A stretch of 63,022 nucleotides of DNA, the filler included, from Reticulomyxa filosa (Eukaryota > Protista > Foraminifera): assembly GCA_000512085.1 (NCBI GenBank). It is 13 parts of 13 records of this genome, joined end to end, with 100 filler letters (N's around TTAATTAATTAA, not from the genome) between each part and the next. Parts side by side here need not be neighbours in the genome. Positions count along the whole stretch, not along the records: positions 34,294 to 61,618 come from ASPP01019206.1; 12 more parts are not named here. The stretch is one strand, 5' to 3'. Made by a program: the position numbers and the translations under genes. A model generated the notes under the pieces. The model was not told where the DNA came from and searched no databases. It was given only the letters and a program-made list of their open reading frames with translations. Every line of letters starts with the position of its first letter. Position 1 is the first letter of the stretch. This document shows, in pieces, positions 1 through 63,022 of the stretch.

Positions 1-13
1 AAAAAAAAAAAAG

Positions 14-1745
14 AACTTAACATTACAGTCTTGGACAACATTTGCAAGATGGCTGGTGAAGTTTTGTTTGTCGGCATTAAACGTTTGGACTTTGTGCGAA
101 CGTACAATTGGATATCGCTTGGATTTGACATTGAGATGACTAAACGACACACTTGCTGCGACAATATATAGCATTGATTGCTGATCTACGTTCGCGCCAA
201 TGTGATACATGCAATATTTGATTGATAATAATGTATTCAGTTCTATGCTCGACCCTGATCGTTTACGTAATTTGTAATCTTTATTCGATGGTGTCTTGCT
301 TGCAATCATTTCTACTTCACCACTTGACAACATATTGCTGTTTCGTTTTTTTTTTAAGAAAATTCATTTTTCACAAAATTAATAATATATACAATCACTT
401 ACATTAGTATCTCTTGATATACGTAAACCTCCCTTTTTTTTCATAAACATTTTTTTTTATTAAATATTTCTATCACTGTTATATACCTGCAAATCAACGC
501 TTTGAATATCGATTCATAAGATGTCGAAGATATACTCAAAGTTGATTTGAGTATATTTGTGGTCGGTGCTTTGATGTATGAATTCTTCTTGGACTGCATT
601 GTATTGATCATAGATGTGCTTTGGAGAAGACGTATACATTCGTGTTCTAAGTGCATCGACCCCTTATTTGAAATTTGCACTACCGATATAGTTGTTATGT
701 TATTGTAGACCTCTGCACATTGCACACATTTCCACTTTTTCGGTTTCACAACGTTGTTGAAATATTGATTGATCGACATATCACACGATGTCATTAATAT
801 GACCATGTTTTTCAAATATATTTGTCCGTTTGTTAAGTCTACACTCGAATTGCTTTTATTCACGTTTGACACCATCACGATCTCATTTAATACATGCAGT
901 ACCATCAATACAATTACATACACCAACGATGAGTTCATATTGCTGTTGGAGTCTAAGAGTTCCCACTCAATCTTTTCTCGTCCGTTTGCCCCCTCTCTTA
1001 TAGGGAATATTGAAACTGAAGGACACCAAATCGATAATGAAGCCACTTTAAGATAGAAAAACAAATAAAGTTTGTGGCAACGAATATATTTATAAAATTT
1101 TAAATGGATCTCAAATGATTTATAGAAGTGCCTAATTTGTTGTGAATGCAATTTGTTCTATGACAGTAACAATAGCTCAATGCAGAAAAAGAATTGAGCG
1201 TTTCTTATTTCAAAATTCTTTTCACTTAAAACGTTAATCGTAATCTCCAAAAAAAAAAGTTAAATAAAAAAAAGACGGCTAGTGAATACCCAGCAAGTGT
1301 TTCAGAGCTGCCAGATATGCAAAAATGCTTACAGACTATCGCTCGTTATTTTCAACGCACAAAATTTTCATCATTGGATCAGCATTGTTGCATTCAGCCG
1401 AACGTCCTAACATTGTTGAGTTTGTGTGTTTGTGTATTGTATGAGTCGCAATCGTTTTACACTTTGTTTTGTTTTTTTGATTGAGTGAGAAAAGGAATAA
1501 TCTCAAAAAAAAATTGATTGGTTGCCTTTTTATAGAAAAGCAACAAAATGTGAAACTCTCCAAAAAAAGATATCTGCACAACTCCGGTCCCTTGTAAATA
1601 TGCTTATTGCCTTCCCGCTCGTTTTAACAGAACTGCCATTTGAGGTCGTTATCTTGTGAAGGCGGACAGATCCAACCGAGGAATAAGTGTGGTATTGCAG
1701 CTGGGCCACGATGAATGGGTCGAACATGTTGAAACGTAGGTTCAT
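14..1745 (-). CDS. Multi-exon hypothetical protein (partial; ends uncertain)
   Basis: Open minus-strand blocks at about 14-210 (MYHIGANVDQQSMLYIVAASVSF...), 441-1050 and 1530-1745, separated by AT-rich intron-like segments; no family recognised. Confidence 0.4.
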
Positions 1746-3361
1746 AGCAAGTGAGGAGGCTGTTTGTCAAACGAGTTGGTCCACTCGCATACACTCATGT
1801 TTCAATCCGCCCTGTACGTTAAAAAAAACATTTGTGGATATCTCAAGTTTCAATGCTTTGGAAGAAAGACGTGTTCACGTTTTCGGCAGCAAATGTACAG
1901 CATTTTGTGCAAGAAGATCTTTGTTCATGATTTGACAATGTTCTCAAAACGACATGATAATATCAATTTGTTCTTGAAATGAACAGAAGGTATCATGATC
2001 TTAGTTTTTTTTTAATTTTAGAAGTTTCGCACTTATCCAAATGTGCAAAAAACTTTATTAAAATTTTTATTATTAATAATATCTTCAAAATAAAATTTAC
2101 TTTAGAAATGATTGCATTTGCTTTATTCTAAAGTATTAACGAATATATTTCTAAAAAGGCCTAATTCCTTTTTTGTTTTCTTATCTTTCATGTTGTTACG
2201 TAAGTTAAAACTTAGAAGAGATGCTATGGCTTTTGATATAAAAGTGAAAGAATAATCAAATTACATGGTATACTGTCTGACGAGACATGTTTTTAAAAGA
2301 AATAAGCAGTCTTTTCCCTTTGTTGCATTCCTCTTTGGCTCTCCATATAATTCAAATCAATCAATCACTACGAAGATTGCAAGAGCATGATATTCAAAAG
2401 CAAGAACTGGTGTGCATATGCCACAAATCTTTGCAAATGTGAATATTAATTTATGGATAACTATGAATTGATAGCCTCATAGCTTTTTTCAAAAAAGAAA
2501 GATAATTGTTTGGATCAAAAAGTATATTTTAATGAATATTCACTGGTTGTGCATTATTCTGAAGTAAATGACTATGCGTTGCTGTACAAAAAAATTAAAA
2601 GAAAATTCGACGTGAAATGGTCCAAAAATAAAATATTGATACGTAATGAAAGAGGACGTGATTAAATTATTAAAAAAGTAAAATAATTTACTTTGTTTTT
2701 TTGACAACAACATTACCCTTCACTTAAGATTACCTGGGAATAAGAATTTTGTAAATTAATAACGATATGAATCAAACTATACAAATTTTCAAGTCATTTG
2801 AAACTGGTTATATAATATTGAAATTACACAACAATTCAAATTAAATAAACTCTAAAAAGAAAAAACGACTTCCAAAAAAAATTAAGAAATCAAATCATGG
2901 ATGATCAAACAAAAACTTTCTGAAATTCAAGTTTCTCTAATCTTCTTGCACTAAATGGCGTATAAAAACAATATCAAATTTTTTTAAGCTATACAACAAT
3001 AAACTACTTATTAATCATGTCTTTTGCATAACTCTCACTGCAATTTTATGTTAATATTTTTCATAAAATCAATATCAATTTTTGAAATGAAAGAAGAAAG
3101 GTGATTAAATTTGACTTATTTGGAAGATATCAGTAAACAAAATTAAAAAAATTTATTTTGTTTTTTCAACAACTCAAAATTATCTGGGAATAAGAGTTGT
3201 ATCATTACCAGACATAAGATCGATGCAATTACTTGAGGCAAATGAAAACTTTGTTGAAGTAAATGTTGCAGATGTCTGAAAAAAAATTACACTGGTGTGA
3301 AAGAATTAAAGGGAAATGACTTGAACAAATTACATTTGTTCGTCAAAAAAAAGGTATAACT

Positions 3362-4216
3362 TCAAAAAAGAGAGGAAAAGGAAGGAATCAACTGAAAATC
3401 AAACACATGATTATCAAAATAAAATCGAACCCATTTCTGGTCAATTTCTTTGATACTTTGAATAAGTTTGGGAAATTTATATTGATAAAATTGACGAAAT
3501 TGGGCTCGCTCATATAAATTAAGATATAATTCAAAATAAATTTGATTGACCGATTCATCACGACCATAAAATGCCTCATTTTGAATGGCATGAATCTTTG
3601 CTTTTGCAACAAGAGTTTGTGCCATTGCCATTCCATTATATATTTCTTCATATTCTACTTTCAATTGTTTTGAAGAAATTTGTGTTGTTACATTTGATAT
3701 ATTTAACGCGTTTCCACCTTTTACTCTGTTCTCATTTCCGTTATACTTGGATTTTTCTTCATTAATGATGGTATTGTAATTAGTTTTATTAAATACAAAA
3801 CTTTTGTATTTCTGATTACGAAACCATTCATAAACAACATTACCCAAACGAATTCGATATCCAAAATTGTGACTTCTCATATAACAATTTTCTGCATCTT
3901 TTTGAATTGGACGATATGGCCAACTTTTTACTATTAATGATACATTTCCCTCACGAGGAGGATTATTACCGCTACAATATAAGTGCATCATACTCTCATT
4001 AATATCACTATCTTTCAATGTTGTTGCATTCTTAATGTATTCCTTCAACCATTCTTTGTTTTTATCAATATCTAGACCATTTGATTTGAAATAAGCAACT
4101 AAATAAGGTTGAATCAATTCACCATTCTTTGGATGAGGTGTATTGGATGGAACTGTGTCCATCCATCGATTATCCACCCGCACTAAAATAAAATCAAATT
4201 TTTTACACAAACTCAA
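3362..4216 (-). CDS. Lineage-specific hypothetical protein (5' truncated by contig end), member of a multicopy family
   Basis: 284-aa intronless ORF; a degenerate paralog (YRIRLGDIVYQWFRN) lies at 7535-7820. Confidence 0.7.
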   Translation of the reverse strand: MSLCKKFDFILVRVDNRWMDTVPSNTPHPKNGELIQPYLVAYFKSNGLDIDKNKEWLKEYIKNATTLKDSDINESMMHLYCSGNNPPREGNVSLIVKSWPYRPIQKDAENCYMRSHNFGYRIRLGNVVYEWFRNQKYKSFVFNKTNYNTIINEEKSKYNGNENRVKGGNALNISNVTTQISSKQLKVEYEEIYNGMAMAQTLVAKAKIHAIQNEAFYGRDESVNQIYFELYLNLYERAQFRQFYQYKFPKLIQSIKEIDQKWVRFYFDNHVFDFQLIPSFSSLF

Positions 4217-4222
4217 ATAAAT

Positions 4223-4322
4223 NNNNNNNNNNNNNNNNNNNNNNNNNNNNNNNNNNNNNNNNNNNNTTAATTAATTAANNNNNNNNNNNNNNNNNNNNNN
4301 NNNNNNNNNNNNNNNNNNNNNN
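4223..4322. other. Artificial contig linker (N44-TTAATTAATTAA-N44); identical linkers at 7081, 10016, 11699, 13647, 14747, 23990, 27038, 28553, 31604, 34194, 61619
   Basis: Identical 100-nt N-padded spacer containing stops in all six frames, seen 12 times. Confidence 0.99.
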
Positions 4323-4329
4323 TTAATAT

Positions 4330-4732
4330 CTACTAAAAATTTTCAATTGGATTTAAATCCGGTGAATTTAGAAGAAAATTAATTGTTTTTATTTTTTTGT
4401 TTTAACTATTTCATAATTTTTTCGATTTATGTCATGTTGCATTATATTGCAGGAAAATATATCGAAAATTGTTTAAAAAAAGATTGTCAAATTTCATGAC
4501 TACGAGAAAACACTATTGTCAACTTTTTAAAAGAAATTTTACCAAATCAAATGAAAGATTAAAATTTTTGAAAAAATTATAAAGACTTAATAAAAAACCA
4601 AAATGATATTTAAAACTACATTATTCGTAGATATTCTTAAAAAATTTTGATTAAATGTTGTTTTTTCATGGAGAAACACAATAATCTCTATAAGGTGGCA
4701 TTTAGGTGACAACTTTCTTTTTTATCCTACTG
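4330..4732 (-). mobile_element. Tc1-like transposon remnant: catalytic-domain fragment plus terminal repeat
   Basis: Minus strand encodes IFLQYNAT*HKS...NSPDLNPIEN; ends ...CCTACTG|TA at 4732; 4550-4732 nearly identical to 14847-15007 and 47093-47281. Confidence 0.85.
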
Positions 4733-5086
4733 TATTTATTGCCTCTGGAATTCTAAATATGAAGGCTTTCAATCTTGTCAAAGTACACTTTGATTTTACT
4801 TTAACTGAAGAAACGGACAGTTAACATGATATTCGAACAGCAATGATCTTTTAAAAATGATCCGTAGTTTGCTTTTATCTCACACCCTATTTTTGTGAAA
4901 AGTCCTCCAAATAACGTTACGCTTTAAAAATGAACAAAAAATCAATATGGATTTTGTTTTTGTCCTTTCTTTGGTGTTGATCATTTTAAGCAGACATACA
5001 AATTTTTTTAAAAAAAGTTGTATAAAATTTTTGAAGCCACAGTAAAACTAAAAAAAGAAAATTTTATAAAAATCATATATTTATAA

Positions 5087-5929
5087 ATGTTTCGTCTAAA
5101 ATACTCGTCATTCACAGTAACATCAAATGACTGTTTTTGCATCCAAGTTGATCTATCTTCATTGTCGCCATCAAGAATTTGACCACAACAATTAACAACT
5201 AACAATAAAAACTGTAGCGTCGGTTTCGAAAGAACAAACAAATGCAAGGGATGTTGCCATGGAATAAATGGAAGCCTAGTTCGTATCGTGAAGCAATTTA
5301 CAAATATGTGAACGAACAAGATTACAAAATGCTTCGAAAGCATATCCCATCAAAAGGCAACAATTTGGAAGTGTCTACGCGTCCATCCGTGGACATACCA
5401 AAGAATGACGAGCCGACGGAGAAATATCATGAATTAGTACAAAAATACGGAAACATAGACGAGTATGACATCCCAAAAGAAAGCAGTCAAACAATGCCAA
5501 CTACAGGTGATATCGATGAGCCAATGCACACATATTCATATGAGGAAAATCCAAGTTACGCCTCCTTTCAGCCACAGCTGTGGACGAAGTATGCCTACAA
5601 AACATTCATCATCGACCGAACTAAGTCGGGCAACTTACCCGTTTACTATCATTTCCAACCAAACACTCGAACCTATATTACCGAAGTTCGATTAATCAGG
5701 GGGTCCATACAAGTAGGTTTTTTTTTTAAAGTCCTCTTCTTCGCTATCAATATTGTTTTAACTTTGCTTCAATCTCAAGTTATTTTTTTGGAAATAGGAC
5801 TTTTGTCAATGTCTACAAGCCTATCTTGGAAAAGATGCTGACGTCGTCTTGCATGCTGGAAGTGTTACTGTTCATGGGAAGGCACACCTTGAAAAAGTAA
5901 AGAAATTTATTATTAAAATGGGATTTTGA
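5087..5929 (+). CDS. MRPL49: Mitochondrial ribosomal protein mL49/Img2-like
   Basis: RTKSGNLPVY...TEVRLIRGSI motif; intron 5713-5797; last exon ends KKFIIKMGF*; MFRLKYSS presequence-like start (first exon tentative). Confidence 0.8.
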
Positions 5930-6495
5930 TTTTAACACATTTTAACTTATCTTTTTTAAAAAAATCAAGATTAAGGAATCGAATACAAATTAAACAAACA
6001 CAAACTATAACCTTGGACAATATGTCAATTTTCAAATTATTTTCTTTCAACAAAACAGGAAAATACTTACAAAATATACTGCTGACTGGATGACAGTCGC
6101 ACTTTGAATAGTCAAAAATTTTCCATTTTTCTCACGATTAATCCGGTTGGAACCTGAAATTTTTCGAATTTTTGTGCTTTTTCTCACAATATGTATTTTT
6201 CAGTCAGAAGACATGAAAAAAACGTGCGATTTTGAAGAGCACTTTTTTCAGAAAATTATACCAATGAGATGATACAACATTTTTGTTTGTTCTCAAATCT
6301 CTCCTTTTTAAAAAAAAGCTCACCATACCTCTAAGCAGTGTCTATCCCAGGCAAGTTTGAGGGTTTGTAACATTCGGAGGTCGAATTGGTGCAATAATAA
6401 TACGTGGACACTATATCTGTAAGTGACAGTCCTCCCTTCCTTTAAAATCAAAGTAGCAGAAGCAAATTGGTCTCAATCGTTTGCAAAAAAAAAAG

Positions 6496-6960
6496 ATGGC
6501 AACAGACCCACGGATACAAAACAAGGGCCTATCCAACAAGCTGCGTTTCCCACTATTTCGGCGATCAGTGCACCAACCAAGCGAGGAAATAGGCGACACA
6601 TACATGAGCGGCAATAAGAACAGCAGCCAAAGCAAGAACAGTAACCCAACAAATGGGAACAAAGAGGGAACAACGGTGAGCAAGAAAGAAAAGCAGCTAG
6701 GAAGCGGGAGCAAAGACGGAACATCGTGTCACAACATGAAGCGATCCAACAGCGCCGACCTGACGAGCAGCGGAAGCGGAAGTGGGAGTTGGCAGAGCGT
6801 GTCTTCCAACTCACAGTCCTCGCGCTCCTCCGCCGCCTCTGTCCAGCTCTTCGGTGGCGCCATGTCGCACAGTCGTGAGCGAGTCCCGATGAAGATCACA
6901 CAAGATTTTATCGCAAAAAAGTGGCAACTTGATACTATTCCTCAATGTTGGTCAATTCAA
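6496..6960 (+). CDS. 5' exon of a Ser-rich hypothetical protein (truncated by gap)
   Basis: Locally GC-richer ORF MATDPRIQ...; followed by an intron-like T/A tract and the contig end. Confidence 0.55.
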
Positions 6961-7404
6961 CCTATGGATTTTTTTTTTTTTTTTTTGGGAAGGGAGGAAA
7001 ATTTTGCATGTGTTAACAAACCAAAAAAAAAAAAAAGGGGGGAGGGAGAAATTTCGGTGTTTTGATTTTTTTCTTTTTTTNNNNNNNNNNNNNNNNNNNN
7101 NNNNNNNNNNNNNNNNNNNNNNNNTTAATTAATTAANNNNNNNNNNNNNNNNNNNNNNNNNNNNNNNNNNNNNNNNNNNNAAAAAAAAAAAAATAACTTG
7201 TTTGATCTAATTGAAAGAACAAATCTTAAAAAAATTTTTGCAATCTTTCATACATTTTTTTCTCCAAAAATATATATTCAATATTATTTCATCAAAATAC
7301 GGGATTATCAATTAAATATACCTGTTTGTTATGTATGATATTTCATCATTTAATAATTATGCATGCGCGCTTTATTAGATAGTAAAATAATTGTCATTAT
7401 CTGA

Positions 7405-7520
7405 TAAAAATTCAAAGGACATTCTGGTTGTGTAAAAGTATCGGAAAAAGATTTTCATTCTATAAATGTGTGGGATATTTCTCCAAATGGAAATACAATT
7501 GTATCAGATCCTACAGATTG
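7405..7520 (+). pseudogene. WD40 repeat fragment
   Basis: KFKGHSGCVK...INVWDISPNGNTIVSDPTD*; resembles the 14244-14746 WD40. Confidence 0.55.
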
Positions 7521-7534
7521 AATTTTTTTTTAAA

Positions 7535-7820
7535 GATGCAAGAAGTGAGCAAAGTCACATTGTCACTTATCGTATTCGTTTAGGTGATATCGTGTATCAA
7601 TGGTTTCGTAATCGAGAACGCATGTGTTTTCAATAAAACTAATCACAATGTAGTCATTAATGAAAAACAAAAATACTGTGAAGATACAAAATGAAAGATG
7701 ATTAAACCAAATACATTGAATGAATTCCAGTCACTCAGAATTGATGAAATTACTTTCGAAAAAACTGAGAGTTCCATATGAAAAACAAGCCTTGTTGTAA
7801 AAGCAAATATTATTCTAGCA
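7535..7820 (+). pseudogene. Degenerate paralog of the 3362-4216 protein
   Basis: SHIVTYRIRLGDIVYQWFRN / VFNKTNHNVVINEKQKY / SKKLRVPYE / SLVVKANI match the 284-aa ORF in order, with frameshifts and stops. Confidence 0.8.
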
Positions 7821-7879
7821 GTATTAAATACAGATTTTTGACAGACGCTTGTCGTACTCTTTCATCACAAAACCTTCCA

Positions 7880-8237
7880 AATAAAACTTTTAATGATAAC
7901 TTAATACCAGTATGTTCTTTACCAGATTGGATATACCATAAACGAATGGTATTGCCACCAAATTCAGAACATAAATATCGATCACCACTAAATTGTGAGA
8001 ACTCAATGCATAAACAATATTAGACATTGATGTGTTTATTGAATAATTTCAGTTGTTCATTATTTTTGATATCACAAAAACGAATGATCTCCTGGATTAA
8101 TAACAAATGATATTATGATAATGATATTTTAAAATTTCACACAATATATAGAACTTGAATATCCATTGATTGAATTTGCTTGTTAGTTTCAACATTCCAT
8201 ACACTAACTCTTTCATCCTCTGATCCTAAACAAACAT
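7880..8237 (-). pseudogene. WD40 repeat pseudogene
   Basis: CLGSEDERVSVWNVETNKQIQS...EFSQFSGDRYLCSEFGGNTIRLW with frameshifts and stops. Confidence 0.75.
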
Positions 8238-8279
8238 CAATTCCCTCATTGAAACACATGTTCACCAAAGTTCAATATC

Positions 8280-9290
8280 TTCACTAACTCGCTCCTATGT
8301 TCATTTGTCAATGATGGACGACACATACTTTGATAACAAGTTCGTGTCTTTTACTCACCGAATCTAGGAAACTCCACAAACTTCACATATGACAAAACTA
8401 GAGGTATCACATCACGGAACATTGCATACGCATCATTATGACTTTTTTTTTTGATTGGCTTGAAAAAATATATAAATATAAATACAAACATATAAATACA
8501 TATTTATATGTTTGTATTTATCTAAACGAGCATTGATTCGCCAAAAGAGATGCCAAAATCGTTGTTTATATAGTCTTAATTGAACTTGGCAATCTTGTGA
8601 CAAAAATTGTTTTTTAAACGCAGCCATTTGCTTTTGCTTGGTAAAATATGCTTTATTATATTGATTGAAGTGATAGCGAATCCAATTAAAATACGCATTT
8701 TTGAACAGTTCAAATGTCACCCAAATCAATACTAGTTTGTGAATTGTCTTCGAAGATCTCTGATCGGTCCTGTAAGGGAGTTTTTAATGCTGAATATCGT
8801 TCTTCCAACAGTACAAACGGTACAAAATAATGATAATGTGAATACATTGCTGGCGACACGCACCAGTTGAAAACTTCGGAGTGGAAATAATTTTGGATAT
8901 AATGTTGGCAATAACTTTACATTATGTATCATATGTAGATTTTTTCTATGATCTTCGTAGTCCACAATTAGCAAACACAAATCCAATTGATGTATGTCCA
9001 ATATTGCCTCTCTCAACCTTTTTGCCCTTTGTGGAATACATAACCTGCTGTCAAAAAATATATCCACATCTTCCTTGTTATGTCCTGTTTGTAGTGATAA
9101 CGACCAGTGTTCTAAATTTTTTAGTTGCTTTTGCAAGGCCAACATAGCCTTAAAATATTATTATATTATTTTTAAGTTAGCCCCAAAGTTTTGGAGTTTT
9201 AGTTGTCATGCTCTTGCTTGTCGGCGATTGTATACTGCTTGACGCTACCAAAAGGTATACGAGTACAAGAATTGCTGTTGTCTGCAGGCA
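8280..9290 (-). pseudogene. Disrupted hypothetical gene
   Basis: Adjacent same-frame ORFs 8732-9145 and 8436-8729 separated by a stop; family not recognised. Confidence 0.4.
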
Positions 9291-9757
9291 AAAAAAAACC
9301 CTCTCCCCCTAAACAGCACGGACCGTAAAAAGTTTCCTTCTGTCAATTAAACTGATACAATCCAAAACAAAGCACTTGATGGTTGTGCCTTAAAAACATT
9401 CTCAAAAATTTGCTTGATGTCCCACATTTGAAAAAATGACCATAACCAATCTTATACATTTTTGCATCCACAAAAACAATCTTTTTGTTTAATTAATTAA
9501 ATCAGATAATCAGATACAACAACTCGTCAATTACAACATTGATATTATTCAAAGGGCGCAGATAAGAGCCTAAATTCTCATGACAAACAAAATATCCATG
9601 CTGCTTAATTATGTTTTGCTCTAAGCAATTACTTGAAAGAAGCCAAATCCAAAAAGTAAATACGTTTATTAAAATTAGAAAAATGTTAAAAATAAAAATA
9701 AAAATAAAAATAAAAATAAAAATAAAAATAAAAATAAAAAATAAAATTTAAAAAAAT

Positions 9758-10015
9758 TCAAATGAGTGCATTATAATCATCACTTTCATTATCATTTTGA
9801 TTTTGATCTTTATCAATATTATTTAAAAAAGAAGAAGGAGAAGATTGATTATTAGAAGATAAAATAATATATTGTGAATTAATATCAGAGCGATATATAT
9901 AAAAAAAAGCAAAAGGAATAAGTGCAATAAAAGTAAAAAACATAAGTGCAGCTAATAAAAAATAAAAATATTCTAAATGTCCATTATCTAAATTATTAGT
10001 AATCCAAGGATGATC
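9758..10015 (-). CDS. POT/PTR (NPF) proton-dependent oligopeptide transporter, C-terminus
   Basis: PWITNNLDNGHLEYFYFLLAALM...FAFFYIY matches the last-TM motif of the family (WI.DNLN.GHLDYFY.LLA.L). Confidence 0.8.
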   Translation of the reverse strand, partial: DHPWITNNLDNGHLEYFYFLLAALMFFTFIALIPFAFFYIYRSDINSQYIILSSNNQSSPSSFLNNIDKDQNQNDNESDDYNALI

Positions 10016-10115
10016 NNNNNNNNNNNNNNNNNNNNNNNNNNNNNNNNNNNNNNNNNNNNTTAATTAATTAANNNNNNNNNNNNNNNNNNNNNNNNNNNNN
10101 NNNNNNNNNNNNNNN

Positions 10116-10368
10116 TAAGGCATCAAATGCTGGTGGAGTTGCGGTCAGTGGATTGGAAATGTCGCAAAACAGCCAACGAACGCAATGGACCCGCGAAGAA
10201 GTGGACAACAAGTTGCATGGAATCATGCAAAACATCTTCAATAATATTAGTAGCACTGCTGATGACTTGGGAAAAGCTGGTGATTATCAATTAGGTGCTA
10301 ATGCTGCTGGTTTCAAGAAAGTTGCTGATGCCATGTTCGAACAAGGAATGGGCATGCAAGAATTATAA
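10116..10368 (+). CDS. gdhA: NADP-dependent glutamate dehydrogenase, C-terminus
   Basis: KASNAGGVAVSGLEMSQNS...WTREEVD.KL..IM...GANAAGFKKVADAM.EQG. Confidence 0.95.
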
Positions 10369-10693
10369 AAGTAAAAACATCTTTTTGGTGTGAGTGGCTT
10401 GTGTGTTGTAAAGCTAATTTTATAATAATTAGTTTGTTTTATTCATCATTTCTACAATTAAAATCTCCACCAAAAATTTCTTCTCATCATGTCATAATTT
10501 GATAAAAGATGCAAACTTCTGAGGAAGATGTAAATAACACATATTTTGTAAGTAGAGCCTTTTTTATGAAAACTTACAATATATTTTGCCTGGATAATAT
10601 TTTTAATGGAAAATACTTAAGAAAATCTTTCAGGTTGGAATCTGTCAGCAATTTTTGAGATATTTGTTTTTTTTTAAGAGGTAAAACGGCAAC

Positions 10694-11580
10694 ATGGGAG
10701 AGACGATTAAGCATATATGGCCTTACAGCGTCATCCTCCCTGCGACTGTGATTGCAATGCTTTGTTGTTTCATCATCTTCACGTTGTTGATTTGCTTTCT
10801 AAAATTTTCTTGCAGTTCAAAAATTACGGATAGAAGCAAGCCAGATAAAGTATCATTAACGTATTCAACAATAGTTTTATGTGTTCAAATCCTAACTTGC
10901 CTCGTAATTTGTTTTGGATGGACAAGTTTAATATTTCCGCACTCATTTTTCACGCATAAGTTATTGCCGCGTGACGTTGCAGCTAGGATTGACATTATAT
11001 TTTCAGCAGAAAATGTTTGCATATTTATTGTCCATCGGGCGCTTGCGGACCATATTGAAAGGAACTTACGCAGGCACAAAAAAAAAAAAAATGGGAAAGT
11101 GATTTTTAAACATTTTTTTGGTCACATTATATTTGCATTTTTTTTATTATCCAAAAAAAAATATACATATGTGGTTCCATCGCAGGCTACTCTGGCACAG
11201 CATTTGCGATGTCAAGGCTTTTAGTATGTATCGTAGTGATATCTGAAGTCGTGTTAATATGGTTTTTGTATTCAAATATAATGGAATCAACGGTTGACCA
11301 TAACAATAGGTACCCAAATACGAAGGTATTATCATCAGATATCTCCGCGTGCTATTTCAGTGATAAGCACGTTGCGCTGCATATCTCTCGTCACTGGCCT
11401 ATTATTTATTGTCTGTTGGCAGACGTTCTGATAAGCATTGGCATTTTGTGGGTGTTTGTACAAAAATTGAAGGGATTTATTACAGAGAGTGAGCCCATGT
11501 CCGATCGAAGGCCGCATGACCATCATCCATCATTCACTTTTACAATGACACAAACCATAGCTCATCACCTGAACAAGATG
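10694..11580 (+). CDS. Multi-pass membrane (7TM/GPCR-like) protein, 3' truncated
   Basis: At least five hydrophobic helices across ORFs 10694 and 11209; TM5-like LLADVLISIGILWVFVQKLK. Confidence 0.55.
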
Positions 11581-11657
11581 AGTCTGAGTAGTTGCGATTT
11601 TGTTATTTATTTGCAAGTTTTTTTTTTTGTGTGATTCCCTCTCAACTTACGTTCATC

Positions 11658-11698
<41 letters not shown>

Positions 11699-12705
11699 NN
11701 NNNNNNNNNNNNNNNNNNNNNNNNNNNNNNNNNNNNNNNNNNTTAATTAATTAANNNNNNNNNNNNNNNNNNNNNNNNNNNNNNNNNNNNNNNNNNNNTT
11801 AAACTTGTTTGAATGCAAGCATTGAAAGATTCGTTTGTTATTTAAAAAAATTGAAAAGCTACATTCAATGTTTTTTAAAGAGTTGAAAAGCATAATAAAT
11901 AAGATTTGTATCAAATATCAAAATAAGTTACAAAATATTTTAAGTATTGCGTTTCATTCAATACTAATTTTTTAAATTTTTTTTGGAATGTTGTGGCTGT
12001 ATGCAAAGCGAATATATTCTTCATGATATCATATTCTATATCCATTTACATCACCCTGAAAACAAAGACGTTGAAAAAATATTATTTTAAGAATCCATTT
12101 GCATTCAATTCTTATGTTTTTGGCAACATGATATTTTTAATGAAGAAAAAAAAGGATAAATCAAAAAGCTTCATTCACATATATTCATCCCGAACATAAA
12201 TTGGGCCTTTGATTGAACTATTGTTATTTGATTTATTTTCATCATTTGTTTTACTTGTTCATTATCCGATTTTGATACAAAGTCAAGCCAGAATAAAAGT
12301 TTGACCACTTTATACAAAACAATTTAGTCACTGGAATTTACTATTAAATTATTCAAAAATATTTTTTTGCACTTTAACATGTTCGTTGCATTACATCTTC
12401 AGTCTAATTCAATTATATGTTAAAAACTATGTATCATGCATGCATATGAATTGAAAATAGTTTTTTTTAGTAAGAAAAAAAGAGACAGCAAATGCACAAT
12501 TATGTATTTTCTCTTTTCTCATTTTATCATATCATTGGATCTTCTTGAATTCTTTGTATGCTTACACTTATGCCACCTTCTTCGGTATGTCTAGGGTCAC
12601 TGATATTACCTTGTGTTCACGTGCGTTAAAAAAAATGAACGTTTTTTTTTACCGAAATGCATTTTGGCAGAAGAAAATGATCAAAAATGCATATTCTTCA
12701 AACTA

Positions 12706-13610
12706 CAGTAGGTTTCATAAAAAACTGAACACCTAAAATGCTACCTTATGAGATTATTGATTTTCTTCATGAAAAACAGATATTTAATCCTACTTTTTTA
12801 AAAATATCTACAAATGTTGTAGTTTTTACATTTTTTTTTCAGTGGACTTATAATTTTTTTTTTGCTGAAGTAAAATTTGTAATCTTTGAGACTGCCAAGC
12901 ATATTGATTCTTTTAGAAAAGATGTTGACGTTGAAATACTTATTAACGGTTCGAGCTTTAGATCTGCTGATCGAAAATTTGGTGTTAGTCTAGCATCAGT
13001 AATGAGATTGTAGAATCTGTATAAGAATAATGGCACTGCTGCCAGAAGGCTAGGATCTGGAAAATTCGAAAAGATTCCAGCCATCATACAACATAAAATT
13101 GTTAGGTGGTTGGTATCTGGCATGCGAAACAGCTAAGGAAGTGAAAAATATATTGGATGAAGATGATGAGATTCATGTTTCGTACGAAACTGTTACAAGG
13201 ACGATCAAGAAGAAAAAACCAAACTAGAAGAAAGACATATTATCGAAAGATTGAATTTGCAAATAGATACAAACATTGGATCTTGGATGATTGGAAAAAG
13301 GCTATTTTTTCAGATGAAACAAAGATTAATTTGTTTGAAAGTGATTATATTAAATATGCTTGGAAAAGGCCAGGTCAAGATTTGGTGGTGTAGCATTATG
13401 GTTTAGGCTTGCTTTGGTGCAAAAGATGTTGGGCAGGTATGCAAGACTGAAGGTGGAGTTAATTCTGAAATCTATAAAGAAATATTAAGTGATAAAATGC
13501 TAAACAGCATACAGTTAAAAGATGAAAAGGATTGTGGTTACAACAGTATAATGTCACCTGCCACAAAAGTCAAAATATATTGCAACATAAAGTCATTATA
13601 TTGATACATA
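12706..13610 (+). mobile_element. Tc1-like transposon, defective transposase
   Basis: TA|CAGTAGG terminus; HTH (SFRSADRKFGVSLASVMR), WKKAIFSDETKINLF, SIMV*ACF, NSEIYKEIL, WLQQYNVTCH; stops and frameshifts. Confidence 0.92.
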
Positions 13611-13646
13611 CAGTAGGTTGCAAAGAAAACTGAACGCCTAAAACAT
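13611..13646 (+). mobile_element. Second Tc1 terminus, inserted at a TA in or next to the first element
   Basis: TA|CAGTAGGTTGCAAAGAAAACTGAACGCCTAAAA, then contig end. Confidence 0.85.
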
Positions 13647-13749
13647 NNNNNNNNNNNNNNNNNNNNNNNNNNNNNNNNNNNNNNNNNNNNTTAATTAATT
13701 AANNNNNNNNNNNNNNNNNNNNNNNNNNNNNNNNNNNNNNNNNNNNTTG

Positions 13750-14143
13750 ATAATCATCTCTATATCTTCCAATAAGAATTGTACGATTGTGATTGTCTGT
13801 GAAATGAGTCTATTACTTGATATTATCACTATCGTTAGTCATTACTCCAAACACTCACAAATGTATGTTTATTTTTCCACCAAAAGGCAATAAAGTAATT
13901 TCATTGTTGTCTTTGTTATTATTGTTATCTGCCAGTTTTACTACTCAGTTTCCATCTAATTTAATATCACTTGGATAGTCACAGATAAACTTGTATTTGT
14001 TGTGTGTATGATAAGAATAACAAGCTCTTTCATCAAAATCTCTACGTGATGATTTCGTGTTTGTGTAGCACGCATTGAGATTGAAAAGGTGGATTGGGAG
14101 AATTCTCCAAACCTTGAAAAGGAGTTGTATTTTGATTAACCAT
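13750..14143 (-). pseudogene. Kelch-like beta-propeller family pseudogene (Reticulomyxa-type)
   Basis: MVNQNTTPFQ...FQSQCVLHKHEI*/RACYSYHT..YKFICDYPSDIKL.G.*VVKL.DNN..NEITLL.FGG..KHT..SVWSN...FTDNHN..I.IGR; multiple stops. Confidence 0.75.
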
Positions 14144-14243
14144 GTCACCAAAATCAGTATTTTTACTCACTTAAGAAAATTGTCAAAAGGAACAAATCTA
14201 AAAAATGCTTTATATTCACTTAAAAAAAAAGTTTTTATAAAAC

Positions 14244-14746
14244 TTATAATCCCCAAATTTGAATTTTACCTTCTTCAGAACCTGCTGTAATCGTGTTGCT
14301 ATTTTGAGAAACATCTGCGCATACCATAGAATAGTCATATCCTTCCAATGTTTGTATTTTCTTTGTTAATTCTACATCCAACAATTGAATTTTGTAACCA
14401 ATGGAACATACAATTGTTTGACCATCTGAAAAGTATTTTACTTCATTCACAGAGTACGAATGTTCTCTCAAAATTTTCCATTCTTTTCCTGTTTCAATAT
14501 TCCATATTCGAATTGTTTTATCGGACGAACAGGATATGATAAATCGTCCATCTGGAGAAAATGTTGCACGCATTATATGATCAGAATGTCCTTTAAATTG
14601 TTTCAATATTTTACCAGATTCCACCTCCCACAGACCAATTGTTTTATCAAGTGACGATGACACAATCATTTTACCGTCTGATGAAAATTGTGTATTCCAT
14701 ACACCTTTTGAATGTCCTGAGAATTGTTTTATTTCTATTCCAGAAT
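14244..14746 (-). CDS. WD40 repeat protein, C-terminal part
   Basis: Repeated GH...FS.DG..I.S.S.DKTI..W units. Confidence 0.92.
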
Positions 14747-14846
14747 NNNNNNNNNNNNNNNNNNNNNNNNNNNNNNNNNNNNNNNNNNNNTTAATTAATT
14801 AANNNNNNNNNNNNNNNNNNNNNNNNNNNNNNNNNNNNNNNNNNNN

Positions 14847-15007
14847 AATTATAAAGACTTAATAAAAAACCAAAATGATATTTAAAAACTACAAAATTCG
14901 TAGATATTTTTAAAAAAATTTTGATTAAATGTTGTTTTTTCATGTAGAAACACAATAATCTCTATAATGTGACATTTTATGTTTCAACTTTCTTTTTTAT
15001 CCTACTG
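14847..15007. mobile_element. Tc1 terminal inverted repeat
   Basis: Near-identical to 4575-4732; ends CCTACTG|TA. Confidence 0.85.
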
Positions 15008-15299
15008 TAGTTCTAACATTTTTTTTATTCGTTACTTGTTTACGTTTTATCGCTTTCGCAGCTCATGTGCTTGCTAAAACGATTTCAGTTTCACTTCTAT
15101 TGTCTAGATTTTCTGTATTTGTACCCGTTTCCACAAAAAAAAAATGAACTTTTGTTTAAATGAATTCTTTCAAACTTTTTTTTGGATGTGTTAAATATAT
15201 TTATTATTATTCTCAGTGTATAATGCATTATTTGCGTTGATTCGTCTATCTGTTTTTTTTTCTTTCTTTTTTTTAATGTTTTATGAACTTATGATATAT

Positions 15300-15872
15300 T
15301 ACCCAATATCTTCTTTTGTATTCCTTCAAACATATTTTCATCCATTTCTCTTCGTTTATATCCTTTTCGTTCACTTGTATCTTCTACTCCTTCGTCGCTG
15401 TATCCCCGCCCAATCACAATGCTGCATACTCCTCCAACAAATCTTGGCCATCCATATTGTTCATATCAAAGTCCGTGTCCTGTACCCATTATACATGCTT
15501 TGTTGTTTTCATGTTCACTTCGTACTGCTTCACACATTCATTTTGTAAGCAAACTGACTCAAATATTTTTTCCACAATCGAAAATTCTTAGTCTTCTCCT
15601 TCCAATGCGTTTGCCGCATGTTTGTTTACTTGTTTAATCAACGCATCTACGTCCACTTCTTCATCTTGAACCATTGTATTTATGATTATGTGCCACATGT
15701 TGAAGTACTGCCTATATTTTTTTTCTTGCTGGAACAAAAACCGTACCAAAGCAGTAATCTTTTGTATTACATTTAGTGCATCCTTTTCGCAACAGCAATC
15801 ACCTCTCAAAGTGAAATCAAATAGTTTCCAAGAGTCCCTATGGCATAATATGTAAATTTGAATGAACAACAT
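15300..15872 (-). pseudogene. Pseudogene of a lineage-specific family
   Basis: Continuous frame EGED*EFSIVEKIF...HV*WVQ...AAL*LGGD...KE*KIQ with TAA, TGA and TAG stops. Confidence 0.55.
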
Positions 15873-16283
15873 TACAAATGAAGAAGTAATTCCAGCTCAC
15901 AAAAACGAAAAGAATAAAAGAAGCAAACAAAAGTAAAAAAAAAGCAACGTTATAATTGACAGTGAAAAGTTCTTAAATTAATCAAATGAAAACTCGAATA
16001 CACTTAAGTCAACGCAAAAGAGGAATTGTTCGTTAGTTGTTACTTAATTGTAGCGTGATATGCTATTATTCTGGAAAGAAATACCGTGCTCACTCATAAT
16101 AAAAGCAAACATCTCAAAACCTTGACATATTGTTCCGAATGACAAAGGCTATAAGGACTGTTCCACTAGTAGAGCGTGTCCGCTTTTCTTTGAGTACCAC
16201 ACCAGCAAAAAAAAGTTCCACCAAAAAATTAGCTTGTGCTTGGATATTGCAATCAAATTTGTTCAAGCGCTCATTTAAAAAAA

Positions 16284-17545
16284 ATGTCAAATCTTCGCTT
16301 GCAAAAGCGTTTGGCTGCTTCAGTTTTGAAATGTGGTCGTCGAAAAGTATGGATTGACCCCAACGAAGTCGGAGAAATCCAAAGCCAAAGCACCCGTTAA
16401 GGAACATACAACCCATAACTTAACCTATTCCCTTTTTATAGAAGTATTTTACATATAATTTTTCATCTCTCACAGGCGCTGGTATTCGCAAATTGGTGCG
16501 TGATGGATTCATTATAAAGAAACCTCGAAAAATTCACAGTCACTACCGAGCTCGTCGTAGGGCATTGGAGAAAGCCAAAGGTCGTCACTTGGGGCTTGGT
16601 AAAAGAAAAGGTACTGCCAATGCTCGAAACCCCGTCAAACTTTTATGGATGAAACGTCAACGAGCAGTTCGACGATTGTTGCGACGCTACCGTGAATCAG
16701 GAAAAATTGAACGAAGAATGTATGAATATCTTACCTTTTCTTTGTTCCGAAAAACCGTTCCTGTGAGAGATTTACGTATGGTAAATTGATAGATAAAAAA
16801 ACAATACAAAAAATTTATTTCATAGGTATCATCGATTGTATTTAAAAGCCAAAGGTAACGCCTTCAAAAATCGTGCAAACTTAATTGAGTTAAGTCACTT
16901 GAAAATTATTTCCCTTTTTTGTGTGGAGAGACAGTAGAAAGGGGTTGTCAATTTTGAACTTGCTTAAAATAGAAATATTGATAATGAATTACAAGAACGA
17001 CGACGCAACGCTAATTTATTGGAGCAGTATAAAGCTCGTCGAGAAGTAGCTGTACGTCGCAAGCGTGAACGAGAAGCACAAAGAGAACAAGCGTTGAATG
17101 AACGCAAGAAATTAGCAGAAAAAGCAGAACAAATGGTGACTCAATCAAAACAACAGGCTCAAACTCAAAAACCTACACCTGAAGGAAAAGGAGCAAAAGA
17201 CGAAAAGAAGAAAGGCAAACAATCCGCACAACCAACTCAACCTGAAAAAAAAGATGGAAAGAAAGCAAAAGCCAAACAATCAGCACCAAAACCAGATACC
17301 AAGCCTACAGAAACCACTACGTCTAAACCACAACAAGGTATGCTTGTTTGAATTTTGTTCAATTCTGATGAACTAAAAATATTATATTAAAACTGAATAA
17401 TTCTTTCATTGGGAGATTATTTTATGAAAAGAGATTTCGTTATTTGAAATCGATGGCAAAAATATCGCAACATTGTTGTATGTTTTTGTGCATAGATGAT
17501 CAAAGTGGTGCGAAAAAACAAAAGAAAGGCGGAAAAAAACAGTAG
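16284..17545 (+). CDS. RPL19: 60S ribosomal protein eL19 with a long K/Q/P-rich C-terminal extension, 5 exons
   Basis: [28 protein letters not shown]; [16 protein letters not shown]; [11 protein letters not shown]; introns at 16396, 16720, 16889, 17338. Confidence 0.97.
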
Positions 17546-17846
17546 AGAACTGATCAAGAAAGATTGTGACATCTTTGTTTTTTCCAAAGTGGTTTTTTTG
17601 GTTGTTTTTAATTTTTTTTTGTATTATTTCGTAATCCACTACGGACAATTTCGTAAGGAAATGTTGTGAAATATCCAGTAATTTATATTTCTTTCATTAA
17701 TAAGCATTGGTCACTTCCTGTTACCTCTCAAGATTTTAGCTTAGTCAAGTGTTTATTGAAAAGTGCCTATGTCAACCAAACAGGAAACTTTTCGAACTTT
17801 TAAAAATTTCAAAAAAAAACCTTTCAATCGATCCTTTATCAAGAAA

Positions 17847-18591
17847 ATGGGTGGACAAACCTCAAAGCGCCCCGTTTTTGACGGCCCATATTATCTACAG
17901 GCGTTGGTATGTGTTACTCCTTGAAAATTTGAAATATTACAAAACTGGAGAAAAGAAACAGCAAAACTAAAAACAGCACTCATTACTATATCTTGAAGTC
18001 CAAGGCAACCCGACTGACCTAGGTTCCATTATTTTGCAAAAAACTCAAAAACAAGGCTTTCAAAATCAACAATTTATGTTCGAACTGGTTCAGGAATCTT
18101 ATTACAAGATAAAATGTATGCACAATGGAAAATATTTGGAAGTGGCTGACAACAGCACCAATAACGGTGCAGTTATACGCACATGGTAAAAAATAAACTG
18201 TGTACTTGTAGACGAACGGAAAAAAACACAAAAAAAACATAAAATAACAAAAAGTAATTTCACTGGAGCTGACAATCAATTATTTTCCATGTCACGTCCC
18301 CAGGACCAACTAAATGATTCATTTAGCATAGTAGGAAAACTCTCTAAAAAGCTATTCGACGTAGAGGGAGTAAGAAAAGACGAAGGAGCAAAAATTCAGC
18401 AGTGGGAGCCAACCAATGGTTTGAATCAAAGATTCAAGTTTATCCGAGCGGATGGGAAACCGTTAAGTTTTTTGCGTTATTTTTATTGACTATGGTTTTT
18501 AATGACAATTTTGGGATATAATAGATTTCAGCAAGATCCAAGTTCTCTTTTATCATCACTTAGTTCCGCAAAGCAACAATCAAAAATCTAA
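17847..18591 (+). CDS. Ricin-B (beta-trefoil) lectin-domain protein with N-myristoylation motif, 4 exons
   Basis: MGGQTSK start; three subrepeats (YLEVQG...NQQF; KYLEVA..STNNGA...NQLF; LFDVEG...GAKIQQW...NQRF). Confidence 0.8.
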
Positions 18592-19343
18592 AATTGTCAT
18601 TTTCCCTTTTATGATTCTTTTTTGGCGATTGAAATACTAAAGTGCGTTTTTTCTTATTTTGTCCTAATAAAAAAACTCTACGAATTGTGTCCTTGATATC
18701 TTTAACTACATTTTGATTGTTAAAGCGAGTTTCGTTATTTTTGTACAGGCAGAGTTATAACTCTTTCTCATCTGGAACACAAATTATTGATTATGTATCT
18801 TCTTGAGCTGGTTTAGCGTTTTTTTAAAAAACAATTGGCTCCAGCTCTTTTATTAGAAGTTATTTGTAAAATAAAAACAAAAAAATGAAGACACATTTAT
18901 TTACAATCAGCTGCAAAAAAAGGCTCCCCTAAAAATGAACCTAAAAAATGTAGTTGATCGTTTTTCATTGTTTTCTGCACTTTTAACAAGCAAATACATT
19001 TTTGGATTCTCTTGGATGGGTAGATATTATTAAAAAAGATTTGAAAAAATACATAAACTTGCAAATATTTATAGGGACCTTTTTTCCTGTCTATTATATT
19101 CACCGACTGCCAGTTGAACTTTTTATGATAAAAACACTCCGCTTAAAAAAAGTTCATCAAGAAACAATTACGGTGAGATTTTTGGATATCGGTTACGTCA
19201 CAAAAAGAAACAATTTTGATGACAAAATGAAAAAATTGCAACGACAAACAAATACACAACCAAAAAAAAACAACACAAGAAAGAAAAAAAAAGGATTAGA
19301 ACAACATCAACAATTCAATGAACTTCAATTACAAAAAGTTGAT

Positions 19344-22300
19344 TTATTTTTGTTTGACTCCAACCCGCAATTTTCTTTTGCCTTTTTGGCTAACGGCTAC
19401 AATACGATAAGTATTGGCAAGGGCGACCCCCAATCTGTGAAGTACCTCAGCATCGAATATGGTGTCTTTTCCGTACCCAGCGTCATTATATCCACAACCG
19501 AAATAGGGATTTGTCTCATTTAAATCCAGCCGAAATTTCAAAGTCATTCCAGAGACAACGGGCAATCCAATACCTGTACCAATTGGTTCATTGGAATGAC
19601 AGGCTTTTCCATCGAAAGCAATAGCAAAGAAATGATCATTTGGAGGAGGGAATTCACCAGATTTCAACGAAGGTAATTCCTCAGGTGGGATGATACCAAT
19701 CCACCAATGTCCAACAGATTCAGTCATCTGGACTTTAATATAAAATTCTACTGCGTTCATCTCTGTTGTAATCTATCGTAATGTTTTTAAAGAACTTTTA
19801 TCAAATTAGGAAGAGGAAAAAAAAAGGAGTCAAAACAGTAGCATCAGCCACTACCACAGCGGCTCCACCAATGAAAGCGATACCATCTTCGGAAAAAGCA
19901 ATTGTGGTTGGACTGAATTGTTTGGTTAGTTTTTTATCCCATTCCATTCTTGTAATCTCTCGTGGTAATTTTAGATTTGATTTACGCAGAAGAGATGAGG
20001 AGGCTGACGCCGAAGAAGTGGCAGAGACGGCAGCAGGTAAATATTCTTCATTTGCAGCTACAGCGCTTGCATCTTTGTCAATTTGATTCTTGACGATAGA
20101 CGCTATTGCCATTGTGTCATTGTCATTATTCGAATTTGCAGTTGATAGTATTTGGATTTGATTTTGATTTTGATTTTGATTTTGAGTTTCCATGTTTGTG
20201 TCCGTAGACATAAAATTGGGAACTGGCACGGCAATGTTCATACCTTTGATATTTAACGAAAGCGATTTTTTCGGTGACACATTTGTGATGGATGAAGTCT
20301 GGCTTTGTGTTTGAAAGTCTATGTTTGGATCGCCCACCTTAGGGGGCATGTTGTATCTGGGTCTGTCTCCATGGATTAGTGTTGATTTCTTGTCTCTACT
20401 CTCGTGATTCGAGCCACGATTACTGAAAGCAGGCTTTGCTTGTATTTGTGTCTGTGTCTGTGTCTGTGACTGTGCTTGTGCTTGTGCTTGTGACTGTGCT
20501 TGTGACTGTGGTTGAGATTGCTTTGCAGATGGACCAGTTTCAAATTTCAATCGACTCAAAGTGGATATTTGTGGCAATTCGAGACGAAATTCCGCCTTAG
20601 GAATCATAGTTTCATCCAGCATTTTGCTATATACTTGTTGAATTGTGTCAATTGCATCAATATATCTACCTTCCTCTGCTTTGGTATGTGCCTGTTTTGT
20701 GTTTGTGTATCAAAGATAACAGAAATGATTTGAGCGAAAGGTCGAGTTTGACTTTGTTGGAGGTCGTAACTTGCAACAGTGTGTGTGACAAATGACTGAG
20801 CAAGTGTTGAACTTGCGTGTCAAAGAGCTGCAAGGTGTTGTCAATGTCTTGGACGACAGCATCGACAATGAGAAAGGAAGAGCGTTTCCACTGTTCACAT
20901 TCTTTTTGTAGCAATTCGTAGCGATTTTCGACTTTTGCTTTCCATTCGCGCTGTTGTGTTTCCCATTGCGATTCATTGTCCGCATTGAACATCTGCATCT
21001 GCTCCCAAAGTAAATTGATTGTCCGTTCCAACTCTGTCATCTCTTGTGTCAACAACTCTCCCCCGTCGCTGTTTGACTTCTTTTGCGTGTTGGATATATC
21101 GTCATCGTCGTCAATATCGTCATCAGGTGTGTCCATGTTCTGTATCTTTTTCCTTTCTTTGCTATTTTTATCAGTCTTTTCTTCCGAATTTATCGAGCTG
21201 ATTGTTATCCTCAGTTGCGACTTGGATTGATTGAAAGTGCTCGGATTTGATCCTGTCTTTTTCAACGGTCCTTTGTTTTTTTGATTGATTGGAGAAAACT
21301 CCTCGTCCTCGTCGTTTTTGCTCCATTTTGTCATTTGTTTTTGCACTTGTTTTTGTTTTGCTGTTTGCTTTGGCTTTGGTTTTGACTTTTGTATTTGTTT
21401 TTGTTTTTGTTTTTTGGTCGCTTTTTGTATTGGTGTGTTTTCTTCATCTTCCTCTTTGTCATCGTCCGGTTCATTGATATCACTGGCTGGTGACAAAATG
21501 GATCGCAATTTGTTTTTCATTTCTATTTCACTTTCGTCTTGTTCTTCATTGTCAAAATCTTTCGAGGTTACGCTGGTTTCACTCACCGCTGGGGTTATTT
21601 CCTCCATTTGTCCTTTTCACATTTCATATGTCATTGCATATCAATCTATCTTCGAAACAACAAAAGAATATCATATGTTTTGTGTGGCATACTCGTGTCT
21701 CCGAGGAATGGATCGTATTCTTCACTGCTTTCGGCCATCTCCTCTTCTTCTTTCTCATCGTCAACATCATCATTATCATCATCATCATCATCATCATCAT
21801 TATGTCCTTCTTCTTCTTCGTCATCTTCCGTTGCTTGATTTGGAGTATTGTCGGTTAGATTTTGATCATCATTTTCAGGTGTCCTCATATCTTCATCCTC
21901 CTCCTCCTCTTGCTCGTCCTCTTCTTGCTCATCTTCGTCCCTATTCTTGGCCTTTGTCGCGACGGAAGCAGTGAAAGTCAAAGACTTGTGTGCCATTTTG
22001 GCATTAGAGCTGGCCTTGACATTTCGACTCGAGTCCGGATGCAGATATTGCGCTTGCACTTGTTTTTTGGGGTCTTGTTTTGTGTTTGCATTGATCGAAA
22101 GCGCATTTGACGCTTTAGGAAATTGGAAGGACTTCAAATGAGCGTAGTCTTTGTCGTCCTCATCGTCGTGCTTATTAAAAAGAGAGTCTTCCTTTTTGAT
22201 TCCATTGATTGGCTTTTGCGTCATTGCATTATTGACAAGGGCTTGTGTTTTCATTGAGTCGTGGCCAGGGATCATCGCACTCGCATTGGAATTGGGCTTG

Positions 22301-23538
22301 GTCACGATCAAATTCGTAGTGGTGGCAAGTCCATTACTCACAATGATCATTCTATTGGAGTCGTTGGCCTGTCTTTGTAACGACTCACAATAAACATCAA
22401 AACTCACTTTCACAATTTTTTCATGACACAGTCCTCGAATGCAATGATACATCAATTGCACTTTCCCTTCCCCGTCGCTCCCGCCTTTTAGTATGTTCAT
22501 CATCTTTTGTGTTAGCATCCCATGCCATAGCACCTTCTTCTGTTGTCCACTGCTATCTTGTCCCAATGGCAGATACGGCGTGTTCAGGTCCGTCACGTAC
22601 ACCAAGTCCGGCAAATGTTTTGGTCTGTTCCGATTTTTTGTATACATATATTTCAAAACTTGTTTCAAATACAATACTCAACTTAATCTGTGGGGAGGCC
22701 GAGTTAAACCATCGATGAATTTCGTCGGTTGATTTTTTCTTTTCTTTTGTGTCATACCAATTCAAAGAGGGAAACAAACATGATTTGAGAATTTATATGT
22801 AAAATATATTTATTTATATTTATATATTTATACATATACAAATAAACGAGTACCATTGTTCATAAGCTCTTGATGGAGTTGTGGTGCAGCTCGAGCAAAT
22901 ACAGAGACAAATACAAGTTTGCGTGCCCAAAAGAACAAATCCTTTGCTCCTTCTTTGCCTTCAATCATTATTGAAAATAGCTCGCTTTTTTGTTTGGTTG
23001 TTATCACGCTTTCTTTTTAATTACAAAAAAAAAAAAATGAACACTACAAATAACAACAAAAAAAAACTGTGCTGTGTTTTGAATTTCCGAGTCTTGTGTC
23101 CATCCAAATGGTAAAGCGATCACAACAATGTCCGCCTCGGACCAACATACTTTTTGCAATAGTTTCTTATCCTCTGCTTTTTTTGTTCGTATATTGTTTA
23201 TAAAATTCATGGGCACCACTGACCATTCTACCGTTGCCACAAATATTGTTTCATTTCGAAATGATTGAACATATGTAAATTGAGGCTTGTTCTGTTTTTT
23301 ATTATTATTTTGTTTTGTTTTCGGTTTTCAATTTGCACTGTTTAATTTTTATTTTGGATAACCCAATCCGGTAAAATATTCTTTTTTTTTGTACTAGCAG
23401 ATTGGTTTGAAATTGCATCATTTCAGTCTTCATGCTATTTGTAGGAATACCACCCCAACTTTTCATCAAATTTTGCGTGATCCGCTCGTCTATTCCAATG
23501 ACACAAATTTTTACTGGCTCTTTCGATTTTGTCGTCAT
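19344..23538 (-). CDS. Large multi-exon protein: degenerate GTPase-like N-terminus, acidic/disordered and coiled-coil middle, SPRY/B30.2-like C-terminus
   Basis: Consecutive minus ORFs; VKICVIG...WSEADIVVI at the N-terminus; EFYIKV...WWIGI...G.TLKFRLDL at the C-terminus; domain calls tentative. Confidence 0.6.
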
Positions 23539-24100
23539 TTTATCTTTAATTCCTTTATTTTCCTTCAAAGCGCTAAATTTTGTAGATTTATTCCCAAAGT
23601 TACGCCGTTGGTTTTTTTCGCCCACTATGTGGGGGGACAGATAATTGGATAGATAACGCAAATACAAAAAACTCTACTGTTCTCTTCAATATTATTCAAA
23701 GAAAAATTGGACAGTCTCTAAAAGTTAGTTTTTGTCTGTTTCTGAAGAAATTTCTCTTTTAGCAATATAAAGAATTGCTACTTGATCACCGCAATTCATC
23801 ATTTTCCATAAGATCACTCTAAATTATCGATATGCGACTCTGTAAAATCAGATAGTTTTACTTCTTTCAATTATTTTTAACGTCTTAAAAGTTAGATTAA
23901 CAATAAAATAAAGACAAACTTGAAAATGCAGCATATCAGAATATGCTCTTACAGTATATTGCAAAAAAAACTGCAATACCTAAATGGCANNNNNNNNNNN
24001 NNNNNNNNNNNNNNNNNNNNNNNNNNNNNNNNNTTAATTAATTAANNNNNNNNNNNNNNNNNNNNNNNNNNNNNNNNNNNNNNNNNNNNAAAAAAAAAAA

Positions 24101-24133
<33 letters not shown>

Positions 24134-24229
24134 CAGTTTGTGAGAAGTTAGCGATATAACGAGTATCAACTTGAAATACTTTATTTTGCTATTTGGTTTT
24201 TTTTTTTTTGAATGCCATGTTTAAAAAAA

Positions 24230-24971
24230 CAAATATTGAGTCGTTTGGAAAAGAAATATTATCGTTGGAACAAGTAAAGCTACCGGCATATGAAGGCTCT
24301 ATCCCTCGTGTACTGATTGAACTGAAGAAAAGGTTGAACCAATGTGACGGGTTTCAAAAAGTTTTGTTTTTTTGTTGGTTGATTTGTAATTGAAAAAGGG
24401 GTCTTATGCTTCTCAATTTTATTTATTTATTATTATTTTTTTTATAAATGTACACAAAAAGAAACATATATTCCACTCGACCATGAAAAATGACGGAAGT
24501 CAAGCTGCAATCATTGGACTGCTACTCAAACAATGGTTTATGCAATTACCGAATCCGTTCCTGTCTTGCGTGGAAATCAAAATTATTGATATGGCCACAA
24601 GCGTCGAATTGATGCCTACTGTCAGCGCTAAATTTCCTGAACCCCACAAATCCGTTTTATTATGGTTGTGGGATCTACTTGCTGACGTTTTGCTCATTGC
24701 ATCTTTTTTTTTGTTTGTGTTGCATCACTCTATCTTTTCCGTCGTTGAGTGACTCTATATTTTCATTTTGCGATACTAGGTGGTCGAATTGAGGCAATTC
24801 AACGAAATGACGACACAACATCTGGCCCAAGGGTTTGGCCCTTTGATGACTCATCTGACAGAACGAGATGTCAAAGGACCCAGAGCCACGAAAAATGCCA
24901 TGTTCGCCAGTCGTGTTATCACCTTTTTTAAAAGGGGAATTGAATGGAGGCTGTCATTAAGAGAACTTTAG
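24230..24971 (+). CDS. RhoGAP-domain protein, 3' part; arginine finger apparently absent
   Basis: FG..I...IPRVL..L...L...DG; LLKQWFMQLP.P; PEPHKSVLLWLWDLL; NEMT..HLA..FGP. Confidence 0.8.
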
Positions 24972-26043
24972 TCTTGTTTTGATTTTCTTTTTGGGTGCGA
25001 TTAATCATATGTAAGTGTACAGTGCTTTTTTTCTTGTTTGTCCTGTTTTCTCAATTCAATACAATTAACAAGGTCTTGTTTTGTTTTTGTTATGAACATT
25101 GGTGTTGTCATGTATATAACGATATTTCCCTCAAATGGCAATTCTTGCAAAGCAAGAACAATTAGAATGGAATGTGAAATTAGGGGTAATATAATTGGAT
25201 CACGTTTTAAATACTGAACATGGTGATAAACAAATACACAAACCAAAAGGATTATTTTGTTTGAACTAAGAACTGGTCAGAGCCTTTTTTATTTAAAAAA
25301 TTTTGTGACTACAGAGTCATGTTTCGCTAAAGATGGATATTACAACTGAGCCAATGTGAGTAAATTGAACAATTTATTTGTTTCAATCGCAAGAAAGTTG
25401 ACAACAATTCTATTGAAATAGACAAAGACATTGATTTATCACATATTGTCAGTGATAATTGCTTGAAGTAGTTTTTGAATGCCAGTCCTAATTTATGCAA
25501 TATTCAATCGCGCAATGATTGTATGTATGCTTAAACCAAATTTCACAGCGATTTATTGATAATCTGAAAATGATATGCCTACTAAGTCTTCAACAGAATT
25601 CTCAAAATATACATACATATCACATATTGTCAAAAAAAATATTTGCTTTGACAAAATCATTTTTGAGAATTAATCCTTTTTTTTATGTCAACATTCAATA
25701 ATAAAAGTTTTTCTTAGAATCAAATTTTATAAACTTATTTCTTTTAAGCATTAAAAAAAATGGTGTAGTTTTTAAAAAAATTCTACTAGTAAAATTTAAC
25801 TCTTTTTTTATTATTGTGAAGCTAAATTTTAGCGTTGCGATTTTATTTGATTTAAAATTTTTTATTTTTATTTTTGTTTTGAGATTAGTGTATCGATTCC
25901 GACTATTATTTTCATATTTGGAACAATAAGACTCAACTTAGTATTCATTTTTAATTTTTTTATAAATTTTATTATTAGCTTCATTATTTATACCTAAATT
26001 TTTTAAGTCAAAGCAAGCCAAATAATGATGCTATCTTTACCAA

Positions 26044-26276
26044 TGTAGGACAAGTCCCTGTTACGAGTATCTGAACGTCAAGGGAACTGAGGAATCCTCA
26101 GTAGGTTAAACTTCCTCAACAAACTACTTCTTACTTTCTTGCTTTTCTTTACTTTCCTTTTGTTATCTTGTTTTATTATTTCAATTTCTTTCGTTTTACG
26201 AAATCACTATTATCTTCTTAGTAAACATCTCTCGTATTACAGTTGGTGTACCACTACTATCAGCAGACATCCCACA
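26044..26276 (-). mobile_element. 233-bp TGT...ACA element (solo LTR or Ginger-like MITE) with CCAA 4-bp TSD
   Basis: ccaa|TGTAGG...CCCACA|ccaa; reverse-complement homolog of 40459-40673. Confidence 0.85.
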
Positions 26277-26569
26277 CCAACCTTGATTTTTTAATTTTGA
26301 CACTAACTTTTAAGTCTTGGTTTGACAATTTTTAAAGGTATTTGTTTCAATCACGTCCACAGTTTTATTTTTGCTTCATCAAAAAATATCATTTCTTACA
26401 ATAATTTAAAATCTGATATTTGTGTTCGTTTTAAATTCGGCGCTCTCATTAATATAACTGTCTTTTAACTTTAGCTTTTTTCTGGGAGAAAATTTTTTTT
26501 TTTTTTTTTGTAAAAATGGGGGATTTACGTTGTTAATGAATTGGTTGGTGTGCATGTACAAATGACATG

Positions 26570-27037
26570 ATACACACAAAGTCCCAAACGCGCCAGTCTC
26601 GTCAGAGGTGGAAATGAAAGAAACATACGAAATTGTAACAACCGGAGATTTGATGCAAATGGAGCGACAAGAAATAAAAGGCATACAAGAAGTACTGAAC
26701 ATGAAAGATTTGGATGATGTCTCTATTTTATGGTACAAACGCCATTCTCTCTCATTTTTTTTTTCTGTCATGTTGTTATTTGCTAATAAAAGAAGTCAAC
26801 TCTCAAACAGATAAAATATAACAAATAACAAATAACAATTAATAATAATAATAGTCGGTATTATCGATGGAATAAAGGAAAATTAATGGAAGATTATCCG
26901 ATACAACCTGAGGAGATTCAAAAACAATGTGGACTAATATCTTCAAAGCCAAACAAAGTCGGGGCCACTGGCAAAGAGTTTGATTGCTTCTTGTGTGTGT
27001 GAAGACTGTCTCAATGAACCTTACGTTTGAATTGAGC
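26570..27037 (+). pseudogene. Ariadne (RBR E3 ligase)-like N-terminal fragment, frameshifted at RING1
   Basis: YEIVT..DL.QM....I..IQEVL....SIL|.RYYRWNKGKLMEDY....E.....CG...FDCFLC, then the frame breaks (could be an assembly error). Confidence 0.6.
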
Positions 27038-27218
27038 NNNNNNNNNNNNNNNNNNNNNNNNNNNNNNNNNNNNNNNNNNNNTTAATTAATTAANNNNNNN
27101 NNNNNNNNNNNNNNNNNNNNNNNNNNNNNNNNNNNNNGTTGTTGTTTTTTTTTTACAAATTCTGCTTTTTGATTTTTCCATTTTCCTATCACTACGTAAT
27201 CTTGCTTGTCTTGAACAG

Positions 27219-27404
27219 CAAATTGTCGCCAGAGTAAACAGATTTGGCGTTGAAAATGCAGATTTTGTTATTGATGCTTTGCAATTGTACTTAGATTTTA
27301 TTGGCATTTTTATCAGGCTGTTAATCATTCTTACCAAGCTCAAAAAAAAGGAGCGTCTCTCTGTAAGTAAAATCAGTTTGGAATCAATTAAAACAGAATT
27401 GTGA
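27219..27404 (+). CDS. Bax inhibitor-1/TMBIM family, last exon
   Basis: QIVAR...DFVIDALQLYLDFIGIFIRLLIIL plus a basic tail. Confidence 0.8.
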   Translation, partial: QIVARVNRFGVENADFVIDALQLYLDFIGIFIRLLIILTKLKKKERLSVSKISLESIKTEL

Positions 27405-28334
27405 ACGCGTTAAAACTTTTTTATTCAAAGAACAGCAATTCTGTCGATCGTTTGCTGTTTAGTTTTTTTTTTGTCAATCCAAAATGATGCAATATCAAAA
27501 ACAGCATTCCTACTTTGCAAAAAAAAGAACATGAAATGCCACTTTATGAATATCATTTTTAAAAAAGCAAAAGAACAATAAATTTTTGTTGATTATATAT
27601 TACTTGTAAAAAAAATAAACTCTTTCATCATAATCTTGATAGTGTAAAGTAAAAATATACACTTATAGCATTAGTGTGGATAGCTAAATATACTAATAAC
27701 AAACCAGAAAATGTCAAGATATGTAAAGATCGTGTACATATTACAATAAGTGGCAGCAAACCCAGTAACGTCAAATCGCAATTCGGTATGTTAATGTACA
27801 TTACAAACATTTTAATAATGAATTAGCATACATTGCGACGAAAAAGATTGCTTAGTTTGCTTCAACGCTACAGAAGAAGACAAAAGGCGTTAGTTGGTAA
27901 CATGTAAAAAGAGCCAAAGAAATTTAGTCAGTTACTAACATGCTATCAAACGCAAAATCGAACAAAAAGGTGGAAAACATAACAAAATGTGCAATTGCAT
28001 TGTCCAATTCTACAGTAAGAACAAACTTTAACAAAACATCTTTATTGAACAAAAAAATGTTGAAAATGACTAATTAATAATCTGAACTTAAATTGAAATG
28101 AATATTTTGTTACATTTTCTTGTGCAAAGTATGATTATAATCGCATTTTTAGTAAAAAATTGATTTTTTAATTTTCATTAATTTAACTATTTTCATGCAT
28201 TAGAAGACAAATTGAAGTCATATTTGGCCACATCGTGATGAAGACACGCGGAGCGAACGCAGAAAAAATCATATACTAGAGCATATCGTGGCAATCATAG
28301 TTACAATGATGTGCTTGCAAATTTTATTCTTATA

Positions 28335-28552
28335 CAGTAGAATGCAAAAAAAAGTTAATAAATGTGGGAAGTCTACTGTGAAGAGCTACACTAAATGTAA
28401 TACGAAAAGGTTTTACTCGAATGAGAGTGACTTTCAGTAAAATAAAGTAAATTAAATAATAAATCAAAATGACAAAAAGTAAAGTAAGAAAAGCAAGGAA
28501 GTAAGAAGTACAGTAGGTTGCAAAAAAAACTGAACATCTAAAATGCCACCTT
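28335..28552 (+). mobile_element. Nested stack: Tc1-like end (28335), TGT...ACA element (28363-28510), Tc1 end (28511)
   Basis: TA|CAGTAGAATGCAAAAAAAAGTT; TGTGGGAAGTCTACTGTG matches 40459; breaks at GAAGTA|CAGTAGGTTGC. Confidence 0.8.
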
Positions 28553-29607
28553 NNNNNNNNNNNNNNNNNNNNNNNNNNNNNNNNNNNNNNNNNNNNTTAA
28601 TTAATTAANNNNNNNNNNNNNNNNNNNNNNNNNNNNNNNNNNNNNNNNNNNNTTTGCTATCAATTTTTTTTTTTTTGGATTTTATATCGTAGTTCTTGGA
28701 TGGTTTGATGCATACATTTGTGGGGGGGGGTTTTTTATTTTTAAAAAAAGGGCGATTGTGATGGCTTCATCGCAATCATTCAACGAAAGTCACACAAGCA
28801 CTATTGCATACTGGACGAAGGTGAGGAAGATGACGACGACGACATTGACAATCACATTCAAACGGAGAAATTGGCTTTGGAAGGGAGAGACATTGGCGAA
28901 GGCTTTGTCAATGTTACGCGATATAGGTCCATTGTAAAACAATGAGGATAAGCAAATTAATTTTTATCTCTTTGCTTTTATTTATTTCCCCGTAACATTT
29001 GGCCTTTTAAAAAAAAATGAATTAAACTATTTTGGTGTCTCAATGTTTTTGTGTCCACACGTCGTATACACAATTCACGTAACTCCACAAACTGGTGCAT
29101 TGTTTTCATTTTTTTAAAAAAATGTTCAATAATACAATTTCGTGAAAAGAGAAAAACAGCGTTCGGTCAAAAAAATTTGCCCTTCCTCCTTGTGAAAAAA
29201 AAAATTCCAAAGAGGGGGCAGGTTCACTAGTGAGAAAACAGCACACTTGAGTGGACCGTTGAGATGGAAAATAAAGATAGTGCAATACTTCAACGCGAAG
29301 GTATTCTGTGCTAAAAATGGAAAATCCAATTTCTTTTTTTTTCTTTCCGTCCTTTGCAGAAACATATCAGTCAACAAACTTGAAACTACTTACTGACACC
29401 AAAAAAAAACACAGAAAAGTGTTCACTTATGACCAATCTGAATATTGCAGAAATACAAGAGAAGGACAAGCATCACAAGATTGCGACACAAAAACCGAAG
29501 AAGAGATAGCCTGCAACTGTGAAGAAAGTTCTACTTTTGTGTGTTTGTTACTCCGTTTCTTCCCTTTGCAAGAGAGACAAAGGAAAAGAAAAAAAAAAAA
29601 AAAATAT

Positions 29608-30203
29608 GACAATGAAAAATGCAAGGTGTGCAATACGAGACATCAGAGATCTCACATCAAAGTCAGCTTGCATGGTCGAATGGAACAGTAAATTCGTGTA
29701 ATGTTTCATTGGAGAGCAGTGCGAGCAAAAGCAAAGGAAGAGAATGGCGAACAGCAGAGTATAACGAAGAACGTGCGGATCAGTCCCTTGGAAGACGTTG
29801 TTGGACAGCAAGTATGGTCCGAGAGTTTTATGATGCCATTGCTACCTCATTTTCATCGTCGTGCCTCCGAAAAAGAGGGGGTGAGAGTGGGCATGAATGG
29901 AATGAAGATAAAGATAAGACTAAAGGTGAGGGAAAGGAAGAGCGACATTACCAAACTTTGGATCCTTTAGACAACTGCTTTGAATCCCTATCACTATCGG
30001 ACCGTTCTCATACGTATACGTATCAAGTGGACTTATTAATGATCCCCGAGCCTTTCGCCTGTGAGATGTTGTCTTTCCAACCTGGAAATCGTAGCTACAC
30101 TAACAAGAGTTTATTTTACCTCTACACCCCGCAAGAGCTAAGAGAGCTCAAAGCCTTTGATGACATTCGTCGTGCTCTTACGTCCCAGAAAACTATTCCG
30201 TGA
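29608..30203 (+). CDS. Hypothetical protein exon
   Basis: 194-aa ORF with coding-like composition flanked by A/T tracts. Confidence 0.45.
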
Positions 30204-31703
30204 CTTTTTCTTTTTTTTTTTTTTTTTTTTTTTATTCTTGTTTCTATTGTTGTTTGATAACTCGCTTATTTCTTTTTTTTTTTTTTATATTTTTTCTCAT
30301 TGGTGACTTACTACTTACAACGGAATTTTTGACCCGCAGGTATTAAAAAAAAAAAGGGATACTTTTTTAAATAATTTACAACTATCTACGTATACAAAAA
30401 AAGTGCCCGAAAAAGGTCGAAAAAACCGTTTTGGAGAATAATTTCTCATCCTTTTTGTGATTGAAAGGTTATTGTTATCCTTTTTTTTTTATGTCTGTTG
30501 CCATTGAAAATGGAGAGGGAGGGGAAGGGGTTGAACTTAAAAAAAAAAAAAGGCTACCTTTTTTAATTTTTTTTAAAAATGCAACTTTCTTAATTTATTT
30601 CGAAAGTGATTTTGCCTCTTTGTTGCCTTTTCTTTTTTTGGTGTATTTTACTTGCTTTGTTCAATCTCTCAAACAAATTTGTGAATTGTTGTCCTACTGG
30701 TCATCTTTATCACATAATGTGATGATGGTTTGTAAAGGTAACAGTCTAAGCAATACGCTTCTTCCAAACAAATTCGGAGGGTCAATTGTCGAGAATAAAG
30801 GTAGCCTCAATCAGCCACTTTTGTGGTCAATTGAAGAAAAATGAAATAATGACAAGTAGCGTGCTCAATGCCCTACGGGATCTGTTTTATACGATTAGCC
30901 AATGCAACAAATGCAAGTACAATATAATTTAAGAACAATAATGTACACATTATTGGTAAAATGCAAAAAAAAGAATTTGAGCCAAATATCTTTGTCAATG
31001 ATTTTAAATAGCGATTAAAACTATTATCGTTTACGTGGAATGTTTCACATATTTAGCTAATATAAGGTATGTGCTGGAGAAGGTGCATTTAAAAGATTGT
31101 ACAAGAAAAAATTTTAAAATCTATTTCAAAGAATTACTAAGCTCAAGATTTTTTCGATTTGATCATCTAAAACTAAGGGAGAGGTCCAAAGTGTAAAACG
31201 AAAAAAACTAATTAAACGCGAAATGACGAAATTTTAAACAGACAAAATGACCAAATACAAGTAGAACTTCAACGAAATAGAAAGGACAAACTATTTTTAG
31301 AGAAAGGATGAAGAAATAAAAAGGGCTCAAACACAAACCTTTCTTTTAGGTGTGGCGAAATTCTTGCAAATTCGATTAGAAGAGAAAGACCGTTTTTTTG
31401 TGTTATTGATACGTACAAAAATATTTAAGACTGAAATTGACAAAGGAAAAAAAGGAATTTTTCTAGAAATTTGCCAAACCTTTTGTTAAGGTATACAGTA
31501 CAATCAGAAAAATAAGGAATGAAAGAAAGTTTGTGGATTGCTTGAAGAAAAGCAAAAGATTGCTCGAATGGAGAAGAGCATCGCAAACCCAACTTTAAGG
31601 AGGNNNNNNNNNNNNNNNNNNNNNNNNNNNNNNNNNNNNNNNNNNNNTTAATTAATTAANNNNNNNNNNNNNNNNNNNNNNNNNNNNNNNNNNNNNNNNN
31701 NNN

Positions 31704-31738
<35 letters not shown>

Positions 31739-31786
31739 ATATAGATATATGTATATGTATGTATATTAAATATAAATTGTAAAAAC

Positions 31787-32873
31787 CTTAAAATAGGCAT
31801 CAAAGTTCCCGAAGCAATTTTCAATCTGGATTGCAAAGTATTGTCCAAGATAATTTTTCCCTTTCTGGCTCTCAACATGACACCACCAACGGCACCAGCA
31901 GGCAGAAAGTCATTTTCATCCAATTTGATCTCAAGGGTAACCTCTTTGTTGCTTTGCTGTTTCATGATTTGAATATACTCACGTGCAGCGTCTTGCGTCA
32001 CCGCACGAGCGACTTCCAAGTCTTCTTTGACCACTTGGATTTCCACAATTCTTTCATCCATTCGTATCAGTCCTTGGATTATCAAGCTCTTCACAAACTT
32101 TTCATACGCCTTTCTGTTACTTTTCAATTCCGCTAATTTTTGAAAAGTCTTCTCTTGCGTTTGTTTCATCAGTTTTTCACGTTCTTTCAACACTTGCAAT
32201 CTCGACTCATTCACCCGTTTTGAAAACTCACTTTTGTCATTTTTTTTGTTATGTGTGTATTTAAAAACATATAAACATATACATTACATTATAAATATAG
32301 ATATATTTATAATGTAATGTATATGTTTATATGGCTGTGGTCTTTATGTATTTTACATTCTTTGCTCGATTTCTAATTGTTTCTTTTTTTTGTCATATTC
32401 TTGGATTATGCGAATTCTTTCTGGTTGTAAAATGCGCCCTTTTTCGTGTTGAAACTCTGCATCCGCCGACATTTTTATTTCGTTTGCTTTTGTTTTTGCT
32501 ATTTTCATTTTTCCATTTTTTAATTTTTTTAATTTTTTTTTTTTAAACAAGTTTTTTTTTTTTTTTTTTGTGTGTGTAGTGCTGTGACGAGAGAGAGAGG
32601 GGAGGAGGAAAAAAAAAAAAAAAAAAAAAAACGAGACAGAAAAGGGGCAAAGGGCCCCAACGAATTACATCAAAAAAAAATTATTGGCCGTGTTGTCTTA
32701 GTTTCAATTTATTTGGCCTTGTTTTTTTTTTTTTGTTCTTTACTCCCAAGCTACTTTTTCCCTGCCCTCTCTCTCGCCTCCGCATAAAGTAATTTAAGAC
32801 CATCGGTAAAAATGAAATTTTTCATTTGGTCAATGCGCTTTTGAGGATCACTGTCTTGTCGAGTCGTTGCCAT
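31787..32873 (-). CDS. ATP6V1E: V-type ATPase V1 subunit E (3' end lost in gap)
   Basis: IDQMKNFI..A..KANEI...AD.EF..EKGRI...N.SRL.VLK.RE...GGV.L....GKI..DNTL.SRL. Confidence 0.95.
32268..32333. repeat. Perfect 32-bp inverted repeat with 2-nt loop inside a V-ATPase E intron
   Basis: CATATAAACATATACATTACATTATAAATATA-GA-TATATTTATAATGTAATGTATATGTTTATATG. Confidence 0.95.
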
Positions 32874-33384
32874 TTTGGACTTGAAGGATCAATCCAAGTA
32901 AATTAATAAAAACAAAATGAAGGCAATTATCAAAGTGAATTTGGAAAAGAGATAGAGGATTTTTTTAAAAAATATTTTGTTAAGTTTTACTCACTGCAGC
33001 GCGTGTTGTATTAACTTTTTTTATCGTGATCTATTTGAGGTCGTTTTTCTTTCTCCTTTCCATTTGATCAAACACTAGTCACAATATCTTTTTCATTATT
33101 TATAGAAACATTAATGCTTATTTTTTTCTCGTTAAAAATTAGCGTCCTTCATTTGAATGGAAGGTCTTGCGACCTCTCAGTTAGATTTTTCAGTTTTATT
33201 TTGAAGTACTCAAAGCAAAAAGCAACGTAAGAGACAAATTGCATACACAAATGTACCGAATCAAACCTTGTTTCGTTGCGGGAAGTTTCAAACGAGAATA
33301 TTTTCAAAATGAGCCACGTTTCATCTTAATTTTTTTTTTCCAAATATATATATATTGTCCTAATTTTACTCTACATCTGTAATC

Positions 33385-34036
33385 ATGTTTAACTGGTTGC
33401 GTAAAAAACCCGAAGCTTCTCAGGTAGATAAAGAATTGTTAATGATTTTTTACAAAGTAAGGAAGGAGTTGTATAAACAACAAACAAAACAAAGTCTGAG
33501 CACGGAGCAGGTGGCAATGTAAAAGCAGATTCAGACGATGAGAATAAATCGAATGTATACATAATCTCAGTTGTTGTATAATGTGATGAATCAGAGATTG
33601 ACAAATCAATTTGTATTTGCGTGTTATATATTTTTTGAACATGCGCACAAAAAAAAGGGGGGGGGAACACCAACAATTGTTGTGAGAATAGCCAAAAGAT
33701 GGCAGCAGTATCAAATCTCAAAACGGAACACAGTTTTTGTTGTGTGTGTGTGTGTGTGTTTTACCTTTTTTTTTGTACGAGTTCAATAGTCATAAATACA
33801 TATATATATATATGTATATATGATAAAAAAAAAAATAATAATAATAATAATAAAACTTGAAAAGACCAGGACAGGCAACGTTGAAAATAATATCAGCAAA
33901 ACATGTGCCAACAGGCCAATATCCCAAATGCTTTGTAACCGTGAAAGACATGAATGGAGAAAGTATCGTGCGAACGCCAGAGACAGCAAACAATGGAAGT
34001 CCACACTGGAACTCCACTCTGCATCTTCGTCTTAAT
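33385..34036 (+). CDS. C2-domain protein, 5' part
   Basis: ATLKIISAKHVP....PKCFVTV......VRT......SPHWNSTL; upstream exons tentative. Confidence 0.7.
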
Positions 34037-34293
34037 GTATGTTCTCTCTACATGTCTACCTCTTTTATTTGCATCCAAAAAAAAAAAAAAAAAACAACTA
34101 AAGACTACATTACCATATATGTATATATACATTTACATATATAAATATATATATATACATATATATTTATATATAAATATATATATAAATATANNNNNNN
34201 NNNNNNNNNNNNNNNNNNNNNNNNNNNNNNNNNNNNNTTAATTAATTAANNNNNNNNNNNNNNNNNNNNNNNNNNNNNNNNNNNNNNNNNNNN

Positions 34294-34979
34294 ATAATAA
34301 TAATGACAATACCAATAAAAATGATAACAATAACAATAATAATAATAACAACAATTTAATGGGAGTGCAAGATCAGAATCAATCACTCTCATCTTCCAAC
34401 GCACACTCTGTCTACGGTGAGCACTCGCTGGAGAACATGGAACAAACCTTTGATCCAAGTGGACTAACTCAACCTAATTCAAAAGATATGTCCATGCCGT
34501 TAGGCGATAACGAACACGGAGACCGTCCTGCGCTAGAACCCGATCTCGAGTCTGCGTCCGCGTCCAAGAACGAAGCTGCAGATAGTCATGACTCTGGACA
34601 AGAATATCAACACTACACAAACGACACGGACATTGGTGTTGAGGAAGATCTTGCTGTTGGGGTTGACTTGGGAGTGGATATTAAAATGGCTGATTCCGAT
34701 GAGCTTTCACGCCATGATGACTCCGTCCCTATTACAGCCAATAATTTGCCCAATCCGATCCAAAATGATAATAACGCCAATCATACGATGATGTTCGATG
34801 TGGAATCACAACCCGAACCATCACATTCACAGTTAGTACGCGATCAAAAGCATCAGCAAATGGAAGTAAACTCAGACTTAAATACTGTCAGCTTGCTGCA
34901 TCATAGAAATCTTCATGACAATGCCAATGCGACTTTACAGTTAATTGACAAACTAAAAGAAAAAAAAACAAAGAAATGA
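34294..34979 (+). CDS. C-terminal part of an acidic/Asn-rich hypothetical protein
   Basis: Open frame from the contig start; low-complexity composition. Confidence 0.55.
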
Positions 34980-36035
34980 GTATATATCAATTATAACAAC
35001 AATCACTTTTTTAAATTTATTTTGTCCTCATTGCACACTACTCAAGTTTTTGTCAAATGAAAAAATGCGATATTTTGGGTTAAACATGCACAATTTTTGT
35101 ATATCCCTTACTGAGTAACGTTTTTGTTCTGTTTGTGATAATTGTAACTAGGTCAAGCGAAACTGAAACCCCTTTGGCTGAAGAGTTTTAACGTGTAGTT
35201 AATTAATGATTGATATGCAATTTCTCAACAACATATGTTTTGTAGTACGCCATCATTTCTTTTTTTTCAATCTATTTTGTGCTTACTCCTTCATTTACAA
35301 TTTAGTACTTGGATATAGGGAGTTTCTTATGTAAAGTCCTTTTACGCTTTGCTACTTTCTTCAGACAATTCTCAAATCATTAAAAGAAAAGAACACCAGA
35401 AAAAATTTTTTAGAACTGTTTGGGCGCAACAATTTAGTTTTGTTTTGTTTGTTTTATTTTCTGCTTTGCACTGCATTTTTCTGGAAAGAAACCATGGCAT
35501 TTAAGTCCACTTGTTTCTTTCTTCATGGAATTGCTGTGAATGTATCTCAGAGTACAAACAACAGACATTCAACAATAGTTTACTTGAATAAGAAGATGAG
35601 CTCATGGACGTCGCTAAAGAAAACTTCCTTAAAAAAAACGTATTGTTCTTAATTTGAAAGATTTGATAAAATTGCAAAAGCCTTTAATCAAAAGGGACAT
35701 TTAAAATATTACACGGTATGTCGAAGTTTTTTTTTTGCACTTGAAAATGGCCTAAAAAAAGACATTGTTGGCACATTCCTCAAATCATTAAAAAAAATTA
35801 TGTCCCTTTAACCGTTTTTTTGGTTAATGCAAGTGATTGGCACTTGAATGTAATTTTAAGAGGGAACGAACAAATTAACAGCAAGTTCACCAAAAACTCT
35901 CAAGACAGCGCACCAACGTTTGAGAATAATTGAATTTTTTTGTTTTAATTTCCAAAAAAATTTCTCAATTTAAAAAACTTTGATCAGACAAAGTAGTAAG
36001 TGAAATGAACATATAAACGAATCATTTTTTCACTT

Positions 36036-36996
36036 TTATTGCTTTGGGGTTGGTCTATTGGTGCACTCTGCCGCGTTAGTAACTCCCAGGTATCCATAAA
36101 AGCCATTGTAATAAGCTTTTTGAGTTCTTGGCCAAGGTCGACGAGCAGGTGCCGTCAATTCCCATACTTTTTCAGCTGAAGCAAGATCTTTTCCTGATGC
36201 TACAAATTTGCCGTGTACCCACAATTGTGGTAATTCACCTGTGCCACTGTTAACACAACGCAATCAATGGTTCAAACAAATCTACGTATACAAAACTCCT
36301 CGAAAACCTTTTAAGAAAAACTTAACGCTTCTTGCAACACTTTTTGAAAATCTGGTCGGGAGCCAGCATCTCTCGCAGCAAATACAACTTCTGTTGTCAT
36401 TCACATCCATCCACATAAACTTAAAAAACAAGGAAATTTTTGTTATTAAAATAGTTCGCAAAGTCAAATTTTTTTCTTAAGTAACTTGAATTTCGAACAT
36501 TCAAAATAAATGCCTCTGACAAATCGTCATTGGGCTTATTCACACTTCCATTGCAGAATAACATCACCTCATTCAATTTTAGGTCCTATAGTGTATTTGA
36601 AATCGATCAAGAATTTTTTTGCTCCTTCTACCCCCTTTTTTATTGTTCATTTTTTTTTCGCTTTTTTTTGACACGAAAATTCTTCCAAAGCCGTTTAAAA
36701 ACATTCAAATTTGAAAGGAGTTTCTCAGATTTATTAAACATTATCTTAACATCTTTGAATACATCTGCTGCAGGTCTGGCTTTCAATCTCTTTGCTGGTT
36801 CATATCTATAACACAAACCGTACAAATCTTCAATGGACACTGGTGGAGGGCCACGTTGTGATGCGTTGAATACCGCAAACAATCGCTTGGAAACAACACC
36901 GAAAGCTGCAAACGAATTTGTGCTTTTCCATGGTGCCAGGCCACGTAAAGCATTGGTGCCAGAGAGACGATACTTGGATAAAATTGCAGAGCTCAT
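36036..36996 (-). CDS. Mitochondrial monothiol-glutaredoxin (Grx5)-fold protein lacking CGFS
   Basis: Presequence-like start; spliced NEVMLFCNGSVNKPNDDLS..F...V....VVF..RD....PDF.K.L....GELPQLWVHGKFVASG.D. Confidence 0.65.
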
Positions 36997-38099
36997 TGCG
37001 ATAAACTAAGTGATGAACTTATAACCAATATCAAAAAATTGTATTTCACCTGGAAAACAACTTTTTTTAACAGTAAGTATGGGGCTTGTCGTCTGTTTCT
37101 TTTAATAATTTATTCAATATATTTGAAACAAATTAGGCAACATTTCTCTTGATAGTTGCAAAATCAAGTTATATTTGGTTCTTTTCTAATAGTAATTCCT
37201 CTGAAAGCGTAAATCTCTCCGTTTTTTAAAAAATACGCATTTAGAAAAATCTTTTCAATAAGTCTGTTTTGTTAAAAAATATCGTGTCTACTTTTTGCTT
37301 GTGAACAATTAAGCCAAGTAGCACTTCAAAGCTTAAGAGACCCACTTTTCTTGATACTAGCTGGAATGGCTTGAACACAGAAAAATATGTATATACTAAA
37401 ATTTTACTAAAAATATAGATAAGAAATTAGTTTTCAATAATTACGAATATGCCACAATACGACCATCACTTTCCATTTTTCGTATTTATCAGTCTTTTCT
37501 CTAGGGAATATCTGAAAAAAAATTGAAAAATTCAAATCCATAGCATTCGTTTTGAATATTTTTTCTCTATGTTTTACTTTTGTCATAATTATTGTCATTC
37601 AAAAATTTCAGACCATACGGAAAAAACAAAAACATCTTCTAAGCGTAGAAAAAAAAGAACTGGCTTCGTTTTGATCGTTATTCTAATACACGACTATCAT
37701 TATTTGAAATATTTAAAGTGTAATTGTCAAAAGTTCATGATTTCTTAAAATTATAGCCGATTGTAAAAATAAAACTTTTTATAACAATAACCCTTTTTTT
37801 TGAATAAAATCTGAGAGTTTGAAGTGATTAAAAAGGTCAACTTTAATTTCATATTTTTTCTTGAAGTGTAAATCTACTTAAGATTGCATATTTCGCTTCT
37901 GAAGGGAATCAAGCAGTAATTTTATCAGGATTAGGAGTGTATTACGTAAAACAATTATAATCTAAAAACTCTTTGTATCTCACAAATAATTCTAATCTGT
38001 AATTCTAGAAAAGTTTTTCTCAAAGTTGTAAGAAAAATATATTACTCCATTCGCTCCACCCCTTTCAGCCGCTGAAGAATTTTGATACCCTCAAAAAAG

Positions 38100-39954
38100 A
38101 TGTCAAAAGCAAAACAAAGATATGTTGTTCAAAGGTACGGTAATTCTTTAAATAAATGTGATCAAAATAAATAATTAAAACAAGAAAAAACTGTTTTTGG
38201 GTGAACTGAACAGAACTTTGGGAAAAGGTGCCTTTGGCACAGTATATTTGACAAAGCAAGATGGTACCGATAATTACTTTGCAGTAAAAGAAACCTTTCA
38301 AAATGTGCGGTACAAAGTTGAGTTGGTTTTTTGGTGTTAAGCAAAGGAGATGAAATGTGGCACTCTTGCAAACACCTTCCACAGAATCGAGAAGCAGATG
38401 TTATTAACACTCTGAAACACCCAGCGATCATTAAAGTGTTTCACATGTTTTACACACATAAAAAAGATGGAACTTACTTAAACATTGTAATGGAGTACCT
38501 ACCGATTAGTTTGCATGATCTCATTCAACAAGCCAAAATGCAAAGGAAACAAATTCCAGAGTGTGATATAAAAGTTGAGTCACTCTTTTTTTTTCTCTCC
38601 CCCCCCCTCTTTCTTGCACACACATCCACTCATGCGTGCATATATGTACATGTACATGCATATGTGTGTGTGTGTGTTTGCACAAACAGTATTACATGTT
38701 TCAACTCTGCCGAGCCTGCGCCTACCTTTCTCGCCGTCACATTTGTCATCGTGACATCAAACCTCATAACATTTTGGTGCATCCCAATTGCCATGAGATT
38801 CGGCTTTGTGACTTTGGCAGTGCCAAAGTGTTGACAGACGGCGAATGGAATAAGCATTACATTTGCTCTCGTTTTTATCGTGCGCCCGAGCTGTTGTGCG
38901 AATCCAATTATTATACTTGCACCGTTGATTCATGGTCCATTGGATGCGTCATGGCTGAAATGTACTTAGGAGAGCCTTTGTTTGCTGGTCTAAACACTTT
39001 GGAACAGCTGCAACATATCACTCAGTTGTTGGGACCTACTCCTCCTGGATACCCTCAATCTTGCACCCAATGCACAGGTTTTTCAATATAAATTTGTTTT
39101 CCTTTTTTTTTTTTTTTTTTTTTAAAGTAGCTCTCATTTAAGTGTACATATACATATATGTGTATATGTGAATTGCATGATGCAATAAATTTTGTTCAAA
39201 AAATTGCCACCTAAGTTCTGTTGTTGTTGTTGTTGTTATCACCAAAGTTTGACAATAAACATTCTTGCGCTTGCAATCACAAAAAAGTTCACCCCGTACC
39301 CCAAGTAAAAAAAAAAAAAAAGGGGTTTTGTGAGAGACTTAACATTTTTTTTTTTTCCCCTCAAAAGTTCAGTCAATTCGAATCTCAAAGTGTGTGTGCA
39401 AACAAAAAACAAAAAAAAATGTGTGCGGGACAACAGCTGTGACGGCAAAAGATTGGAAAAATTTACTGCAACGTCGGTACAAAAATCCCAGCAAAGAAGC
39501 AGCTGACTTGTTGAGACTAATCGTGCAATACGATCCAAAAGCTCGTGTTGACTTGATGGATGCATTATTTCATCCTTTTTTGCGAGAAGTTGGCCTGGCA
39601 TTGACATTGAAAGTCTTTGAACAAGACCAGGCCAGTTCAGAAATGACCGTTGCCAAAGGGCAAACTAAACAAGAAACTTTGAGTCAAGAAGCTGATCTTC
39701 AACAAAAGTTCAAAAAACTTGAAATAACATCACAATCTTCAAAAAACTCACAAAAAACGAAAGAAATATCAACATTTTTGGAAAAAATGAAATGGGCACC
39801 GACTAATTCCTATTCCAATCAAGAGATTTCTGGATTCAAGGAGACATTCAAACATTTTAAACCTCTTACATTTTTAGAAGAAGAAATCCCTTATCTGAAA
39901 AAAACATCCGACACTTTTGCTGACAAAAGTAACACTGCTGAGAAACAAAAATGA
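38100..39954 (+). CDS. GSK3: GSK3/shaggy-like CMGC kinase
   Basis: GKGAFG, YKNRE, LNIVMEYLP, ICHRDIKPHN, LCDFGSAK, YICSRFYRAPEL. Confidence 0.9.
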
Positions 39955-40458
39955 TGGAAAGAGAAAATATGCTTTCAACTATTTTAACAAAATATTCAAA
40001 CTAGTAATGCGGGCTTGGGTTTTGCGGAAATAAATGGACTTGCCCAAAAAAAGTGCTTCCTTCCGCTCCCCCTCGCAATATATGCACAGGGAAGAGGCTG
40101 TTGTTAGGGAATTGTTTTGCAGGAGAATACAAAATACTCCAATGGTAAATTGATTTATTTGTCAATTTGTTTTTCTTTTTTTTTTTGATCTTTGTCGTTT
40201 CACTTGTTATTGTAATGACAGGAAACGCAAAGATTTGCACAGTAGTTGCAAAAAAAATGTTGAACAAGTTTTTAAATTTAGTCTAAATGTAAGTATAGTG
40301 TCATTTGCAAAACACAAAAGTAAAGGAAAACTGTCATCTCAAAAATTCGTATTCAAATTTAAAAGAACTTATCGTTTTAATCAAGAAAATAAATATTTAT
40401 ATTTCTTACGTTGATGAAATCTTTAATGCTTTTTTTGGGCAATAGTTATCTTATGTCT

Positions 40459-40673
40459 TGTGGGGAGTCTACTGTGGAGAATCTGCACTAAATGTAATAC
40501 GTAAGGAACTTAGTTCCAAAAGAACAATGTCAATAAAAGGAAAGTAAATTAATGACAAAAGTAAAGTAAGAAAAGACAAGGAAGTAAGAAGTAGTTAACT
40601 GAGGAAGTTTAACCAAAGGGAGCTCCTCAGTTCCGTACAAGTTCAACTATGTGTGATAAGGGCTTGCCCTACA
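40459..40673 (+). mobile_element. 215-bp TGT...ACA element (solo LTR or Ginger-like MITE) with GTCT 4-bp TSD
   Basis: gtct|TGTGGGG...CCCTACA|gtct; homologous to the 26044 and 28363 copies. Confidence 0.88.
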
Positions 40674-40976
40674 GTCTGATACGTACCGAAAAGGATATAA
40701 ATTTTACTTTAATTAAGCAATCAATAAAAATACTATAAGAATGAAAAAGGACTAGGTGTAGATTTAATCCGTAAATATTACAAATAATAAAAGACAATAA
40801 ATTCCGATGTTAATACAAATTATTGATGTAAATGTATGAGGCAAAAACAAATTGCAAGTTAACAGGTTTCTGGATAGCATAGGACCTTAAAAGGACATGA
40901 AAAAAACTAAAGCAAAAAAGGGGCGATTATCAACGATTTGTTTGATAGAAGTCGATTTAATCCCTAATTTGTTTCA

Positions 40977-41377
40977 ATGTCTTTTTCTTTCACCCCAACA
41001 AAACAGAATGACTGCATGGAAGGTAAAAAAACTTTGAATAAAAAAGGGCGAAGCAACTCGGTTTCACTTTGTATGCTTGTGTTGTCGAAATATTGAAAAA
41101 GCCCTATTTGAAATGTCAAAGATTTTGAACACTGGCTTGACTCGAGAACAACTTACAATCCTTGTTAAACTGTGCGAGTTAGAGATCAACCCAGAAGCAT
41201 TAGCCAAAGTTGTGATACAACTACGAGAAAATGGACAAAATGCTGTGAATGAAAAAGATTTGAACACGAATGGCCATTCAAACTCGCTTCAAGTTTCGTT
41301 TTGCATCATTTTTTCATTTTTGTGTTTTAACTATCTATATTTGTGTTATGCGACACTGTGCACAGAAATGGTTTTAA
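40977..41377 (+). CDS. MZT1: Mitotic-spindle organizing protein 1 (MOZART1)
   Basis: LFEMSKILNTGLTREQLTILVKLCELEINPEALAKVVIQLR; terminal exons tentative. Confidence 0.9.
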
Positions 41378-41969
41378 GCTGACCTCATGGGGGCACTACC
41401 AACAAACTTTTTTGGGAACTTTTTTTCATATGTTTTTAATTTATTTAACTTTCGTTTTTACTTGTTCTTGAACATTCGGCGTAATTATCGGATCAGAGAA
41501 ATTTTGACACAGAGGCAATGTGTTTTTGTTTGAGCACTTTCATTAGTATTTTTTACAAGCGCAGATATCACCAAACGCAATTTTTGCGCTCTCTAATTTT
41601 TAGGCAGTCATTTCTGATGTGCGCAAAAAAAAAAAGATTACATTATATTACCCTCGTGTTGATATCATTAAAAATGAATCTGTATCGCAAAAAAAAGCTG
41701 CCAGATTTTTTATAAGAAGTAGAATAACAAATATCAGGAATGAAAAGAAATTATACTTTGTTTCACTTACTTTAGTGGATGCAATAAACAAGTTATATTG
41801 TACATTTTACACTCCTCCCTATCTCGTAGTGAGCAAATTTCACTATTGAAGAAGGAGTGGAATTATGAGGAAAGTTCAACTATATTGATGCCAATCGTCG
41901 TTGCAACTTAATGTATTGTTATACGAACCAAACTGATTAAAACAAATAAATAAGCCAACACTACAAAAG

Positions 41970-43192
41970 ATGACTCAAACAAATCACGGAAACAATTGCA
42001 ATGGAAACGGTGGTATTTGTGTAGTGCCCATTCCTCCCGCGGTTATTGGGAATAACCACAAAGGCAACGCAAATGAGCACAATAGTTCATTAAAGCTTTT
42101 TTTTTTTTTTGGAAATCTTTTGCTCTTTATACGTAATGTTGAAAAACAACAACTTTGAAAAAAATGTATTTGATTAATCAGTGCCGTCTGCCATCTCTAA
42201 TAATTTTTCTCGAACACAGGAGTGTGCTTACCTTTTCCGTCCTCCACGTTTACTAACTTGGATCACTTCAACAAAACGCTGGCAGCTGCAAGTCTTACAA
42301 GTGCCGTTGGCGAATTGTTGCAACTCACTACTTCGCCGTTATTTAACACATCTTCATTGGAAATGGTCACTGCTCCCTATTCCCTGGTAGTGTCCCCATC
42401 GACCATTTCCCAAACCACTGTTTCATCACCTGGAACCAGCTCTGCAAGTTTGATTTCCCCCTCATTTTTTTTTTCTTCTCTTCCTTGCCATCATTTTTGA
42501 CAAAGTAAAAGTGAATTGAGGGGGGGGGGAAAAAAAAATTGTTTTTTTTTTTTGACGTTACGTGCGTGACAGTCATCCATCCGATATAAATACTCCATTT
42601 TCTTGTCAATCGAATTTTCCGACTACATTTAGTTTTGCAAGTGAAAATATGTTTCCCTCTCTTGGGACGACAGAATTCACACAACAGTACAATTATCAAC
42701 AAGTGTCGACAACCAATGGTCTGCCTTTTCCAAGCGTAACTAGCGCCATCAATAGCAGCTACTTATACGCTTCTGCAGCTGCTCAGGTGGAATTCAGGCA
42801 GTCGAATAACACATGCATCCAAACACATCACAAATCGGCGCTTGTGGAAACTGCAAACAATGCTCCTTCTGTCCTTCAAAATACAGAGTTTTTTAAAAAA
42901 ATGGCTCCAATGATTCCACTGTCGAATGAATCGCTTCGTAATGATCAACACACTCCAAACTTCACTCATCATAATGACAATGTATGTGTATTCGTGCCAC
43001 TGTTTGATGTCCACTTATACTTAAACAAAACTTTTTTGGGTAACATAATCCACGAAACAGGAATCACTATTAAAGGAACTCAAAATGCGAGCAAAAAATG
43101 CCAATAAGATTTTACCAGTTTGTCGTCATTGGTCGTCCAAAGGACTTTGTAGATACGGTAACTCATGCCAGTTTCGACACCCTCAAATTTAA
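41970..43192 (+). CDS. Low-complexity protein with a C-terminal CCCH zinc finger
   Basis: Last exon PVCRHWSSKGLCRYGNSCQFRHPQI* (C-x8-C-x5-C-x3-H). Confidence 0.75.
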
Positions 43193-43683
43193 GCGCAGTC
43201 CATGAAAAGTTTATCACATTGATTCATTTTCTTTTTTAAAGTATTTAGGCCCAAATGGGTTTGTTATATATGTACAATTACAAAGGGGTACTTTTCTTGA
43301 ACAACTTGGTGAAACTTTTGTTGCACCAGTTTGAATTAAATTTATTTTAAAATAGTAACTTTTTTTTTTAAATTCTGTTTGATTCTCTTGGAGAGTGAAA
43401 CTTTTCCGTAACTGATGCCGCGTTTTTAGCTAGTCTTATTTTCTTTAAGATTAGCCTTACACACCTGGTTGGTTATACAAATAGACTTTTAAAACTACTG
43501 TTTTCCAATTGATCAATTTTTTAGTGCTGTTCGATCAAAAAATTTATCAAAATTAACTAAAACTTCTAAATAAGTTAGTGTCTAATTCTTAAGGTCTAGT
43601 TAAAGTATATTTTGGGCGTTTATTCAGCCGAGTAACGCCTTGCTTGTGAATTTTCTGCAATAGATTTAGAAGTTATATTCAAC

Positions 43684-46333
43684 ATGTGTGGTATTTGCGC
43701 AAAGATAGAGAATATTGTGCTTTCTGAGTTTTGTTTGCAAGCACTCCAATGCAAGCCTATGTCTGAAGCATATTGCAAATCCCAAGGCCGACATTTGCCA
43801 AGTTTGAGAGGGGCATTGTGTCCTCGAGGCCCAGATTCATTTGATAGTGTAACACTGAAAATTCCTTGTGCAAGCAAGGATTCGGTGGAAACAGAAAAGA
43901 GCAATGAACAAAAAGAGGACAAAATCTGTCACGAATGGACAGAACAGGACACAAACTTAGCAACGGTGACAATGGCAGGTGCAGTGTTGCACCTACGCGG
44001 TGAAAAGATCACCCCGCAACCCCTCAGCAATGAGGATGCAATTTTGGTATGGAATGGGGAAATTTTTGATGGAACATTGGCAATCGGTACTGAGGACAAT
44101 GACACTGCTGTGTTATTTAAGGAACTGTCGCGCTGTATCAATGACAGTTCGAATAGCAAAGATCAACATGCAGCGCAAAAGCGCTTCAGTGAAGTATGGA
44201 GTGGGATTGAAGGTCCGTTTGCACTTATTTATTGGGACAAAAGACATCAATGTTTATATTTTGGTCGCGATCGTCTGGGACGGCGGTCACTGCTTTACCA
44301 TTACGACCACACGCATCGCACATTTTATCTTTCGTCTGCCGCACACTCAGAAACGGAGTGTGTTCAATCCAAGGAAACCGAGTCACTTGCGTCACTCCAA
44401 TCTTCTTTGGCCTATCATTGGCAAGAACTTCCTTGTCTTGGAGTCTATCAATTGGAATGGAGTCCCTTGGGATGGAGTCTGAATTGCGACCTATGGCAAC
44501 AACACGAACCAAATGTGAGGAAAATGCCACTGAAATGGTTAAGGTGAACACGTTGGGGAGAGACACAGAAACAGATACTTATGAGTGAGTGTGACTGCGA
44601 TTGCTTTTAATTTGTGCATATGTGTGGATTGAACACTTTAATAAAAAAAAAAAAAAACATATATGTATATGTTTTTTTTAATAATCAAACAAGTAAGGTA
44701 AATCGCCCGTTAGAATTGAGTTACAACGAAGCTGTTGATCTTTTTATCAAAGTACTTAGTGACTCGGTGCAAAAAAGAGTGTGCAGTATAAGCCAGTCGT
44801 CGAAGCGATTGCGCCATCGATACTTGATGTCACAACCGGATGAATGGTGTCTTTGTGAAGGCAAAGAAGACCAACAGAAACGCTTCGGCGATTTGCCACG
44901 AGAGTCGTTATTGACGTCGTGGAGAGCGCAGCAAGAAACGGAGTCACAAGCGCGCGAAGCCTCCGTATGTATTTTGTACTCTGGAGGTATTGACTCGCAC
45001 GTGATTGCCGCTTTGTGTGACAAATTTGTGCCGAGCAATGAAACCATTGATTTAATCAACGTCAGCGTCGGCACAAACCCTTTGCAGGCTCCAGATAGGC
45101 TCACTGCAATCAATGGCTTTTTGGAGTTGTCCGAATGGAGTCCAACACGAAAATGGCGTTTGATCCAAGTCAATATCGATGAACTCCAAACTTTGAAAAA
45201 CATTCGAGTTGATTTTTTTTTTTTCCCCCTCTATTTTTTTTTTTTACAAGTAAAAGATAGAGACAAAAAAAAAAAAAAATTACATATATGTATGTACATA
45301 TTAAAATGAATACGTATGCTGGTATAATAGTTGCATATGTTGTCATTACTGTATCCTTGTAATACCATAATGGATTTCAATATTGGAAGCGTGCTATATT
45401 TTGGTGCTCGTGGGATTGGGTATGTATACGACAAAGAGTTAGAGTGGATTACTGACAGCAGCAAAATTCGGTATTCGAGCGTGGACAAGATGAATGCGGA
45501 AAAATACACGAGCGAGTTGGCGGATAACCGTAAGATAAGCGAGTTCGTGGAAGAGAAAATGCGGTCTGATGAGACATTACAAACCTTGATTGCTAACTCC
45601 AAAACTAATGAAGCCACTCGACAAGAAAAAATCACGGTGAACAAACTGACAAGGAAAGCCTATAAAAAGTACAAACAAGAATATCTCAATACGTTGAAAG
45701 AAAAATATGTGACAAAACAAAATTTGTCCAAAACTGAATTAAACGAATTGCAGCATCGAATAAAGCAAAACTCTCATTTGGTACACTCCAAACTTTTTTT
45801 GTTTTCAGTTACACTATACGTACAAATACACTCACAAAAAAAAAAAGTATATTTCTGCTGCGCGCGTGGTATTGCTCGGATTTGGCTCAGATGAACTTTT
45901 AGGTGGCTATGGTCGTCATCGGACGTCGTATCGATTGAAAGGAAAAGAAGGATTGATGGCTGAATTAAACAAAGACTGGAATCGTTTGTGGAAGCGCAAT
46001 CTAGGTAGAGACGATCGATTGATCAGTGATCACAGCAGAGAGGCTCGTCATCCATTCTTGGATGAAAGATTAATTGATTTGATCAAAAATAAATTACCAG
46101 TTCATTATTTATGTGATTTAAATGACAGTGAAGGAATTGGTGATAAAAAAATTTTGCGTGACAGTGCATATAAACTAGGCTTGAAAAAGACTTGTTCATT
46201 GGTCAAAAGAGCAATTCAATTTGGGACAAAAATTGCAGATAACAAAGTGGCAGGGTATGCACAAATCACTCCAGATCTCAAAATTGAAGATTTAATCAAT
46301 AATCAAGCTTTTGAAGAACAAAATACAAAATGA
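43684..46333 (+). CDS. ASNSD1: Asparagine synthetase domain-containing protein 1
   Basis: MCGI, RGPD, VLHLRG, WNGEIF, GRDRLGRRSLL, SGGIDS, GSDELLGGY.RH, RNLGRDDR, PFLDE, KRAIQFG. Confidence 0.93.
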
Positions 46334-46639
46334 CAAACCAAATCTTGACTAAAAAATTTCACAAACAGACTGGAAAAATGTATTATGAATAATGACATTA
46401 TCAAATTATTATTGCTTGTTGTGTTAAATTTTTTTACTAATTTTTTGTTAATCGGCAAAAATATCAAAAATAAAAAATTAATTATCTATTCAAACACAAA
46501 ACATAAATATTTAACGCTGATAATAACAGAATAAAAAAACTTAACATAATGATATCAACGTTGTCAAAATAGTTAGTAAATCTAAATTAATATGTAACAT
46601 TCGAAATATATAGTAAAATCATATACATTAAGATAAAAA

Positions 46640-47281
46640 AGAAAGGTTGAAGGTGGAGTAAATACTGATATATATAACGAAGTTTTATCTGACGAAATCG
46701 AAAGAGCGTCAATTGCTGCTTAGAAAATAAAGAGAATTTGATTTTCAGCAAGATAATTCAACATACCATAAATCGGAAAAAATTATTAAATGGTTAAAAC
46801 AAAAAAAAATGAAAAAAATGAAAAAAATGAATTTACTGTAAATTCACATGATTTAAATCCAATTGAAAATCTTTGGTGGATATTAAATAAAATGATTCAC
46901 AAAAAAGGACAATTTAATACTACTTAAGAAATTTGTAACTAATTCGAAACATAATGTGAAAAAATATAAACAAATATTTGTAAAACCTTAAGTTAAAAAA
47001 ACCAAATGATGTATAACAGTTGGTAAACTTAAATTAAATTTTAAAAAACAAATCTTATAATACTAAGTCACAACAAAAATTTTTTTTTAAGTAAATGAAA
47101 GATTAAAATTTTTGAAAAAATTAGAAAGACTTAATAAAAAACCAAAATGATATTTAAAAACTACACGATTCGTAGATATTTTTTTAAAAAAATTTTGATT
47201 AAATGTTGTTTTTTCATTTAGAAACAAAATAATATATATAAGTTGGCATTTTAAGTTTAAACTTTTTTTTTTATATTACTG
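46640..47281 (+). mobile_element. Tc1-like 3' remnant with terminal repeat
   Basis: VEGGVNTDIY.EVL...FQQDNSTYHKS...NSHDLNPIENLW; ends ...TACTG|TA. Confidence 0.88.
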
Positions 47282-48183
47282 TAAATATTTTTTTCGTTGC
47301 CAACAGTTGCATTTATAACTTTATCGAACTTTTTCTCACGATAATCCTTTTTAACTGTCGATTGTACTTCAATACTATTACGTTTTCAATTGGAAATGAA
47401 CGAAGAATGAAACAAAGATTTTTGTTCTATATGTCTATTTGTTAAATCGTTTACCAACGAAAAATCACAAACATAAAAAAAATACAATCAAATCATTATA
47501 ATTTTTAAAAATAGACATACTATACAAAGCACGAACATAACTTGGTGTTTCTTTTTGCAGTTTACACACTTATAGTCCAATCACTAGTCAACATTCTTTT
47601 GTCGAGTCTGCTTTTTCAAGTAACAAAGCTATTGTTGAGCTTTCATTATTTTGATCTTGTACATGCATACTCATTTTTGCTGTTTTAATATCTAGGCTAT
47701 CTTTGCTGAAGAAGATGACAAATCTGTTATATCAACTTTTTTTTAGAAGGGACTGCAGCTAGTACGTGCAAACGAGTACTACATTTTTGTTGATTTGAAG
47801 CATATATCCTTTTTAGATTTATTGCATTAATATGATATAATTCAACAAAACAAAAGCATTTGATTTAACATAATGTAATACAAATAGGATAACGAAAGCT
47901 TGGCTTGTATTAGTGCCTTTGAAACATATTACACTACAATCAAGATACGAATAAGATATCCCATACGTACTTTGGATTTATTCGAAAGTAAAAGAAAAAA
48001 AGATGCAAAATTGAACAAATAGGCAAAACAATGTATTTTATAAGTGCGAAAATTTTGAAAAACTGTGCTAGTCCCGTTTCGAGTTTTTTTAGAAAAATAA
48101 TTTTTTAAATTCTTGAGTATCTTTTTACAAAAGAATTACTTCGGTGACAAAAATTTTAGTAGGAAAAAAACTTTTGCAACTTT

Positions 48184-50103
48184 ATGATTAAAATGGTTAG
48201 AGCCTTTTCCTCTGTTGAAAAAAAAAGAAGAAAGAAAGGTTTTACGTTACTGACTTCTCCAGTATTCATTGTCTCAACCGTTTTGATTGTGTTGTTATTT
48301 TGGCTGTTTTCACAATATTTGTTATCTCGGGTGTCGGTTGATTCACCTGATTTCGATCAAAATCATGACGATCACCCATATTTGGTAAATGAAACCTCGA
48401 TTAAGACGCACATAAACATTTTGTTTTTCACAATGGGCTTATTGAGTGATTCAAAACAACGAAGAAGTAAAGGCATAAGTGGCTATGGCGAATTTTTGAT
48501 GCAAAGATCCTTTCAGTACATCTTACAGTATATAGCGAAAAAAAAAACAAAGACAAATTCAATATCATTATTTTGAAATTAAAAGTGCACACATGTTTGA
48601 TCGCTGGCTTCAATGTGTCATTCAAAATAAGTCATTTGAGCACACACATTCGCGACAATCTGACTACTTTCCCTTGAATATGGATTATTTTTTTTTTGAT
48701 GAATTTACTTGGATTGATAAAAAATTGAACATTAGACCTTTGTTGTTATGTTCGAGTGGTGATATTTCTCTCTCACAAAGATACAATTGTTCATTTATGA
48801 TCAAACGCACATATATTTTTGATTACTTTGGTCACTTTACTTGGTACGCTGAACCTTTTCAAAATTGGTCTCGACTTTTTTTTCATTATTTGACTCCAAA
48901 TCATTTCTTGAAAGCTGTAAGAACGCTGGACAATACCAATGAAGCTTTCTTAGGTTTAAGTTCATTTTTTTTAAAAAAAAAAAAAAACCAAAATCCCAAA
49001 TTTTTCTTACATTCTAATAACCAAAAATGTTTTGTTTGATTGTGTCTATTGAATATTCCATTTTCAACCAAATGGGAAAGGATATGCATTATCTTATAAA
49101 GACGGTGTACATGAGGAAATAGAGGAGGAAATGCAGTTACTTTCGAAAAAGCGACAACCCTTACTCTTCAGTGCAGTACCGACAATAACAAGCTCAGAAC
49201 ATAAATCGGAATTGCGTTATGGCATAATATATGGACATTCTCCAGGTATATTTGTAGATAACAATGTCAGACAAATGCTCGTGAACGTAATGAATTACCT
49301 GAGCACCTATCATCCTCAAATTCGGTTAAAATCTGTGATCAGTTCTGAGTTTGTCGGCTCGCTAAAAGAATTGCTTCCTAACGTTGATTTTGTAGGTTTT
49401 CAACCAAGCAGACAAAAATGGCTTTCGTTACTTCAAAACTCGTATTTTTTATTGGGAGTTGGTATACATCCTTATGTATTTATTTTCTTCTTTCTCTTTC
49501 TTTATCAAAAGGTTCAAAAAAAAAAAAAAAAAAAAGGAGTGAATGAATGATCCAAAAAATAGGAGTGCCTTGCTTAGGCCCGACAGTGTATGAAGCCTTG
49601 CGCTTTGGCAATTTGTTCATAAATATTAAATATACATTCACGCAGGAGTTAGACAATCGCTGCCTTCAAATGTTTCAATATAATGCCAGTGTTATTCAAA
49701 CCCAACATGACGACATTGCAATATATGCATTTAATTCCTCAAACTCATCCCCACTCAATGTAACAGCAGATGCTATGTCTGCACGGCGGAATTGTCCGAT
49801 TACGCCAACATTATCAAATGCATCTTACGTGCTGCCACTCGCAAACAACAGACAAAACAAGGCTATATGCCTTATTATATGACGTGGCATGCTTTACATC
49901 AACGTGTACAAACCATATTCGCTGATACTTTCTTGCTTTCCGGAGAGCCCACCAGCGAGACGTTGGACCAATCCCGTCTCCTCGAATTGGAAAAATGGGG
50001 CTCATATATGATGCATAACAAAAAATTGTCTTTTCAAAAGAGACTTTACCAATATGGTTTATTTGTTGATAATCCTGGCGTATATAACATGTCAGCCAGT
50101 TAA
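48184..50103 (+). CDS. GT18 (MGAT5/GnT-V-like) type II membrane glycosyltransferase
   Basis: N-terminal TM; GYGEF, FDYFG, DN...AFLG, IYG, FLLGVG.P..GPTVYEAL..G..FIN, TQH, YMPYYMT...L.QRV parallel MGAT5 motifs. Confidence 0.7.
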
Positions 50104-50456
50104 CACTGGCTTCTGCTAACTTTGAAATAAACTGTAATTTGGCATTCTGTTCTTTTTTATATTTTGAGCGCAAAATTAATTTCTTTTTTACAACTGTGAA
50201 ATTTATATTAATTCGTCCTATTTACTTGCCTTGCAAAGAGTATTCAATTATTCGCAGATTGGTGCTTCAATAAAGAAGATCAATGTTTTCATCTCGAGGT
50301 TGTCGTTTTCCCCTTCACTATTTTTGTCTGCTTTGTAAAAACGAGTTTAACACATTATGTGAATTAGTCCAGTACTAAAGGATTTATTTTTATTTCACAT
50401 TAATAATTAGATTTTACTTACTACATGAAGAGAACACTAACCAAGCAGTTTTTATT

Positions 50457-50498
50457 TTTTTTTGTCATAACTCGAACCTTTTTTGTCATAACTCGAAC
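50457..50498. repeat. 21-bp tandem duplication
   Basis: TTTTTTGTCATAACTCGAACC twice. Confidence 0.8.
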
Positions 50499-51521
50499 CA
50501 AAACAGAAAAAGGGGTTGTTATTACGTATAGTTATCGAAACTACTTCAAAATTTCGTTTGGATCGTCTACATACAAGGAATCTTAGATTGTCTACGCTTG
50601 TGAGATCTATCTGGCCTAGCTTTTGGAGCCCCTGATATCCAAGTCAATATTTTGTTTTGTTTTTCCTCTCCAAACGGTAGAGAGGCAGGAAAAAAGTTCA
50701 ATTTATCACGAAGCATTTTCAATCATCGAGGAAAAAAAATAAATTCCCAAAGCGAAATGGCGAACAAAAAGAACATGATTTTTTTGGATTCTTTTTTGCC
50801 ATATAAATCCAAGCAAATATTTGTGACCTTTCAAAGGGTAACCCCTGTAGCGCGGATAATCGCGCTCGCTTTTTTTGTTTTTGTCTCTTTTTTGAGAGTT
50901 GTGTGACGAAAGAGATCAAACATAATGTGGAAAGCAAAAAAAAAAAAAAAAAAAGAGTACAATAAAAACAGAAACAAAAAACGATATTTCAAGTCAGTTG
51001 TTGCAACAATATTTTTCCTTTGAAAACAGGAAAACAGAAACGAAAACAAAACAAAGCAACTACAAAAAGCTTTCTTGGTTCAGCTTTATCCCCGTGTCGG
51101 AAATTTTTTTTTTTGGATTCGCGTGAGTGCTTAAAGCAAAAAACTGTCGTTCACTGCCTCTTTTTTGGTGGTTAAAGTGAATGACTTAAGCTTTTTTTTT
51201 TATTTATTATGGTTTTTTGTATGTATTTTTTTTTTTTGGTAATGAGCCCACTGATTATAAGGGGAGAAGCATTACCGAGGATGAAAAAAAAAATGAACTA
51301 CACAGGCAAATGGCCAATTTGAATTTTTTTTAAAAAACAAAGCGGTAGTCATATACATACGATGCATATGTGTATTTTTTTTTTTTTTCCCCCCATTGAA
51401 AAGGGAATTGTGGTTTGTGTTGATCAGTTGTGCTTTGGAGGGTAGTGTCAATAAAAAAAGTAGAGTTCAAAAAAAAAAAAAAAAAATGAATAAATAAACA
51501 AATAAATAAAAATGTGTCAGT

Positions 51522-54500
51522 ATGCTCCCAAATAACAATAATATCATTGGAGTCCATTTAAATGTTGACACCCGCATTGTGGAATGGCTTATCAGGCCTC
51601 CATGTTTTGTGCACCAACATGAGGTCTTGGGGTTGTATGAGATGAATAATGAGAAAGTTCCTTTCGGAGCGCCCGTGCAAGGATTCATTGATGAGCTATT
51701 GATCAACGAAGGCGTGTTTGTGCCTTCCAAAACGGACTTGGTGGTGATAAACCCTTTGCCGCTTTCAAAGAGGGTCGAAGATGTCTGCATTGACAACAAT
51801 GAAATGGATGTGCCTGTAGTGATGGCAAGTGCATGTCCGCAGCCGTGCGAACATGCATTTGCACATGGACCACCTCTATCATCGTCTTCACCAATGGAAA
51901 TGGCAGTGCCAATATCACGACCCCTAAATGTATCACATGCGCCTCCGTTATTATTATCATCTCCTTCGTCGTCACTGTCATTTCCGATTCGGTTGACTCC
52001 GCCGACAATGGCAAAGACAACAATATCAACAACAGCAACAACAATAATAACAACAAATAATCTATCAACAACAGTGCCAGTGTTGATGCAGCCGCAGTTG
52101 TCATCGACCCCATCATCGTTTTCGCCAATGTTGATGGCGGCGAAAAATGAAATGTTGCCTCCCATGGATATGGAGCCATCCAACAAAAGCAATAGCAATA
52201 GCAATAGCAATAGCAATAACAATAACAATAACAATAGTAATAATAACAATAACAACGATAGCAAAGAAGATAATAATCATCGACACAAGCACAAGCGCAA
52301 ACATACAAAGAGACGCAATCAGTCCAGTCACTCGAAGTCCTCCTTGCCTTCTCGTTTCAAGACGTATACACAATCATCTTTGTCAAATTCGATGACTTCC
52401 ATTGGCAATGTCGATATCGGTGCGAGCGACCCTCATATTGTGACGATGAAGGACTACAACGATAGCAACAGTCGTGTTCATTCTCCGACGGCCATGAATA
52501 CTGCTTCTGTTACAACAGCAGCAGGCATTCCAAGCATGGCGGACAAAGATAAATTGGTGTTGGTGTTGGATATTGATCACACGTTGGTGCACAGCAGCTG
52601 TGATATGCGTTGTGAAAAGCTAATGACTGTGGGTTCGTTGAAGGATGACATTTACAAGATTGAAATCAAGTCCTTCAGCAATCACTTTGTAAAGCTGCGT
52701 CCGTACGTGCGGGAGTTTTTGCAGCGCGTGGCACCTTACTTCCATATCTGCGCATACACAATGGGCACGCGCAATTACACCAATAAAATTGTCGACATTT
52801 TGGATCCCACGCATACCATCTTCAGTCACAAGGTCCCGTTCATGTGTCGCACCAATGACTCTCTCAAACGAGACGACAAACTCTTGAACGATGTCAGTCC
52901 GTGCACCTCTTCTGCTTCTCTTGCTTGCAATGCCAATAATCACTTGCATTCGAATGCAAATGTCGCTGCTAATAATATAGCCACAAACGAAAATGCAAAC
53001 ACAAATGTCAATATCAACATAAACACAACTACAAATATAAATTCAAATTCAAATTCAAATTCAAATTCAAATTCAAATTCAAATTCAAATACAAATACAA
53101 ATGCAAATACAAATGCAAATGCAAATATAAGTGTGAATAATACTGTTGCTAATAACAATGCTCCCATCAAATCTTTGCACAAATTAATAGACGCTGCCAA
53201 ACGATTGAGTATAAATCGTTACAAAGACTGTCTTGACGACACTGGCCAAAATGCTTTTCTGCTTCCCCTTTCGTCAAATAACTCTGCTTCAGTTTTGTGT
53301 TTTACCTAAACAAACAACAGACAGACAAATCATATAAACAAAAAAAAACCAAAAAAAAAAAAAAAGAAAACAGAAAACAGAAAACAAAAATAAAAAAAAA
53401 TGTTCCCCACCATCTTTGTTTTGTTTTTGTTTTTGTGTGTTTGGACTGCGCACACAAAAAGTGACAACAACAAAATGGTGGATGATGAAATACAAAGGAA
53501 CGGACAGAAACCCATGGTTGGACGATTGAAGACGCGGTGATTGTGGATGACCGAATCAACAACTGGTGTTCGGATAGTGTTCCACATGTCCTTCGAATAC
53601 CACGCTACCAATTTTGGCCAATTGACGAGTTTGAGGATAAGCTGTTGGCGGAAGACGGAGAAATAGACTGTTCGAATGACGACAACAATAATAATAATAA
53701 TAATAATAATAAAAACAAAAATAATAATAACAATAATAACAATAATAATAATAATAATAATAACGCAAATGACAATAGCAATGAAAATGATGACAACAAG
53801 AACGAAGAGATGAACGAAAACATCGATCCAATGGACAGTGGAGACAGCCATCGGAAACGTCTTCGAAAGAACGACATCGAGAAACCAAAGAACAACGAGT
53901 TTTTGACAGACGAGCAATACTATCGTCGGCCGCGGTTTAATGAGAGAGATTGGGACAGCGAAAAGTGCGTGGAAAGACAGCAAAGTGACAATATACTGCT
54001 GACAGTCGCCAATGTACTAAAATGTGTGTACTTAGAGTACCAACGCATCAAACAAGAGAAGAACAACTCAAAGCATTTGTCCAACGATCCTCGCAAACGC
54101 AATGCGGTGCCTTCGTTACATTGTGGGGACATACTGTCACGTGTCAAGAAGACCACATTGCAAGGGAGTGTCTGCGTGTTCAGTGGCATCTTCCCCGTCG
54201 ATCGAGTTCCGATGGAACAGAACATATGGAAGTTGGCCCAAGAGTTTGGAGCCACTTGCACCGCGCAATATTCGCCCGACGTAGTCACTCACGTCATCGC
54301 TGCCGTGCGAGGCACGACAAAGGTGCAGCAGTCCAAAAAAGACCGCGTTTGGTGCGAACATGTCAATTGGCTGTTCGAATCGGTGTTCCATTTCCAGCGC
54401 TGCGACGAACTCAAGTATTGGTTTGGTCATAAAAATGCCTCCAAACCTGTGGTTTGTTCTACATCTATTACCAATCTTCGATTCACACACAATGTATTGT

Positions 54501-55712
54501 ATTGTATTGTATTGTATTGCACACACATATATGTACATATATATATGTATATCTTCTTCATCATTTGCAAACTCTTTCTTTTTTGTAGTTTTGTTGGCTT
54601 GTGCTTGTATGTTTGGCGAAAAACAGAGCCTGCTCCATAAAGACGTAGTAACGACGGAAAAATTGCTGGAAAAACTGAACAATCCCAAACATCACTCGTT
54701 TGTGGTAACCAAAGCTCCAAAAGTGGAAGAGGTAAGAGAAGTGGCTCCATTAGGGGGAAGGCCAACCAATGACAGCAGAGACAAACACAGTGTTGTGTCG
54801 CCAAGTCGAGGGGGGTCCACACGCAAAACGAAAAGTAAAGGCAAAACCAAAAGCAAGACTAAATCAAAGAGCAAACAATCGAAGCCTCCCAATGCTTTGA
54901 ATGCTTCGAATGCTTCGAATACTTCTAATGCTTCGAATGTTTCATTGCCTCTATCTTTGCCTGGTTCGCAAGGGGATCCTCCCTCTTCTTCTTCTTCTTC
55001 TTCTTCTTCGTCCTCCTCCACGTGCTCCAATCCTAGCAACAACAGCAATGTCGTCACAATCGACACTATTCGCAAAGAATTAATCGCCTATTTGAAAGAA
55101 AAGTTCTTCACTCCTTTGGATATTGTGAAGAAGCATTTATTCACGAAGTTCGGGGAACACTTGGTTCTTCAATTGTGCGATATCAATGACGTGAAGGCCT
55201 TTTTGAATCAAATGGGTAAAAGTGATTTCGTGTGCATTGATCCTGGTAACGAACCGTGTTTGATTGGGCTTACCAAAGTCTATCTCGGTCAAGATTTTGC
55301 TTCCACCGATACAAATTCAAACTCCAACACTAATTCCAATTCCAATTCCAATTCTAATTCTAATTCTAATTCTAGTCCCAGTTCTAATTCATTGGCTGAC
55401 GAAGCACATTCCAATAACACTGCCTCGAGCAATCCCTTGCAGTCGGCTGCAGACGATGTGGATATGAAAAAGCTGGATGTCGTAATGGAAAAGATAGCAG
55501 CTCCAAGGAGGGACCCTGTCAAGCGTGCAAAAGCCAAAACCATCGAATCAAAACGGGTTGTTGTCAAAAACGTTAACATTCCTGAACCTGTTTTGTTTCA
55601 AGATCTTTGGGACAATCAACAACCTCACCTCGACAAAAGCAAACTTGAAATCGAACATCGTGACCATTGTTCACAAATGTTTCGTAACGTTTCATTCTTT
55701 TTCTTCTCCCTT

Positions 55713-55750
<38 letters not shown>

Positions 55751-56815
55751 GTTAATGGAAGATAATGACATCCGTTTGAGACCTATGCAAGCAAAAGTAC
55801 GCAGAACAAACCTTCAAAGACCACGTGAAATTCATAACGATTTACCCATTGAATGCACTAGCCAATGGCGCGAATCTATATTGCCACTGCCAAGACCTAT
55901 AATTTATTCTGATAATGCCAACATAATTAATCAACAAGCCACTCTGATACCTGTTATGTGGTTGCTATTTTCATTGCTTTGTGTTTTTGCATTACATTAC
56001 TTTATCTTCGCGTTGCATCATGAGATCAACTCTTGTATTGTTTGTTTCCTCCCCTCTCTTCCAACAGTCGGCAATGCCGGATCCCTTGGGTAATCAACAT
56101 TTGCTAAACAGAGATGAAGACACGAGAAATGGTCCCCATTTTACAAGAAACAATCCGACATTCAATTTGGAAAGATCTGCTTGCGCAAACGAAACAAATC
56201 AAATAATTTTGCACACACCGATTGGACAACCGCACAATTTTGAACAAAGGAACTTTAATGATTCTCATAACTTCGAATATGTTTCTGGTTCTTCACGGCG
56301 TTCTCGCTCTCCTATGCACAGGCAACGAATTGAAAGGCATTCTAATTATACCTTTAAATCACGATCTCGTTCAAGACATCGGAGTCACCGACGAGAAAGC
56401 AAAAGCCCAGACAAAGACCGATTCAAAGAAAGAGAACGAGAGCGAGAACGAGAACGAGAACGAAAAAGAGAAAAAGAAAGAGATCGAGGAAGAGACTCTG
56501 CGAGACACACTGACTACAAACGAAACACGCACAAGAATGACTCCAAACGTAATAGTGGCTACAAACATGAGCACAGTGATTTAAATAGAAAGGAGAGTAA
56601 GTCAAAAGATAGTAACAAGTATCGGAAAGGACATGAAGAAGAAAAAGAAGATGATTTGTTTGGTTTACTTCTCAAGTTTGTTCATTTCTTATTTTTCTCT
56701 CCTCTTACACACACTCAGTAATATTGTCACTTGTGTTTATCAGAGAACATGTGAAAGATCAAAGACATCAAAGTTACGACAAACGGTAAATGCAGAGCCT
56801 GCTGACTTGGTGTGA
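51522..56815 (+). CDS. FCP1: RNA polymerase II CTD phosphatase FCP1 (FCPH + BRCT) with Asn-rich inserts and RS/RE tail; 3' end approximate
   Basis: LVLDIDHTLVH (DxDxT), VKLRPY.REFL, YTMGTRNY, IVDDR..W, BRCT VFSGIFP...VTHVIA...WL.ES. Confidence 0.9.
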
Positions 56816-57330
56816 TTCATATTTGGCATATCTTATGGTCTTGCGTAATGTATGTGTGGCAAAAACCTGGCCAATACATTCGTATAGAAAAAAAATGTCG
56901 AGTTTATGTTTGATTTCCCTTTTTTTTTAAATATTTGTTTATTTGACTCTTGGGTGCAAAATTGAGCAAGATGAAAAATTTATGCGTTTTCAATGTCTTT
57001 CCATAATTTTGTTGTGTGACGTTATCAGAAAAGAAAAAGCACACGGTGAAATTTTGGTTGGTGTTTTTTTCTAACCCATAACCAAAGTTTAGGAGGCCTT
57101 TTGATAATGCAAACTCACAACCGTTTGGATCCAGAAATTATTTTTTACGTTAATAGCTATATTTTTATTTTGTCTTCTCAAACCGCAAACCTGGGAATGT
57201 GAATTAATGTTGATTTAAAAATAAGTCAAAGATATTTTGTGTCCGACTTGTGATGTGGAAGTTTTAAATAAATTTCTAGCAACCAAAATGTTATTCAATT
57301 TTCGTTGCAACAGAATTTTTTGTATGTTTG

Positions 57331-58768
57331 TTAAGATTTCTCAGTGAGAACACTTTGTTTAATATCTTCGATTATTTTTGCCCCTCCAATTTTTCTAATT
57401 TCATCAGCAACGGTTACTCCTAACTGTCTTGCACACTTTACATTTTTTTCAGTGTCCTCTTTTACATTAGAAAGTTCAGTGCATTCGTAGTGTGACTTTG
57501 CTTCGGCCCCATCCTGTGTCAATACGACAGCGTAGAGGCTTAAAAGCACCTTCCCAGTGTTACCTAGTTTTGGCCAACATAAAAAAAGAGAAGACAAACG
57601 GGATGCAATAGTAGTTCAAAAAAACATGAAAAGAATTATAATAACTTTGTTGTGGAAGCAAAGAGAAGCATGCTTGACACTTTCGTAGATCCGCCTTGTT
57701 TCGCATTTTGCAAGTTTTACATTGCTGCAGTACTATGACATGATCCAAATATGTATATCACGTTAAAGAATGATACGCTGACAGCCTTTTATCTCGTTGA
57801 GACTTTAAACATTGAAAAAAAAAAAAGACCATTTGCTTAACGATAAGTCCGAACTGCTACAGGTACCTTGCACCCACCCTCCAATTCTCTAAGCAGAGAT
57901 CTCTCAGCTTCACATAACAACTGTGTATAAATATCATTCAGTTGTGAAAAACGTGACTGCAGATTAGCATCATGTGATTGTTCCGAAGAATTGATAGTCC
58001 ATTTGGAAGAACGACACACGAGAGCCAAAGCTCCCTGTCCAACACAATAAGGAAATTGGATATCGCTTAGTTTTGTTACACACAAATCCTTGACGTTTTC
58101 ATTGTTTCGCTTCGTCCATTCCAATCGATCAACGCCCACATATGCCAACATAATTGCATCAAACAACTGTTCCTTCAACAACTTATTCAAGCGTGTTCCC
58201 AAATTGCCTCGAATTTCTTCAATGGAATATATATCATCAACGTTTTCTGCTTGTGGATGTTGTGCTCGGAAAAAGCGTCTCAATAATGCCTTCCTGCGCA
58301 AAGAGGATGTTCCAATTTTCGAGCCCTTTTTTTTTTTTTTTTTTGAAGTCATAAAAAAAAAAAGTACAAACAACCGGGAAAACTAACATGAGGCAGCTGT
58401 GACAACGTTGTGACATTTTTATGTTTTGCTTGATCGATTAGAATGCAATCATTTGGTGCTTCACGTTTTAAATAACAGATTATTTCCATTCTTGAGTCTA
58501 GTACAGTTGGAAGATCTTTTACACAGTGCACTGCACAATCAACTTGACGGTTGAGTAGAATGTCATCCAGTTCTTTTGTGAATACACCCTTGTCACTGAA
58601 TTTGGATAGTGGAAGCTCTGTATTTTTATCGCCCTGCGTCTTTCGTGATATTAGCTCAAATGTTATGGAGGGAAACTTTTCTTGCAGAAGTTTTTGTGCG
58701 TGCCTCGCTTGCCACATTGCCAAAGGTGATTCTCTTGTTCCAATCTTTATTATTTCTACAGAAGTCAT
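57331..58768 (-). CDS. HMBS: Porphobilinogen deaminase (hydroxymethylbilane synthase) with an inserted zinc-finger exon
   Basis: IGTRESPLAMWQA, KGVFTKEL, AVHCVKDLP, GTSSLRR, IRGN..TRL.KL, GQGAL, AERSLLRELEGGCKVP; introns 58326-58387, 57733-57841, 57564-57645. Confidence 0.95.
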
Positions 58769-59405
58769 CTTATTTTCTTTGCAAATATGTAGATCAATAC
58801 TTTTAAACTTGATCTTCAATAAGCTAGGCTATGATTATTTTTTTAAAAAAATGAACGAATTCTTTCTTTACGTCCCTCTTAGACAGTGTGATAAGTTTTT
58901 CGGTTTCTTCATTATTTGCCAGTATTTTCAAGATCTTAAACAAGAATAGGCTAAGGCAGCATACTTAAAAATCGTGTGAAGCTTATAGCTTGCCATCTCT
59001 TCGTTTTGATTTTTTCCAGATCATGAACATTTAATTGAAATTTGAAAAATTGAGTTTATACAAATGTATAGATTAATTTAAAATTACAATAATATATTGT
59101 TGCAAAGTGAGTTTTTGAAAAAACTAACCTAAGATTATTTTGTTGAAAATATTTGGGTTTTTTAAAATACGCGCAACACAAACCCTGTTCTGCATATGAA
59201 AACATCTGCTTATCATTTCAATCAAGTATCTATTGGTTCCAAAAAGAATTTGAAAAAGGAATCAGCCACCAACACGGATTCTTCTTCCACCTCAACAAAG
59301 AGACATTTTTTGAAAAATTTCCAGTATGCCCACAAGTTCACACAACATCTCTTTGTGCACAAATGATGAGTAAATCCAAAAAAAAAAATTTTTTTTGAAT
59401 GGGCT

Positions 59406-61571
59406 ATGTTGTGCAGAGCAAATAATAATCATTGTCAGCAATTAGACAGCACAATGTCCGGCTGCAATGTGGATGGCAAAAAGGATGCAAGATACAATGC
59501 CAGACTTCCGTTGCATGAGTTGTCTAATACCAAACATGCATTAAACATGACAACACAGAGTGGGGCTGTAAAAGCGACCAACTTGGAAGGGATGCGCAAA
59601 AAAAAGGCACTCATTTCAGAAAATGACAAAGGGAGCACTTTCCAGCACTGGAAGCTATCCAAATACAAGACTACGAGCAAAAGTGATGACTTGTTACGAA
59701 AAAGTCAGCCGCAGTCGATCATTGGAACTCACACGCAAACTGAAAAAGCAACAAGTTGTGCCTTGTCTCACACGAACAATGAAGCATTTATAACCCAAAA
59801 CAAGGCAATGCAAAAACTGGCAGCTGCCAAAGAAAAGTTGCACTATCGCAACTTTTTGAGTGATAAAGAGTCAGTTGGTCTTTGTACACATATGTATACG
59901 TTGTTTTGTTTTGTTTGTTTTGTTCTTTTTTAATTTGAATGAACCTTTGGCCAAATGAAATAAATATTGTATAAATAAATAAAATAAATACATGCATATA
60001 TATGTACACCTTCAAAGAAACACGCAAAGCAGCAGAACAAAGAAATCGGGTTGGTCCCAGAATGTCTTGACAAGTGGCTCGAATGAAGATGATAGCATTG
60101 TCAAGACAAGAGCGGATATCTGCGCTTCGAAACTGGACCGCATTGACAATTATGAGTATCGTCTACAGAACAAGCGTAATCGGGCCACCGATGCCTCGAC
60201 GGACAATGATCACAAGGTTGGCAGAAATGAGATTGGTTTGAACGGGACATTGACAAGTGGCATGAATGTTCACTGTGCAAGTATCGAAGACAAAAACGGA
60301 GACAAGGAGGATGAGGAGACCAGGAACACGCACAAAAACGCCGACATCGATGCGTTGTCGATCAATGAGGAAAAAACTCTCTGCGATATTCTCGGACAGA
60401 CAGTGGAGACAAAAGGGCATGACTGTGAGAGTCTAATAAACAAGAACCATGACAAGGACAATGAACAATTAACAAGGATTAAAAAAAAAGAAAAAGAAGA
60501 AGGAGAATGTTTGTTGACCGGTTTGGAGATTTCAAAAGAAGAGAAAAGATTTGGGCCAGAAGTACAGATGAAGAGATCAAGTGCCGAAAACGCTTTCAAT
60601 GCTGACGAAGCAAAAAATCGCGATTTGTATTCTGTGTTGAATACAGATATTGGTGTGAATCAGCGCGGAGTGGTGGATGATGTCCAAGTGCAAAGAGATA
60701 AAAGGGATTCATTGCCGTTTGATTTAATGTCTGCAAATTGGAATGTTTGTGATCCTGCACTAAAATATAAAGTATATGGTGGCAGTGATGACGATACTTG
60801 GGCCAAATACCCAATTGATCAGGTGCAACGAGATAACGAAACCAAACCTAATGTCCCAGAACTTAGTTTGTTGAGTGACTTTACCCTCAACAGTCATTCC
60901 AATCTTGGCGATAGCAACGGGTCGAATGTGTTCCGAAAGAGTGCGGACAAGTCACTGCACGTTTTTCCTAGCAACGAAAAAAGAACAGAACAAAAACATT
61001 GGAAATTGTCAGATGTACAACCTGTGCCCTTATCTGAGTGCGTTTGCAGCAACAATGGCCAAAAACAGAGAGAAAAAAAAAACAAACAAACAATAAAGAA
61101 ATTATTATTATTTTTTTTTTTTTTTTGGTGTTTCATATAAAAATACGCATACACTACTTTTGTAATAAATTGGTTTAAAAAAAAAAAAATAGGAAAGAAA
61201 AGGGAACACATGAACAGCGAATGTCGAAAATTGGGAAAGTGGCTTCCGGAAATGACGTGAACAATAGCATTGGTGACTCCAAAGTCGATGCGATTTGCAA
61301 GACATTGCAACACAATCAAATACGACAGCCTCATCCGCAGCTGCAACCGCAATCACAGCAGTGTGATAGCGCTCCAAAAGAAAGATGGAAATTATCAGAT
61401 TTTGACATTGGTCCTTCCTTGGGTCGGGGGAAGTTTGGCAATGTTTATTTGGCAAGAGAGAAGCAATCCAAATTTACGTGTGCATTAAAAGTGTTGTATA
61501 AAAAACAATTGCAACAAGCTGAAGTTGAACATCAATTAAAAAGAGAAATTGAAATCCAAGCGCACTTGAGG
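59406..61571 (+). CDS. Aurora kinase with very long N-terminal extension (3' truncated by gap)
   Basis: [36 protein letters not shown]....[16 protein letters not shown]; upstream ORFs join in phase via GT-AG introns. Confidence 0.9.
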
Positions 61572-61718
61572 TATTTTTATTTATTGTCCTAAGCGAGCAC
61601 AATATATTGAGATTATATNNNNNNNNNNNNNNNNNNNNNNNNNNNNNNNNNNNNNNNNNNNNTTAATTAATTAANNNNNNNNNNNNNNNNNNNNNNNNNN
61701 NNNNNNNNNNNNNNNNNN

Positions 61719-62990
61719 CATACTTTTGTCCCAACAGCAGTTCAATTAACTCAATTGGAAGAGCAAAAGCAAAGAGGAAGAGTTGGCAATGCAAATATTA
61801 GTGGTGATTGTAGTAGTAGAAGTGAAAGTAGTCGATCAGAACAAGTATTGGGAGAAAGTCAAGATGAATCATTATTATCAAGTGTTGCATAGATCTTGCA
61901 AAAGGTGATGTATGTAGTGAAGAACAAAAAAGTAATATTACAATTATTATTAAATGGTAATAATATTGAACAAAAAAAAGCCAATGTCAAGATCGTGTAT
62001 GAAATGAAATACAAGATTGCTTTAAAACAATGGAAAGAACATCCAAGTCTTTCAACAGTTCATAAACAAATACAATTTTGGGAAGGAAAAAAAGCAGCAA
62101 TAGTAGAATTACAATCACCTGGTATTAAAATAATATTTTGGATAACAATATTTCCAAACATTAGATGTAGAAGATGCACAAAAAGAAGTAGATTTACATT
62201 ATGGTATATTAAGTGCATTTCCATTACAAAATGTAATTGTACAAGATTTAACAAAAGCAATAACAGAAATATTTAAATATTTGAAGAGATAGTATATTAT
62301 CAAAAGATGTAATGTTTATAAAATTAAAAAAATATATATAATGAATTAATCCTTCATTTTCAAATAAAGTAATTGAAGCATATGAAATATTTCGTATAGA
62401 CTCACAATGGAAACAATGTGTTGATATTTATAATAGTAAAATTGAAGAAGTTGAAGAACAATTACATTCAATGATACGTTCTAAAATGGAACAAGCAAGT
62501 GATCCAAGAGAAATGTTTCGTGATAAAATTCGTAATGCTATATGGGATTTTCAACAAGAATTAATTACTAATATTGAAAGAGAAGTAAAAGATTTACAAG
62601 AAAGATATCGTAAAATATATTCACTGAATTACGTGATATACCTTTTGTATCTGGTCAAGTTATATGATTGAAACACATGAAAAACATGTTGAAGCTGTTT
62701 TAGATGAAAAATGGCAAGAAAGATATAACAATGGACTACTGAAGCTAATTCTTTATCACAATTTAATACTGACAAAGGTATTTATGGAACGCATATATCA
62801 TTAAAAGTTAATTTTACTTTATTTAAAGAAATGAAAATATTAATTGCACAAAGGGCAATACAAAATAATCGTATTGATTTAAAAAGAATATATCCAGTAT
62901 CTGTTTAATTAAAAGAAGTTGTATTAATATTTACAAGAACTGCCAACAAATTGAGAGATCAAGTACATATGATGATGGAAATATAGTAAC
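61719..62990 (+). pseudogene. Very AT-rich degenerate coding-like sequence, family unknown
   Basis: Purine-rich broken ORFs on the plus strand (61896-62276, 62471-62671). Confidence 0.35.
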
Positions 62991-63022
62991 AGATAATAAT
63001 AGTAATAGTAATACAAATACAA

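Follow-up and report, generated by a model that had tools for sequence, protein, structure and literature searches.

The porphobilinogen deaminase (HMBS) gene of Reticulomyxa filosa contains a short exon which, in our reading, inserts a RanBP2/NZF-like Cys4 module into the third domain of the enzyme. We put the probability at roughly 0.8 that HMBS truly uses this segment (57732-57646) as a coding exon, that the insert has a single foraminiferal origin and that it is likely to be spliced constitutively. Coordinates are those of the window, i.e., the whole stretch of DNA that was analysed, with a length of 63,022 nucleotides. A preliminary description of this DNA had proposed that the segment is a genuine module of the domain-3 hairpin, and this is borne out by 11 relatives which carry an insert at the same site. 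It had also stated that no such fusion was known. Full-text searches of the literature, on HMBS or porphobilinogen deaminase in connection with an insertion, a zinc finger or foraminifera and on heme biosynthesis in Reticulomyxa, likewise yielded no description of the insert, and a zinc-finger insert in foraminiferal HMBS appears to be undescribed so far.

The gene is composed of four exons and runs along the minus strand from 58768 to 57331 (Table 1). Pfam searches were carried out exon by exon and the fold and structure tests on database relatives, whilst the joined R. filosa protein was used for the frame check, the MAFFT alignment and the tree. Exon 2 matches both PF01379 (71.2 bits; the cut-off for this family is 22.1 bits) and PF03900 (34.2 bits), and is 100% identical to residues 128-288 of the public protein ETO15352.1 (P0001); as this second domain is interrupted by the insert, the PF03900 match is divided between exon 2 and the last exon. 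The last exon aligns to the C-termini of the relatives, for example over LYAVVLTQDG and GAKIIEDIKQ. The invariant catalytic and cofactor residues of HMBS are all held by the R. filosa translation, including the GGC cofactor cysteine within EGGCKVP (C276, invariant in alignment A1).

Table 1. Features of the R. filosa HMBS gene, in order of transcription (positions in the window).
Feature	Position	Strand	GC	Description
Exon 1	58388..58768	(-)		381 nt, 127 codons; ATG 58768-58766; PF01379 125.2 bits; residues 1-127 of ETO15352.1 (P0001)
Intron 1	58326..58387	(-)	0.226	62 nt, GTTAGT...AAAG; removal restores the frame over ...LPH/GSKIGTSSLRR (/ marks the junction); agrees with P0001
Exon 2	57842..58325	(-)	0.413	484 nt; cofactor motif EGGCKVPVAVRTY at its end, followed by 1 nt (phase 1), ...ACT TAT C/GTTAAG
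Intron 2	57733..57841	(-)	0.312	109 nt, GTTAAG...CATAG; in-frame TAA at 57839-57837
Zinc-finger exon	57646..57732	(-)	0.414	87 nt, phase 1/1; matches the inserts of 11 relatives column by column in the alignment
Cys4 core	57668..57721	(-)		Cys1 57721-57719, Cys2 57712-57710, Asn 57700-57698, Cys3 57679-57677, Cys4 57670-57668
Intron 3	57564..57645	(-)	0.293	82 nt, GTTATT...AACTAG
Last exon	57331..57563	(-)		233 nt, rest of domain 3; stop TAA 57333-57331; PF03900 16.8 bits on this exon alone

Within the 278-nt interval between exon 2 and the last exon only one AG/GT pair delimits an exon that encodes the complete finger in frame. The exon so defined is entered and left in phase 1 and its peptide reads C-x2-C-x3-N-x6-C-x-A-C, with Gln two residues before Cys1; the segment described beforehand, 87 nt with AG/GT ends and phase 1 on either side, situated after the cofactor exon and before the last exon and encoding this peptide, was thus confirmed in every detail. 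Its effect on the protein is to replace one codon at the tip of the domain-3 hairpin with a module of ~29 residues. When the exons were joined with the finger included, an open frame of 394 aa resulted; when it was skipped the frame also stayed open, giving 365 aa with RTY-R-NTGK across the junction and a normal hairpin, and the earlier statement that skipping restores the canonical length is therefore correct. All three donor sites of the gene begin with GTTA (GTTAGT, GTTAAG and GTTATT), and a likely GTTAAG donor was also seen after the first ORF of a neighbouring glutamine-amidotransferase-like gene (~44535, plus strand); this may be a 5' splice-site flavour typical of the species. Elsewhere in the window, ORFs of 577 aa (54360-56093) and 382 aa (59992-61140), both on the plus strand, gave no Pfam match, an ORF of 595 aa (51522-53309) contains a NIF/CTD-phosphatase-like domain, and a very AT-rich intergenic kilobase (GC 0.20) lies at 46294-47293.

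The public gene model, ETO15352.1 (X6MPJ9_RETFI, porphobilinogen deaminase of R. filosa; 57837-58768, minus strand), is 289 aa long and ends in ...RTYR; it was the only 100% match to exon 2 in the full HMMER scan. It is truncated because the model reads from exon 2 straight into intron 2, stopping at the TAA at 57839-57837, and it is without the finger exon and the last exon, that is, 105 C-terminal residues which make up most of domain 3. No transcript-derived full-length HMBS of R. filosa was present among the database protein matches. The gene structure given here corrects this public model.

As the GenBank model omits the finger exon, the segment might be thought of as a dead pseudo-exon, or a chance reading frame, lying in a single intron of 278 nt, in which case the mRNA would join 57842 to 57563 and R. 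filosa would make no finger. However, the same model is also without the indispensable last exon and is therefore simply truncated. In addition, none of the four cysteines, the Asn or the Ala of the core has been lost, the exon has an open frame and a splice site at either end, and its GC content is that of an exon and not of the introns (Table 1). These features have been retained in spite of the divergence of R. filosa, which exceeds that of any other member of the finger clade (end branch of 1.25 changes per column). A pseudo-exon is thus exceedingly improbable. The strict pattern C-x2-C-x3-N-x6-C-x2-C was found once in the six frames of the 27,325-base piece that contains the gene, as against 0 in 300 Markov shuffles, and the DNA of the finger core occurs once in the window. 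Both a chance origin of the motif and a repeat or mobile element residing in an intron were ruled out by this uniqueness of the core in the window taken together with its conservation across species.

The finger was found at the same hairpin, following GGCK(V/I)PI, in 11 other HMBS proteins; P0002-P0005 were the next-best matches to exon 2, P0151-P0156 were found with P0002, and P0263 was a member of a cluster. Two of these come from EukProt protein sets, P0152 from Nonionella stella and P0154 from Bolivina argentea, which we take to be rotaliid foraminifera, and the finger-bearing relatives are mostly environmental sequences. The other ~250 of the ~260 HMBS examined have no finger at the beta1-beta2 hairpin of domain 3. 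The search for further carriers was extended in several ways: a region search returned known finger-bearing proteins only, a scan of JGI metagenomes with a four-sequence finger profile gave no confirmed locus, the same scan with exon 2 gave three distant HMBS only, all of them finger-less, and a search of the ESM Atlas with the finger part returned matches in an HMBS context only (<0.85), a result that says nothing either way about further carriers.

Conservation of the four cysteines in relatives had been put forward beforehand as a check on the segment, and in the 12-sequence alignment all four are kept in 12 of 12, as is the Ala before Cys4. The Asn is present in 11 of the 12. Following Cys2, position +2 is Leu or Met in every sequence and position +3 is Trp in ten. 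R. filosa and eight of the relatives have the full C-x2-C-x3-N-x6-C-x2-C spacing, and in P0003 and P0005 the second loop of the finger has 11 residues and not 6.

Several of the relatives show peculiarities of their own. In the finger of B. argentea (P0154) the spacing is kept and Cys stands in for the Asn (LWCC), giving six cysteines. In P0263 (L001:3001-4401) and P0155 the finger is followed directly by a low-complexity linker of ~70 residues, in which Asn, Gly, Asp and Val abound, and only then by strand 2 of domain 3; much longer inserts are thus tolerated by this hairpin. P0003, from a TARA metagenome scaffold (L004:63-2420), is a single ORF of 785 aa which continues into a C-terminal extension of ~390 residues with faint ankyrin-repeat matches and which may stem from a fusion or from a read-through in gene calling. 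The EukProt set of N. stella also includes a second, finger-less HMBS (P0010), 37% identical to P0002, which may be a paralogue or may stem from prey, kleptoplast donors or contaminants.

A maximum-likelihood tree was computed from 62 HMBS, with the columns of the finger removed and 11 finger-bearing rows included. All finger-bearing rows fell into one clade (SH-aLRT 98), in which R. filosa is sister to the rest. The enclosing clade (SH-aLRT 99) includes the HMBS of three other Rhizaria, Amorphochlora amoebiformis, Spongospora subterranea and Plasmodiophora brassicae, from which the insert is absent, the hairpin being of the ordinary short kind; P0006 and P0157 form a finger-less sister pair. 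The simplest reading of this distribution is a single gain of the finger within or at the base of the Foraminifera, so that the insert would have arisen once in the foraminiferal HMBS lineage and been retained since.

The preliminary description attributed the insert to exon shuffling. This is plausible because a symmetric 1-1 exon delimits the module exactly, although that mode of origin is a conclusion drawn from the gene structure and not a direct demonstration. As in known cases of shuffling of symmetric 1-1 exons, the R. filosa module is a single exon of 87 nt between phase-1 introns, and deletion of this exon restores the normal hairpin; unlike such cases, no donor gene was found and the HMBS genes of the marine relatives examined are intronless. 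Insertion of a symmetric exon would have supplied the module, with the introns later lost in the marine lineages, and such a loss would be more economical than two precise gains because R. filosa branches first. The HMBS gene of Plasmodiophora is intronless. The only other hairpin intron seen is in a distant finger-less eukaryotic HMBS (P0025; L006:1180-1295, VFQP010021216.1), in which an intron of ~106 nt (GTACGT...TAG) lies at the same hairpin codon as intron 2 of R. filosa, though its phase is 2; part of this intron has been translated in the database protein P0025, much as happened in the R. filosa model.

It had further been suggested that the insert is switched by alternative splicing. 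Being symmetric (phase 1/1) and divisible by three, the 87-nt exon has the makings of a regulated cassette, and if it were skipped the 365-aa frame would stay open and the hairpin would have its canonical length, such that R. filosa could make HMBS with and without the finger and thereby switch an interaction or sensing function. Against this, the whole of HMBS together with the finger is one uninterrupted ORF in P0263 (L001), P0151 (L003) and P0003 (L004), all on metagenome scaffolds, and in P0002 on a Logan contig (L005), in each case amid closely spaced neighbouring genes. Because it is part of a single ORF the finger is constitutive in these four relatives, where skipping is impossible and the finger-bearing form is the working enzyme. 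Neither was a finger-less isoform found among the members read of the finger-bearing 90% clusters, each of which contains one or two sequences. Regulated exon skipping is, moreover, uncommon in unicellular eukaryotes. The contigs L003 and L005 are gene-dense, with spacers of ~20-170 bp, alternating strands and an intronless HMBS, whereas the R. filosa gene has introns.

Intron length points in the same direction. The mean intron length given for R. filosa in Table 1 of PMC13746701, which cites Glöckner et al. 2014, is 87 nt; measured against that tabulated value, the two introns which flank the finger exon (109 and 82 nt) match the species, whereas the 278-nt intron produced by skipping would be unusual. 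A regulated cassette exon is thus quite improbable, and the suggested splicing switch is not supported in view of single-ORF fingers in four relatives, intron sizes which, on the tabulated mean, fit inclusion, and cluster members of which none is a skipped isoform. Since the finger is hard-wired into the intronless ORFs of the relatives, inclusion of the exon in R. filosa is most likely constitutive as well, a reading drawn from sequence comparison which we hold with good confidence.

The type of finger is less straightforward. With the 28-aa translation of the exon, PF00641 (Zn_ribbon_RanBP) gave an E-value of 1.3e-4 and 21.6 bits, which is under the gathering score of 27, and no PF00641 match was obtained with the inserts of eight relatives. 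The conserved Trp that lies two residues before Cys1 is absent; its place is taken by Gln in R. filosa, confirming the substitution described earlier, and by Ser, Arg, Phe, Ile, Val or Asn in the relatives. A profile of the 12 fingers compared with all PDB sequences found Nup153 fingers to be the best matches (E 0.03-0.07), accounting for eight of the 14 matches listed, and there were also weak matches to ribosomal L40e-type ribbons. An AF2 model of the finger, built from the finger alignment, had a pLDDT of 80.6. Its top Foldseek matches were NZF1 of TRABID and the fingers of Nup153 and RanBP2, with an rmsd of 0.7-0.9 Å over 24-25 residues. The best matches comprised TRABID NZF1, Nup153 ZnF1-4, RanBP2 ZnF2-8, MDM2, HOIL-1L, HOIP, ZRANB2 and YAF2/RYBP, and for most of these the rmsd was 0.7-0.9 Å over 23-25 residues and the TM-score by target up to 0.84; the E-values were ~1 because the domain is so short. 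These figures should be considered with some caution, as the AF2 model may merely reproduce a memorised fold for such a spacing.

Fingers of this type bear signatures of their ligands: ubiquitin-binding NZF fingers have T-F directly after Cys2 together with a hydrophobic residue between Cys3 and Cys4, Ran-binding fingers have L-V after Cys2, and RNA-binding fingers have N-F/W-x-R-R. The ubiquitin signature is unmatched by the HMBS inserts, which have K-M after Cys2 in R. filosa and mostly G/N-L in the relatives, with Q-A between Cys3 and Cys4. When the 12-finger alignment was set against the published Ran and RNA motifs, these were likewise unmatched.

Taken beside the RanBP2/NZF fingers of Nup153, RanBP2/Nup358, TRABID, Npl4, ZRANB2 and MDM2, the HMBS insert is alike in its spacing, its Asn and the Ala before Cys4, and its predicted fold may be similar. 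In contrast to them, it is without the Trp at -2 from Cys1 and stays below the Pfam gathering score, it has Leu/Met-Trp before the Asn in place of T-F or L-V directly after Cys2, and it is a single finger in the loop of an enzyme and not an array or terminal module of a nuclear-pore, ubiquitin or RNA protein. The earlier identification as a RanBP2/NZF finger thus stands as regards the spacing and is in keeping with the predicted fold; it does not stand as regards the score (21.6 against 27 bits) and the missing Trp.

A Cys4 knuckle or ribbon could instead have evolved independently and converged on the RanBP2/NZF spacing, serving as a ligand-free structural staple for a lengthened hairpin. The sub-threshold PF00641 score in R. 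filosa and its absence from the eight relatives, the loss of the Trp before Cys1, the lack of any of the T-F, L-V or N-F/W-x-R-R motifs and the additional matches to L40e-type ribbons would all agree with convergence. What speaks against it is that the exact spacing comes with a conserved Asn and with Ala in front of Cys4, both of them typical of the RanBP2 consensus, that Nup153 fingers predominate among the listed sequence matches of known structure, and that the structural matches, at sub-angstrom rmsd, are mainly to fingers of NZF, Nup153 and RanBP2. Convergence is a possibility, albeit on the unlikely side; the insert looks like, and probably descends from, a zinc ribbon of the RanBP2/NZF type and may be classed as a putative member of the family.

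The surroundings of the finger were examined in an AF2 model of the relative P0002, which was built from a 146-sequence alignment and had a pLDDT of 95.1, with 83-98 for the blocks of the insert. The model has the three-domain fold of HMBS (Z 40.6 and an rmsd of 1.6 Å over 315 residues to human 7ccy_C), and the finger is flanked by long strands at 280-289 and 320-332. The hairpin concerned is the first of domain 3, and the module occupies its tip, immediately past the strand that follows the cofactor cysteine. From published HMBS structures we presume this tip to lie at the end of domain 3 and remote from the catalytic cleft; the finger would then be a knob on an extended two-stranded stalk, far from the active site, and the catalytic apparatus would be left untouched by the insert. 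In common with HMBS/HemC in general (EC 2.5.1.61; human 7CCY, Escherichia coli 1PDA), the finger-bearing enzymes have the three-domain fold, as modelled for P0002, and, in R. filosa, the PF01379 and PF03900 domains, the GGC cofactor cysteine and the invariant Arg, Asp and Gln, and they differ in that non-foraminiferal HMBS, among the ~260 examined, have no finger at the beta1-beta2 hairpin of domain 3. An insert specific to human HMBS is known, but it is located elsewhere in domain 3.

We do not think that the finger is a catalytic element, nor one that is switched by splicing, and the idea put forward in the preliminary description that it senses metal or redox state received no support. Going by the models, it would be a non-catalytic, Zn-stabilised surface knob, most likely a docking site for a partner, a purely structural role being the main rival. 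That such a Zn-stabilised surface module docks a protein partner is suggested with low confidence; the docking face would be the one after Cys2, where a conserved Leu or Met is followed by Trp in ten of the 12 sequences, the same face with which fingers of the NZF and Nup153 kind bind ubiquitin or Ran. A bolder version would have a functional ligand-binding finger of the RanBP2/NZF type which tethers or regulates HMBS through ubiquitin, Ran-GDP, RNA or uroporphyrinogen-III synthase, acquired by exon shuffling and with the original 1-1 exon still kept by R. filosa. As a whole this is unlikely, although, if true, it would provide a molecular synapomorphy at the level of the phylum and a rare documented instance in which exon shuffling has added a module to a protist enzyme of core metabolism.

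HMBS ranks among the most conserved enzymes of tetrapyrrole synthesis, and its foraminiferal insert is a conserved domain insertion that is restricted to one lineage. Environmental data could be searched for foraminiferal HMBS with the insert as a sequence marker, and the structure of the R. filosa gene offers a tidy candidate case for the insertion of a module as a symmetric exon. The insert also raises a biochemical question, namely whether a zinc finger on a cytosolic heme enzyme serves stability, channelling, turnover or localisation.
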